In this document: positions 1 to 64,000 of the stretch, piece by piece
Layout: each line of letters opens with the position of its first letter
Numbering within the stretch: position 1 is the first letter of the stretch
Assembly (NCBI GenBank): GCA_021613535.1
Contig: CP075497.1
Location: 4,650,001 to 4,714,000, forward strand
Direction of reading: 5' to 3'
DNA length: 64,000 nt
Source: Adineta vaga
Taxonomy: Eukaryota > Animalia > Rotifera
Program-made: the position numbers and the translations under genes
Notes under the pieces: generated by a model
Databases searched by the model: none
What the model was told of the DNA's origin: nothing
The model's input: the letters and a program-made list of their open reading frames with translations, nothing else

Positions 1-229
1 AAAATTTTTATATCGAATAGAAAATAGGTTAACTGTTGTCATAATCAAAACGGTAATTTTTTTACACAATATCAACGCTCCGAGAGTTTACTATTCTTTC
101 TTAATTTTTGTTTTTCTTCTTCGTGTTAAGATAACCTATAATCTTTCGCATACCATCATCATTTTCCAAGGTAAGATTTTAAACTTGAGATTTCAATAAA
201 AGAAATCTATCAAGTACAATTCTAGTACC

Positions 230-1516
230 ATGACAACTGAAAAAACTCACAATGAATCAAGTATAATTGATCGTCTCGCATTGAGTCGTGCTCAACATCT
301 GAAATCTCGCAATAATCGTCGAAAATCTATATCTGATGAAGAAGATGATGCCATATCTGATTGGTCAGAATCAGATCTTGAATGTAGTCCATTGAGTGAT
401 TTTGAATCGACATCAAATATCGATGGTACAACAGAATGTAATTATTATGATATACCATTTGATGATATCAATGATCAAATCGATGAAATCTTGCCGACAG
501 AATCTGATTTACTTGCGAATGGATTACGTTTAAGTGACACAGCTTTACCGGTAATCAATGATAGTACAACAAGTACTCGTATATCATTTTCAACTGATAT
601 AGACAGATTTAAACAACAAGAACAATCGTTGAATATCAACAATAAACAACCATCGACACAAATTCGAAAACCACCACAGACACCTTTATTACCTGCAAGA
701 CGAATTCAAACTAAACAAGTATCGCCACGTCGTTTAACAGCAAATTCTCATATTTTACCTCCATCAACTCATGTATCATATAATCGTAAAACGATAACAC
801 CAAGTCATTCACGTTTATATTTACGTCGTGGAACAGTATCAACTAATATGAGTACAAATACTCATTCAACAAAAGAATCAACTTCATCATCAAATAGTTC
901 TATTCAAAGTAATGATGAAAATCATCATCATCATCATCACCATCATCCTCCTCCTTCGCTCTCTACGCATCAAAGACATGTTACAGTTTCACCAAATTTT
1001 AGTCATACATCGACAAATAATAATAATGTTATTTCACGTATTTACGAAGTGAAAAAACTCTATGTTGATGATTATGATTATGGTCGTTTAAGTGATTTAA
1101 CGATGGTCAAAAGTGTTCCATCACGTAGTCGACAAAAATGGGGTACTATCGTTCATCCACCATTTCCATTAGGCTATCAACATATCCCACCTGAACAAGT
1201 CTCACAAACTGTTGAACGTCTTACAAGTCCCGTTCGACGTCGTGATCGACATACGCCTGTTCAAACACCATCAAAACGTTTTCTATCTGTTGAAGAAACA
1301 GATGCATTGGTAACACAATTATTCCGATTTATTCATCAAGTTGAAATTCAACTTTTTCTCTTTTTTGTTTTGTAGATAAGTCGATTAACTAAAGTCAAAC
1401 CAATTCGATCTCCCGATCAATATTGGCCGATTCATCAACAAACTCGTGCTGTAAAAAGTTTAAATAATACATTAAAAACAAGTAATAATTGGAAAGGTGT
1501 TGGCATATCAGCCTGA
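230..1516 (+). CDS. Uncharacterised Ser/Thr/His-rich protein, 2 coding exons (230-1309, 1376-1516), with a 5'UTR intron at ~171-224
   Basis: 381-aa ORF. A GT donor at 1310 and an AG at 1374-1375 join in frame to ISRLTKVKP...KGVGISA*. Contains a poly-His tract. No recognised domain. Confidence 0.75.
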
Positions 1517-1792
1517 ATGATTTCATTTCAATGTTGTTATTTTTTTTCTTGAACTTCAGGGTTTCCTATGCGTTGTGCTTTTTCTCGAAAAGAAATACAT
1601 TTTTTTTTCATTAGAATTCAACTAAAAAGAACTGAAATCGGTTTTGTGGCTTTACCATTTTAATTAAAACCCATGTATATAATCATTTTACTTTTCGTTT
1701 TTATTCGAACAAACACAATAACAAGAAAAGATGAAGATAACTAATCAATGTGTTTGTCGGTTGTTAGGGGTGTTATATATGTTTCCTTTTCT

Positions 1793-3221
1793 TTATTGTT
1801 TTTCATGAACAGCTTGTGCCATAAATAATTTCGCTAACCCTTGTGCTGCAAATTGTGTGATATTATCACATTGATTATTGATGTGAGAAGCATTGAGTAA
1901 TGCATTACGTCTTGATTGTGAATAACCTTTTGTCATACGATCGAAATCTTCTTCATTTCCATCATTGCGACGATTTGAATCACGTTGATTACGACGACTT
2001 TGTTGACGTTGAACTTGCTTTTGATAATTAGTATAACGCATTGCATCAGTGGCGAAATCATCAACACAATCAATTAATGTTCGAAGTTGACGTTCAAGAT
2101 TTCCGCTAGAACGAGAAAAAAACACATATACCAGTTTTGGAAAACAATTTCATATTATTTACCTTGTGCCTAAGTCAAGGAATGCGTTTGATTTTGAACT
2201 GAGTCTTGTTTGTTCATCAATTTCACAGAGAAGTGAATTGACTAAATGAGAATTTCTAAAGATAACTGGCAATTCTTCTAATAAACTTTCAAAATTCAAA
2301 TTAGCTTGACGTGCACTAAAAAGAAGAAAATAAATATTTTGATCATGAGTATGGAAATATAAAGTAGGTGATGAACTGAAGAATGTCAGGGTTTTCTTTT
2401 TACTAAAAAGCGTACACTATTAAGATACTTCAGTTTTATTCTTGAAATGAGTGTCGTTCACACTTTCGCTTCTTTATTTACTATCAATTCAAATGCATTT
2501 ATAATATTCTTTGAGATAGACTTACGTATCTGGTGAAAAATAATCTTCATTCTTTAGATTTTCAAGTGCAGCTGGTGTTAAACGAAAAGCTTTCAAACTA
2601 ATATAACCTTGCATAGCCAATGCTTGATCTACATATAATACAAACAAAAAGAAAAGCAAGTTAAGACGAGCATTCTGTTCAATATGTATCACTAACCATA
2701 AACAAGTGCAATAGATTCTTCAACACCGGATAATTGATAAGGTACCATTGATTGCGCAAGTGATCGATTAAAACTACTATCATAAAATCCCACCTGTAAA
2801 TAATCTGAATTGACTCGACGTAAATTTCGTATAATATCCGTTTGATATTGTTCGAAGTCTAGATAAAATTATTGTATATGTATTTATTTTTGTTTAAAAA
2901 AAGGTTTCGTTTTTACCAAGATCAAGATTTTCTGGTTTGTTTTGATTTGGAAATGGAAAACAATTGGTCACTTCAAGTGTAGAATCCTTAACCAAACCAA
3001 GAAGACCACCTTGTGCAGCATCCGTTGTTTCTTCATGTGCATGTTTAATGATTTTTAAGATGACCTATTGAAAAACATATTTACAATTCATATTAAAAAT
3101 CAATGATTTTTTTCTATACCATTGCATCGACATAAACATCTTTTACTGGATTTGATGTCGATGTCAGTGCAGCTGAACCAACTTTTGACGAATAATTCAT
3201 TTGTGAGCTGTTCGATGCCAT
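1793..3221 (-). CDS. EIF3H: Eukaryotic translation initiation factor 3 subunit H (MPN domain), multi-exon
   Basis: Spliced product MASNSSQ...VKDVYVDAM|[12 protein letters not shown]...[22 protein letters not shown]...ESIALVYD...KAFRLT...[24 protein letters not shown] matches eIF3h motifs. Confidence 0.92.
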
Positions 3222-3479
3222 TCTTTCTAATTGAAAAAGAAAATCTAAAAAGAAAATTAAGTAATACCATCCTTTTCTTGCATTCGACGAATAGAGGCAA
3301 ATAAAATAAATATCACTGCTCTTCTTCTTGATCGTCTTTTTCTAGCGACACAATCAATTCGATTTATATAGAAACACTAGCGCTGAGAGCAAATCAACCA
3401 TCGATTAGTTAGGAAAAAAATCAAACATAAAAAGAAACAAACGTTGTTTTGTCTATTGATCTATTTTGCTGTCAAAACG

Positions 3480-6278
3480 ATGAATACTCAACATCTTCGG
3501 GATCAATATGTTCAACGACGATATCGAACGAATAATAATACTAATGCAAATTGTCAACGTCCTGATAAAAGACCTACAAAAGAAACACCTGAACAAGTAT
3601 TAAACGATCAATAGTTTACAAAAAAATAAAAAATAAATAAATGATTTTTATTTTGTTCAGATTATATGCGATCTTGTTCATCAATTTAATAACTATTGTG
3701 GTACTTTGCATAGTACACCAATGTATGATTTCGATTTAGATGAAGAAAAAAATCATCGTTGTAAGGTAGATTGATAGTTAATCATTGAAAAACAAATTCT
3801 TGTTTACTACTGATTTCTGTTATTTAATTAGATGACATTATCGATATTTCCTAATTTACAATCAATTGGTAACGGTGGTAAGACAAAAACTGAAGCAAAA
3901 GCTAATTCAATTATTGCATTTCTTGCTCATTTGGAAAAACGTAAACAAGTGGGATTATTTGTACCCTATGTGGTAAAGATCAATCTTTAATTTATTCACT
4001 TAAGAGAATGAGAGAATAGTTCTAATTTTCATTTGGATTAGATAAACGAATAATTGTAATTGATCAGAGATTGTCTGGTTTTTTTTGAATAAGTTTAAGA
4101 GGATCTGATTTAATCTATTTTTGATGATATTTCTTCAGAATCCAGCTTTATATCGTAATATTCAAGTTGAATTACGACGAGCATCTACGGCAACACCAGG
4201 TTTATTTCTATTTCTATATTTTTTTGCATTACACATCGACGTTCTATTATATTCAGATTTAACTATAAACGCAAACGAATATGCAATAGCCGATCGAATG
4301 ATATCGACACGTCAAGCAAAAAAAGACGAAAAACTTCTTTACATCATTCAACGAATCTGTGGTGCTCGTGTTGTAACATGTAGGTTTTGAAAGAGAGAGT
4401 AACACAATCATTCTTTAATAACGATTTCATTTTTTCAGTAAGTCAATCATCGAACATGACATTTATCTATTTCATTGGACCTAAATCAAAAGAACAATTA
4501 ATTCAAGTAAAACAAAAGAATAATTTCAGGAATAAAATCATTTTCTAAGTTGAGTTTTGTAGCCTTATGTAAAAGCATTATTTCAACCTGAAAGTGAACA
4601 AATGTTTAATTATGGTGAAAAATTATTTGATATATTTAGTGATGATAAATTTCTTGATAGTATTTGTCAACGTTTAAAAGTTCTATGTGATAATCATCTG
4701 GAAAAATGTAAATTATTTATTCGCGGAAGGTAAATTTCCAAACGAATCTTATTTTATTGATTAAAGTTTACTAAAACTTTCAGTTCTGTAAATGTTCAAT
4801 GTTGTTACAATGAATTTGTTACTTTACGTCGTGAATTCGAAAATGAATATCATCGACGTCGAAAAAATTCATGTTCAACATCAACTATATCTTTAAAACC
4901 ACATGAGATATTTGCTACGACTCAACTACTCGAATCAACACGTATTAATAACGAAGAAAAAGTACCTGTTGAAGAAGAAAAAACAGCTGATGTGGAAGAA
5001 AAAGCAACTGATGGAGAAGAGAAAGACAATAATCAATTACCAGATTATTCAATGTATAATGATGATGTTAATGCATCAATGTTGAAAGTACTACGACATG
5101 AAGAAGATTCAGAAGAACAAGCAATAAGTGAAGATGTAATCAAGTTTTTTTTTGAAATAACAAAAGTTTTCAATAGTATTGTTTAGACAACAATAACAAC
5201 AACAACGACAGCTTCTCCGATAGTTATCGAAGTTTCAGATGATTCATCAGAAAGTACAGATTTACAAGTCGTACAAACGATTCAACCTTCCACGCAAAAG
5301 AAACCAGTTCAAGTACAGCCACCCATTCAGTATGATTTTTCTCTCATTTATTCCTTTTTCATTTTTGTTTTTTCCCTAGAATTGAAACTACAACGCGACA
5401 AATCGCTGAGTAAAGTTCTCCTTTTTTGTATCTGTCTGTTTACGATTTTGAAACTATTCTTAGACCTCAAACTATTTGTCAAATTCCTCAATTACCACCA
5501 CCACCACCACCGTCATCAATAATAACATCTCAAACGAAAATTTTTCGTCATATTGTTTTAGATGGACAAAATATTGGTCGAAAGTAAATTTCTCACTTCA
5601 TTTCTATTCGATTCTAAATAATTTTTCATGATCTTGTTTCTTTTTATTAGTTCAAATGATTATCATCGTACATTTTCTTGGTCTCGTTTATGGAATGCAA
5701 TTAATTATTTCAAAAACCGAGGTCATGAAAATATTGTTGCTTTTCTACCTCTATGTATATTTAGTTTCTTAATGAATTTTCTGAAATAATTCAATTTGTT
5801 TTCGTAGATTATCGAGATTGTTCAAATAAAAACCTTCCGCCAATTGATGCCAATCGTGAACGCCAATTTCGTGATACGTTAATCAATTCACGTTATATTG
5901 CATTTACACCATCACGATATAACAATGGACAACGTTTAACAAATTATGATGATCGGTAAAATTATCATCGAATATAGAAAAATATCATAACTCTTCTTCT
6001 TCTTCTTTCTAATCTTTAATAGCTTTATTTTACAATATGCTTCTGATAACGATGGAATCGTTGTCAGTAATGATAATTTTCGTGATCTTCAACATGAAAC
6101 AGCTTTTCAATATGTGATAAACAATCGGTATAGAAATCTTTTCAATTTCATTCTTGATCGTTTTTCTTCTAGAATTTTACCGTTCGCAACGATCAATGAT
6201 ACATTTATGCCTGCTACAGATCCACTCGGTCGTAACGGTCCACATCTTGATCAATTCCTTATTAAAACAAATCTGTGA
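3480..6278 (+). CDS. N4BP1/KHNYN-family ribonuclease: dsRBD-like + di-KH-like + Zc3h12a-type NYN/PIN RNase, many exons
   Basis: C-terminal exons read RHIVLDGQNIG...YFKNRGH...FTPSR...NYDDRFILQYA...GIVVSNDNFRDL...ILPFATINDTFMPATDPLGRNGPHLDQFL (Regnase/N4BP1 NYN). The middle region YVKALFQPE...FLDSICQ...LFIRGS resembles the N4BP1 KH region. Exons 2-3 are dsRBD-like. Confidence 0.85.
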
Positions 6279-6486
6279 CGATAGATATTGTTCTTTCAAA
6301 AACAAAATAACTAATGTATATTTTTTGTTACTTTCTTTTTTCTATATTAAATAATTCTCTTGTCTTGTGATTATTCGTTTCTTTTCCTTTTATATTGATT
6401 AAAGACCATCAAATAAAGATTTTTTCATGTGAAATAACAATTCTAAGTTATGCTTTCTTTCGTCTTCTTCTAGAAAATTGATCATC

Positions 6487-8554
6487 ATGTCTGATATAAG
6501 TAAATGGGAAATTGCTGATAGTCTTCGGCAACGTGCACGTGAAGATTTTTTTGGTTTATTAAAAAGTATTGATGGTGTTAAAGATCTTTTTATTGATGCT
6601 GATCTTTTTCCCTTAATTGATTTAACATCAACAGCAAGTGAAATTCGACAGCATGGTGTTGGAAATTTACATAAATTAGATGCTGCATTAAATGTTCAAA
6701 CAAAAAATAAACGTCTTTTCTTATTACGACCAAATATGGTTCGATTTTTAACATTAGCAAAACAATTACGACAATTAGATATTCGTAATGCACATGTTAT
6801 TTGTGTTCCAAGAAAGTTCTATGCATTTGAACATTTATTAGAACAAGAAGGTCTTTGGGGTCGATGTACTCTTCATGAATTAACATCATTTGATATGGTC
6901 GCAGTTGATTATGATTTATTTTCTATGGTAAATTCACATTTATATTTGAATATTTATTTGGATCATTCAACGGATTGGTTATCAACATTAGCAGCTTCTC
7001 TAATCGATTTTCAAAAATTATTTGGCAAGTTTTCGAAAACACTTGCATTTGGAAAATTAGCTGGACAAGTTTTGAGACAATTGGAACGAGGAGAAAGGTA
7101 AAAAGGATACGAGATAAATAGAAATTCATTCGTAGTTATTTTTATTTTAGTGCACTGAATAATCAAGATTATTCAGGTGGAAAAAATATTCAAACGGTTG
7201 TCTTATTCGATCGTAGTGTTGATTTAGTTACACCATTCTGTTCTCAAATGTGTTATGAAGGTTTACTTGATGAATATTTTAATATTGAAGGTGGTCGAAT
7301 GAAAATTCCGAAAGCTGCCAGTGCAGATAATGCTGCTCCACAACAAGAATTAGTTCTACTATCTTCTCGAGATGATACAATTATCGAAGGCATTCGTGCC
7401 ATGCATTTTTCTAAAGTTGCTCAAGAGATAAAAGGTTAAATAACAATGAGTGAATATTTTGAATTCTATCCTTTGAATTCTTTTTTTAGCTCGTTTAGCA
7501 CGAGAAAATGTTCTACAAAATGATTTTCGTGATAAAGTTAAAGATGCAACGATCAGTGATTTAAAAAATCTTGTTAATAATGATGTTAAAGGACATATTA
7601 ATGTTAAAAAACAATTAACACGTCATTTAGATTTATGTGCGGATATCTATGAGAAGAAAAAAGCAAGTGATTTTAAAATTCAACTTGAAATGGAAGCTGA
7701 TATATTACATTCCGAAAATTTCGATGACATTGTTTCATATATTCATACGATGATATGTCGCTGTGAATCAAATCAATATCGTCCATTACAATTACTTTGC
7801 TTATTATGTACAGCAAATAATGGTTTATCACGTGAACATTATGAATTACTTTGTCGATCATATCTTCAAGCATATGGTTATGAAAATATTCCATTACTTT
7901 ATAAATTAGAACAATTAAAGTTGTTTTATGTGAAAAGAACATGTGATGTACCAGTATCAACGAATTCTACAAGTACAGGTGGTTCACGTGGTGAAGCGTT
8001 TTTCAAAAGAGGAATACAAGCTGCGCAAAATTTAACAGATAAAGCACAAACACAAAAGACATTTTTTCAATTTATGAGAAAAAGATTAAATTTAACACCA
8101 GATTTAAATCAGCAAGTTAAAACAACACCAGGTCCAGATATGGTACGATCAAATTACATCTTTATTTTGTTCTTAATAAACACTAATCTTTGCTTTTTCT
8201 TAGGCAGATGTATTTGATTCAATTTATGTTCCACTATCATGTCGATTAATCGAAGAAGGTCTTATCAATGATGGTAAATTATCATTATTTCAACATGAAC
8301 TTATACAACGTGGTTATCCAGGTGCGGAAGATCTTTTTCATCAACGTTCATCTGGTGCATCTACACGTTCTCAATTTCATGATAATCAACAATCAGTTCT
8401 AATCGTATTCATCGGTGGTTGTACACAATCCGAAATCAATGCACTTCGAATGTTAGCAATGAGTAAAAGTAATGTGAAATTACGATTCTATTTTGCTCCA
8501 ACAAGTGTATGGACACATACGAAATTATTAAAAGAAATTGAAGTATCACAGTGA
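6487..8554 (+). CDS. VPS33B: Sec1/Munc18-family vacuolar protein sorting 33 (VPS33B-like), 4 exons
   Basis: KDLFIDADL, LFDRSVDLVTPFCSQMCYEGLLDE, PLQLLCLLC...NGL...YLQAYGYE and IVFIGGCTQSEINALR are VPS33 motifs. DLFIxADL favours the B paralog. Confidence 0.88.
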
Positions 8555-8898
8555 TTTAAATAACTTTTCGCAACAAAAGAATATTCCTGTGTTTATCTTT
8601 TTGTCACTTTAATTTAGCAATATTACACACATGTATTTGATCTTTCGTTTTGCTTTTTGTATGTTCAGCTAAACAGAATTTTCATCGAGATTTTTATAAT
8701 TTTTTTTAAACAGTATGTCTTGTATCGTCCATCGTTTATCTATTCAAATTTTTCAGTATTTCAATAAAGTCAAGATATAATATAAAACTAGATGATTTTC
8801 ACTGACCTCTACCGATACATCGTTGACCTCTCTCTTGAATGTCATTATCATTAAGAGAATCTTGTCTTGACCGTTATTAATCAATAAAAAAACATAAA

Positions 8899-10073
8899 AT
8901 GAGTCGTTCTAATCCGAATTCTGTACAAAATACAGGCCCATCATTATTTCCTTTGGGTCTTCTCATGTATGACTTACCATCATCAAGACGAACAACATCT
9001 CGAACAACAACGAATACAGAATCTGTAGCAAGTCGACAGACACCATTACCAAGAAAACAATCTTCATCACCTATTCCACCGGTATGTTTAACACTATGTT
9101 TTTAGTGACATACCAAATTAAAATTACTTATTCATCAAAATCTATGTTTAGTCTTCATCGTCTGCTTCATCAATAGCTGACGATGATGACAATTTATCTA
9201 TTGAGAATGAATCTGAAAAGAAAAACTTAACAACCACCGAAGATTGGTGGCGTCAAGGTTTGTTTTCTTACTTTCTATGAAATCTTTCTAAATAATAGTT
9301 TTAGCAATCGAACCGATTCCATCGAAAACAATCTCAACATCTCATTCGGCATTCAGTATGATTGATGATGATGATGATATTTCAAATGATACAAATCAAT
9401 TATTTTCTCTTTTACCATCTTTTAATTCGACGGAAAAAATCATTGTTCATAATCAATCATTAATAAATCTAACTCAAATCTATACAGATAAAGCAAAAGA
9501 TTATGTCACACAATGGTATAAAAATCATTCAATACCAAATTTAACTATTCTAATCAAACGTGGTTTGTTGAAAATTCATAAAGAAAGATCCATTCGAATG
9601 GTAATTACTAATGTAAGTGAATAATCGTTGCAAAAGAAAACACGACATGTTATTGTTTTTTTCTCATCTGAAGAAAAAAGATATCTTTGGACAACTTGAC
9701 AAAAACGGTCAAATCTTATCGAACTTTGATAATCGACTATTCGATTCAATTGAAAATTTCTATCAAGCATATCAATCACGTCGTAAACGAAATGAAAATT
9801 TAGCAATGATTTATGAATCTGTACATTGGTATGATCGATCTTTTCATGATATATTACTTGAATATGCTGAAACTATGTAAATTGTTTTACTTCTTATAAT
9901 TGTCTATTTGATTTATTTCTATATAATTTAGCGTGAAAATTCCCGGTATGAAAACTCGATTAATTGCAGAGAATGAACTTTTACCTGTGAATAGTCCTAT
10001 TGATGTTTTATCAAAAGAAATGCTTTGTCAAATCAATTGTTGGAATGATGATCGAAATGAAATTGAATTATAA
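8899..10073 (+). CDS. Small protein with a disordered N-terminus and a probable RAMA domain (ANKRD31/MPND-like), 5 exons
   Basis: ORFs at 8899, 9358 and 9617 are joined by short GT-AG introns. Spliced segment NLTILIKRGLL...KKDIFGQLDKNGQI...FDSIENF...IYESVHW follows the RAMA pattern. Last exon reads ...TRLIAENELLP...EIEL*. Confidence 0.6.
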
Positions 10074-11136
10074 ATGAAATAAACTTTATATATTCATTTC
10101 AGACATTTCTTTGTTTTTAATATATCAATTTACTCATTCACATTCGAATAGTTGTTTGAAAATTAAATTCAAATATTGAAATTAAAAAAAGAAAAAGAAA
10201 AAGAAAAGATTTGGTTATCGGATTACTTCTTCTTTGATTACCAATTTTCTCATATTTGTTTATGACGAAGAAGAAAGGATGTGGGTGGAGATATTCTTTA
10301 GTGTGAAAAAAAACATTCATTTTTTTTCATTTAGAACTATTATTTTGAACATTTCCGATATGAAATCTCGAGATATTCTGTTGCTAACAACAAAAATTAT
10401 ATAGTAACATAAATACAAGTAGGTAGCTTTTGACAAAACTAACGAGTGCTATCTCTATTGTTGCTCAGCGACGAATATGAGCTTGTTAGTGTTATTACAA
10501 AAAGAATAGAGGCAGAGAAAAAAAGAGGAATCTGGTAACGACGTGAATACACTTTTCTGCTTATGAACATATTATCGATAGAAGGTCTAACAGACGAAGA
10601 AAATTCTCGTTTCTCTTTTTTTTTCTTCTTCTTCCATCGTAACCGAGAGATAATGTCGTTGAGTATAGTGAAGACAGAAGAAAAAATTCATATTAGAATT
10701 GAAAAGCATTCTTCTTGTAAGTTTTTTATTCACGTTATTGTCGTATTTCTTTAATATCACATCAGTAGCTTTTTAATAACAGTAAAACGCATAAATATCG
10801 AGTAAGTTATTTACATGAAATAGATTGCTTAGAGACGAATAGAAAAAAAACAAAGTAGAATAAAAATATTTATTTATCATGAAATGAGAATCTTTACTTA
10901 AAAAGTTGTTAGTTTTAAAGCCGAGTAAGTAGTCTAGCTGAATGTTCATGTTACATTGTATTGTTTTAAGTGAAAAAGAAAAGAATTTCGAAGTAGACTT
11001 CTTCTCTTTTTTCTTCCTCTTTTTGAACGATTGAATAGTATTAGTGATGAACGCTCAAAGAAAAGGAAATCAATGCTTCTATCGAGAATAGAATGTCGCG
11101 ATGTAAATGTTTACATAAGAAATCAAAAATACTTGA

Positions 11137-12126
11137 TTAAGTATGAGATGTAGTAGGGTGAAATGTACTATATGGAATTTGTGAGGCAATGAGTAATGCT
11201 TGTTCATTAAGAATTGATTTCCATTGTTTTTTAGATGTACTTTTTTGTGAAAATTTATTGATTGTTTGATCAATATTTATACCGAGAGATTGAGATATAT
11301 GTTGAATACTATGTGTAGTACGAGTAAGATTGATATTATCAGCAATAAGATAAGATTGAGACCATGGAATAATTCCTTGTATAGTTGAGTAACAAGTTGG
11401 ATCAATATAGATCGAGTAGATTGTTTTATGTTGAGAATGTAGTTTATTCAAAGATAGGATTAGAGTATTGATAGAATTGAAGATATGAATATGTTCATTG
11501 TTTATGATTAGTTTTTGTAATTGTTCGATAGTCATAGATGAAAGAGATTTTTTATGCTTTGTTGTTCGAAGAAAATTCAGAAGCGATTGTTGATCATTCC
11601 ACTTAAGTAAAACATATTGCTCTTCAACATAGTTCACTTGTGAAGTGTTCATTTGATCAGTAGATGTAAAATCGATCGTATCTGAATCAAAATTGACATG
11701 ACGTTCATGAAGAGAAGTTTTTGAGTATTGTTTTGATATCCTATCTTTAAATTAAGAATCTTCTATTTAGTTTCTATATTAAAAAAAAACATGTCAAAAG
11801 ATACTTGTGGAATCTACTTGTTCTTTCAAGTTCAACCACCAATATCCCAAACCATTTTTACATGAACATTTAGTGAGATGTAAATAACATTTTAAACAAT
11901 ACATTGGTGGATTATTGATAGAAGATTTTTCTAACTGAAAATATTTTGATTGAAATTGTTCATCTGCTTCAGTTGTTTTTTTATGATTCGATATAGCTTT
12001 ATTGAAACTAGAAGTAGATATATATGTCATATTATAAGATATTTGATATTTCTTTCGAATGAGTTGTTGTTCTTTTAACCATCGTTTACGATTTCGATGA
12101 ATATCTTTATAATCTTGATATGCCAT
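11137..12126 (-). CDS. Uncharacterised protein, probably 2 exons, with a CxxC-x6-CxC motif
   Basis: Two ORFs (110 and 171 aa) can be joined by a short intron at ~11745-11805. Contains YCLKCYLHLTKCSC. No recognised family. Confidence 0.5.
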
Positions 12127-12242
12127 GTTTGTTTATTTGTATATATTGTCTTGTCTAATTAATTAGATTACACTAAGAAATCAATGTTTCTATTTTAGTT
12201 GTTTCGATAGAATTTCATAGAAGAAGAAAAACAACAAAGAGA

Positions 12243-14456
12243 ATGGAATCAAATCAAGTACAAATGTATCAAATTTCAAACGGTGATCCCTCAAACAATA
12301 AAGGTATGTTAATGACTATACTTGATTTGAGTCATATCGAATATTCGTGTGTGTGTGTGTTTTTTTCAAATAGAAAATGTGATACTTCGAGCACTCACTA
12401 CAGATCCAAATCGACATAAACCATTAGCACATCATTCACCATCATCAACAACAAATACACCAGCACCATCACGAGTCACAACAAATTCGACTTATGAACC
12501 TACACCAACATCCATGTATACTCTTGAAAGTCGATATCGACCAATACCTGAGAAAGTCTTACCAAAACAAACAGGATCGCGACTTTATTATCTGAATTCT
12601 GACAATGCAGAACAACAACGGGCATCAACTCCTCCAGTGACAAAAGAAGGTATGTCTTTTTATCTCTAGTATTATGGAAAGAAAAATGATTTATTTGATA
12701 TTGCTTAGAACGAGATACTCCAGTGCCTAGAGAACCCGAAGTTCTGAGAAGTGTACAAGAACCACCGCCAACAGCAACTGTTTTCCTTGAGCCTCAGATT
12801 GTTTCCCAACCTATTCTTTACTGTCTTGTTGGAAATAAAAATGTGCCTGTTTATGATGTACAACCAGCTTCAACTCCAGTGCCACTTCATGAAGAAACTT
12901 CTTTACCTATACTTTATTCCATAACTGGTCGAGTACAAGTGCCAACTCTTGAAACAAGTGAAAATCCTGCAGTGGTTTCATCAGAACCTGCAGATAAACA
13001 AGTAATTCTTTATTCAGTAATCGGAGATCCAAAATCTAAAATCATACTCGAAGAACCAAACAAATTAGTACCAGTCAGTCAGGAACCACTAAGAAATGCT
13101 CCATCAGTATCGCAATCTACCGTACCAAGTTTTTATCTACTTATTGGTGATCCACATATTTCATCGAAAATTCCTGAACCATTAAAAGAAGTTCCATCTC
13201 TTTCACAACCAACACTACCAATCCTATATTCAATTGTGGGTCGTCCAAAAATAAAACCACCTGTGAAAGAATTATCTATAGTTAATCAACCTCCACCAAC
13301 ACAAATCATGAAAGTTGATTGGATTGAACCAACACCAATTCTATATACTATTGTAGGTGGAAAGCATATTCCAACTAATATTCCAGTTGATACGTATGAA
13401 CCACCATCACCAACCAAAAAACAGGTAAACCATACTATGCTATATACAGTAGTTGGTGATCCTAAAACACCTCAAACAATGTCACTACCACAAAAGATTC
13501 AACCTGTAAAAGTGCATAAACAACAACCAACTCAACAACCTCCTTCAATACCTACATTCTATCCATTAGTTGGCAAACCACATTCACCAACACGAGAAGA
13601 GATGAAGACACAACCAAAGTATTACAGATTTTCTTTTATTAAACAGAAACACTGCAATAAATCTTTTCTTTTTCTATTAAATTAGACCGCTTATGCGCTC
13701 TAGAATACCATTACCGCAAATAGGTACTACGCGACGCCGTAGTATAGAACCTGAATCAGCACCAGAAGCTGAACCAACAGATTTTAGTCCTACAAGACAA
13801 AAGAAACCAAAACGTCAAGAACGATTAAAAGGTTGGTTTTTATACTTTAAATCAATTACTTAAATAGTCATCATTTTTCAAACATTTTAGAACCAACAAT
13901 TCCTAAATCTCAAACTATGTTTATTCCATTTGCTGATCAAGAACGTCCACGCCGTCAGAAACAACCTCGAGCAACACCTCGGTATATGGATTTAGGCGAA
14001 ATTGATCGGCAAACATTAGCTATTCCACAATATGATCCACTTCAGTTACCAGATTATATTTCTCCATATGCTTATTATCCATCAAAACCATATCATGAGC
14101 GAACATGTCATCCAACGTCATTACCTATCGTAAAACCTCGACGTTCTGAACGTAAAGAAAGAGCGCCATTGAATGAATCCAGCCCTCGCTCGAATCGAAA
14201 ACATCTCTCTGAACCATGGGTTGATCATTCACTTGTAAATATTTTCGTAGTCTTTTTTTTCACAAACCTTTTTCAAACATTTGTTTATCTGTAGGAAAGA
14301 CATTCAACTGAAAAAACGCGTCGTCCTCGTGTTTGGGATTATGAAAATCATAGTCATACAGATGTTGATGACGATACCAATGAACCAAATACGTTTTCAA
14401 GAAAAAGAACGTATCGAGGCTATCGAATACGAACACCTTGGGCACCTGTTTGGTAA
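12243..14456 (+). CDS. Pro-rich protein with eight internal Y-x-x-hydrophobic-G repeats, ~6 exons
   Basis: ORFs 12349, 12723 and 13917 are linked by GT-AG introns. ATG at 12243; last exon reads ERHSTEK...TPWAPVW*. Confidence 0.7.
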
Positions 14457-14624
14457 TTATAAGAAAACTTTATTTTGCTTTTGTACTTTGTATAACTATT
14501 TCATTGAAAAGAAAAAAGAATGCCTTCATGATTAGTATCTATGCTTTTATTATAAAATAAATTCTTATTTGGTTAATATTTATGAAGTTTGTCTTATAAA
14601 AAATGTCATAAGAATACGTTGAAT

Positions 14625-14922
14625 TCATTTTTTTTGTAAAAGTTGCTTGAATTCTATGAAGAAGAAAAAATACAAGAAAGATGGATGATGAATGAAAAGA
14701 ATATTTTTTGTTACCGTCAAAAGTAATTTTTTCATCATGATCATTATCGAGTTTTTTCAATAAACCTTGAATTTCTAATTCAGCTAGTTGTGGTGATATG
14801 CCAAGCATATCTTGCATTGGGAGATAATATGTTCTTAATTCATCTACTGTTATTGTACCATCTTTACTTTTATCTAATTTTTCAAATTCTTTTCGTAATT
14901 GTTCTTCACTTAAAGCAGCCAT
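14625..14922 (-). CDS. Small two-EF-hand calcium-binding protein, 2 exons
   Basis: EF loops DKSKDGTITVDE and DNDHDEKITFD|E. An intron at ~14654-14714 gives the ending EFKQLLQKK*. Confidence 0.85.
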
Positions 14923-15643
14923 AATAGTTGATATTTACGTTGAATAAAATAAATACATCAAAGAAAATATGATATATATTTATATACATATGTAATACAT
15001 TATTTTTCGTTTCATTCATCCGTGACTAGTTAGTTACTTAGGTTTTCAAAGAGATAATTTCAAACGCCTTATCGTTTTATTTTGATTTTCTTTTCTGTAT
15101 AATGATTCAGAAAGAGTAACGATCGATGTCTATCACTATCATAAATATTGATAATTGTTTGCTTGAAGGTGAATCAGTAGATACAAGGTATCATTTTCGA
15201 AGTAAAGATAAATACGAGAATTGAAAAATGTAATTTTGTCGTTCTCAATTAGAGTATTGCGTACATAATAATACAATAGTTCAGATGAATATAAATTTGT
15301 GATAAAGTACTCTATAACTGTCAAAAAATAGACAAATTTAATTATAAATAATAAACAATATGTATTCGTTGTAAAGTCCTTAAATAGCTTTCATTATTTC
15401 TTCAATAAAACATAGCAATTCATACATCCGTTTTTTCTCTAATAACACTATTTACCACCAACGTTTGAAATGTAATAAAAAATTTCATCATACTTAAATA
15501 AGAACGAAAATTTTTCTATTTCTATCATTAAATATATCACATAAAAGACATAATCTTCAATCATCATCGAGTAGCAAGTCGATTATTGAATACATTTCGA
15601 TCATAGTGAGATTGAACATTTTTATTTGATGAAAAAAAATATA

Positions 15644-16306
15644 TTACAAAACAGTTGTTTGTTCTTGTAAGTGACAATGATCTTTTAAATATTGTGTAAT
15701 ACGTTCATGGTCAATTCCTTGACGTTGTACATGAAAGTAATCTTTTTGTGTTAAATTAACGATAGTCGATCCTCGTCGATCATTCGATGCTAATACACCA
15801 GCATCAACAATTAAATCAAGTTGTGACCATAATGGTTGAAATTCTTCAATAGAAATTGAACTTGGATCATTCGAATAATTAGCACTAGTTAAAGCAATCG
15901 GTTGTTTTAAACGTTGAGCTAATTCAATCATAAATTGACAATTGGGTATACGAATTGCTACATTAGACACGTTTGGATTGAAATAGGATGGTAATGATGC
16001 TTGTCGTTCAAACATCAGAGTAACTGGACCAGGTAAAAGATCTCCACTAGATAATTGTTCTGTTGTTAGAGTTGGCTTTGACCATGTAAATACATCAGCA
16101 ACATAACCTACAGCCATTGCTAATGGTTTAGTAAATGATCGACCTTTTATTTCATATATACGACGAACTGCTTCTTCACTACTAACCAATGCAGCAAATC
16201 CATAGATTGTATCAGTTGGTACAGCAATGACACCATTATTTTGTAGAATAGTTATACATCGATCGATGAGATCAGTTTCATTCACAGAGACTACATTGAC
16301 TGCCAT
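15644..16306 (-). CDS. YRDC: Threonylcarbamoyl-AMP synthase YRDC/Sua5 (t6A synthesis), intronless CDS
   Basis: Motifs VAVPTDTIYG, KGR..KPL, LLPGPVT, IRIP, ALTSAN and GSTIV. Confidence 0.93.
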   Translation of the reverse strand: MAVNVVSVNETDLIDRCITILQNNGVIAVPTDTIYGFAALVSSEEAVRRIYEIKGRSFTKPLAMAVGYVADVFTWSKPTLTTEQLSSGDLLPGPVTLMFERQASLPSYFNPNVSNVAIRIPNCQFMIELAQRLKQPIALTSANYSNDPSSISIEEFQPLWSQLDLIVDAGVLASNDRRGSTIVNLTQKDYFHVQRQGIDHERITQYLKDHCHLQEQTTVL

Positions 16307-18970
16307 GATTAAGTCTTAAAACGGAAATTTCAGTAATAATTAGAGATTTACATAGAATATATATATATTCAAATTCATCAGGTTATAATAGTGATAATGA
16401 CATTTTCTGATGCAATATTGAAATTCTATTTCGCAACTAACTCATAAATGAATGTAAGATAATGTTCGAATCCCGGTTGCAAACATACTTGTTTTTTTTT
16501 TATACAGTTGTACATAAAATTTTATTTCTTTTCTTTCACTGTTTTTTTTTATTTATCCAATACTTCAATCTAAACTGTAATTTTGTCTAGGGGTCGCTTT
16601 CGTATTATGTGATGACACACACCCTACCCGGCAACAAAATCAATGTGTTACATCATGCTTCAATTCTTTTCTTTCTAAGATTAATAGATAGAATTAAGTT
16701 TGAAGTAGCTTATAGATGAATACAAAACTAATTTCTTCACTTTTATTTTCCAGTTCTCTTTTGTGTGATTATTGTATCGAGAGCGTCTGTTTTATATAAA
16801 CAGTCACAATTGAGAAACTTTCAAGTAATCGTAGTCTCTCAAGTACGATAAATATTTCGATAGATCTATTTATTTGATCTGTTACATCATGCAGTAATTA
16901 TTCAACATTTTCTCTTCCACATCCTTCAATCTAGATTGTATCTGCAATACACGAGATCATTCCGATGAAACATTTTTAAAAACTATCATGATGTCCTTCA
17001 TATCACGGTTGAAAAGCAGTTAACAGCTTATACTCAATTTCATATTCTACAATTCCAAATGTTGTTTTTGCCGTATTTCAATCAAATAGACATATTTATT
17101 ATCAGTTATATGTCATAGATGAAAGTATAATAATATTCACATCATGACAGCAACTTCAAAAACCTGCTGCGTTTGCTTTTCTATATCGAATGGAGATTCT
17201 AAGATAAGTAAATGCAAAGCTCTAAGCTGCTTGGTAAAATCCATTGCTATTGTTACATGTTATATTCTATAAATTAGAAAATGCTGCATAAATTGATATC
17301 TTGTGCTCTTTCTTTTGTTTTCTTTTGATGTTTATAATGTCTATGAATAGCAGAAAAAAAGGTCAATGTCTATCTGCTCATCAGTAAGCCTACTGAAGTT
17401 ATCACATACGGAGAATACAAATGACGATCACATTGTTGATAGATGTAGACGATGCATAAACTGATACTTCTCTTGTTCATTGATTCTTATACAATCATCA
17501 GTCAACTTGCTAATTAGAAGTGAAATGAATTTCATGTATCTTGTCGAATAAATGATAGAAAAAGGTGTCAGATTGATGAAATAAGATTAGGCAAAGAAGA
17601 TGCTAAGAATGAAGAAGAAGAGAAAGAGATTCTTTTTCTTTTTTCTTTCTTATTTTAATAGAGAAAAATAATAATAATAATAATACTAATGACATTTCTA
17701 CTTCTTTTTTTTCAACTAAAGAATAGTTCCTACAATTACAGAAAAAAAGGTAGTCAAATGACGATTAGAACAGCATATACTAAAAATAGCATCGCGTTAA
17801 ATTGATGAATGAATCAACAGACTTTTTTTTTCTTCTACTTTTTTTCTCATATATTCAATATAAATGTCATTCTTCTTTTCTTTTTCCCTACACTGATTGA
17901 TGATGGTCAAGTCAGAATAGCTCACGCACATGCTATAAATTGTTTCCGATGTCATTGTTCAGACCTTGATCGATCTTTCTCGTCAATATTTGAGAACGAT
18001 TAGAATGTAAACTTCCTCACTTAAATTTTTCTTTTCCTTGTTATAATATTGACATAAACATTGATGTTTCTCAAACAAATTGTTCATTCTACCGTATAAT
18101 CTAAATAGATTTTTGTATTTCCTTCGCTTTTTTTTCCATCTTTCTAACAATTAACTAATGTTCGTCGAGTGGATCTCTCTGTTTATCGTTATGCATAAAT
18201 GCAAAAAGATTTATGATTAAAGCACAAGATCTGTCTCGTTTCTTTCTTTTCTCTCGTATTTTCTCTCTCTCTCTCTATCTCGTTCCTTTCCACATCAACA
18301 ATTTCTGGTAAAAAAAACTTCTCGTTACTACTACTACTACTACGATAAATGTCAGAACACTGTTGTTGCTTGCTCGATGAAGGAAGCAAAGAAAAGCGAA
18401 TACAAATGTATAAACACATTTTGTGTGCATGCATTCTCGACAGCAAAGTCAGCCCGCTGTTCGCCTGGATGACATGTTTAATTCTTCTTACTACGACTGA
18501 TGTTACGATCGTCATTCATAGCTTCTGCCGCTCATGATGTCATTTGGTCATTAGCTAACAACGATAGATTCTTCTTTCTTCTTTTCCTATCCATCGTTTT
18601 CTATAGCTAGCTGTCGTATTACTACTTAAGGAATACTCGTTGTCGATGATGATGATGATGAGGTTATCGTTCGTTGTCGTTCTCAATCCATTTTCAGCTC
18701 AGATATATATATATAGATATACGGATCTTATACTATTCATTAGAACAACGGATGCTGTGTTGGTTGCACTCAGGAAATGCTTTTGAACAACATCGAGAAT
18801 AACCAGTGAAGAGAGATAGAAGAAAAAGAAAATTTTAGACTTTGAAAATTCTATACCGCCATTTTCATTGTAGTTCTATCTGTAATAGTATTATCGGTGA
18901 GTAGATGACTGCCCTTGTATGCATTTAAAAGATTAAATCTCTTTTCTTCTCTTTTCTTCGCTATGTCTCG

Positions 18971-18997
18971 ACTTACTTACTTACTTACTTACTTACT
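18971..18997. repeat. (ACTT)n microsatellite
   Basis: Six perfect ACTT units plus a partial seventh. Confidence 0.9.
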
Positions 18998-20193
18998 CTA
19001 TTTCTAGGTATGTGTACTTCTATAGTAGATACATAGTAATTGCCAGAACACCACAATTTACACATGCACATTGTAATCGGACACTCGTGAACATACAGGC
19101 ACGATCATATATTGGAAAGAGTAGATCCTTTTCAGTATCTCTCTCTCTCTCGCTCTCTCTCTTTCTCTTTTTTTTCTCTGATTTTAATCATACAATCATA
19201 TTGATTGGAAATTTCTTGTTGGACATATTTTATTCAATGATTATAGAAATTGAGGAAAAGAAACTAGAATGACAATACTTAATAGAAATATTGAATTAGA
19301 AGAATAGCAAGAAAATCAACGATGTCTATCTAGAGGGAGTAATTTTTTGCATACATATATACTAATAAACATCACAACGTTTGATGACAGTCATTGTCAC
19401 CAAGTGTTTACTGTCAAATAACTAGGCATCTTCGTTTGCTCAATTTATGTCAGTGTAAAGGCGGCGAAGCCATTAAGCAGATGAGGAGAAAACGAGCATG
19501 AGAAAGAGAGAAAATAGTTCCTGTCTCCATTTTTTATGACTTCTTTTTCTTTTTGTTCATTGTTTTAAAAGCAATAAAAACCGAGCAGTAACACTCTTCT
19601 TCACATGCCACTTATTGTATATAGTTCAGTCACTTGTTAAGATATTCTAAGGATTGCATTATGAAATCCAATACTCAGTTCAATATTCCTCTCGATATAT
19701 AGAAAAGAATGGGAGTAAGTGTTCATCCGTATGTTATATGTATATTCATATCAACAATAACAACAGTTGCTCCTTCTCAATTTTTCTGTCTCACCTCTTT
19801 CTCTTACTCGTCGTATCTTAGGGTAACATTGTCGTACGCCCTATCGACCGTTCAATATCCTCACTTTCTTTTTTTTTTCTTTCGCTTCTTCGTATTCTTT
19901 TCTTTTGCTGTGAGGGCATTGTTGGCTTGATAGAAAAAGTAATGACTGTACACACACACACACATACATATATATAAATATACACGGTATGAGAAGAAAG
20001 AACAGCCGATGAAAAAAAGAATTCTTTTGAACATAGACGAGCACCACTACACAATTCATTGTCTATACATATATGCATTGATATAGACCTAAACACGAAG
20101 AATAAGAGCTATGAAAACAATTAATTTCTTTTCGACCAATTGATTTCTAAATCAGACAAGTCTTATCGTCAATAGTTATTGTTTTTTGTTTAC

Positions 20194-21543
20194 ATGATGA
20201 ATCGAAGGTAAGTTCAATAAATTAAACTTGATCTTAAATATAGACAAGAATCTACTTTCATATTTGAATATGATTTCTATCAATCATATGCATATTGTTA
20301 AGATAGAATATGTTTGACAAGTCGTTTCATCTTCTTGCGTTTTCTTTTCTTTACTCTTTTAACCTGATAAGATAGATCACATTCATTAACATTCTGATTT
20401 TTGATTTTAGCACGACTACTGATGATAATATGAGCACATATTTTGTATGTAAAAATGGACAACAAGTCTTGTGGACATCAGTTTGTGATGGCCATAATCA
20501 ATGTTTAGATGGTTCAGATGAACATAATTGTAAGTTTTGTCTTTTGGTTCAATGAATCAATCTATTCGAAAGGAAATGATATTATGAGAACTTTTTTAGT
20601 CTTCGATTATATAATATTAACTGTATTTGTCTATGTCAGCATAATGCATTAGGACAAGGTTTTCTTTACATGCCGTGTATTTCTTTTCTTTTATAGAAGA
20701 AATTGAAAATCTTATATAATTTAATCTTTTTTGTTTCAGGTTATTGTCAAGGTGACGTTTACGCTTGTTTACAAGGCAATAATGTCAGCTGTCGAATAGC
20801 ATGTCCTACTTATGGCCGAGTCACTTGTTTAACATATCGAAATACACTTGCTTGTGAACAGTATCTTCGAGAACGTAGTAAGTTCACTTATAGATATCTT
20901 TTAAAAGAAAGCATTTGTTTACATTATTGTGATATCTAGGTAGTACTTCTAATTCTGATATTCATTCCGCCGGTGATTTATCTCTATCATCAAATAATTT
21001 TGATGCACTTCGTTATTCAGGTAAACTCAATAAGAATACATTTTTTTTGAAAATAAAAACTGATTATTTTCAATTTTATTAGCATTACTTGCCGGCGGTA
21101 TTCTACTATTTGTTTCTCTGATATCATTACTTATATACGTTATTCGTAAACATCCACAGGTATTATTCTTTTGCAGTAATAAATCGTCAAATACAAATTC
21201 CAATCGAAAGTCAACACATCGACTAACATTAGAATCAGCTGTTCTTCAACAACATCAATTAACTCCATCAACAAATCTTTCTCGCCCACGTTACACTCCA
21301 GCACCTGATATAAATGATTTACCTCCATCATATTATGCAACTCGAAATCCTGTATCAATAAATGATTGCTATGAACCACCACCATATCCTGGTCCACCTT
21401 TAATTTCTTCAATACAACGTACTGATTCAGTTTATTATGAAACGATAAAAACACCATCAACATCAAATTCAATGTCTATGCTACATCCAATGCCTTTGCC
21501 CGAGCCACGTGCCTTTGCTAATGCTCGAACACATCGTGTATAA
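20194..21543 (+). CDS. Single-pass membrane protein with an LDL-receptor class A module and cytoplasmic PPxY motifs (LDLRAD-like); start uncertain
   Basis: Exon 20411-20529 reads FVCKNGQQVLWTSVCDGHNQCLDGSDEHN|C. A Cys-rich exon starts at 20740. TM segment ALLAGGILLFVSLISLLIYVI. Tail has LPPSY and PPPY; TAA at 21541-21543. Confidence 0.75.
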
Positions 21544-21639
21544 CAAAAAATTAGTTGAAAAAAAATGAAAATTTTATATTCGTTTTTCCTGTCTATTATT
21601 TAAATATATAAGAAGAAAAAAATTATTGAATTTTTTTCT

Positions 21640-24600
21640 TTACTTTATCGACCACCTCCAAAAAGACGGGATAAAACACTGGGTCCAGCACCACCTGGTG
21701 GCGGCGGTTGCGATGGAGGATAGTTCGATGGAGGTGGTGGAGAATAACTCGGTGGAGGATAGCTCGATGGTGGTGGATAATTTGAGGGTGGTGGATAGTT
21801 CGAGGATGGTGGATAGTTCGAGGATGGTGGATAGTTCGAGGATGGTGGATTATTTGAAGGTGGTGGGTAATTCGAGGGTGGTGGATAATTCGAGGATGGT
21901 GGATAGTTCGAGGATGGTGGATTATTTGAAGGTGGTGGGTAATTCGAGGGTGGTGGATAATTCGAGGGTGGAGGCGGTGAATATGGATGAGGAATATGAT
22001 TCCAAGCAGATCGAACTGGATCTGATATTTAGAAAAAGAAAAAGAGCATTATTTTTATCACTAACAATAGTAATTTATAATTACCGCTGGATTGTGGATG
22101 AAGATAATGTTCAATACGATCCCAAGCATGTCCTACTGCGGGAGAAGGTGGACGATTATGATCAGTGGCATGTGCTGCGGCATTCCATGCATGTGTTACC
22201 GAAGAAGCAGGACCTTTATACATAAAAATATTCTCAATCATGGATTAGTGAAGTGAATCGAAAATTTACTTGTTGTATGCGGAGGATTAGCATGAGAAGC
22301 AGCATTCCATACATGTGGTACTGCAGAAGCGGGACCTTTACTCGCAAATAGTTTCAAGATCTCAGATAGATAAAGCAAATCGAAAATTTACTTGTTGTAT
22401 GTGGAGGAAAGGCATGAGAAGCAGCATTCCATACATGTGATACAGCGGACGTAGGACCTTTGTTTACAAAAACTTTCTTAATTACAGACAAGTAAATTAA
22501 CTCGAAAATTTACTTGTTGTATGCGGAGGATTAGCATGAGAAGCAGCGTTCCATACATGTGAAACAGAACTATGCGGATCTGAATAGAAGAAATGTATAA
22601 TATCGAGCAAAACAAATTGCTAATAATTACATCTAATCAATATGTTAACACTATATTTGCCAATCTACAATGGTTTGTTTAAACTAAACTATATACATAT
22701 ATACACGATTTTCAATGACGACAACATAATGACAGATATCATATGTATCAATCAGCATTATTAGTAATAACATTTAGTAAACTATATAAATATATAGACA
22801 TGCAAGAATATGCTAGGTTTTTAATGTATCATACTACTATGCAATACGTATAGCAACAATCATAATGTATAAATAAGATGAAGAAATACCTGTAGTTGGA
22901 TAACTAGCTGATCGTTGTATTGTATGAGGATCAATACCAAGTTGACGGAGAATATTATCAATTGGTACAGTTTCTAGAATAGTAAGAAATTATACAAATA
23001 TTCTTGAAATAGATCTTATACCAGGAATAGTATAAGATATTGCTTGTCCGGATGCTTGACCGGCAAGCGGCATTGATGATACACTTGAACCGTATGCTCC
23101 TAAACCTGCAGGTTGATTCGGTGTACAAACACATGTTAATGGTGTTCCATAGACAGATGGTGAAATTGTATTTGGCTGTCCATTCTGCATAATCACAATA
23201 TTTGGTTGTGTTGATGTAGGTGGATTATAGGAAACAAGAGACGAAGGAGCGAACTATTAGAAGACAAAATAGAAATGATCAAAGTTCATATGATTTGAAA
23301 TCTGAATTTTTACTGAGGATTGAATTTGTTGACTAGCTCCAATATTGCCTAGGATTTGGTTGACATCTGTACGACCGGCTATTTGTTGAAAAGGAAGTTG
23401 AGCACCAGGTGCTGTAATAAGTTCACGTTGAACACGGACTTGTGCTGGACCATATTGAACAATAACAGGCCGAGTAGGTATTTGACTGTTAGGAGGTAGA
23501 CGTTCGTAAAGAATACGTCGTTGTCGTGGTGCTGTTGGAAGCCATCGTTCGATAATTACATCTTGAGGTTTAGGTGGTAATGGTGGATATTGTTCAATTA
23601 CCACTTGACGTGGTGGTTTTGGACCAGGTGGTATAATTTTATCAATCACAGTAGTACCTATTACAAGAGAAATGAAATGTTTTGCTATGAAAATTTTATA
23701 CAAATCGAACAATCGTTAACCTTCCGGAGCTGGTAGTGGTGGTGGACGCTAAAATAATTGAACTAGAAAGATTTTATGAAAAAGAAATTATCAATAAACC
23801 TCTCGAATAATAACAGGCGGTGGTGTGGGTGGTGCAGGTGGTGCACGTTTGATGACCTATACAAGAAAGATATAGTGATACAGTATTTAAAGATTTTAGT
23901 TTGTTTTTACAATAGGTGGATCAGGTGGTGGTCCAGGTGGTTGTTTTTCTCGGACAATAATTGTTCCACCCACAGGTGGTGTCGGTGGTTGTAAATATCT
24001 CACAAAAACCTATGATTACTATGAAATTATTATTCAACTAACGATTGTAACATACTCGTTGTTTATAAACAACATCTTCTTGAGGTGGACGTTGTACGAC
24101 TCGTGTATTTGGATCACGTTTCATATTCTGTGCATGAATAAAAATTAGAAATTATTTTTCTTGAACATCGAATTATAGAAACGAGTTTACTTCAATATCA
24201 ACATCAAGTTGTTGTTGATTTACGTTAGGTGAAAGTAAATGTGTAGGAGATGTTGAAGAGAAATGTAATGGGCTTGATTGCGGATTATATGATGCATTAT
24301 TAAAATGATTCGTTGGTGATATTATTGGTGGTGATGATGGATTGTTGCCACTGTTGAAAATCGACGTTAAATGATGATTTGTTTGAGGAAATGATACTGA
24401 TGAATGGGGATTATTAAAAGGAGTACCAGCAGGATTAAATCCACCACTACCACCAGGAAAAATAGGTGGTGGAGAAGTTGTAGATGTTGTTGGTGGTGGA
24501 TAACTTGTAGATGTTGTTGGTGGTGGATAACTTGTTGAAGAAGGTGCATGTGTCGATGAAAGATTTAGTGGAGGCGATGGTAGAGAGGATGGAGGACTGG

Positions 24601-24694
24601 CATTATTATTTCGATCGCTGAGTAGATGTCCATGACCAGATTGATGCATCCAACTGATCATCGACTGGTCATTTGATACGTCTTGCAATGGCAT
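21640..24694 (-). CDS. Large Pro/Val/Ile-rich repeat protein (putative structural/cytoskeletal protein), >10 exons
   Basis: Spliced MPLQDVSND...DPNTRVVQRPPQEDVVYKQR|VFVRYLQPPTPP...QVVIEQYPPLPPKPQDVIIERWLP..., four WNAAxHA exons, a PPSSNY repeat tail, ending SVYPVFWRWSIK*. Confidence 0.8.
21712..21975. repeat. Coding 18-bp minisatellite (GGTGGATAGTTCGAGGAT-like) encoding PP(S/P)SNY on the minus strand
   Basis: More than a dozen imperfect 18-bp units are directly visible. Confidence 0.9.
22148..22579 (-). repeat. Tandem 122-bp exon+intron duplication (4 copies)
   Basis: Exon starts at 22579, 22457, 22335 and 22213, spaced exactly 122 nt apart. Three are 66-nt exons with near-identical donors. 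Confidence 0.9.
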
Positions 24695-27026
24695 TTTTAT
24701 TTGACTATTATTTATTTTTCTCAACCATCTAAAACACAAAAAATCAAAATTGATTTATTTATTTATTAGTCACTTTTTCTTCAAAGTTACATTCATTCTA
24801 GATAAATATAAGAAAATTATATTCAAGATATGATAATATAACCACAATCTCACCTGTTCGTATGTACATCAAAGTAATGTACAAGATAGTCGATTGAAAG
24901 CGAGGAGAAAAAGCGCAAGGGAAAGAAAGAGAATACACCAAATTTTATTTTACTTGCATTTATAAATATTTGTCCTTCATGGTAGTTGCCTTTTGAATCA
25001 TTCGCTTTTTTGTATCATTTCAGTATGTACATATACTTTTACACAACATACACCGTCTCGCATACAAAGAGTAACCTTGAGAGACAGAAAGAATGGTAGA
25101 AGAAAAACGCTCTCTATGCGGTTTCCGATGATTATTAGTTTACTTTGTTTTAAAAGATATATCTATGACAATATGAATAATCTTCTATCAATCTTATACT
25201 TTTAGATATTCTATTGATAATAATCAAAGGACATGAAGTTTTTATCTATCTTCATGCGTGTACAGTGACTTTTTCAAGGTTCTACCTGGGATAGATAGAT
25301 AGATACAGTGTGTGTGTGTAATGATGCAATGATGCGCATCCAAAGCTGACAATGTGAATCATAAATCAATGAGAAGGCATACAAAGGAAAAAAGCTTAAC
25401 ATATATGTAACATGCATCAGTAACTACGTTCATATTACTAGTTCTGTTACATATATGAACTAAATATGAAAAGATTGCGAATAATATAAAAGAAAATATT
25501 TACTATACAAACATCAAATTAATATTTCATTATATTTGATCAAAACAATTTATTTTTTTCTTTTCCATCATAGATACGACATTGCAGATTTTCTTGACAT
25601 TTTCTTTCAAACGATGCAATATTTTTCATATGCAAAAAGATTTCATTTCCTGATACTGCAAGATAATGTGTGACAAACTGTTCTATACTACGAAATAGTT
25701 TCTAAATATTGATTGATATAGACTGATATGTGCGTACATATATATATCACATGTTACTTATTAATTAAATGTCATCTGTCGATTTGTTAATTACCTTGAC
25801 CTAATTTTTAATTGAAGTTGTATATCATCATTTTTCTATCTGATTTCTTCATGCCGTCATGTCATGTCTGTATGAATAGACTTCATATATCAGTTTCAGT
25901 AAGCAATCAGCCTTACTTTAATGTCACCTTAGACTTTTGAACTTGTAAAAAAGAGACATTAGTACTTTGAAGTACATTCTAATGCATCAATATTTTTAAC
26001 TCTATAGTTATGATTAATACATTCAAATCATCCATCAGAAAACTTTTTTAATTAGTAAATTAAATATACAAATACTTTGCAGCTTATTCAAAATGATTTA
26101 TTTATCAAGAATATGATTGTTATGATATGTATATATATATATACATCTAAGATAATCGTATAAGATTCATACTTGTCAATGTGACTGTTAGGAACACTTT
26201 TATTGCCAATATTTCTTCTTATTGTTTAAATTGAAAATAAATTGAAGAATTCAATAACAAAATAATACATTTCTAATTAACGCACGTAATAAAAAACGAG
26301 AAGAAAAACTTGTATGAAACCTTATCTAAATATAGATAAAAATACTTTATTTTTTCTCCACTAATCTTAGTTTGTATGAAGTTTATTAACTCTAAAGGGA
26401 GCAATAAGCTTGAATAGGGAAAAAACATTTTCTCCCAGCAAGTTAATTTTTTTCTCCCGTTCTATCTCACATACAGTACCATGTTATAAATAGTCATGAA
26501 ATTTATTCCGCCACATATCGCTTCTTCAGTGTATATTTGTAAGTATTACAATTGCAGAAATAGCATGAAATACATTTTGATTGAAACATTCTAGCCAAAC
26601 GTTTGTTTATAATATATATCTGTCAAAAACACTGGCATACTTGTAACTCATACAGTAGTAGTTTTAGGATATTGTAACTAACTTCTGACACATATGTTTT
26701 CATCAAGAATACTAGAGATTATCTAAAACTTGCAGTTTCCCATTCTTTTCTTGATATTAGTTATATTCATATATCGAATATTATACATTTTATTCCAGGT
26801 CATTTTCTTCTCTTTATTTCTTTGTCATCGGTTCTGTCTTTTACTATCTATCTTTGTCCAATAGCTATATGTATATATATATATGTACTAGTCTATTGCT
26901 TCTTTCTTATTCTGACTGTTTTTCTTTCAATATAAACACTGACAGATATATTATACCGCTGTCGACATATAAAAAACACACAAATCTGTTCTTCCACGTT
27001 TTAGTTACTTTTTCGTCAAGATTAAG

Positions 27027-28370
27027 ATGACTGATCAACGATGCATTGGAATAATTGGTTGTGGAAACATGGGTTTTGCTCTTGCTCGTCGCTTAACACT
27101 TTCAGGCTATACTGTTCTAATGGGTAGTCGAACTCCAAAAACTCAACGTCATGTTAACTTTGAAACAACTTCTATCATCGATTGCATTGAACGTACTTCA
27201 ATTATATTCGTCGCAATTCATCCTGAATATTATACAAATACACTCATCTCTCCTCTCGAAGATAATGCAACATTATTTGATGGAAAGATTTTAATAGATA
27301 TCTCAAATCATCTAAATAATCGATTGCAAGAAGATGAACTATCCAATGCAGAGTGTTTACAAACAGCTATTCCGAAAGCATACGTTGTCAAAGCATTCAA
27401 TACTATATCAGCATTTGTCATGGAAAGTACAACAGCTGGTGAATCTCGAATTGTTTTTGTAGCAAGTGATCATGCATTTGCAAGAGATAAAGTTATTAAT
27501 CTTGCACGAGAAATGAATTTTGATGGATTCAACAACGGTACACTTCGAACATCTCGACATTTAGAAAGTTACACACGATTTCTATTTCCTTTCTGGAGAA
27601 TACCTCTTATAATTACATTATGCGTTCTATCTTTATGGTCACTACTCACAATTTATAAGAAATTTATTAGTACAAAAACGACACTATGGCATCAATTATT
27701 TTTACATATGACAAATAAAGTTTTATGTACAAGTGCTATAACATTGTTAGCACTTGTTTATATGCCATCGAATTTAGCTTGTATATTTCAATTAGCATAT
27801 GGAACGAAGGATCGACGATTTCCTGCTTGGTTAGATAAATGGTTACTTTCTCGAAAACAACTTGGTTTATTGACATTTGCTGTTGGATTATTTCATGTAG
27901 TGATTACTTTAGTACTCATGTCACCTGCTTATTATACATCATGGTTTCATCCATCATCTGTTAGTGTTTCATCTGTTCAAAATGAAACAAAATTTCTTGT
28001 TCAACCAGGTTTAATGACATTCAAAGGTGAATTAGCATCGTTAATGGGTATTTTAACTATTCTTTCAATGTCATTATTGGCATTAGCAAGTATTCCAGCT
28101 ATTGGAAACTTGTTGAATTGGAGAGAATGGAGATTTGTACAGTCGAAATTGGGTACATTGACATTATTATTTGCAATTGGACATGTTCTTGCCATGGCAA
28201 CACCAGGTTGGGTACAAAAAAAATCTTGGAGCTCATTGTATTCAGTCGGATTTCTCTGTGTCGTATTTCCAGTGATCACAATTTTAATGAAATTTTTCTT
28301 TTGGTTACCTTGCTTGAGTCGTCCGATCGCTCGAATTCGTCGTGGAGAAGCTCGTAATCGAACAGTTTGA
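27027..28370 (+). CDS. STEAP: STEAP2/3/4-type metalloreductase (NADPH oxidoreductase + ferric reductase TM domain), intronless CDS
   Basis: Motifs GCGNMG Rossmann, GSR, DGKILIDISN, SNAE..Q, VVKAFNTISA, GTK.RRFP.WLDKWLLSRKQLGL and LNWREWRFVQSKLG; heme His residues present. Confidence 0.93.
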   Translation: MTDQRCIGIIGCGNMGFALARRLTLSGYTVLMGSRTPKTQRHVNFETTSIIDCIERTSIIFVAIHPEYYTNTLISPLEDNATLFDGKILIDISNHLNNRLQEDELSNAECLQTAIPKAYVVKAFNTISAFVMESTTAGESRIVFVASDHAFARDKVINLAREMNFDGFNNGTLRTSRHLESYTRFLFPFWRIPLIITLCVLSLWSLLTIYKKFISTKTTLWHQLFLHMTNKVLCTSAITLLALVYMPSNLACIFQLAYGTKDRRFPAWLDKWLLSRKQLGLLTFAVGLFHVVITLVLMSPAYYTSWFHPSSVSVSSVQNETKFLVQPGLMTFKGELASLMGILTILSMSLLALASIPAIGNLLNWREWRFVQSKLGTLTLLFAIGHVLAMATPGWVQKKSWSSLYSVGFLCVVFPVITILMKFFFWLPCLSRPIARIRRGEARNRTV

Positions 28371-28903
28371 ACAATATATATATATATATGCATGTGTTTG
28401 TTTTTTTAGTTTATCTTGTCAATCATAGTTTGACCTTCAATAGAAGATACAAAGTATAGAACAAGGTTATAAATGTTAATCATAAATCATCAGAGAGAAA
28501 AACGAAAGAAAACTAGATATGCTTTTCCTGTCATCACAGAATATATCCCGTTAAGACAAAACAGATGATAAACGGTTGATAGAATAGCATTAGTATTAAA
28601 AACAAAGCTTATGTAGATTTTAAAGAAACGTTACTTTCTCATTTAGAAGGAAAGATATCAACGAACCAGCTGTTATTTCGATTAGTATTTTTGAAGAGCA
28701 TGTTGCCTCTATCGATTAACAGTTTTGTGTCAAGTTTTAGAACAATATAACTAAATAGTTATTCAACAAAGATTTATTCAATTCATCAAAAAAAATTTAT
28801 TTTTTATCGTATTGTAAAATAAAAATTTGCTATATCAAGGCATAAAAGTTCATGTAATTATCATCTATTTTTTTTTATAATGTCACCAGATGAAACAGGA
28901 AAA

Positions 28904-31825
28904 TTATAGAATAAATGTCGAATTCAATTGTGTTGTTGATATTATTGTATCCCGTGGTTCATAAAGTAGCCCTAAAGAGTAAATTAATTTAAAAATATAA
29001 AACAATAAATAGTTCTCTTAATCTGCCTACCGGCGATAGATGCAGTCATGAAGGAGACCATGTTACCGCCAATTCAAGGCTCTTGGTGCCATTTTAATTA
29101 AAGCTCGTCGACGTCCAGGTGCAAATACACCAAGTGTTGCTAAAGCAATACCCATTGCACCAAAATTAGCAAATCCTAATATCCACAATTCATAAATTAT
29201 CGTACAAAATACACATTCTCAAAGACTTACCACACAAAGCATAAGTTAGAATAACGACAGAACTATCCTAGAAACAGAAATAACTCTCTCTATAGAATTG
29301 ATTTAAGAACTACAAAAATTACATTCCACAACATTTGAGTATTTGCTGGTAATGATAATGTTCCATTCAAATACAAAGCTAATGTATTATTTGCAATTAA
29401 ATCATTACGAAGAGCACGAATTTTTCCGAGTTCTTGATATGCAATAAACTATTTCAAAAATCGAAAAATTTCAAACAAAAAGAATCAAATTAAATGATCA
29501 TTACTTCATTCAAGCTAACTTTAATTCCGATTAATTTTGATGCTAGAAGACAATCTTTCGATGGTATACCAATAATAAGAGCAAATGGATAGAAAAGGAA
29601 ACCAAGAATAGACTGAAAATTCACTTCGGGATAATGAACAAGTGCAAACAACCATGAGATGGTTACATCAAGAAAACGAAGAACACTTATAAATGCAATT
29701 AAATTAGCGATTAAATAACCACAAATTTTCAATGCATTGCCAGCACCCGTCATCAATGCATCAATGACATTGTGTTGATCTCTAGATAGAAAAAAAAACG
29801 AAATAGCTTGTATGAATTGATTCGAATGAAAATAGCAAGTACGGTAATGGAACATTTTGAACTGTTTCCCATGATGTTTTGGATTTATGTGTTTCAGGTA
29901 ACAATAGCTTGGCAAATCCAAGTGCACCAGGTGCTGCCATAACACTAGCAGCGATTAAATGATTTGCCGGAACACCAAAGAAGATAAATGTAGCAAGGAC
30001 TGATCCTATAATCCATGGAAAACATATTGAATAAACAAAAGAATCTTTTTCAAATATCTAACCAGCCATTGTAGCAAAACCACCAACTAAAACAGCATGA
30101 AGTTCCGATGTTGTCATCGTTGGTACTAATGGCATAATCATCAATGGTGCTTCACTCATTCCTACAAAAATATTTGCTGCTGCATTCATCGACTAGAAAT
30201 AGATCACTTTAATAAACAAAACATAAATTCAATTATATATTTACTTCAGCTGCTGTTGTATTTAAACATTTCTGCATTAACCATGCAATTTTTCCTATAA
30301 TATATTGCATTACACGCAAATAATAAAGAACATTAATGACTGATCCAAGAAAAATAATGATTGAAGTAACCTGTATTATAAAACCAAGGATCACAATCAG
30401 TTAAAAACTTTTCAAAAGAATAAACTTACTTTGAATACATAAAAATGATCTTCATAACTTTCACCAAAAACAAAAATGGCTCCTGCTGCAGCATTACTAT
30501 TTGATTAAGATTGTGTATTTATGAATGTAAATAATTTTAAAGATAAATATTACTCGATAAATTTTGATACTTCTTTACCAAGAAAATCAAAAAATTGAAA
30601 ACCAACTTCAAGTCGAATAACAATGGCTGCTAAGATAAACTGGATAATGAATGAATAGAAGACAGTTTTCCATCGAATCTATCGTACGTATATTTTCTAA
30701 TCATTTTCATTCTTAATCTTTGTCCTACCTACTCGATGAGGATATTTTGAACCTAACAAAAGAAAAGATGACAATCGTTTCCTTATTTCATTCAGTAGAG
30801 AAAAAATTCATTTACATACCAAGTGTTCCAAGAGTAATTAATACAACAATACCACTTAGTGAGACATAATTTGAAGCTTGTTTAACTGTCAATCCAATAT
30901 ACAGTGCAACTCCAAGAAAAACTAATATATGTCCGATCCTATTTGAAAAGAAATTAACTTTTACAATCGAGCTTCTTATGAATCGTATAGAATTTACCAA
31001 GAAAATCGACTGATCAAGGCAGTAATTCGTTTTCCTCCAGTCGTATTATTAGTTGATGTGGTTAGATAATTAATGAAATTTTCTAATAAACGTCCAAGAA
31101 TTTTTTCCCATGCAATAACAAAAATGGCAAAAGCAACCAGAAAAAATAAAGCAAAACCTAAAATAAAATCAATTTAAGATTATGATTCTACATAAATAAA
31201 TAAATTCTACCTGCATTGCCAGAGAAAACATTTCCAACTATTGGAAAAGCCGGTGTGCCATATCGACTGCTCATAGCGAAACCAAAATAAATTATAAAAC
31301 CAACTAAACATAAAACTTTCAATATATAAACGAAAATCGTCTAGAAGAAAACATAAGGAAAGAAATGATCTTAGAAAGAAATTGAGTATATACTTTTTGT
31401 CCTCTTATAAATTGAAATATAGCGTCTCGTAGTTTTAAGACAACTAATCCAACTTTATTTCCTTCGCCAGATAATTTTTCAAATCCAGCATTATCATTCT
31501 GATCATCATCTTCTTCCTCTTCTTCTTCTTTGTCGTTTCCTTGTAATTTCGTAGTAATAATCACACCACTTTCAGCATCTATTTGATCTTTCACAAAACC
31601 CGAATTTTCATAGGTTTGAGATATCTAAATAAAATACTATTCTTTCTTCAGTTGATCTACAATCTATTTGATTACTTGTACAGATTGAGTCTCTTCAGTT
31701 ACCGGTTGAATTCTTCGTGAACTAAGTTCTCCTAGTTCATAATCATTTGTATCAACAGCCACCTTAGACAGAAAAGATTTCATTTTTTCAAAAATGATTC
31801 GTTTCAGAAAACAAACCTTTGTCAT
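28904..31825 (-). CDS. SLC28A3: Concentrative Na+/nucleoside cotransporter (SLC28), many exons, with an apparent +1 frameshift at ~29073
   Basis: Motifs IIFLGSVINVLYYL, AESMNAAANIFVGMSEAPL, SELHAVLVGGFATMAG, AASVMAAPG, ANLIAF, NEFIAYQEL and YALCGFANFG. The paralog number is tentative. Confidence 0.88.
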
Positions 31826-32833
31826 TTAAAAAAGTTCGACTGTATGTTTAGTGACTACTAATCGAAAATATTGTTGGACTAAAGAAAATAAAGAAAATAA
31901 ATATAACCTACAAAGAAATCTTTATCTCAAGATCGAAAACGAACTATAGAAAAAAGAAAATAGAAATCTATGTCGCTTGCTTTTTTATTCCTCTTCTTTT
32001 TTCAAGGTAATCCCATCAAAAGATACCAATATCTTAACTATTATTCGACTTTTTCTCTTTTTTCTTCTTCTTCTTTACCTTTCCTTTACCTGATAAAATA
32101 ATGTGAAGAGCACACATAAAGAATTTACACATACTTGAAAATATTTGATGACAATTATCAGTTGATGCAAAATCGTTATGTATATCTTACTATATAACTT
32201 CAGAACAAGAAGATTATCACCATATTGACTAAACTTTTATTATTACCTTGTTTTCTCTAAGTACAAATCCTTTATTTTGACTTATGATTAGCTAAAAGTT
32301 CTCAATGAAATTTTTTATCTTAAACATTTTTTATTTCTCATATAGAAATCCATTCGCTGATTAAATATTTTGATCTGATGTATTTCGCATGAATATATAA
32401 TTAATCTAAGATAAAACATGATTGTTTTTTTCAATACTATGTTCAATAATCTTTGTATTAATCCACAAGGTTAAAATCGATTTGATATTTGCATAACATT
32501 TATCTTATCAAATTGTTAAACTAGCGAAGAATGTCGACATGAGTTGTTTTGAACTATAATTTCGATCGATGATTGCAGTGTAGAATTACAGATCTCATTT
32601 TTTAGATAGACTAAATATACAATGATGAGCAGAAAGTATACTATTTAGATCATTTGCTGAATAAATGAACAACGGAAATTTGATTAGAAAACAAAAAAAT
32701 GAAACATTTTCTTTCGATTGAATTGCAAATGAAAATCGAAGGAGGTTTGTTGACAACAATCGAAACAGAACAAAATGAAATATTCTTTTCACGATCATTT
32801 GATTCAACTAACGATTATTGAAAAAAACATTCG

Positions 32834-33965
32834 ATGGTTCATACAAATGCTGTAACCTTACATCTTCATTATGATTTAGAGAAAGGAGGTTATCGAGGTA
32901 TTCAAATAACACGAAATAAATCTTTTGTTTTCGAATGAATCATCTTTATTTTCCCTCACATAGGTTATGATCGACGACATTTTCCAGAAAAACATCGTAC
33001 TACTCTCAATGATTCCAATGTTAAATCTCGTCGACGTTTACAAATTTCATCAGCACCAGCTTCACGAAATATTGATGAACCATGGCGTCCACATGGTCGA
33101 CATATCGAACCTACATATACAAAGTAAGTACTTTTATTCAAATGAGAGTAAAAGAAGAGAAGAGAAAGAAGAAGAAGAAGAAGAAAAAATCAATGAAATT
33201 TGACACAATCCTATCAAACACACATGTACATTCAGCAGTTGTTGTCGTTCTTTATTTGATTGTTTCTTCTTGTGTAAATATCGTATCGCAAACACTTTTT
33301 CTTTTCAATTATTAAAAAGTTTCGGACTTGATTGGCAATCGCGCATTCATTACACTGCTCCGCCTGAACATCCCGACAGTAAACCAACTTTACCTGTTGC
33401 ATTTATTGAACGTAATATTCGCTTTACTCGTCCTTATCCACACAATTGGCAACGTTCAACTAATGAATGGATTTATGTTACTGATGAATCTGTAGAACAT
33501 AATCCAGCCAAACGAAATTTCTTTGACGATATACATCTTCGATCAATAGAAGATTTAGGAAATCAAAATATGTATATGTCACAAATTGGTCATAAAAAAT
33601 CTGTTCTCGATATACGAAATGGCTTACCGAAAAGATCGGAAGGTGATAAAAACTATCGAATTGTTGAAGAATCTCCAGATTTTCATAAAATTGGTCCAAC
33701 AATACCTGTTGTCGAATTTGGCCGAAAGAAAAGAGAACATATATTTGTCAAATCAGTCGTACAGATGACGAACGAAAAAGTTCATGTTATTGATGATAAA
33801 GAATTTGCTGAAAGAGAACGAAAACAAGAACAAGAAAATATAATCGATGAAGTTGTTCAATTAGATAATTGGAAACCAGCTCCGCGTGTAACAAGTGCAT
33901 TTAAAGTACTCGATCTCGATCCAAATGATAAACGTGGTGGACGATATCGACCTCGTATTCGATAA
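32834..33965 (+). CDS. SPATS1: SPATS1-like (spermatogenesis-associated serine-rich protein 1 family), 3 exons
   Basis: The C-terminal GHKK..LD.RNGLPK...GDKNY...EESPDFHK.G...P.VEF...DEVVQLDNWKPA matches the remembered SPATS1 domain. Confidence 0.7.
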
Positions 33966-34087
33966 AGTTATTTGTGTGTATTTTATTTTGAAAAAGAAAA
34001 AAAAGAAAGAAGTCAACGGAAAATAAATTGGTATCATGGTGCTATATGATAGAAGGGAGGTTAATCGAAAACGATGATTTTCTAAGA

Positions 34088-34281
34088 TTAAGTAAATCCA
34101 CCAACCTAACAAAAGAATAAAAGAGATGATGTACAGACTTAAGAACGATAGAGATCAACAGATTCTTACAGTTACAAGATCAATTTCATCTTGTGTTAAT
34201 GGTCGTCGACGATATTTGTTTGGTGTTTGAGAAAATTCTAATGTAGCTGGTGTTTGAATTTTTTTTGATTGATTATTTGTA

Positions 34282-34312
<31 letters not shown>

Positions 34313-34552
34313 TTGCATTCTTCGATTGATTTGATGTCTGATCTATTGAAAGCGAACATGATCTATAAGTTAGTCTTTATTACAAGCGATAGATGCTTAC
34401 CTGTTGAATGAGTATCAGTATGATTGACACCATATCGAAAATGAATCATCGGTGCGTGATGACGAAGAGCTTTCTACATGATCAAAAAGCAAAGTTAAAC
34501 AAAAAGTACTTTATAATGAATAAACCTGAAGATGATTGATCATACTAGCCAT
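34088..34552 (-). CDS. MRPS36: MRPS36/KGD4 (2-oxoglutarate dehydrogenase adaptor), 4 small exons; missed by the ORF track
   Basis: Spliced MASMINHLQ|KALRHHAPMIHFRYG...|...TPNKYRRRPLTQDEIDLVT|VGGFT*, with the HxPxIxF and PxxYRRxPLxxxEIxxxxxGG signatures. Confidence 0.82.
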
Positions 34553-35030
34553 AATAATAGCAATGTTCAATTATGTGACTCTAAAAGAATACATAGATAG
34601 ATCTTATAATACTTTAAGGATTCTCTCATATTCAAAATTTGATAGAATAAAAGAAGAAGAAGAAGAAGAAGACGTATAAAAGTCTATTTAAAATAAACTT
34701 TCAGCTCTAAAATTGAGGACCTATTATCAGACAAAATCATTTGATTGCAAGTGACACTAAACAAATTTCCATATCATTTTATGTGAGATCATACATAGTT
34801 CGGTTCATTAATTTAATTCCTTTATTTCTATCGATATCAAAAAATCAATCTTGTTTAGACTGAAAATAGTTGAATACCGCACCGCAACTATCAGATGTCT
34901 GATGGGACCGTTAAACCAATAGAAACAAAAAGTTGCTTTTTCCTTATTGATTGAGAAGGACATCTGCAATGAAAATCCAACGATAAACGTAGAAATAATA
35001 TTTATTTTTCTTTGACCTTTAAAACGAAAA

Positions 35031-36163
35031 ATGTTGAAAACAATTACTCATCGTTTTCTCCCGTTTACATATCGTCTATCACATCGATTGAATTCTACTA
35101 AATCTACCTGTGTCATACCGGGCGACGGTTCAGAATTACGTGGCGATGGAGCCATTCGTCGAAGTGAACTTTACGGTTCAACGATTGAACAAAGTTATGC
35201 TGGTGTTTTATCATTTCTTCGTCGAAATTATACTCGAAATTTAAAAGGTGTTGATGTAGCGGTTACAGGCATTCCATTAGATTTAGCTACAACATATCGA
35301 CCAGGTACTCGATTTGGTCCGAAAGGTATTCGTGAAGCATCTGTTCAATTTGCTGAATTAAAAAGTTATCCCGATGGACTTGAAATTTTCGAAGATTTAG
35401 CCGTTATTGATTATGGAGATTGTTGGTTTGACCAAGGTCAACCAAAAACTGTTCCACTTGCCATTCAAAATCACGCCAAAAAGATTATAGATAGAAATGT
35501 TTTTCTACTTTCATTAGGTTACTTATTTTCTTCAAAAAAAAATAAAAATTTTAAAATGATATATTCTATGTAGGTGGTGATCATTATATGACCTATCCAT
35601 TATTAAAAGCTCATGTTGCTCGACATGGAAAACCATTATCTCTCATACAATTCGATGCTCATTGTGATACATGGCCAGATCAACATTCGGACAGTTTAAA
35701 TCATGGTTCTATGTTTTATTATGCAGTCAATGAAGGACTCATTGATCCAAAAACATCGATTCAAATCGGTATTCGAACATACAATGATGATTTTATGGGT
35801 GTTAAAATTCTCGATGCAAATTGGGTTCATCGACATACAATCGAAGATGTTGTTGCAGAAATTCAAAATCGTGTTGGCGATACACCAACCTATTTAACTT
35901 TTGATATCGATTGTTTAGATCCAGCATTTGCACCGGGTACAGGTACTCCTGTATGTGGTGGATTAACAACAGCACAAGCACTTGCAATTATTCGTCAACT
36001 TAGATCCATTAATTATGTTGGAATGGATATTGTTGAAGTTTCTCCACCTTATGATCATGCAAATATAACAAGTTTAGCAGCAGCTACACTAGGATATGAA
36101 TTTTTAATTCTATTACGAAATAAAAAAATGATTGATAAATCATTTCAGTTCGGAAGTCAATGA
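35031..36163 (+). CDS. speB: Agmatinase (ureohydrolase) of proteobacterial type, with one intron (35518-35573) and an N-terminal transit-like peptide
   Basis: RPGTRFGP, LG|GDH, FDAHCDT, NHGS, GIRT, TFDIDCLDPAFAPGTGTP and DIVEVSPPYD are all intact. Confidence 0.92.
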
Positions 36164-36422
36164 TTATTAACCGTCTTTTTGCTTTGTTTATGTAATTTGA
36201 TATTTAATAAAATGATTAGCTAGAAAACTCATTATCACAACTGAAATATCCATCGGTTAGATAGAAAAATAAATTTGTACCAATCAAAAAGATAGCAGTC
36301 GAACTAACTATCTTACCTCCATCGAATCATTTCTTTGTTTTCCATCTGATAAATGACTAATCGTTATCGATAGAAAAGAAGACTATTCACTTAACCATCG
36401 TACCGATCAAAATTTCTTGAAA

Positions 36423-37893
36423 ATGCTATTTAAACATCTCATATCATCATTGATTTTTCTTATCCTAACATTCAATCTTGTATTTGGTGATGAGAAAACG
36501 TGTACTGAAACTAACTGTCAACTACCATCGTGTCAATGTCCTGTAACAAATGGAAATCCAACATCATTAAATATCACTGATATACCTCAACTTGTAAAAA
36601 CTATCATTATAACAAAGATTTAATTGATAATCTTCATGATTTCTAGGTTTTATTCACTTTCGTCGGTAATTTAAATCAATATACCTTTGATTCTATTCGT
36701 TCAATTCTTAATCCTGCTCATCGAAATCCAAATAAATGTCCTATATCATCGACATTTTTTGTCAATGATAATTATACAGATTATTGTTTAGTTCAACGTT
36801 TATTTAATAATCATAATGAAATAGCAATGACAACTTCAAGCAATAGGTAAAATGAATATTACTTTCTTTTTTCTTTTATTCAATATAAAATTCGATTTTT
36901 TTTTCTCCCAAGGTGTCCGTTGACAAATTGTTATGAAGAAAATCATTGGCGTCGTTGGATTGAGAATGATTGGAAACGTGAAATTAAACAACAACGAACT
37001 AATCTCATTGATCAATCTCATATTCATCGATCACATATCAAAGGTTTTCGTGTTCCTCATTTACAAATCGATGACAATAAACACGTAGATTTAATTCGCA
37101 ATTATCATTTTCATTACGATTCATCAATGTTATTCAAATCATCGGATTTAATCTGGCCATTTACAATGAATTATTTACTAAACACAACGAATTGTATCAA
37201 TTGTGATGATAAATCAAATAAAACCATTGAATCCTTATGGCAATTTCCATTACATGAATGGACGCGTCCCAATGGTAAATTGAAATCTATTGTCATATTT
37301 GTTTTTATTTTTCATTTCTAGCAAGTAGTGCTTGTCGAACTCTTTCCGATCCAACTTGTTTACCCGAAGATGAAGTACAGACAGCCGATTTATTCTTTAA
37401 TTTAATAAAATATAATTTTGATCGTCATTCCTCATCAAATCTCGGACAACGATCTCCATTTATAATTGAACTTGATCTTTTTTGGCTTTCCGAACATCAA
37501 AATAAACGTCTTGAAGGATTAATTCGTTTTATTGAATATATTTTAAATAGTGAAGATCATCGTCATGTCTATTTCATCTCAATTGAACAAGCACTTGAAT
37601 GGTTGAAATATCCTCGAAAATTAAATGAACTCGAAGATTTCTGGGCATTTAGTTGTAATGATATAATCTATGATTATGATATCGATTGTGTTAATTTCGA
37701 TTTGAATTTTTCTCATAAAGCAGATGCGAAAAAATTGATATCCACTAACAAAACAAATGCTACTGATTCAGAATTGAAAGATCGACATGCTGAAGATTTA
37801 TTCCGTAGTGATATTGTTTTTCATTCGATTTGGATATTTATTCTTTTAATTATAATCGTTCTTTTTTATGATCATTATTTTTCAAATAAATGA
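36423..37893 (+). CDS. Chitin deacetylase-like (CE4) protein with signal peptide and C-terminal TM helix, catalytically degenerate, 4 exons
   Basis: CTETNCQLPSCQC, DIPQL|VLFTF, RNPNKCPISSTFFV, IKGFRVPHL, YDSSM, WPFTM, YNFDRH, VYFISIEQALEWLKYP; TM at IWIFILLIIIVLFY. Confidence 0.85.
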
Positions 37894-38169
37894 TATTCTT
37901 ACGTTGCTTTTTTTCCTTCTTCTTTTGTTTTTATTTTCTTTGAACTATTTGACAATAAATTTTAAAAAAAAACGAATCATTATCAAATCATTTGTTTCTT
38001 TTGGTTTCTATAAGTAAAATTGACAACGAAAACAGAAAGAGATTAAACATTGAATCAAACCGGTTAAAAGAAAGAAACAGATTTTTCGTTCGAAAGATAT
38101 TATACACTATGAAATCACTGGTGTTACACTTTATTATGAACAAATATGTGAAGAAAAAAAGAGGTTGTC

Positions 38170-41100
38170 TTAGTGAAAGATGTATTTTAAAATGATTGCA
38201 ACGATTATTATAAATACATATTGTAGATAAGGTGAAATCAGATTCAACCGAGTTTGATTATCTTTCGAACGATTTGTTTTCAATAATTTTAAATCTTTTT
38301 CATGTAAATCAAGTCGTTCATTGATGCGTGTCAATGTCGTTTCGATATGTTTCAATATTGTTGCTGGTGAATCATCTGTGATTTTAAAAAATGATGATTT
38401 TTCATTCATATTCGTCGGTGTTGCTGAAGGTGGTTCATCTTCACGAATGTTATTTAAAGATGGCGATGGACCACGTATTAAACTGGAAGTTTGTCCAACA
38501 GATTTATTTGTGGAATTATTACGGTTAGAGTTTTGAGTGGTATGAATCATATTATGCGCACGATGACGAGTACGTGTACAAATAACAAAATTATTTTCAT
38601 ACGTCGAAATATCATTATGAGCATCCCATGGACGAGCACTAAAATTAAAACATTCGTATAGAGATTATCTTCGAACTTTTCTACATGTATAGGATAAGAA
38701 AAGGTAAGGTATACTTTTATGTAAATTCATCTCAAATCCCCATGAGCTCTTTGTCAATCCAAGATAAAGATATTTGCAATTAGTATGCAATCTTTAGGGA
38801 ATTAATAACATTTCTTGATTAAATCTAAAAAAAAGTTTATTATCTGTTTATTATGAACCTACTCAGCATAAGTATAAATCCATTCTTTTGTATTTGGATC
38901 GATATTAAATAAACGTGGATGCCATTCAGTACTAGTTGTTTTGCGCTCTTTGATTTGTTTTCTTTGTTCATCTTCGATAAAAGTTTTTTCTTCTGTTGCA
39001 GAAATTTGATCATTTTGTTTAATTGCTAGTGTAACACGTTGCCATAATCTAGAAGAAAAATCATATTATCGAGTTTTCAAAAATTGAAATATTTCCTTTT
39101 TACTTTTCAGATTCATTATCTTGTTGTTGTTCGATTGGAACAACATATCGTTTTAATCGTGAACTAACAACCGATTGTGTTACTTTCCAGAAAACACTCT
39201 TTATCTTGAAAAACAAAACAGAAGATTATTCGAAAAGATTCGTATGAAAGATTGTACATACATTTGTAGCTTTATCAACAATTGTTATTTCATCATCCCA
39301 ATGACCTGAAAATGTATATATGACATCTTTTTCTAATCGAATTTTCCCTTCAATATGATTTGTAAGCTCTTGACCGCCAATAAATGGCTAAAAACACAGA
39401 TTCAATTGATCAAAAATAAGACAAAACATAGAATATAATCTATACTTTTAATTTAAATTCAATATCAGCTGAATATCGAGTTTTTTCACAAACAATTGTT
39501 ACTTTTCCACCTAATTCCATGGTTAATTTACCTATGAGAATACCTATACAAAAATAATTCCAAGTTTCAAAGAAAAATTTTCACAAAAAAAAACAGAAAA
39601 ATAAAAACCTTTGCAATTAGCATATGGCATCGTAATAATATAATCTTCTCCTCTACTAAGAAGAGTCAATCGTGCAGTTCCATCGAGAATAGCTGAAAGA
39701 CTATTGCCTATAATGAAATTACATATATATATATATATATATATTAGCTTTGCATAAAAAAGAAAAATCATATTCTATACCGTAAAACTTCGATCGAGCC
39801 AAAATACTTCCTTGTACGGCAAAACCTTCTTTTCGATTTGATACATAAAAATTTGCAATTGGTGGATGATGCGATATCTATATGAACAAGACACATATTT
39901 TTGTTTTTCTATTCAAACTACACAACAAATGAAGACAAAAGAACAACAGTAACAAAAGAAATTGACAGGAAAAAAAGGACGATGCTCCTTAATTAGCTTT
40001 GCGCAACTATTTGTTGAATCCAGCCGAGATAAGCGGAAACTCGTGTGTAAATTCCTGGATAATCAATACGAGCGCATCCAACTCCATATGATGTTACACC
40101 AATAAGATACCATTGTTCTGTTCGACGTGGCTTATATATTAATGGTCCACCGGAATCACCTATCAAATAAAATTCAGAACAAATTAATATTCTTTTCTCC
40201 AAGTTTCTCCTTTTATGTTCTTACCTTGACATGTATCTCGACCACCTCCTTGAAGTCCTGCACATATCTGTATACTATTACGATATCCTCCATATACATT
40301 GTCACATGTTGGTAACAATTGAATAATTGCTTGTTGTAATGTATAAGGTAAACTTCCACCTTCACTAGTCAAACCAAATCCTGTAATCACAACTGGTTGA
40401 TACATAGGAATATTAAATGTTGTACTTGGTGGTAGACAAATAACATTAACAGTATTACTAATATCAACTGAATATTGCAAACGTATGATAGCAATATCAT
40501 ATCCATTCTGAGCACTGACATAGTTTTCATGAACGTAAATTGCTGATACACGATAGATTGTGCCAGTATAATAACCTTGTCGAGCCATATTATGTGCACC
40601 AACACGAACAAGATAATCATTGGCATTATTTGATTGCCCAACGATACAATGAGCACCTGTTACAACATGTCGTCGGTCGATTAAAGTTCCACCACAAGTA
40701 AACGAACCGCGAACTGTGATATAGACTTGCCATGGCCAAGCATAATCAGATGCAAGTTCACCGCCGACAATACGCTGATCAGTCGCAAAATAAGATTGCA
40801 TCGTACCACATGCTCGTGTTTGTGCTTGTATATTAGCAACACCGATAATAAATAATACGAAAAGAAATAACATTCTTATGACGATGACCGAGATGTTGTT
40901 GCTTTTTATATAGCGGTCAATTTCTCTTTCGTTATTTCTCTTTTTCTCTTTTCACGCATCTTTATTTTAGGAATGGACGAATAAGAAAGAAAGAAATATT
41001 ACCTGTTCGGCTAAATAAAATGTTTTACTGTCGTTCTTTGTATGATGAAAAAAACATCGATAAACTTCTCCAATAACAGGATTATACGGTTTTTTTAATC

Positions 41101-43515
41101 CCTAAAAGTGTACAAAAACGATAAATCAAAGTTGTCTTTTCTTTTTGTCTTCCAACTAACTTTAGGTTTTTTATAGAATCCTGATAGATAAAATTTAACA
41201 ATTGTTTTCATTCGTACTAATGGATCAGATGAATTCACCGCTCTAAATAATCCATATTTACATTGATGAATGAGAAAAATATATATATATATACTCTTCA
41301 AGAATATCACAATGATGATAATAATCAGAAAGTTTTTCAAGAAATGATCTTGGTTCTAATATGAATGTTGGAAGAACAACTTTCGATAAATCCATTCCAG
41401 GACGAACTTGTTTTAATAAATGCATAATGAGAGATTTATTTTCTTCAGCTACTTCTTCCGTTTGTGCAACATTACCCAACTGAAAAAGAAAAAAATTTTA
41501 TTCAGAGAGAAATATTATTATTTTAGTTTTTACTTCTCCCATTTCTTCAGGTGCTGCTGCAACATAGGGAGTTTCATTATCATCTTCATTTAAACATTCT
41601 TGTGAACTTTCTGAATGACTTGAACCGCTTCTTGATGCTTTACTTATGTCACCACTTGCATCACTCATACGATCATCTTCTACATACAAAGAAAAAAAAG
41701 AAACAAATACGAATGAAGTTTTGAACTGTTCAATTGAAAAATAACCTTCTTTATTTGATAAACGACTGATTTCGAAATCATTGTCTGAAAAACTTGTACT
41801 TAAAAATGTTGTATCACCAGGTGTCGGTGATGGATTTAGAACATTTTGTGTATTTGTTAGTTCATCATTTGTTGTTGTAGATGAATATGGTTTTTTTAAT
41901 AATTTTGAACATTTCATTGTTAATTCAAGTGCATCCATCCAACAACGTCCTAACAAAAAACAAATTTAGCACAAAAGTAATGAATTGATATTCCTTACCA
42001 GCTGTTTCATCACTTGCACGACAGATAAGATAATTCATTGGTAAAGGAAATGTAATCGCACCGAATTGTTCATTATTCGGACCTTTTTGTGCCCAAATTG
42101 ATTTCTCTAATGGATGCCAAATTTTAAAGCAAAATCCAGGTTTTTTCGACGGACGTTGCATAACTAAGATAGAAATTTCATTCATTTGATAGATCACTTT
42201 CAACGATTGACATACCTTCACATGATGACAAAACAATAGTACCAACCCAAACACCATTCTAATTGAAAGAAATTATGATGGAAACAGAAATTTAATTAAC
42301 TAAAAAGACAAACAAACTTTTGAAGGTGGATTTCGATAGAGTAACATCAATCCTGGTTTAAGTATAGCCCATAATTTAGTCCAATCTCTTAATGTTCCTC
42401 GAACTTTTAACCAATCACTAACGATAACAACAGATGAATCTTTGAGAACATTTGCTAATTCAGATGTAATTCGTTTTTTTGCACTTTGATAAGATTGTTT
42501 TTTCATCTAATATAACAAAAGTATATTTTTTTTGTATTTTTTGTTAGTTATTTATTTTTCTTTTACTTTATATGATTCTTGTTTATAATTATTTCGTTCT
42601 ACTGATTCATTTGACGAACCCAATGATTCGAATGTTCTATTAAGCTAAAAATCAATCTTTAAATGCGATTTTTTTTGTTGTTGAAAATAAGACAATTACT
42701 TTATTCATATCATCATCATTCAGTAATCCTATTGTTGCTAAACCTAATTATAAAAAAGAAAAGAATTTATATTATTTTCTAAGCGAATATTCTTACCAGA
42801 AGCTAATTCATCAGGTTTAGCTTGTTCAGTAAAGCTTGATACTGTACTTGATCGAATTAGATTTTGATCACTATCATCTTTATTTCTTGATAATGATCGA
42901 TCTAATCGTGAAGATGTTTGTTTAGTTAATGTTTGCGAACGAATGCCATTGATGTTTGACTAGAAGAAATATTTGATTAATTTTTGACAATTTCAAAAAG
43001 GCACTTACAATATTTTCTTTTGAATCTTGACGATTTGATGATGGATCCATGACAATTTTTGGTATAGTTGACTGAAAGAAGAGGAATTTTAATAATAAAA
43101 TTGATTAATTAGTTAATCATAGTTAGTAAGCTCTTCAAACCTTTCCGTTAGAGCGATTACGTGATGAACAAATAGAGATACGATGATGAGTTGTCATAAT
43201 CAAAGAGCGTCAATAAGAAAAACAAGAATAAAGAAGATGTTGAAGAAGAAGAAGATAGAAACGAAGCAGAGATGTTTTTTGTGCTTTCTCCCTTTTTCTT
43301 TTTTCCTTCCTCGTCTTTTTTACTTTTACTTTTTTAACAGACAGCGAAACATCTTGTTCTTTTGCTTCTTCTTCTTTTTCTTCTATTGCTGAAGTCTGCA
43401 TTAGTACCACTCTGCTTGTTTGCTTGTTAGCATCTTTACTTTCATCTTCGTCGTTATGATTACGTGGACGACTAACGCAACACCAAGATAAATCATTTTT
43501 TTCTTTCCACTTCAT
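38170..43515 (-). CDS. OSBPL8: Oxysterol-binding protein-related ORP5/8 (PH + ORD + C-terminal TM); first exon uncertain
   Basis: PH region [15 protein letters not shown]; [34 protein letters not shown]; LKKPYNP; AEQ|ISHHPP; C-terminal [13 protein letters not shown]. Confidence 0.9.
39993..40873 (-). CDS. Secreted trypsin-like serine protease (S1), 2 exons, nested in an ORP8 intron
   Basis: Signal peptide, R|IVGG activation site, catalytic triad TGAHC / DIAII / GDSGGP, and RDTCQ S1-pocket Asp. Confidence 0.93.
40904..40912 (-). promoter_or_regulatory. TATA box of the nested protease gene
   Basis: Minus-strand TATATAAAA about 30-40 nt upstream of the protease ATG. Confidence 0.55.
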
Positions 43516-44826
43516 TCTTGTTTCGATGGCGATAAACTATGTTGTCCTTGTACTTCTATTATCATGTCTGTTTTCTGACGGATATACTAAAAGGTTTAGT
43601 CTGATTTTTCACTTGAATACGTCAGATAATAAATGTTTTGTTTTTCAATCAATTCAAATTGTGACGTATTGATGTTATTACTTTCGTTACGGTTGCTTGA
43701 TGATTATTCGCTTGGTTTCAGTTATGAGAGAGAAAAAACGTTGGCGAAAAAAAAGAATAGCTACAGTTCTTCTCCACGAGTCATATGTGTGTGTGTGTTT
43801 TTTGTGATAAATATCGATTTTATTTTTACTACTCATGTCTCTCTTCTTTTTCATTATTCTTGCACACAGTCAAATACTATCGAGTATGCACGGTTGACCT
43901 TCTGTATCAATAGTAGATTCTTATTCTCAAGTACTGCTATAAAATAGATGAAAAACAAGATGTTAGTCGTTATTGTCATCTTTTTTTTTTCTTTCGATTA
44001 TCGAATTACACTCGTTTTATATTAATGATACAAGATGCGTTTTTTTTTATATAAGTAAATGGATGAAAATATGAAAAAAGATCTTGTTAATCGTCGTACT
44101 TTTGCTTATATTATATCTCTGATCGTATGGGAACGAAAAGAAAGAAAAAGGCGAAGAAGAAGAAGAATAACAGCAGCAGCAGTAGCAACAGCAAAGATTC
44201 ATCAGACTCTTTTTCTTTCTGATTTGTTTCTATAGCATCAAATGAAAATCTTAATCCATGTTACGATTAGTAAGAGCTGGTTAACTTTGCATGTTTATCT
44301 CACCTTTCTTTTCTGTCTGTTTTTATTCTCCCGTGCTCACATGGGAGGATCATTTGAGTAGAAAAAGTCCTTCAGAAAAATTATATAGTTAACAGAAAAG
44401 GAAATCTTTTGATGGTTTTATTGGTTATTAACTTGAAATTATTTACTTACATTCAATTATTTTCCTGATATTGATAAATGATTGTAATTTTGCATGATCA
44501 ATAAAATAAGAAATGATCTAAAATTAATGAAACTAGTTTTAATCTTTGCAGAAATGTTCAAAGTTCAACATATTAGGAAGAGATTATATTTTAATCATTA
44601 GAGATTTGGAAGAAATGCTAACAAGTTAACAATCTTTTCTGACATGACATGCAAATGAAATACTTCATTTTATCTTCCGACTTTTACTCAATGAGTTTCT
44701 CTCTTCGATTAGAAATGAAAATTCTGATATGAAATATCTAACGGTACTGGTGTAAACCGTTTTCTTTTTTCGAATTTTTATTTATAACAAAAACATGATT
44801 ATTCTTTTTATTTTTTTTCCTTTTCT

Positions 44827-46855
44827 TTAATCAGCTTCATCCATTACTGCATATTGTTCATCTTCTTCATCACGACATTTATATTCGGCGAGTAATTTTC
44901 GAATTTCAGATCCAATTGTCGGATGAAAATGATGATGTAATAATTCCAATAAAGCTTGTTTTTGTTCTTTAGGAAAAATAATTAAACATCGAAAAAACAA
45001 CAACAACAACAATCAAAATTTCATACCTGTGGAAATATCTTGTCGATAATTTTGAACAAAAGATAATAAAGCTTGATGCCAAAGAACTGGAAGTTCACGT
45101 GTATCAGAACGGAATCTATTTACAATCACAATGATGAGAAAAGAAATCAAACTAAGAAAAATAATACATACTTAATGAAATGATGAACAAGTGCATCGAC
45201 AACACGAAATGGTAATGCATAACGTTTCTCGATCAAGGTTCGAATAAATATCGAATTACCACCTGAATAATTCATTTCAGCTATCTTTAATAAAGCAGCT
45301 GCTGAATGTAACATTGGAACGGAATTTTTAGCAAGAATACTAGCAAGTATAACAGCTTCACGGAGGGTACATGTCCCTGACTAAAAGAAAATAAATACAT
45401 TGGTTCTTCTCAGTTAATAATAAAACAAATGATAAATTTCGAAATGAATCAGAATGAATTTAATAATCTATAACTGTCTATTATCATTATTATTACGAAC
45501 TCATTTCAGTTGACTGAATGACTGTAACTATTAATAGATTAATTGAATGTCAATCGTCAAGACATGCTGTCAAATTAACATATTTATGCAAGTTTTTCTC
45601 TTGATTCTACGTAGTTTAATTAAGCAAATCATACTTCGCATAATGGTAGAATAATTCCTTTGAAGAAAGCACTTGGCTTGAATAAAGCTTTTCTCAACGC
45701 CTAGAAAAAAGGAAATTCTTGTTCTTTATTTCGAGAAATAAAACAAATTGATTTACCATATAAAGATGAAAATTCAATTTTTTATATTCATCAATATCAT
45801 CTCGAATACGTGGAAGTAAAATGATATTATAAAATCTATTTGAATTAATAAAAATTTCTATTATTATTTCAATGAAAACTCAAACTTACCGTTGTGCCAT
45901 TTTCGCATCCATATTCGAAGCAAATAATCGTGTAGCTTGATACATAGATGCTGCAGTCCATCGATCTGGTGTTGTAATGAGAAGTACCTGAACAAGAAAT
46001 AAACAAATTCAACTGATCTTATGAACAAGAGTGATTTGTTACTTGTTCCCAATTTGCTAAATTTGGAAGAATTTTGAATGCTTTTGGTATTTTTCCACTT
46101 CGATATTGCGATAGAACTTGTCCGACTTGTTCATACATACTGGCAATACGTGGATCAAGATCACTACCATCTACAAAATACAATGGTTGTCTATCTTTAC
46201 ATCAAATAATCATCTTCCTACTAGATAATTGTTTTTCTGCTTGTTTTTCCGCAATAATATCACCAAGTAATCGTCGTGGTTGACCAGTCATAAATGCTTC
46301 AAGTGCTTTTTCTTCATCTTCATTTATCTAAAAGAAAATTATTTGAAATAATTCATTAAATTTTCTTTGTCTTACTGAAATATCTTCGTCTTCATAATCT
46401 TCTTCCTGAATATTTAAATCTTCATCATCGCTCTCTTCAGTTCGAGTCTTTTTGATTTTATTAATACGTTCTATCGAATCGGGATCTCTATATACATATA
46501 TATGAAATAATTTTATGTTAAATAAATTGAATAAGAAAATTTCTTACGCATCTTGTTGACTGATTGCTAATAGTTCATCATTATCAAATTCATTTTGTTG
46601 TTCTCGAGCTTGTTCAATAATTTTTTTCGATAAACGTTCGTCAATAATCTAATTATTTCAGATCATTACTATAGAACAAACTTTTATGAAAGAAAAACTA
46701 ACTTGTTCATCTTCTTCGTCGGCGTCAAATTTTCGTTTTTGTTTTTGTCGTGTTTTTTTACTGGGAACACTTCGATCTTGATTGATTTGATCGGTTAAAT
46801 TACCAGGTGTTTGAATCGGATCACCTTGGCGTCGAGTTTTTGAATGTCGATTCAT
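44827..46855 (-). CDS. BYSL: Bystin (Enp1), 40S ribosome biogenesis factor, multi-exon
   Basis: [74 protein letters not shown] and [10 protein letters not shown]. Confidence 0.93.
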
Positions 46856-46983
46856 TTTTTTTCTTCTAAAAATAAAAGTAATTTTATCTTTTTATCAAGG
46901 AGAAATCAAATTAATATTCATAAAAAAAGAATCACATGTTGTCTATTGCAATAGATAGAAGAAAAACAAAGAAGTAAAATCAT

Positions 46984-47281
46984 TTATTCTCGTTTTGCTA
47001 ATGTATTCAATTGTTCACGAATACGAGTAAAATTATCTAAGACTAAATTAAGAGTCTCTTTGGATAATTCAATTTGAACTGATTGTTCATTTTCAATAGC
47101 AGATTTTGTTGGATCATTGATCTAAAATACAAAACGAATCAAAATACAATTGTTTATTATGTATCTGCTACATACATCTAATGAAAGAACACAAGATGGT
47201 TGTTGAATGCGTTGACCATTTGCGCCTGGAACTAATTTCATATCAATATACCAATTAAAATCTTTTAATTGAGGTAACATC
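46984..47281 (-). CDS. COMMD9: COMMD9-like COMM domain; only the two 3' exons found; missed by the ORF track
   Basis: MLPQLKDFNWYIDMK...PSCVLSLD|IND...VQIELSKETLNLVLDNFTRIREQLNTLAKRE*. ELSKETL...RIRxQL is typical of COMMD9. Confidence 0.75.
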
Positions 47282-49656
47282 TAAAAGAAGAACAAATTAA
47301 TGTTTTACGAAATTCGGATTTTTTGAGAACCAGTTTAACATTGTCTCGTAAGAACAACAAGACTTTGTTTTCTGTATCGGCAGTAGAAAATTGATAGTTT
47401 TATAGATAATCATTCCCTTAATTAAAACAAATTCGAAGTGGAACTTGTTTAAGATGATTTTTAATCGAACTGAAATGTACGATGAATGATAAGACATGGC
47501 TGATTGTTGACAATTTTGTTGGAAAAAATAAGATATGCTAATAACGACCTCTAAAATACCAGAGCGCACTATTGATGTAAACAATCTAATAATGACGACA
47601 ATTCTTTTCCAGAAAGAAAGAACTAACTAAGAAGAATAGAACGAACAACATGATGAAGAACCGAATGAAATGAATGTCGAGAAGAAGATTGTCTGAGTCA
47701 TTTACATCAAACCTGATTTGCTTATGAAAATAATCAGTAAGTAAGATGCAACGCCACTAACAATGTGAGTAATAAAACGAATATTAGAACCAATGAAAAA
47801 GTTCTTGATAATAAATAGATAAATGTTTAATGGAAATAGATCTTTATTATTCATTTGTAGTGTTTTCTATTCATACGAGATTAGTTGCTCATTCAATTAT
47901 CTATTCGAAATGTAAGTCTTTAACTTGAACTATATTTCGAAATAGATTACAATCCTATTCATCATTCAGGTCTAGATTTCTTCTTCATGCAACTCTTAAT
48001 TTTAAAATGATGTGTTGATTTGTTATACATATAAGTTTTGACATTTTTTTTGTAGGATTAATCCGTCAATGCGCTCTCTTTTAGTTTCAGTTTTACAAGA
48101 TTTTTTCTACTCTCTCTCTCTCTCTCTCAGCAGCTCCACTTTCCATATTTTTTTTAACAGTTCTCGTTATCAATTATATATTAACTCCTTTTTTTGCGTT
48201 TTTCAGAAATCATAAGTAAAAATCAGAAAGCTTCATTCTTCTCAAAATTGAATCGCGTGTGAGTGGATTAGTGATGTATCTAAAAGCTGAAAACAATGCT
48301 CACATTCTCAACAGTATCGATCAATGATAAATAATGTATTGTTTAGAACAATATGAACAGCAAAACACAAGGCATGCAGAGATAGCTAGAAGAGTTTTCG
48401 TAATTAGATAGGTAACAAGCTGTGAACAAAACACAAAGCTGCATAAGATCAAAAGGAAAAGAAAAAGATCATTTCAATCTGTTTCTCTGGAAATTGTAGT
48501 AGTAAATTCAAAACATTCGGTAGTGCAACATTTACATTCATTGAAAAGAACAATGCTTGCATATATGAAAAATATCAATGATACTTTATACTCGTTTCAT
48601 AGCCGCATCAAGTACTACTCATGGATATCTGAAATCTACCTTTGATTTTATCTAGTAGCGTCATAGCAAAGAAATAAATGAATAGATGATAATCACCGTA
48701 AATCCATTGAAAATTCTTTCTATAATAAATGAATTTGTATTATCATAGAGAGAACATATTTCAGCCTCGATTCTCTTTCATGAAATTTATCTCATAGACG
48801 ATAATATGCAAAATACCATACTATATTATCTTTTTTGTTTCCAAATGTATTTAGTTTCATAGTAAAAGACATTGTAATAGACGTACTGGAGAGAGGTCTG
48901 TTGTGATAGAACCTAATAATGAAATACTTAATAAACAATAATTTTCGTACCGATATTGTAACTTCTTTCTTTTGTTATCTATCCATATGTATCGAGAATA
49001 GTATTAAAATCATTATGGTTGAGATCAGTAGCATGAATATGACGACTGTCATGGAGAAACATTGAAGTGTAACACGCAATCGTGTTCTGACAATGAAAAA
49101 CCTCTAATCATTAATCAAAGAAATAGATACAAACGAACAACAATAAAAGCAAAACATACTATCAGCATGTGGTCCTCAGAGAACATCGCAAAAAATGAAT
49201 TGCTGGGGATGAATTATTGATAAAGAGATGTAAAACCTCAATTATTTAATGATTATGAATTTCATTTTCAAAACATTATCAATAAAAATGAAACCATTGA
49301 AGTTTGAAAGCTATTAGTATTATACCTGTGATTATCAAGAAAGAGGTTCGATAATTATCTCAAAGCACTTCGATGTTCGAAGATGTTATAATTATTTATG
49401 TGCAATCTTTCTCAAGTGTTAACATTATTGAAATGTAACAATAAAATTGATAAAGGAGTACTTTCACATTATCAATGATAGTATAATACGATGCAAAGTA
49501 CATCAACCAGGATCTTTCCATCATTCCATAAAGATGGATTCGATGAAGCATTACAAAATAACGTCTTTCGTATTCTAAAAAACACATTCATTTCGCACAT
49601 GATAATTTTTCTCAGAAGAAAAAAATAACTTAAACAATGATTATTCGTGAACTAAA

Positions 49657-50425
49657 ATACTAGATCCATTTTACATTTGTAATCTCAATATAATATCTAT
49701 CTACATTAGACAATCAAATTCTCGATAAAACTTGTGAAAAGGTTCATATCTCGAATTCATCATCTAGTAAATGAACTTATTGTTTTACAACGCTCAATGG
49801 TACATATATTCCATACTACAGATTTCTCTTAACTATATTTATGATCAGTGTGATCATATCATTAGTTTCGATCTTTTTATTATGGAAATGATTAACCAAG
49901 TTAGTCTTTCGAAATTATTATAGCGGATCAAGAGAAGATACTTTCAAACTACTATCAACCATTTGACATTCTACAACATTGACATCATTGAAAATTATAG
50001 TGAGAACACATTCAATGACTATTTTTTATTTACTTGACGGATGTTTGAATTGTTTAGCAACATTAATTATTCATGTTAATTGTATTAAGTACACAATTGC
50101 AAACGATCATACGGTTAGTAGACATTTGTGAATCATCGTATATTGAAAAGCTTACATATATTTAACGAAGAACTACATGAAGACAAACAACATTTGGAAA
50201 CATGCATCAAATTCTCTTATCTTGTTCATATGATACTTTATCAAAATAAAACTCACATCATTATTATTAACAGATCTCTACTGAATCTTATATAACATAA
50301 CGTGAAGAAAGAATATGCAATGATCGAATCTTTTTCATAGAGTTTTTAATGAAATCATTTTGAACGGTGTTCTATCATACCATTTAGTAATACATCAGTA
50401 GACATTAGTTATGTTTAACGCTTCT
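49657..50425 (+). pseudogene. Decayed copy of the expanded bdelloid F-box/LRR-like family
   Basis: Fragments ILDPFY.CNLN, STLDNQILDKTCEKV/ISRIHHLVNELIV...S*LY and TLTSLKI/TFNDY.YLLDGCLNCLATLII are broken by stops and frameshifts. They resemble the remembered family motifs DRICxxILPRIHH and DDCLYLLDGRL. Confidence 0.55.
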
Positions 50426-50976
50426 GTCTTTCTGTAACTCTATATATATGTATATTTTATTCAGATCGAACGAGACATTTCGTTTACATACCGTAAATGA
50501 TTATGTCGTCTATTGAAAAAAAACTAATTGAATTGAAATGAAAGACCTGTTATTCAATGGAGCTAATCGACAATTTTCATTGATTTTTTATAGCAGCATT
50601 TTCAAGATAAAATTCTACTTCGATTATCATATGACTATACAGTTTAAACTTGTCTTATAGTTATATTGATGACAAGTGACTGTCCGTTTAGATCATATAC
50701 ACCTATCTATGATTGATAACTGATAAGTAGTTATCTTTCTTTTTTTTCCAAGACTAAGATCTGAATTTGTATCTTTTTTTGCAAAGATGAAGTAGAATTG
50801 ATTTGCGCGACTAGCGCTATCACTCTCATTCAATCAGATTGGCTTTTTCACTAGCCAACAAAAAAATGTCATTGAAAAAAGAAAATCAACCAGTCGATCG
50901 AAACAAAAAAAAGGACACACACTTTCTGACTGTTTATTGTTGTTTCGCCCGCATACTTTTCTTAATTGATTCGATC

Positions 50977-53565
50977 ATGTTTAAAAACTTGAAAGAAAAA
51001 TTAGCAACTCAAGTGACAAAAACAAATCAAACACTACTAGTGGGCATATCATCATCTGAATCAGTATGTTTAGAAACACATTAAAAATACTAATATTCGT
51101 TTTTTCACTAATTAGACATCTGTATCAAAAGATGTGAATAATCGAACATCTTCAATTACAAGTCGTGATGATAATCATGTACGAAACATTTTGTCATTTT
51201 CCACATGATGAAAACATTTCTTTCGTTCAAGGAAAATCATCGTTCTCGAATAGATTCAGCAGCGAGTGATATAAGTCAATATAGTGTTGGCCAAAGTCCA
51301 AATACAAGCATGACTTATGTCTCACCGCCACGTCATCATGTACCACCATCAGATATTGAATCTGAATATGGTGGAGATGATGGTGATTATGAAAGTAATG
51401 CGGTAAGTTGATTAAATGATTTTCAATTTGAATTTGTTCGTCGATGTTTCCGTAGAAATTGATGAAGCTACAAAAATTACTTGGTGTTTATAAAAACAAA
51501 TTCAAACAATTAAAAGATGCTTACAATGAAGTTGAACATGAAAAAGAACATATTAAAGTAGGGAAAAGTAATGTGTACGTTTTTGAATGAGAAGATTTTC
51601 GATTTGTAGAATGTACTACAACAACAACAAGATAAATCATTAACACGAATAGCAGAATTACGTGAACAAATAAAACTTGATCGTGAAGCAAAAGCACAAT
51701 TGGAATGTTTACACAAGAAAGAAATGCGAGCGAAAGAAAATAGAATTGAAGAATTAACATTACAGGTAGAAAAACAGAAGTTTTTCATCTTACAAAAAAA
51801 TCAACTTCACTATCTTTTCAGGTTAATGCACAAAAAGATCTGATACAATTACCTCATCAAACAGATCATGAAGAAATACAAAATCTCCGTGAAAAGGTAA
51901 AATTATATCAGAACAAACATTCTCTATTCATTGGTTCTTTTTTTTTGTTTTCAATTTAGAATCTCAAATTGGAAACACTATTAAACCGTTGTAAAGATGC
52001 TATAAAAATTAATCAAGAAAAACAAAATGAACTAACCAAACATCGTGATGAACTTATTTCTCAACTGAACGAAAAGCAAAACGTTATTGAATCGTTAATA
52101 AAAGTAAACATCTTTCTTTTTCGCTATCTAAATAAAACAAAAGATAAGAATAGAAATATATATATCTGTACATAAAAGAAGAAGAAAAAAAAGCTGAAAA
52201 GAGAATATCTATTCTCCACATATATATTTATAGGCAAACTCCAAAGACGAAGATCATTTCAGTTTGAAACATTTTGTAAAAAATATTTGGGTAAGTATAT
52301 TCAAATAAACTACCAGTAGTTAAACAGTGTTATTAGACTGACGCCTATCGCATGTAGTTTGTGTTCTGTATGTTTTGTATTTCCGTCTTAACTTACATTA
52401 TATAGATTTTTATTTTAATGAATTTGATCAAATTTGTTTTTAAAATAGATTTGAAATAGAATTCTTCTTTTCTCATAGGAACGTCATCCGGACGAAGCTT
52501 CAATAACATCAATGGAAGTTCAAGAACATTTTGATTCGGATATAAGTGTTTTATTACAAGATAAACAACGTTTACAAGAAGAAATTGAAGCATTGAAAAT
52601 TCATGTTCGACAAGTTGAACATGAACTTGAATTAAGTAAACAGCAAACAAATGAAGATTCTCATAAAGAACTGACTGAGCCTTCTAACTCCAATCATTTA
52701 CAAGAAATAATACAAAATATCGAAACTATTCTTCCAAATAGTCAATCAACGAATTTATTCGAACGTATTCAACAATTAATCGATGAAAAAGAACAACTTT
52801 TCAAAACAAATGAAACTCTTCAAAATGAATTATCTACAAACAATGTTCAGTTTAATCAAACTGTTGAGAATCAACGACAAGAACATTCAACAGAAATAGA
52901 GAAACTTCTTAAAGAAAAAGAAGATGAATATCGAAAAACACTTGAAACACCGAGTGCGCAAGTTAGTAACCACTTATAAAGGACAACTATCATCATTGGA
53001 AAATGAACTTAAAGCTGAAGTTATCAGAGAAAGTGATAAGATTAATCAATTAAATGTAGAAATTAGTGAACGACAGAAACAAATCGATGAATTACAAGAA
53101 TTTATTGCTGAGCAGAAACAACTCTCCAATCAATATCAAAATGATTCTCAACAAAAATCTCTTCGAATTGAACAACTAGAAAAGGAGTTAGACAATCTCA
53201 ATGTAAAATCATCTCAAGAACATCATTCATTAAACGAACAATTAAAAACATTAAAAGAAGAATTCGATAATACAATGAAACAACTGGAAGATAAACAAAA
53301 TGATCGTAATCATCTTACAATTACTATAGATCAATTAAAAACTGATATATCAACCATTACTGATGAACGTGAGCAGATTAGAAAGCAATTGGAGAATACT
53401 CAAAATGAAATATCTCATCTAAATGAAACAATTCATCAGACTCGATTACAAAGTTCAACGACTACTGAAGAACATGACCAACTGATCCAACAGTTATATT
53501 CAACTATTAATGAATTGAAAGCTGATAGTGCATCATCTGTTGAAGAACGTAATATTGTTTGTTGA
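50977..53565 (+). CDS. GOLGA4: Golgin-245/GOLGA4 N-terminal part; +1 frameshift at ~52950; ends without a GRIP domain
   Basis: MFKNLKEKL start, YKNKFKQLKDAY, QDKSLTRIAELREQIKLDREAK, ETLLNRCKDAI, then a long coiled coil. Confidence 0.8.
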
Positions 53566-55338
53566 TGATGTTTCTTGTTTTTCTCGTTTGATATTCAATG
53601 ATGTTGCTTTGTCTTCGTTTTTACTGATATCATTTAAACTTTGTAATTTATTGTCTTTTTTCCATTTCATTCGGCTAAATAAAAGAGGTCTTTTTTTCGT
53701 AAAACAAAAAATTTTTATTTCAGAAAATTTTCATACCGATTTTGAAACCAAATCTACAAACGAAACAAAAGGAGATAGAAAAAAAGACGAATGTATGAAT
53801 ACAATTCATTTACTTTAATTTGTCGTTCAGTCAATGCTAAACTATGTGCTATTTCAATTCGTCGTCGTCGTGATAAATATCTAAGAAAACAACAAGAAAT
53901 CATTAGAATATAAATGTTAATGTAAAAGAAGAACGAACCGATTGAAATGAAATTCTTTTTCCAATTCAAGTGTTTGATATCTCGAATATGATGTTCGTGT
54001 TCGTTTCGTTTCACCAATATGTGGATCTAAATATCGCGTGTAGAAATTCATAGATCATCATTTTAGTATGCATATCATCAGATTAGAAAAGCGAAGATTG
54101 AATTTCGAGAATGATCGAAAGAAAAAGAAAAAAAGACATTAATCTCACACGCACTTGACAGTGCATAGTTTCTCTAGACATAGGATTTCCTGAATGTCTG
54201 TATACCGACATGTTTGATGCCCTTTTTTTTTCTTCTTCTTCTCACTATTGTTCTATACAGTCTCATCGATTACATGACCATTAGAACCATCTGTGGAGTC
54301 TTTGACAATGAGTCGGCATCATCTTGTATGTATATGTGCGTGTATTTCTTTCCTTTTCATATCTTTTGTCCCAATCAGATTGCAAGGCAATCGTCGTATA
54401 TATATACAAACTCATTTATTCATTCGTCCCGATCAGAACGAGCCCATAAATCTCCTCTCGCGCGCAAGAGAACGACATAAATAGCCCATAAAAAAAGATT
54501 GTATGTATATGGTAAAAAATGCCGATGTTATAATATAAACAAAACAGAAACAGGAAGAGAACGACGAATTAAATTTCATCGTGAGATTTTCATCAGACTT
54601 ACCACAACTATTATGGATACGTCTCATCCATGGATAAATATTTTGTTGCTGTTGTTGGTGATGTTGATGATGTTGTTGCTGCTGCTGTTGTTGCTGTTGA
54701 ATTGGAACAGCAAATGAATCTGTTTGTTTTAAAATTTGTTGTTGTGCATGCGGATATGATATATACGGATTACCAAATGAATGAGGATGAGGATGATGAT
54801 GTTGTGATGAATTAGTTGAAGGAAAACCATGATTATGTAGTGATGGATCAGATCCAAGACCTACTGCTATTGTTGATGGTGCCATATTGGCATATGTATA
54901 ATCAAATGCATTGACAAATGAGCCACTAGACATATTCGGATAATAATTTCCGTTAAGATTTGCATCATTTTGTTGACGATAATTAAAAAAATGTCGAACA
55001 AGTGGATCATTATTGAAAGGTAAGGGTGATGTTGAAGTTGCAACAACTGCATCAAATGGTGTCGTTTGTTGATTTGATGATAAACATAAAGAAAAATCTG
55101 CATTATTTAAATAAGATGTATTTGTATCGAATGTATTATTCAGATTAATATCATTATTAGGATTAATCGGTGTTAAATTATCATCAGATGATGTACTGTT
55201 ACTATTATGATTGGTATTATTATTATTGTTGTTGTTACCATTTGATGTTGAAAGTAAATGATGATAGCTCAATGATGATGTTGTTGACAATGCATTAGCA
55301 GCAGCAGCACTAGTGGGAGTACTAGAGAAGGTAGCCAT
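53533..55338 (-). CDS. Hox5: Hox gene, paralogy group 5 (Scr-like); exons 55338-54603, 54026-53939, 53880-53814, 53753-53737, 53674-53533
   Basis: IYPWMRRIH hexapeptide region. Spliced homeodomain [64 protein letters not shown]. Confidence 0.88.
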
Positions 55339-56604
55339 TTGTCCGGTAATTAAGTACACACGCGGAGCTTTAACGACGTTAATAGCGACGATAATCGGTC
55401 TTGCCGAACATTATTTTCTTAGTTTTAATGGGAATATGTAGAGAAGAAAGAGAAAAACAGTAATTGAGAAGGAATTAGATAGACCAGATGAGATGATTGA
55501 AAGTCAGTCAATTGAATGGTCGATGCGAGTCTTTGTATGCCTAATGGTGCAATCAACTTGAGATAATGGCCGTTTGGGAACCTATATAAATGACTATCGA
55601 TGTATTGTAAAAACGACTTACTGCTTTCTTTCTTTCTTCTTCTCTTTCTCTTTCCTTACGCTTTTTTCCTCTCTTTCTCTCTTCATTCAGCATTCGCTCT
55701 CAATAACGATAGGTTGAATATATTTTCTTCTCAAATACATTTAGTCCAATCAAAAAGCCATTTAGTTCTATATGATGAATAGACGATGAATAAAAGTCAC
55801 GAATGCTACTTTCTTTTTTTCTTATTTGCAAGAATATACATTTGTACCATATCTTCTATACAATCGACAGGTAACGATGAATAATTATGTTGAGTTTATA
55901 TAGATCGAATCAGCCAGAAACTTTATGTATAAATGTAAAAAGAATATTCATATAAAGTACAAATGTCTTTAAATGGTATCAGATTTGAGATGAATCAATA
56001 AACAGTTGATATATTCTATTATTCATTTCTATATTATATATGTGTATATAAATACAAAAGTAGAGTAAATTTTTATTGAACAACAAAAAAAAATCACTAA
56101 TAGTCACAATAAAGTTCCACAAGGAAAAGACATTTCTCTATGACATCATACAGAAGAAAAGAAAAGGATATAGACGTACATCTCTCGACGTACACAAACA
56201 CATCATACATTGACAAATTAATACAAACAAAATTTTTTTTTTCAAAAACAATAATAACTAACTGAATTTTCTATTCTAAATATCAACTTACTTATTAATG
56301 ATTCTTTTTTTTTTCAAAAATACTCTACTTTAACATTCGAATGTGCGCAAAAAATTCTTTCCAATGAGGAGAAGAAGAAGAAGAAGAGAAACAGAAATAT
56401 TAGACTGATACAAAAAGAAAGTTAGAAAGAAAAAGCAAATTTTCATAAGGTACAAAAGAAAAATGTTGATCTGACTAATTAATAATCGCCTGCCTGTTAG
56501 ATTGATCGACTATTTTGATTTCTCATATACAAAATAAATAAATAAATAAATAAATAATTTCCAGAGAAAAAGAAACAAAAACGACTACAGAGGGAAGAAT
56601 TATT

Positions 56605-58562
56605 TTAATACTCGCCATAGAAATCACCTTCGAAATCATTTTGTTGTCGATGATTATGATATTGTGGTAATAATAAATTTCCATGTCCGTATGGTTTTTT
56701 AATTGTACGTTTGGCACGAACAGTTAGTCGTGGATTATATGCCGAAGGTCGATTATGCCATTCATGCTCATTATGAACAATACTAGAAAATATTCAAATC
56801 AAAATTGATTTTTAAGTTCTTCAATAAATTGATAAACATTACCTTAACATATTAACAATTGATTGAAGTGCATTGAGAATTGAAATTGATGTCATAGATT
56901 CGACTTCTAGATAAAAAAAAGAAAGACTAATCTTGAAATTCTTATTTCATATGAGTTATAACTAACCTGTATATAATCTAAATGCATCCATTTCATCACC
57001 AAATCGTGCAAGTTTAAATGGATCATGCGCACGTTCTCGAGCTGCCATTAAATCATCGATACACATTGTTAAACTATAATTTGAATACCAAATTTCTGTA
57101 AAACTACGTATATAATCAACAAGTGAATCATTGCCCACGATTAATTCCGAATATTCTTCAGCTTCAAAATGAAATCCTACAGAGAAAAAGAACGAATATT
57201 AAATTCAATCCTATTGAAAAACAAAATATTTACCTTCGATTAATAACAATCGAACAATCGTTGTATTATGTCTCATTTCAAATTCATGAACATTTGTTAT
57301 ATTTTCGCTTAATGAAACAAGAACATCGTCAGGTGTTTCACGGAATTTTTTCAAACAAGATGCTTTGAGAAATAATCGAACAATTCGATTCATTAGTTTA
57401 CGATCAAACGATGGATCACCCAGACGATCAATTAATACATCAAGTAATTCACCATAACCATATGCAGGTTTAATTGAAAAACATTCAAATGTATGTGCAA
57501 TTAATGTTTGATGAATATCTATGCAAATAAAATGAAAACTGTTATGTAAAAGAAAAGATTTTTCAACTAACCTGCTCCTAAATAACAAACACGATTTTTC
57601 CATAAAACATTCCATAATTCATCAGCGACAGATTCAATTGGTAACATCAATTTAATTAGACGTAAACCAAGAAAAATAGCAATATCAGTTAAATAATTTG
57701 TTGCATTCACAAGAATATCATGACTAACATCATCATAGGAAACTAATTCCATTAATTCTTCTTGAATCGGTAATGACCATGTGCATGCACGAAGAAGATC
57801 AGAGAGTTTACCAGTTAATGTTAGAATACCTTTGCTGGTAACTGATCTTTGTGGTTTCATAAGCGCTTCATCTTCAAGTAAAGTACATGGAATAGGTGAT
57901 AGTCGTTTTGTATTAGAATTATCTGAACTTGTAGCTGGTTCAGTACTACAGGAACTTGTTGCTGTCATTGCATTTGTGGCTGATGAATGCGGTGATGAAC
58001 TTGCATTTGATGCTGATGTTGTGCTTGTTGTGATTACTGTTAATGGTGATGGAGCAGAAACAGGAACGGTTGTTGTGGATGATGATGACGATGATGATGG
58101 AGCCATCTTTCCAGACATCATCTGTGTTGGATTGATAGCTTGGCCATTTGGACGCATGTAGAATGGTAAAGGTGAAGCAAGTTGTTGTTGAAAGAATGCT
58201 CCATTGGGTGATGCTGTTGATGGTGCGGTAGCAGCCATGAAAAATGCTGATGGAGCTGTTTGATATGGATGATGTTGCATAGCTGAATCAGTACTGTTAT
58301 TTCCAACAATCATTTGATGATGTTGTTGAATGTGACGGTACGGTGACATGGAAGTTTGATGAGCAGCATGTTGCATCATAATAGTTTGATGTTGTTGTTG
58401 AACAGCAGCTAAATTAGGATCGAAAAACATGGCTGCAGCTGCATCTGATGGCATTGTTATGTAGAATGTTTGTACACCGTTCATTGGACTTGATGGAACA
58501 AGTGGACATGCAGGCATTAATCGAATGGGACTTGGACAATAATTACTTGGCATTGAATACAT
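56605..58562 (-). CDS. Divergent Roquin-like protein: low-complexity N-terminus plus HEPN/ROQ region, no RING, no CCCH; 5 coding exons
   Basis: Spliced ELWNVLWKNRVCYLGA|DIHQ...RIVRLFLKASCLK...RHNTTIVRLLLIE|GFHFEAEEYSELIVGN...RAHDPFKLARF aligns motif by motif with Roquin NLWAAVRARGCQFLGP...VVQLLYRASCFK...EHDSQIVQIAMEAGLRI..QWSSLLYGD...RTGDPANLNRL. Confidence 0.78.
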
Positions 58563-60016
58563 GGTTGGCGAACTAATTAAATAAATAATAATGAAGAAGA
58601 AAAAATAGAAGTAAAAGATCTTGTTATTTCTTTGTTTGAAAATTTATCTTTACTTTGATTTATATATGGACGAATGTATTTAAGAAATCAGGCAGGCAGA
58701 CAAAACAGACAGAGGCAAGCACGTCTGATAGTCACACCGCGCTGTTATAATATGATAGAGTATGATTTCAAATCGATTGTTTTTCTCTCTAAATTCTCTC
58801 TACTTATTTTCTTCTTTATTCTATTCCGTCCGACGATAGAAGTATTCTAACGAAATGAATAGAAGATAACGAACTATATTCACTGTCTTTCTAAATCATA
58901 GAGAATCGATAAATGACTAAAAGAACGAAAAAAGAAAAGCTTCTTGTTACCCAAATACACGTGAAGAAATGTTTAATAGATACATAGTCGACGAAGAAAG
59001 AGAATACAAAGTCTATGACGATGTCATTCTTTAAGTTCAATACGAATTAGTAGAGATGGCTCGTTCATATGAATCAATCCACTGATTAAAGTATAGTTTG
59101 AAGTGCATAATAAAGATATGTCACTCTTAATAAATTACATAGTTTGAATAACTTGTCTAAAAGCTGATGGTTCTTGTCGAACTATTCGTATAGAAAGAAG
59201 AAAAAAAATCCATGAATACAGATATTACGAAGTATCTATATATTGTGAAAGAAAATTCGTCATAAATGAGTCGTAACATAACATTTTTAACAAAATTTTT
59301 CAGATTTTCTATTTTCAAAATTGAAAAAAAAAGACATAGACATGTAATAGGTAACGTGTAAAAGGTTTTTGTATCTCACAATCAATATTATCACATTGAA
59401 CAAGAATAAAGTTTATTGTATTGATTAAGAAGTAAATGAATCTTCAGCCAAAATATGATCGAACTGAGATAAATCAAGTCAATTTAAAATTCATTCAGAA
59501 CAAAGAAGGATAATGTTTTAGAATAAAAAGAATTGTAGGTTGGAAGAATGTTATTAATCTTATCTTGAATTTGCTCTAACATGATGATACTTTGTGACAT
59601 CAAACTAATTATTTCTCAACTGCTGATATCTGTTATGATACAGAAATAGCAATCCTATCCTCCACAGCATCAACCAGTCTATAGTTAATACGAAAACTAT
59701 CTTGTTAAAGCTGTCCTTCAAATATTCATCAGTAATACAGAAAAGAAAAAATATCTACATAATTCGTTTGAGAATTTTTCCATTCTCATGTTGTATGTTT
59801 TATTAATCATTGTTCTTTCGAATATATAGAACTTTCCATCTGAGTTTTCACACAAGCACACACATATTTAAAGACAAAAAAATGAAATCTTAAAGATCGA
59901 ATTAAACACATGAAAAGAACGAGAGCAAGGTGACTAGAAATAAATAAACTAACAAGACGGATTATAAGTTTTTTGTTGATAAAAAAAATGTGTTGGTTGT
60001 CTATTTGATTCGATAT

Positions 60017-62184
60017 TTAATCAACTTCTTCGATTGTTGGTCCTTTGGCGCCACCAGCTTTAGCTCCACCTTGGTTTGGCATACCACCAGCACCTGCAGC
60101 TCCAGCATCACCTCCTAGAATACAAATTATAGTAAGATTTCCTGAAATTTTATTCAATTTAAAATAACTTACCATAAAGTTTAGACATGACTGGTGAGCA
60201 GATTTTTTCAATTTCTTTAAGTTTATGATCGAATTCTTCTTTTTCGGCTAATTGATTAGTTTCCATCCATTTAAGTGCTGATTCAAGGGTCTCGTTGATT
60301 TTAGCTTTATCTTCAGCTGAAATTTTGGCGGCGATCTTGTCATCATTGATGCTTGTTTTCATGTTGAAGCAGTATGATTCAAGTGAATTCTTAGCTGAAA
60401 TACGTTCACGTTGAGCATCATCTTCTTTCTTGTATTTTTCGGCATCAGAAACCATTCTTTCGATATCATCTTTTGATAAGCGACCTTTGTCATTGGTGAT
60501 TGTGATTTTATTTTCACGACCAGTTGATTTATCAACAGCCGAGACGTTCAAAATACCGTTAGCATCAATATCGAATGTAACTTCAATTTGTGGTACACCA
60601 CGTGGAGCTGGTGGAATACCAGAAAGTTCGAAATTACCAAGTAAATGATTATCTCGTGTCATTGAACGTTCACCTTCATAAACTTTAATGTCAACACCAG
60701 GTTGATTATCTGAATATGTTGTAAATGTTTGAGTTTGTTTTGTTGGAATGGTTGTATTACGTTTGATTAAAGCTGTCATAACACCACCAGCAGTTTCAAT
60801 ACCCTAGGAAAAGTAAGAGAAATAGATAAAAACAAGTCTTTTTTCTTTTTTCGATTAACTTACCAATGAAAGTGGCGCAACATCGAGTAAAAGCACATCT
60901 TTAACTTCTTCGGATTTATCACCAGTTAAAATAGCGGCTTGAACAGCTGCACCATAAGCAACAGCTTCATCTGGATTGATGGATTTGTTCAATTCTTTTC
61001 CATTGAAGAAATCTTGAAGTAATTTTTGTACTTTTGGAATACGTGTTGAACCACCAACAAGTACAATTTCGTGAATACTTGCTTTATCCATTTTAGCATC
61101 ACGTAAAGCTTTTTCAACTGGTTCAAGTGTTGATCGGAAAAGATCAGCGCAGAGTTCTTCGAAACGAGCACGTGTAATTGTTGAATAGAAATCGATACCT
61201 TCATGAAGTGAATCGATTTCAATTGAAGCTTGTGATGATGATGACAAAGTACGCTAGAAGAAAAAGTTTCATTTGATTATTAATAAATATTAGAAATGAA
61301 TTTATTAACTTACTTTAGCACGTTCACAAGCTGTACGTAATCGACGAAGACCACGTTTGTTTTGTGATAAATCTTTGTTACTTTTACGTTTGAATTCTTG
61401 AACGAAATGTGTTACCATTCGGTTATCAAAATCTTCACCACCTAAATGTGTATCACCAGCTGTTGATTTGACTTCGAAGATACCTTCTTCAATTTTGAGT
61501 ACTGAGACATCGAAAGTACCACCACCCAAATCGAAGATGAGAATATTTCGTTCACCAGAAACTTTCTTATCTAAACCATAGGCAATAGCAGCAGCTGTTG
61601 GTTCATTAATAATACGTAAAACATTAAGGCCAGAAATAACACCGGCATCTTTTGTTGCTTGACGTTGTGAATCATTGAAATAAGCTGGAACAGTGATAAC
61701 AGCTTCAGAGATTTTTTTACCGAGATAAGCTTCAGCAATTTCTTTCATTTTTGTTAAAACCATTGATGAGATTTCTTCAGGGGTAAATGATTTGGTTTCA
61801 TTTTTATATTCAACTTGAATCTTTGGTTTAGTGGCCTCGTTAATAACTTTGAATGGCCAGTGTTTCATATCAGCTTGAACGGTGGCATCATCGAATTTAC
61901 GACCAATAAGTCGTTTAGCATCGAAGATGGTATTATTTGGATTCATAGCTACTTGATTTTTAGCAGCATCACCAATAAGACGTTCACTATCAGTGAATGC
62001 AACATAGGATGGTGTTGTTCGGTTACCTTGATCATTTGCAATAATTTCAACTTTACCATGTTGGAAGATACCAACGCACTAAAACAAATAATTATCGTTA
62101 AAATAACTTTCTTTTTTACTTATAAAACAATGTATAACTTACGGAGTACGTTGTGCCTAAATCAATACCAATAGCGCGAGCCAT
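60017..62184 (-). CDS. HSP70: Cytosolic HSP70/HSC70, 5 exons
   Basis: IDLGTTYS|[30 protein letters not shown] and C-terminal GPTIEEVD*. Confidence 0.98.
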
Positions 62185-62279
62185 TTTTGTTTAAATGTAG
62201 GTAGTAGGAAACGTTGAATTAGAGAGAAGGTATAAAAATTTCGAATAACAGACAATGTAAAAGTCGCTTTGTGTATAGT

Positions 62280-62334
62280 CTTTATATAGGGTATAGAAAT
62301 TTTCTTTCTGGTATAGTCGAGAACTTTCTCGAAG
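62280..62334 (-). promoter_or_regulatory. HSP70 promoter: TATA box (62280-62288) and a perfect three-unit heat shock element (62320-62334)
   Basis: aGAActTTCtcGAAg fits nGAAnnTTCnnGAAn and lies about 30 nt upstream of minus-strand TATATAAAG. A further GAAtgTTC is near 62390. Confidence 0.85.
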
Positions 62335-62704
62335 AACAGAGTAGAAGGAGAGAACGAAAAAGAAAAAAAAGGAAGAGAAGAGAATCAAGAATGTTCTCCA
62401 ACATGGCCGATCAGTGAGTACAAAAAAAATAAGTTTTCTTTTGGTTTATTCCAGTGACACATCGAGTAAAAAATTTCCGTTTTTTTTCAGTCAAAATTAT
62501 TTTCATATAAGTAGAATTTTTGAGACTTTTCGAAAAATAATACATTGAAATGATAGCGAGCGGCATCTGTCCGAACTATTCTTTTCTTTTTCTTCATAGA
62601 TTATTGATTTCATTGAATAAAGCTGCATAAAAATACAAAACATCAATAAATTACAAAACAATATTTAAAAATTCTTGTCTTTTTTTCAAAATCTTTCATC
62701 CTGT

Positions 62705-63346
62705 TTAATCTTTCGGTGGATAATGACATTCAAATGGCGATAAAACACTTCGAATTGCATTATTTTGTAAACAACCATTGATAAATTCTTCTTTCGATAA
62801 AGATTGATTATGATCAAGATCTAATGTACGAAACATATCATAAGCAACACAGTCTGGTGACATTTGATTCATTCGATGAGTTATTGTAAAAAGTTTCTTT
62901 AAAATATCAATCATTTCATTTATTTCAATTGTTTGAGATTGATCTTTATCAAATAATGAAAATGTATAATGTAATTTTTCGATAGGTTCACCACTGGATG
63001 TTAATGCATAAGCAATAAGAAATTCTTTAAAATCAATTCGTTGATTTCCTAGAAACAAAATATCAAATATTGCTTTATTGAAAATTAAATACAACAAACC
63101 ATTATGATCAAATGCTTGAAAAACATTCTCAGCAATACCTTCCACATTTTTTGTTGAAGAATTTTCTAATTCTTTATAAAATTTAACGAATTGACTTTTA
63201 TTCAATTGACCATTTGGACATAGAGCAACAAATTCTCGATACCAACCTTGAATAACATGAGGTGTTAGATGTGTTTGTTTCATTATATATCGATAATCAT
63301 TCAATGATAGATCTTCTTCCATTTGATGTGGATGATGATTACCCAT
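62705..63346 (-). CDS. Neuronal calcium sensor family protein (NCS/hippocalcin-like), with a 51-nt in-frame intron at 63049-63099
   Basis: MG N-terminus, WYREF...CPNG, and EF loops DHNG|NQRIDFKE, DKDQSQTIEINE and DLDHNQSLSKEE. Confidence 0.9.
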   Translation of the reverse strand: MGNHHPHQMEEDLSLNDYRYIMKQTHLTPHVIQGWYREFVALCPNGQLNKSQFVKFYKELENSSTKNVEGIAENVFQAFDHNGLLYLIFNKAIFDILFLGNQRIDFKEFLIAYALTSSGEPIEKLHYTFSLFDKDQSQTIEINEMIDILKKLFTITHRMNQMSPDCVAYDMFRTLDLDHNQSLSKEEFINGCLQNNAIRSVLSPFECHYPPKD

Positions 63347-64000
63347 CGTTATTATTTCACGTTGAAAACTTTGTTAATTCACAACAGAATGTATTAATCG
63401 GTTATGATCTTTATTAGTTAACTTGTCGGTTGATATACTTGTCTTTTTCAAGTTTATGTCTTCTATTAAATCTCACAAATAATAGAAAACTATGAAACGC
63501 CTCGTATGACAGCAGGAGAAAGAAAGAAGGCAAACAAGAAGATTGAACGAAGAAAAACATGGATTTTATTAATAAAATCTTTCTATAGTATGTTGGAGAT
63601 GAGAGAAAAAAATCTTACCACTTATTCAGCTTAGTCTTATTTCAATAGACGTCATATTACGAACTAGCAAAAAATGATCTTTAAATGTTCTAATGAACAC
63701 ATAAATAACCTTTATCGTTTCATATTTCCCACGTAATATTGAAAGAAAATGCAGTGCAGATGATGAAAGTTTCAAACAATGACGTTAGTTCTAAATATTT
63801 GTTTTATTTTATCAAAAAAACATTTTTGAAACACATTTATCCTACCTACTCAGGAAGTTTGAGATAAGCACAAGTGTTAATCTAGCTGAGCAAAATTACT
63901 AGTTTTATTTTAGAAATATACTTATTATTGTGCTTATTGCGTGTGTCAAAGCAGAGGTGTACTTTTCTCAACGTGTGATGCTTTTACAACACGATGAAAA

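What the first reader, a model, noticed from the sequence alone, without database searches (positions are those of the whole stretch)
3480..6278. dsRBD + di-KH + NYN ribonuclease: candidate self-targeting dsRNA defence nuclease
Seen after manual splicing: exons 2-3 encode VHQFNNYCGTLHSTPMYDF...HRCKMTLSI...IGNGGKTKTEAKANSIIAFLAHL, which fits the alpha-beta-beta-beta-alpha dsRBD pattern with a GxGxSKKxA-like motif. A N4BP1-like KH region follows, then a NYN domain with the four catalytic Asp positions intact (LDGQN, YDDR, SND). The protein stops right after NYN, with no ubiquitin-binding CUBAN/CoCUN tail and no CCCH finger. Known: vertebrate N4BP1/KHNYN are antiviral RNases, KHNYN acting with ZAP, and I know of no dsRBD in them. 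Inference: a built-in dsRNA sensor could direct the nuclease to viral or transposon RNA without a separate adaptor. The ORF track misses this architecture.
Basis: partly seen in the sequence, partly recalled or inferred. Interest (0 to 1): 0.8.

Follow-up and report, generated by a model that had tools for sequence, protein, structure and literature searches.

The report
Rotifer RNA-cutter with duplex-binding head
Bdelloid rotifers have a conserved gene that puts a double-stranded-RNA-binding-type domain in front of a Regnase/N4BP1-family RNA-cutting enzyme, a combination I found described nowhere, which probably lets the enzyme find folded RNAs by itself, although a role in defence is untested.

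Summary
Real gene: window 3480-6278 (+), 15 exons, 629 aa. It is Adineta vaga I4U23_028716 (UJR35975.1), whose public model differs only by keeping the last 45-nt intron. Orthologues occur in A. ricciae, A. steineri and two Rotaria species. An intron-free contig from another species carries the matching exons in one ORF, so the 5' exons belong to the nuclease gene. Residues ~37-110 model as an alpha-beta-beta-beta-alpha dsRBD; best matches are DHX9/MLE dsRBD1 (Z 7.8-8.4). The loop His and two of three KKxAK lysines are invariant; the helix-1 Glu is absent. One type I KH fold without GxxG is supported; a second KH is likely but only weakly supported. The NYN keeps all five acidic residues and ends the protein. 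No dsRBD appeared in 104 other family proteins or in the papers searched. The defence role is untested. Family enzymes cut single strands, and this gene is single-copy, under purifying selection and head-to-head with eIF3h. RNA reads for A. vaga could not be checked. The scan had not noted this architecture elsewhere. Verdict: new variant of the N4BP1/Regnase family.

The parts
3480..6278 (+). Whole gene, 15 exons, 629 aa (A. vaga I4U23_028716 / UJR35975.1). Exons: 3480-3596, 3661-3765, 3832-3972, 4139-4199, 4257-4379, 4439-4506, 4563-4729, 4784-5135, 5187-5329, 5380-5409, 5464-5583, 5651-5754, 5808-5955, 6023-6127, 6173-6278
   Evidence: orthologous exons in the same order in L030/L031; intron-free orthologue contig L036
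3480..3596 (+). Exon 1: Arg/Asn-rich, poorly conserved N-terminal arm (aa 1-39)
   Evidence: 22-56% identity to orthologues
3661..3972 (+). dsRBD fold (aa ~37-110) on exons 2-3, bounded by phase-0 introns. Invariant His71 (3754-3756), Lys93 (3886-3888), Lys97 (3898-3900); nearly invariant basic extension after helix 2 (aa 109-119)
   Evidence: AF2 model H-E-E-E-H, pLDDT ~65-82; Foldseek 1whq prob 1.00 and 6i3r 0.99; VIA Z 8.4 MLE, 7.8 DHX9; profile hits DHX9 E 0.036 and TRBP; Dicer_dimer E 3e-4 to 0.064 in all six
3973..4138 (+). Longest intron (166 nt, phase 0), separating the dsRBD from the rest. About 55 nt in L030; about 4.1 kb with a nested opposite-strand gene in Rotaria sordida
4257..4589 (+). 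KH1, type I fold, no GxxG (aa ~148-214)
   Evidence: model E-H-H-E-E-H, pLDDT ~70-85; KH hits Z 6-7.4 incl. N4BP1 6q3v Z 6.4-6.7 and KHNYN 9hts Z 5.9
4590..4841 (+). Highly conserved block (aa ~215-280), probable second KH
   Evidence: 64-87% identity to orthologues; in-register profile match to invertebrate N4BP1/Regnase di-KH, pairwise E 0.006-0.008, but 3 of 60 shuffles scored as high; model low-confidence and helical
4842..5542 (+). Acidic, low-complexity linker (aa ~281-462) with two conserved islands: a D-Y-S-x-Y-x-D-D-V-N helix-like motif, and a V/I-I-E-V-S-D-D-S motif at 5217-5249 that resembles a SUMO-interaction motif (resemblance from memory, untested)
5543..6275 (+). Zc3h12a-type NYN/PIN ribonuclease (aa 463-629). 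Acidic site D469 (5561), D558/D559 (5948-5953), D577 (6072), D581 (6084)
   Evidence: Regnase-1 site D141/D225/D226/D244/D248 from PMC5499597
3222..3479 (.). 258-bp head-to-head spacer shared with the eIF3h gene (ORF starts at 3221 on the - strand); arrangement kept in orthologous loci

Best explanation
This is a bdelloid-specific member of the N4BP1/KHNYN/Regnase (Zc3h12a-type NYN) endoribonuclease family that gained an N-terminal dsRBD and has no ubiquitin-binding tail. Most likely the dsRBD grips A-form RNA stems without sequence specificity. The long acidic linker lets the metal-dependent NYN reach and cut single-stranded RNA next to the stem, and the GxxG-less KH region docks protein partners of RNA decay. 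Its everyday job would be turnover or quality control of folded RNAs, taking over the stem-loop targeting that Regnase-1 gets from its zinc finger and partner proteins; foreign duplex-bearing RNA could be among its substrates. Shown: gene model, single transcript in an orthologue, domain folds (predicted), intact active site, conservation. Inferred: catalysis, RNA binding by the dsRBD, partner docking by KH, targets.
For: The dsRBD aligns without gaps to TRBP dsRBD1 over 61 columns and to a canonical dsRBD of the same genome over 45 columns, with His71 on the loop His and K93/K97 on the first and last Lys of KKxAK. His71, K93 and K97 are invariant in all seven aligned sequences. Best structural neighbours are RNA-binding dsRBDs of DHX9/MLE, and DHX9 dsRBD1 also lacks the helix-1 Glu. 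Five acidic NYN residues are intact. KHNYN PIN is a single-strand endonuclease (PMC12709174). N4BP1/KHNYN KH pairs lack GxxG or RNA binding and dock proteins such as EDC4 (PMC11997328, PMC13586276). Rough dN/dS is about 0.08-0.2 in dsRBD and NYN and 0.11-0.33 in KH, against 0.09-0.18 for the neighbouring Vps33 exon. Single copy; head-to-head with eIF3h. The two CCCH-type Regnase genes of this genome have lost their catalytic Asp motifs, so they cannot do the cutting themselves.
Against: No biochemical or expression data. The helix-1 Glu and the G-P of the GPxH loop are missing, the loop is acidic in A. vaga, and the middle Lys is Thr or Gln in Adineta; the A. vaga domain has no net positive charge (10 K/R against 10 D/E). 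The only Pfam hit is Dicer_dimer, a dsRBD-fold family used for protein contacts (function from my own knowledge), and protein-binding dsRBDs (TRBP3, Loqs3, Staufen5) tie within about 1 Z of the top. Models rest on 9-13 close sequences (mean pLDDT 58-62).
Confidence: 0.45

Rival explanations
1. The dsRBD fold is a protein-docking module that plugs the nuclease into the small-RNA machinery (Dicer, a dsRBD partner, Argonaute/RdRP). The enzyme then cuts targeted RNAs to seed RdRP amplification, as RDE-8 does in C. elegans, perhaps paired with an inactive Regnase.
For: Dicer_dimer is the only Pfam match. Incomplete RNA-binding signature. Bdelloids average 38.9 RdRP and 21.5 Argonaute copies (PMC7943196). 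Nematode Regnase-family nucleases act in RNAi as active-inactive pairs (10.64898/2026.09.04.749402), and this genome has two catalytically degenerate Regnase genes.
Against: The loop His and two lysines are invariant, which docking-only dsRBDs usually lose (own knowledge). No sequence link to RDE-8 was tested or seen. No genomic linkage to RNAi genes among the neighbours.
Confidence: 0.25
2. One reading: a dedicated, self-targeting defence nuclease that senses viral or transposon dsRNA with its own dsRBD and destroys that RNA without an adaptor such as ZAP.
For: Human N4BP1, KHNYN and Regnases restrict RNA viruses. The dsRBD is most like DHX9/MLE dsRBD1. Bdelloids have expanded transposon-silencing pathways.
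Against: Single copy, purifying selection similar to the neighbouring housekeeping gene, conserved position beside eIF3h; none of this excludes defence, but there is no arms-race signal. A single dsRBD binds weakly and cannot tell self from foreign stems (own knowledge). No induction data were found.
Confidence: 0.2
3. The dsRBD exons are a separate small gene, and the fusion is an annotation artefact.
For: Some R. sordida assemblies annotate a separate 126-aa 'DRBM domain-containing protein' (P0167) and an N-terminally short NYN protein. No A. vaga reads could be laid.
Against: The intron-free contig SRR22100207_1025 carries the matching exons abutting in one 550-aa ORF. L030 has a ~55-nt intron at this point. 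The R. sordida split coincides with a ~4.1-kb intron holding a nested gene, and other R. sordida models are full length (606 aa).
Confidence: 0.03

Closest known systems
N4BP1 / KHNYN (vertebrates; N4BP1-like in molluscs, echinoderms, lancelets)
   Same: GxxG-less type I KH region near the N-terminus, long disordered linker, Zc3h12a-type NYN with intact acidic site, no CCCH finger.
   Different: Extra N-terminal dsRBD; no CUBAN/CoCUN tail (ancestral in N4BP1-like proteins, PMC9888277) and no UBA-like hit; KH region not recognised by the KH_N4BP1 Pfam models; NYN not nested with N4BP1 in the tree, though that grouping is not rejected (p-AU 0.265).
Regnase-1 to -4 (ZC3H12A-D) and invertebrate KH-bearing Regnase-like proteins (Saccoglossus, Varroa, Sinanodonta)
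   Same: NYN matches ZC3H12A/B/C at E ~1e-30, about equal to KHNYN at E ~3e-29; all five acidic residues; several invertebrate Regnases carry the same kind of di-KH head.
   Different: No UBA before the NYN, no CCCH finger, no C-terminal Regnase domain; has a dsRBD.
C. elegans RDE-8 / NYN-1 / ERI-9
   Same: Regnase-family NYN nuclease in an animal with RdRP-amplified RNAi; inactive paralogues present in the same genome.
   Different: No sequence relationship tested; no evidence of a CPUG-like complex; dsRBD/KH head not reported in the section read.
DHX9 / MLE dsRBD1, TRBP dsRBD1, Dicer DUF283 (PF03368)
   Same: alpha-beta-beta-beta-alpha fold; aromatic-Cys in helix 1 like DHX9; loop His and K-x-x-A-K in register.
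   Different: 14-23% identity only; below the Pfam dsrm and Dicer_dimer cut-offs; single copy, fused to a PIN-type nuclease instead of a helicase or RNase III.

Membership tests
RNase_Zc3h12a NYN (PF11977) | Pfam score over the curated cut-off | tested here: met
   115 bits against cut-off 23 for P0158; 131 bits for P0011
RNase_Zc3h12a NYN (PF11977) | Acidic active site D141/D225/D226/D244/D248 of Regnase-1 | tested here: met
   D469, D558, D559, D577, D581 (PMC5499597)
RNase_Zc3h12a NYN (PF11977) | Metal-dependent RNA cleavage | not testable with these tools
   needs an in vitro assay
dsRBD | alpha-beta-beta-beta-alpha fold | tested here: met
   predicted model and fold searches
dsRBD | Pfam dsrm (PF00035) match | tested here: not met
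   no dsrm hit at E up to 10; Dicer_dimer best 21.2 bits, below cut-off 23.7
dsRBD | RNA-contact regions: helix-1 Glu, loop His, KKxAK | tested here: inconclusive
   Glu absent; His invariant; K93 and K97 invariant, middle Lys only outside Adineta
N4BP1/KHNYN subfamily | First type I KH without GxxG | tested here: met
   fold level only; Pfam KH_N4BP1_1st not hit
N4BP1/KHNYN subfamily | Second KH and helical bundle (extended di-KH) | tested here: inconclusive
   weak in-register profile match; not folded as KH by AF2
N4BP1/KHNYN subfamily | C-terminal CUBAN/CoCUN domain | tested here: not met
   stop directly after NYN in six proteins; no PF23054 hit
N4BP1/KHNYN subfamily | NYN groups with N4BP1 in a tree | tested here: inconclusive
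   own clade 100/100 on a 0.95 stem, sister unresolved; p-AU 0.265 for grouping with N4BP1-type rows
Regnase (ZC3H12) subfamily | CCCH finger after the NYN, UBA before it | tested here: not met

The most novel reading that the evidence does not exclude
Bdelloids built a one-chain duplex-RNA sensor plus nuclease: a Dicer-independent and adaptor-independent RNase that recognises viral or transposon dsRNA directly and either destroys the flanking strands or makes the cut ends that feed their uniquely expanded RdRP system. I found no Regnase-family enzyme described as aimed by its own dsRBD.
Probability: 0.25. Interest if true: 0.75.

Novelty: new variant of a known kind. Interest (0 to 1): 0.5.

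Why it matters
How N4BP1/Regnase-family nucleases choose targets is a live question: KHNYN needs ZAP, and its KH pair does not bind RNA. A natural family member with a built-in duplex-binding fold is a simple test of whether the nuclease can be aimed in cis by one RNA-binding module. It is also a concrete candidate for the unknown nuclease step in bdelloid RNA silencing, in an animal whose CCCH-type Regnases appear catalytically dead. The parts are all known; the combination and the lineage are what is new.

Tried and rejected
The joined model was built only inside a script to check the frame and was never sent to a search tool; searches went exon by exon by reference, then by database protein id. 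Exon 3 alone gave nothing in Pfam, PDB sequences or the Atlas, and the Atlas feature search of aa 35-290 was blank. An extra micro-exon in the 166-nt intron was considered and rejected: the orthologue has a plain ~55-nt intron and the public models have no such exon. The retained last intron of UJR35975.1 was rejected as a likely annotation slip (absent in five orthologues). No homoeologous copy was found in the own genome (these searches give lower bounds). Gene id 028716 was not found in the supplements of two A. vaga transcriptome papers; they may use other ids, so this says nothing about expression. Direct sequence hits from the KH region to N4BP1/KHNYN in PDB were not obtained; the frog RNase and phospholipase hits there look like Cys-pattern noise. 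A by-eye likeness of aa 205-265 to the N4BP1 KH1-KH2 sequence printed was not scored, because that sequence has no reference id. Three of four AU tests did not finish. The CCCH labels were wrong (bad pattern) and were not used. Paper searches found no dsRBD plus NYN description.

Full report
Source and gene model. The window is C6:4,650,001-4,714,000 of a 100.8-Mb, six-contig genome. Splicing at GT-AG sites gives a 15-exon open frame from 3480 to 6278, 629 aa. I built this joined model only inside a script to check the frame. The last two exons led to a full-length relative, P0011, and from it to five named proteins: Adineta vaga I4U23_028716 (UJR35975.1, on a contig of the same length as C6), A. 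ricciae, A. steineri, Rotaria sordida and R. magnacalcarata. UJR35975.1 contains each of the 14 exons tested letter for letter, with the 30-nt exon 10 between them, and differs only by reading through the last 45-nt intron, which the five orthologues lack.

One transcript. In an orthologue it is: contig SRR22100207_1025 (L036, 1736 nt) has the 14 exons tested abutting, with no introns, in one 550-aa ORF from the dsRBD exons to the NYN. The library type and species of that run are not given; an intron-free copy is what a transcript would give. Genomic orthologues L030/L031 hold the same exons in the same order with the same intron positions, between eIF3h and a Sec1/Vps33-like gene. In some R. 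sordida assemblies the gene is annotated in two pieces, the first named 'DRBM domain-containing protein' by UniRef. The split falls at an intron that has grown to about 4.1 kb and holds a nested gene on the other strand; other R. sordida models are full length.

The N-terminal domain. Pfam dsrm does not match. The dsRBD-fold family Dicer_dimer matches weakly in all six orthologues (E 3e-4 to 0.064, below cut-off). A profile of the domain ranks DHX9 dsRBD1 (E 0.036) and TRBP dsRBDs at the top of PDB sequences. AlphaFold2 gives helix-strand-strand-strand-helix at aa 37-110 with pLDDT about 65-82. Foldseek ranks DHX9 dsRBD1 (prob 1.00) and MLE dsRBDs (0.99) first; VIA-align ranks MLE (Z 8.4, 2.5 A over 78) and DHX9 (Z 7.8) first, with many more dsRBDs at Z 6-7.5. 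Each score is middling, but three kinds of evidence agree. For RNA binding the signs are mixed. Gap-free alignments to TRBP dsRBD1 and to a canonical dsRBD of the same genome put His71 on the loop His and Lys93/Lys97 on the first and last Lys of KKxAK; all three are invariant. The middle Lys is kept in Rotaria and P0011 but is Thr or Gln in Adineta. The helix-1 Glu and the G-P of the loop are missing, as they also are in DHX9 dsRBD1. The two dsRBD exons sit between phase-0 introns, which would allow exon shuffling but does not show it.

The KH region. aa 148-214 models as a type I KH without GxxG in both predictions. It matches KH domains generally, with N4BP1 (Z 6.4-6.7) and KHNYN (Z 5.9, 21% identity) among them but not above them. 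aa 215-290 is the most conserved non-catalytic block but was modelled with low confidence as helices. A profile of six invertebrate di-KH heads, itself a firm match to human N4BP1 (E 1.9e-11), aligns in register over both halves (107 columns, pairwise E 0.0076). It also ranks the bdelloid proteins directly below true members among 175 proteins. However, 3 of 60 shuffles scored as high. A second KH is likely from context but not established. Those six heads include Regnase-type proteins from Saccoglossus, Varroa and Sinanodonta, so di-KH does not single out N4BP1.

The nuclease. PF11977 scores 115 bits, and ZC3H12A/B/C and KHNYN match about equally (E 5e-31 to 5e-29). D469, D558, D559, D577 and D581 correspond to the five Regnase-1 acidic residues listed in PMC5499597. 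The protein ends there in all six full-length sequences, with no CCCH, UBA or CUBAN/CoCUN, although a CUBAN-like tail is ancestral in N4BP1-like proteins (PMC9888277). In trees the six bdelloid NYNs form one clade (100/100) on a long stem outside the Regnase crown with no supported sister; grouping with N4BP1-type rows is not rejected (p-AU 0.265). It is a member of the Zc3h12a NYN family, but I do not file it as an N4BP1 orthologue.

Spread and novelty. Word searches with the N-terminal 300 residues and with the full alignment returned only these six proteins. That tool misses distant kin: it did not return Regnases either. Among 104 other family proteins of 300 aa or more from the exhaustive NYN search, none had a dsrm or Dicer_dimer hit, and none matched the bdelloid dsRBD profile. 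This is a sample (the best 150 of 492 hits), not a census. Paper searches found no dsRBD plus NYN protein and no rotifer N4BP1/Regnase study. The scan's own notes hold no such architecture. Monogonont rotifers were not tested.

How it likely works. KHNYN's PIN is a Mn-dependent single-strand endonuclease (PMC12709174), and Regnase-1 prefers stem-loop substrates (PMC5499597). The KH pairs of KHNYN and N4BP1 show no RNA binding or lack GxxG, and N4BP1's dock EDC4 (PMC11997328, PMC13586276). The simplest reading is an enzyme anchored to an RNA stem by the dsRBD, cutting nearby single strands through a roughly 180-aa flexible linker, with KH as a protein dock (0.45). The gene is single-copy. It is under purifying selection similar to its Vps33-like neighbour (rough dN/dS 0.08-0.2 in dsRBD and NYN, 0.11-0.33 in KH, with dS near saturation). 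It lies head-to-head with eIF3h across 258 bp here and about 300 bp in R. sordida. These fit a constitutive role and give no arms-race signal, but do not exclude defence (0.2). The second rival is docking to small-RNA machinery, RDE-8-style (0.25). Bdelloids have about 39 RdRP copies (PMC7943196), nematode Regnases work in RNAi as active-inactive pairs, and the two CCCH-type Regnases of this genome have lost the YDD and SND motifs.

Verdict. It is a new variant of a known family, built from known parts, with function untested. Interest 0.5.

Noticed in passing
L008:4860-5500 (G000:C6 ~8.652 Mb, +) and L009 (G000:C3 ~7.774 Mb, -): A pair of UBA-NYN-CCCH Regnase-type genes in which the YDD and SND catalytic motifs are replaced (YTH, TNV): predicted pseudonucleases. 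L008 also shows an apparent frameshift at the first NYN Asp motif relative to L009 (assembly error or decay).
   Followed up: partly
L007:3957-5497 (G000:C2 ~1.7725-1.7740 Mb, +): A second, shorter Zc3h12a-type NYN gene with intact DG, YDD and SND motifs that ends at the NYN. Its N-terminal ~140 aa look by eye like a di-KH pattern, but no profile matched.
   Followed up: partly
window 11137-12084 (-); L044:7380-8336: A gene lying about 5 kb downstream in A. vaga has a homologue (70% DNA identity over 947 nt) nested inside the dsRBD-KH intron of this gene in Rotaria sordida: a local gene relocation.
   Followed up: partly
P0119, P0027, P0153, P0140: Invertebrate Regnase-type proteins (hemichordate, mite, mussel) carry an N4BP1-like di-KH head, suggesting di-KH is ancestral to both N4BP1 and Regnase.
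   Followed up: partly
P0107, P0121: Unnamed metagenome proteins with FHA plus NYN and UIM/chromo plus NYN architectures, both ending at the NYN; they branch near the bdelloid clade without support.
   Followed up: no
L034:1440-2300: An insertion of about 850 nt with repeat-like ends in the intron inside the NYN of one orthologue, probably a small non-autonomous transposon.
   Followed up: no
window 27027-28370 (+), 35031-36163 (+), 60159-61946 (-): Other genes seen in the ORF list, named by eye from the translations: an intronless STEAP-like oxidoreductase, an agmatinase-like gene (already noted by the scan) and an Hsp70.
   Followed up: no
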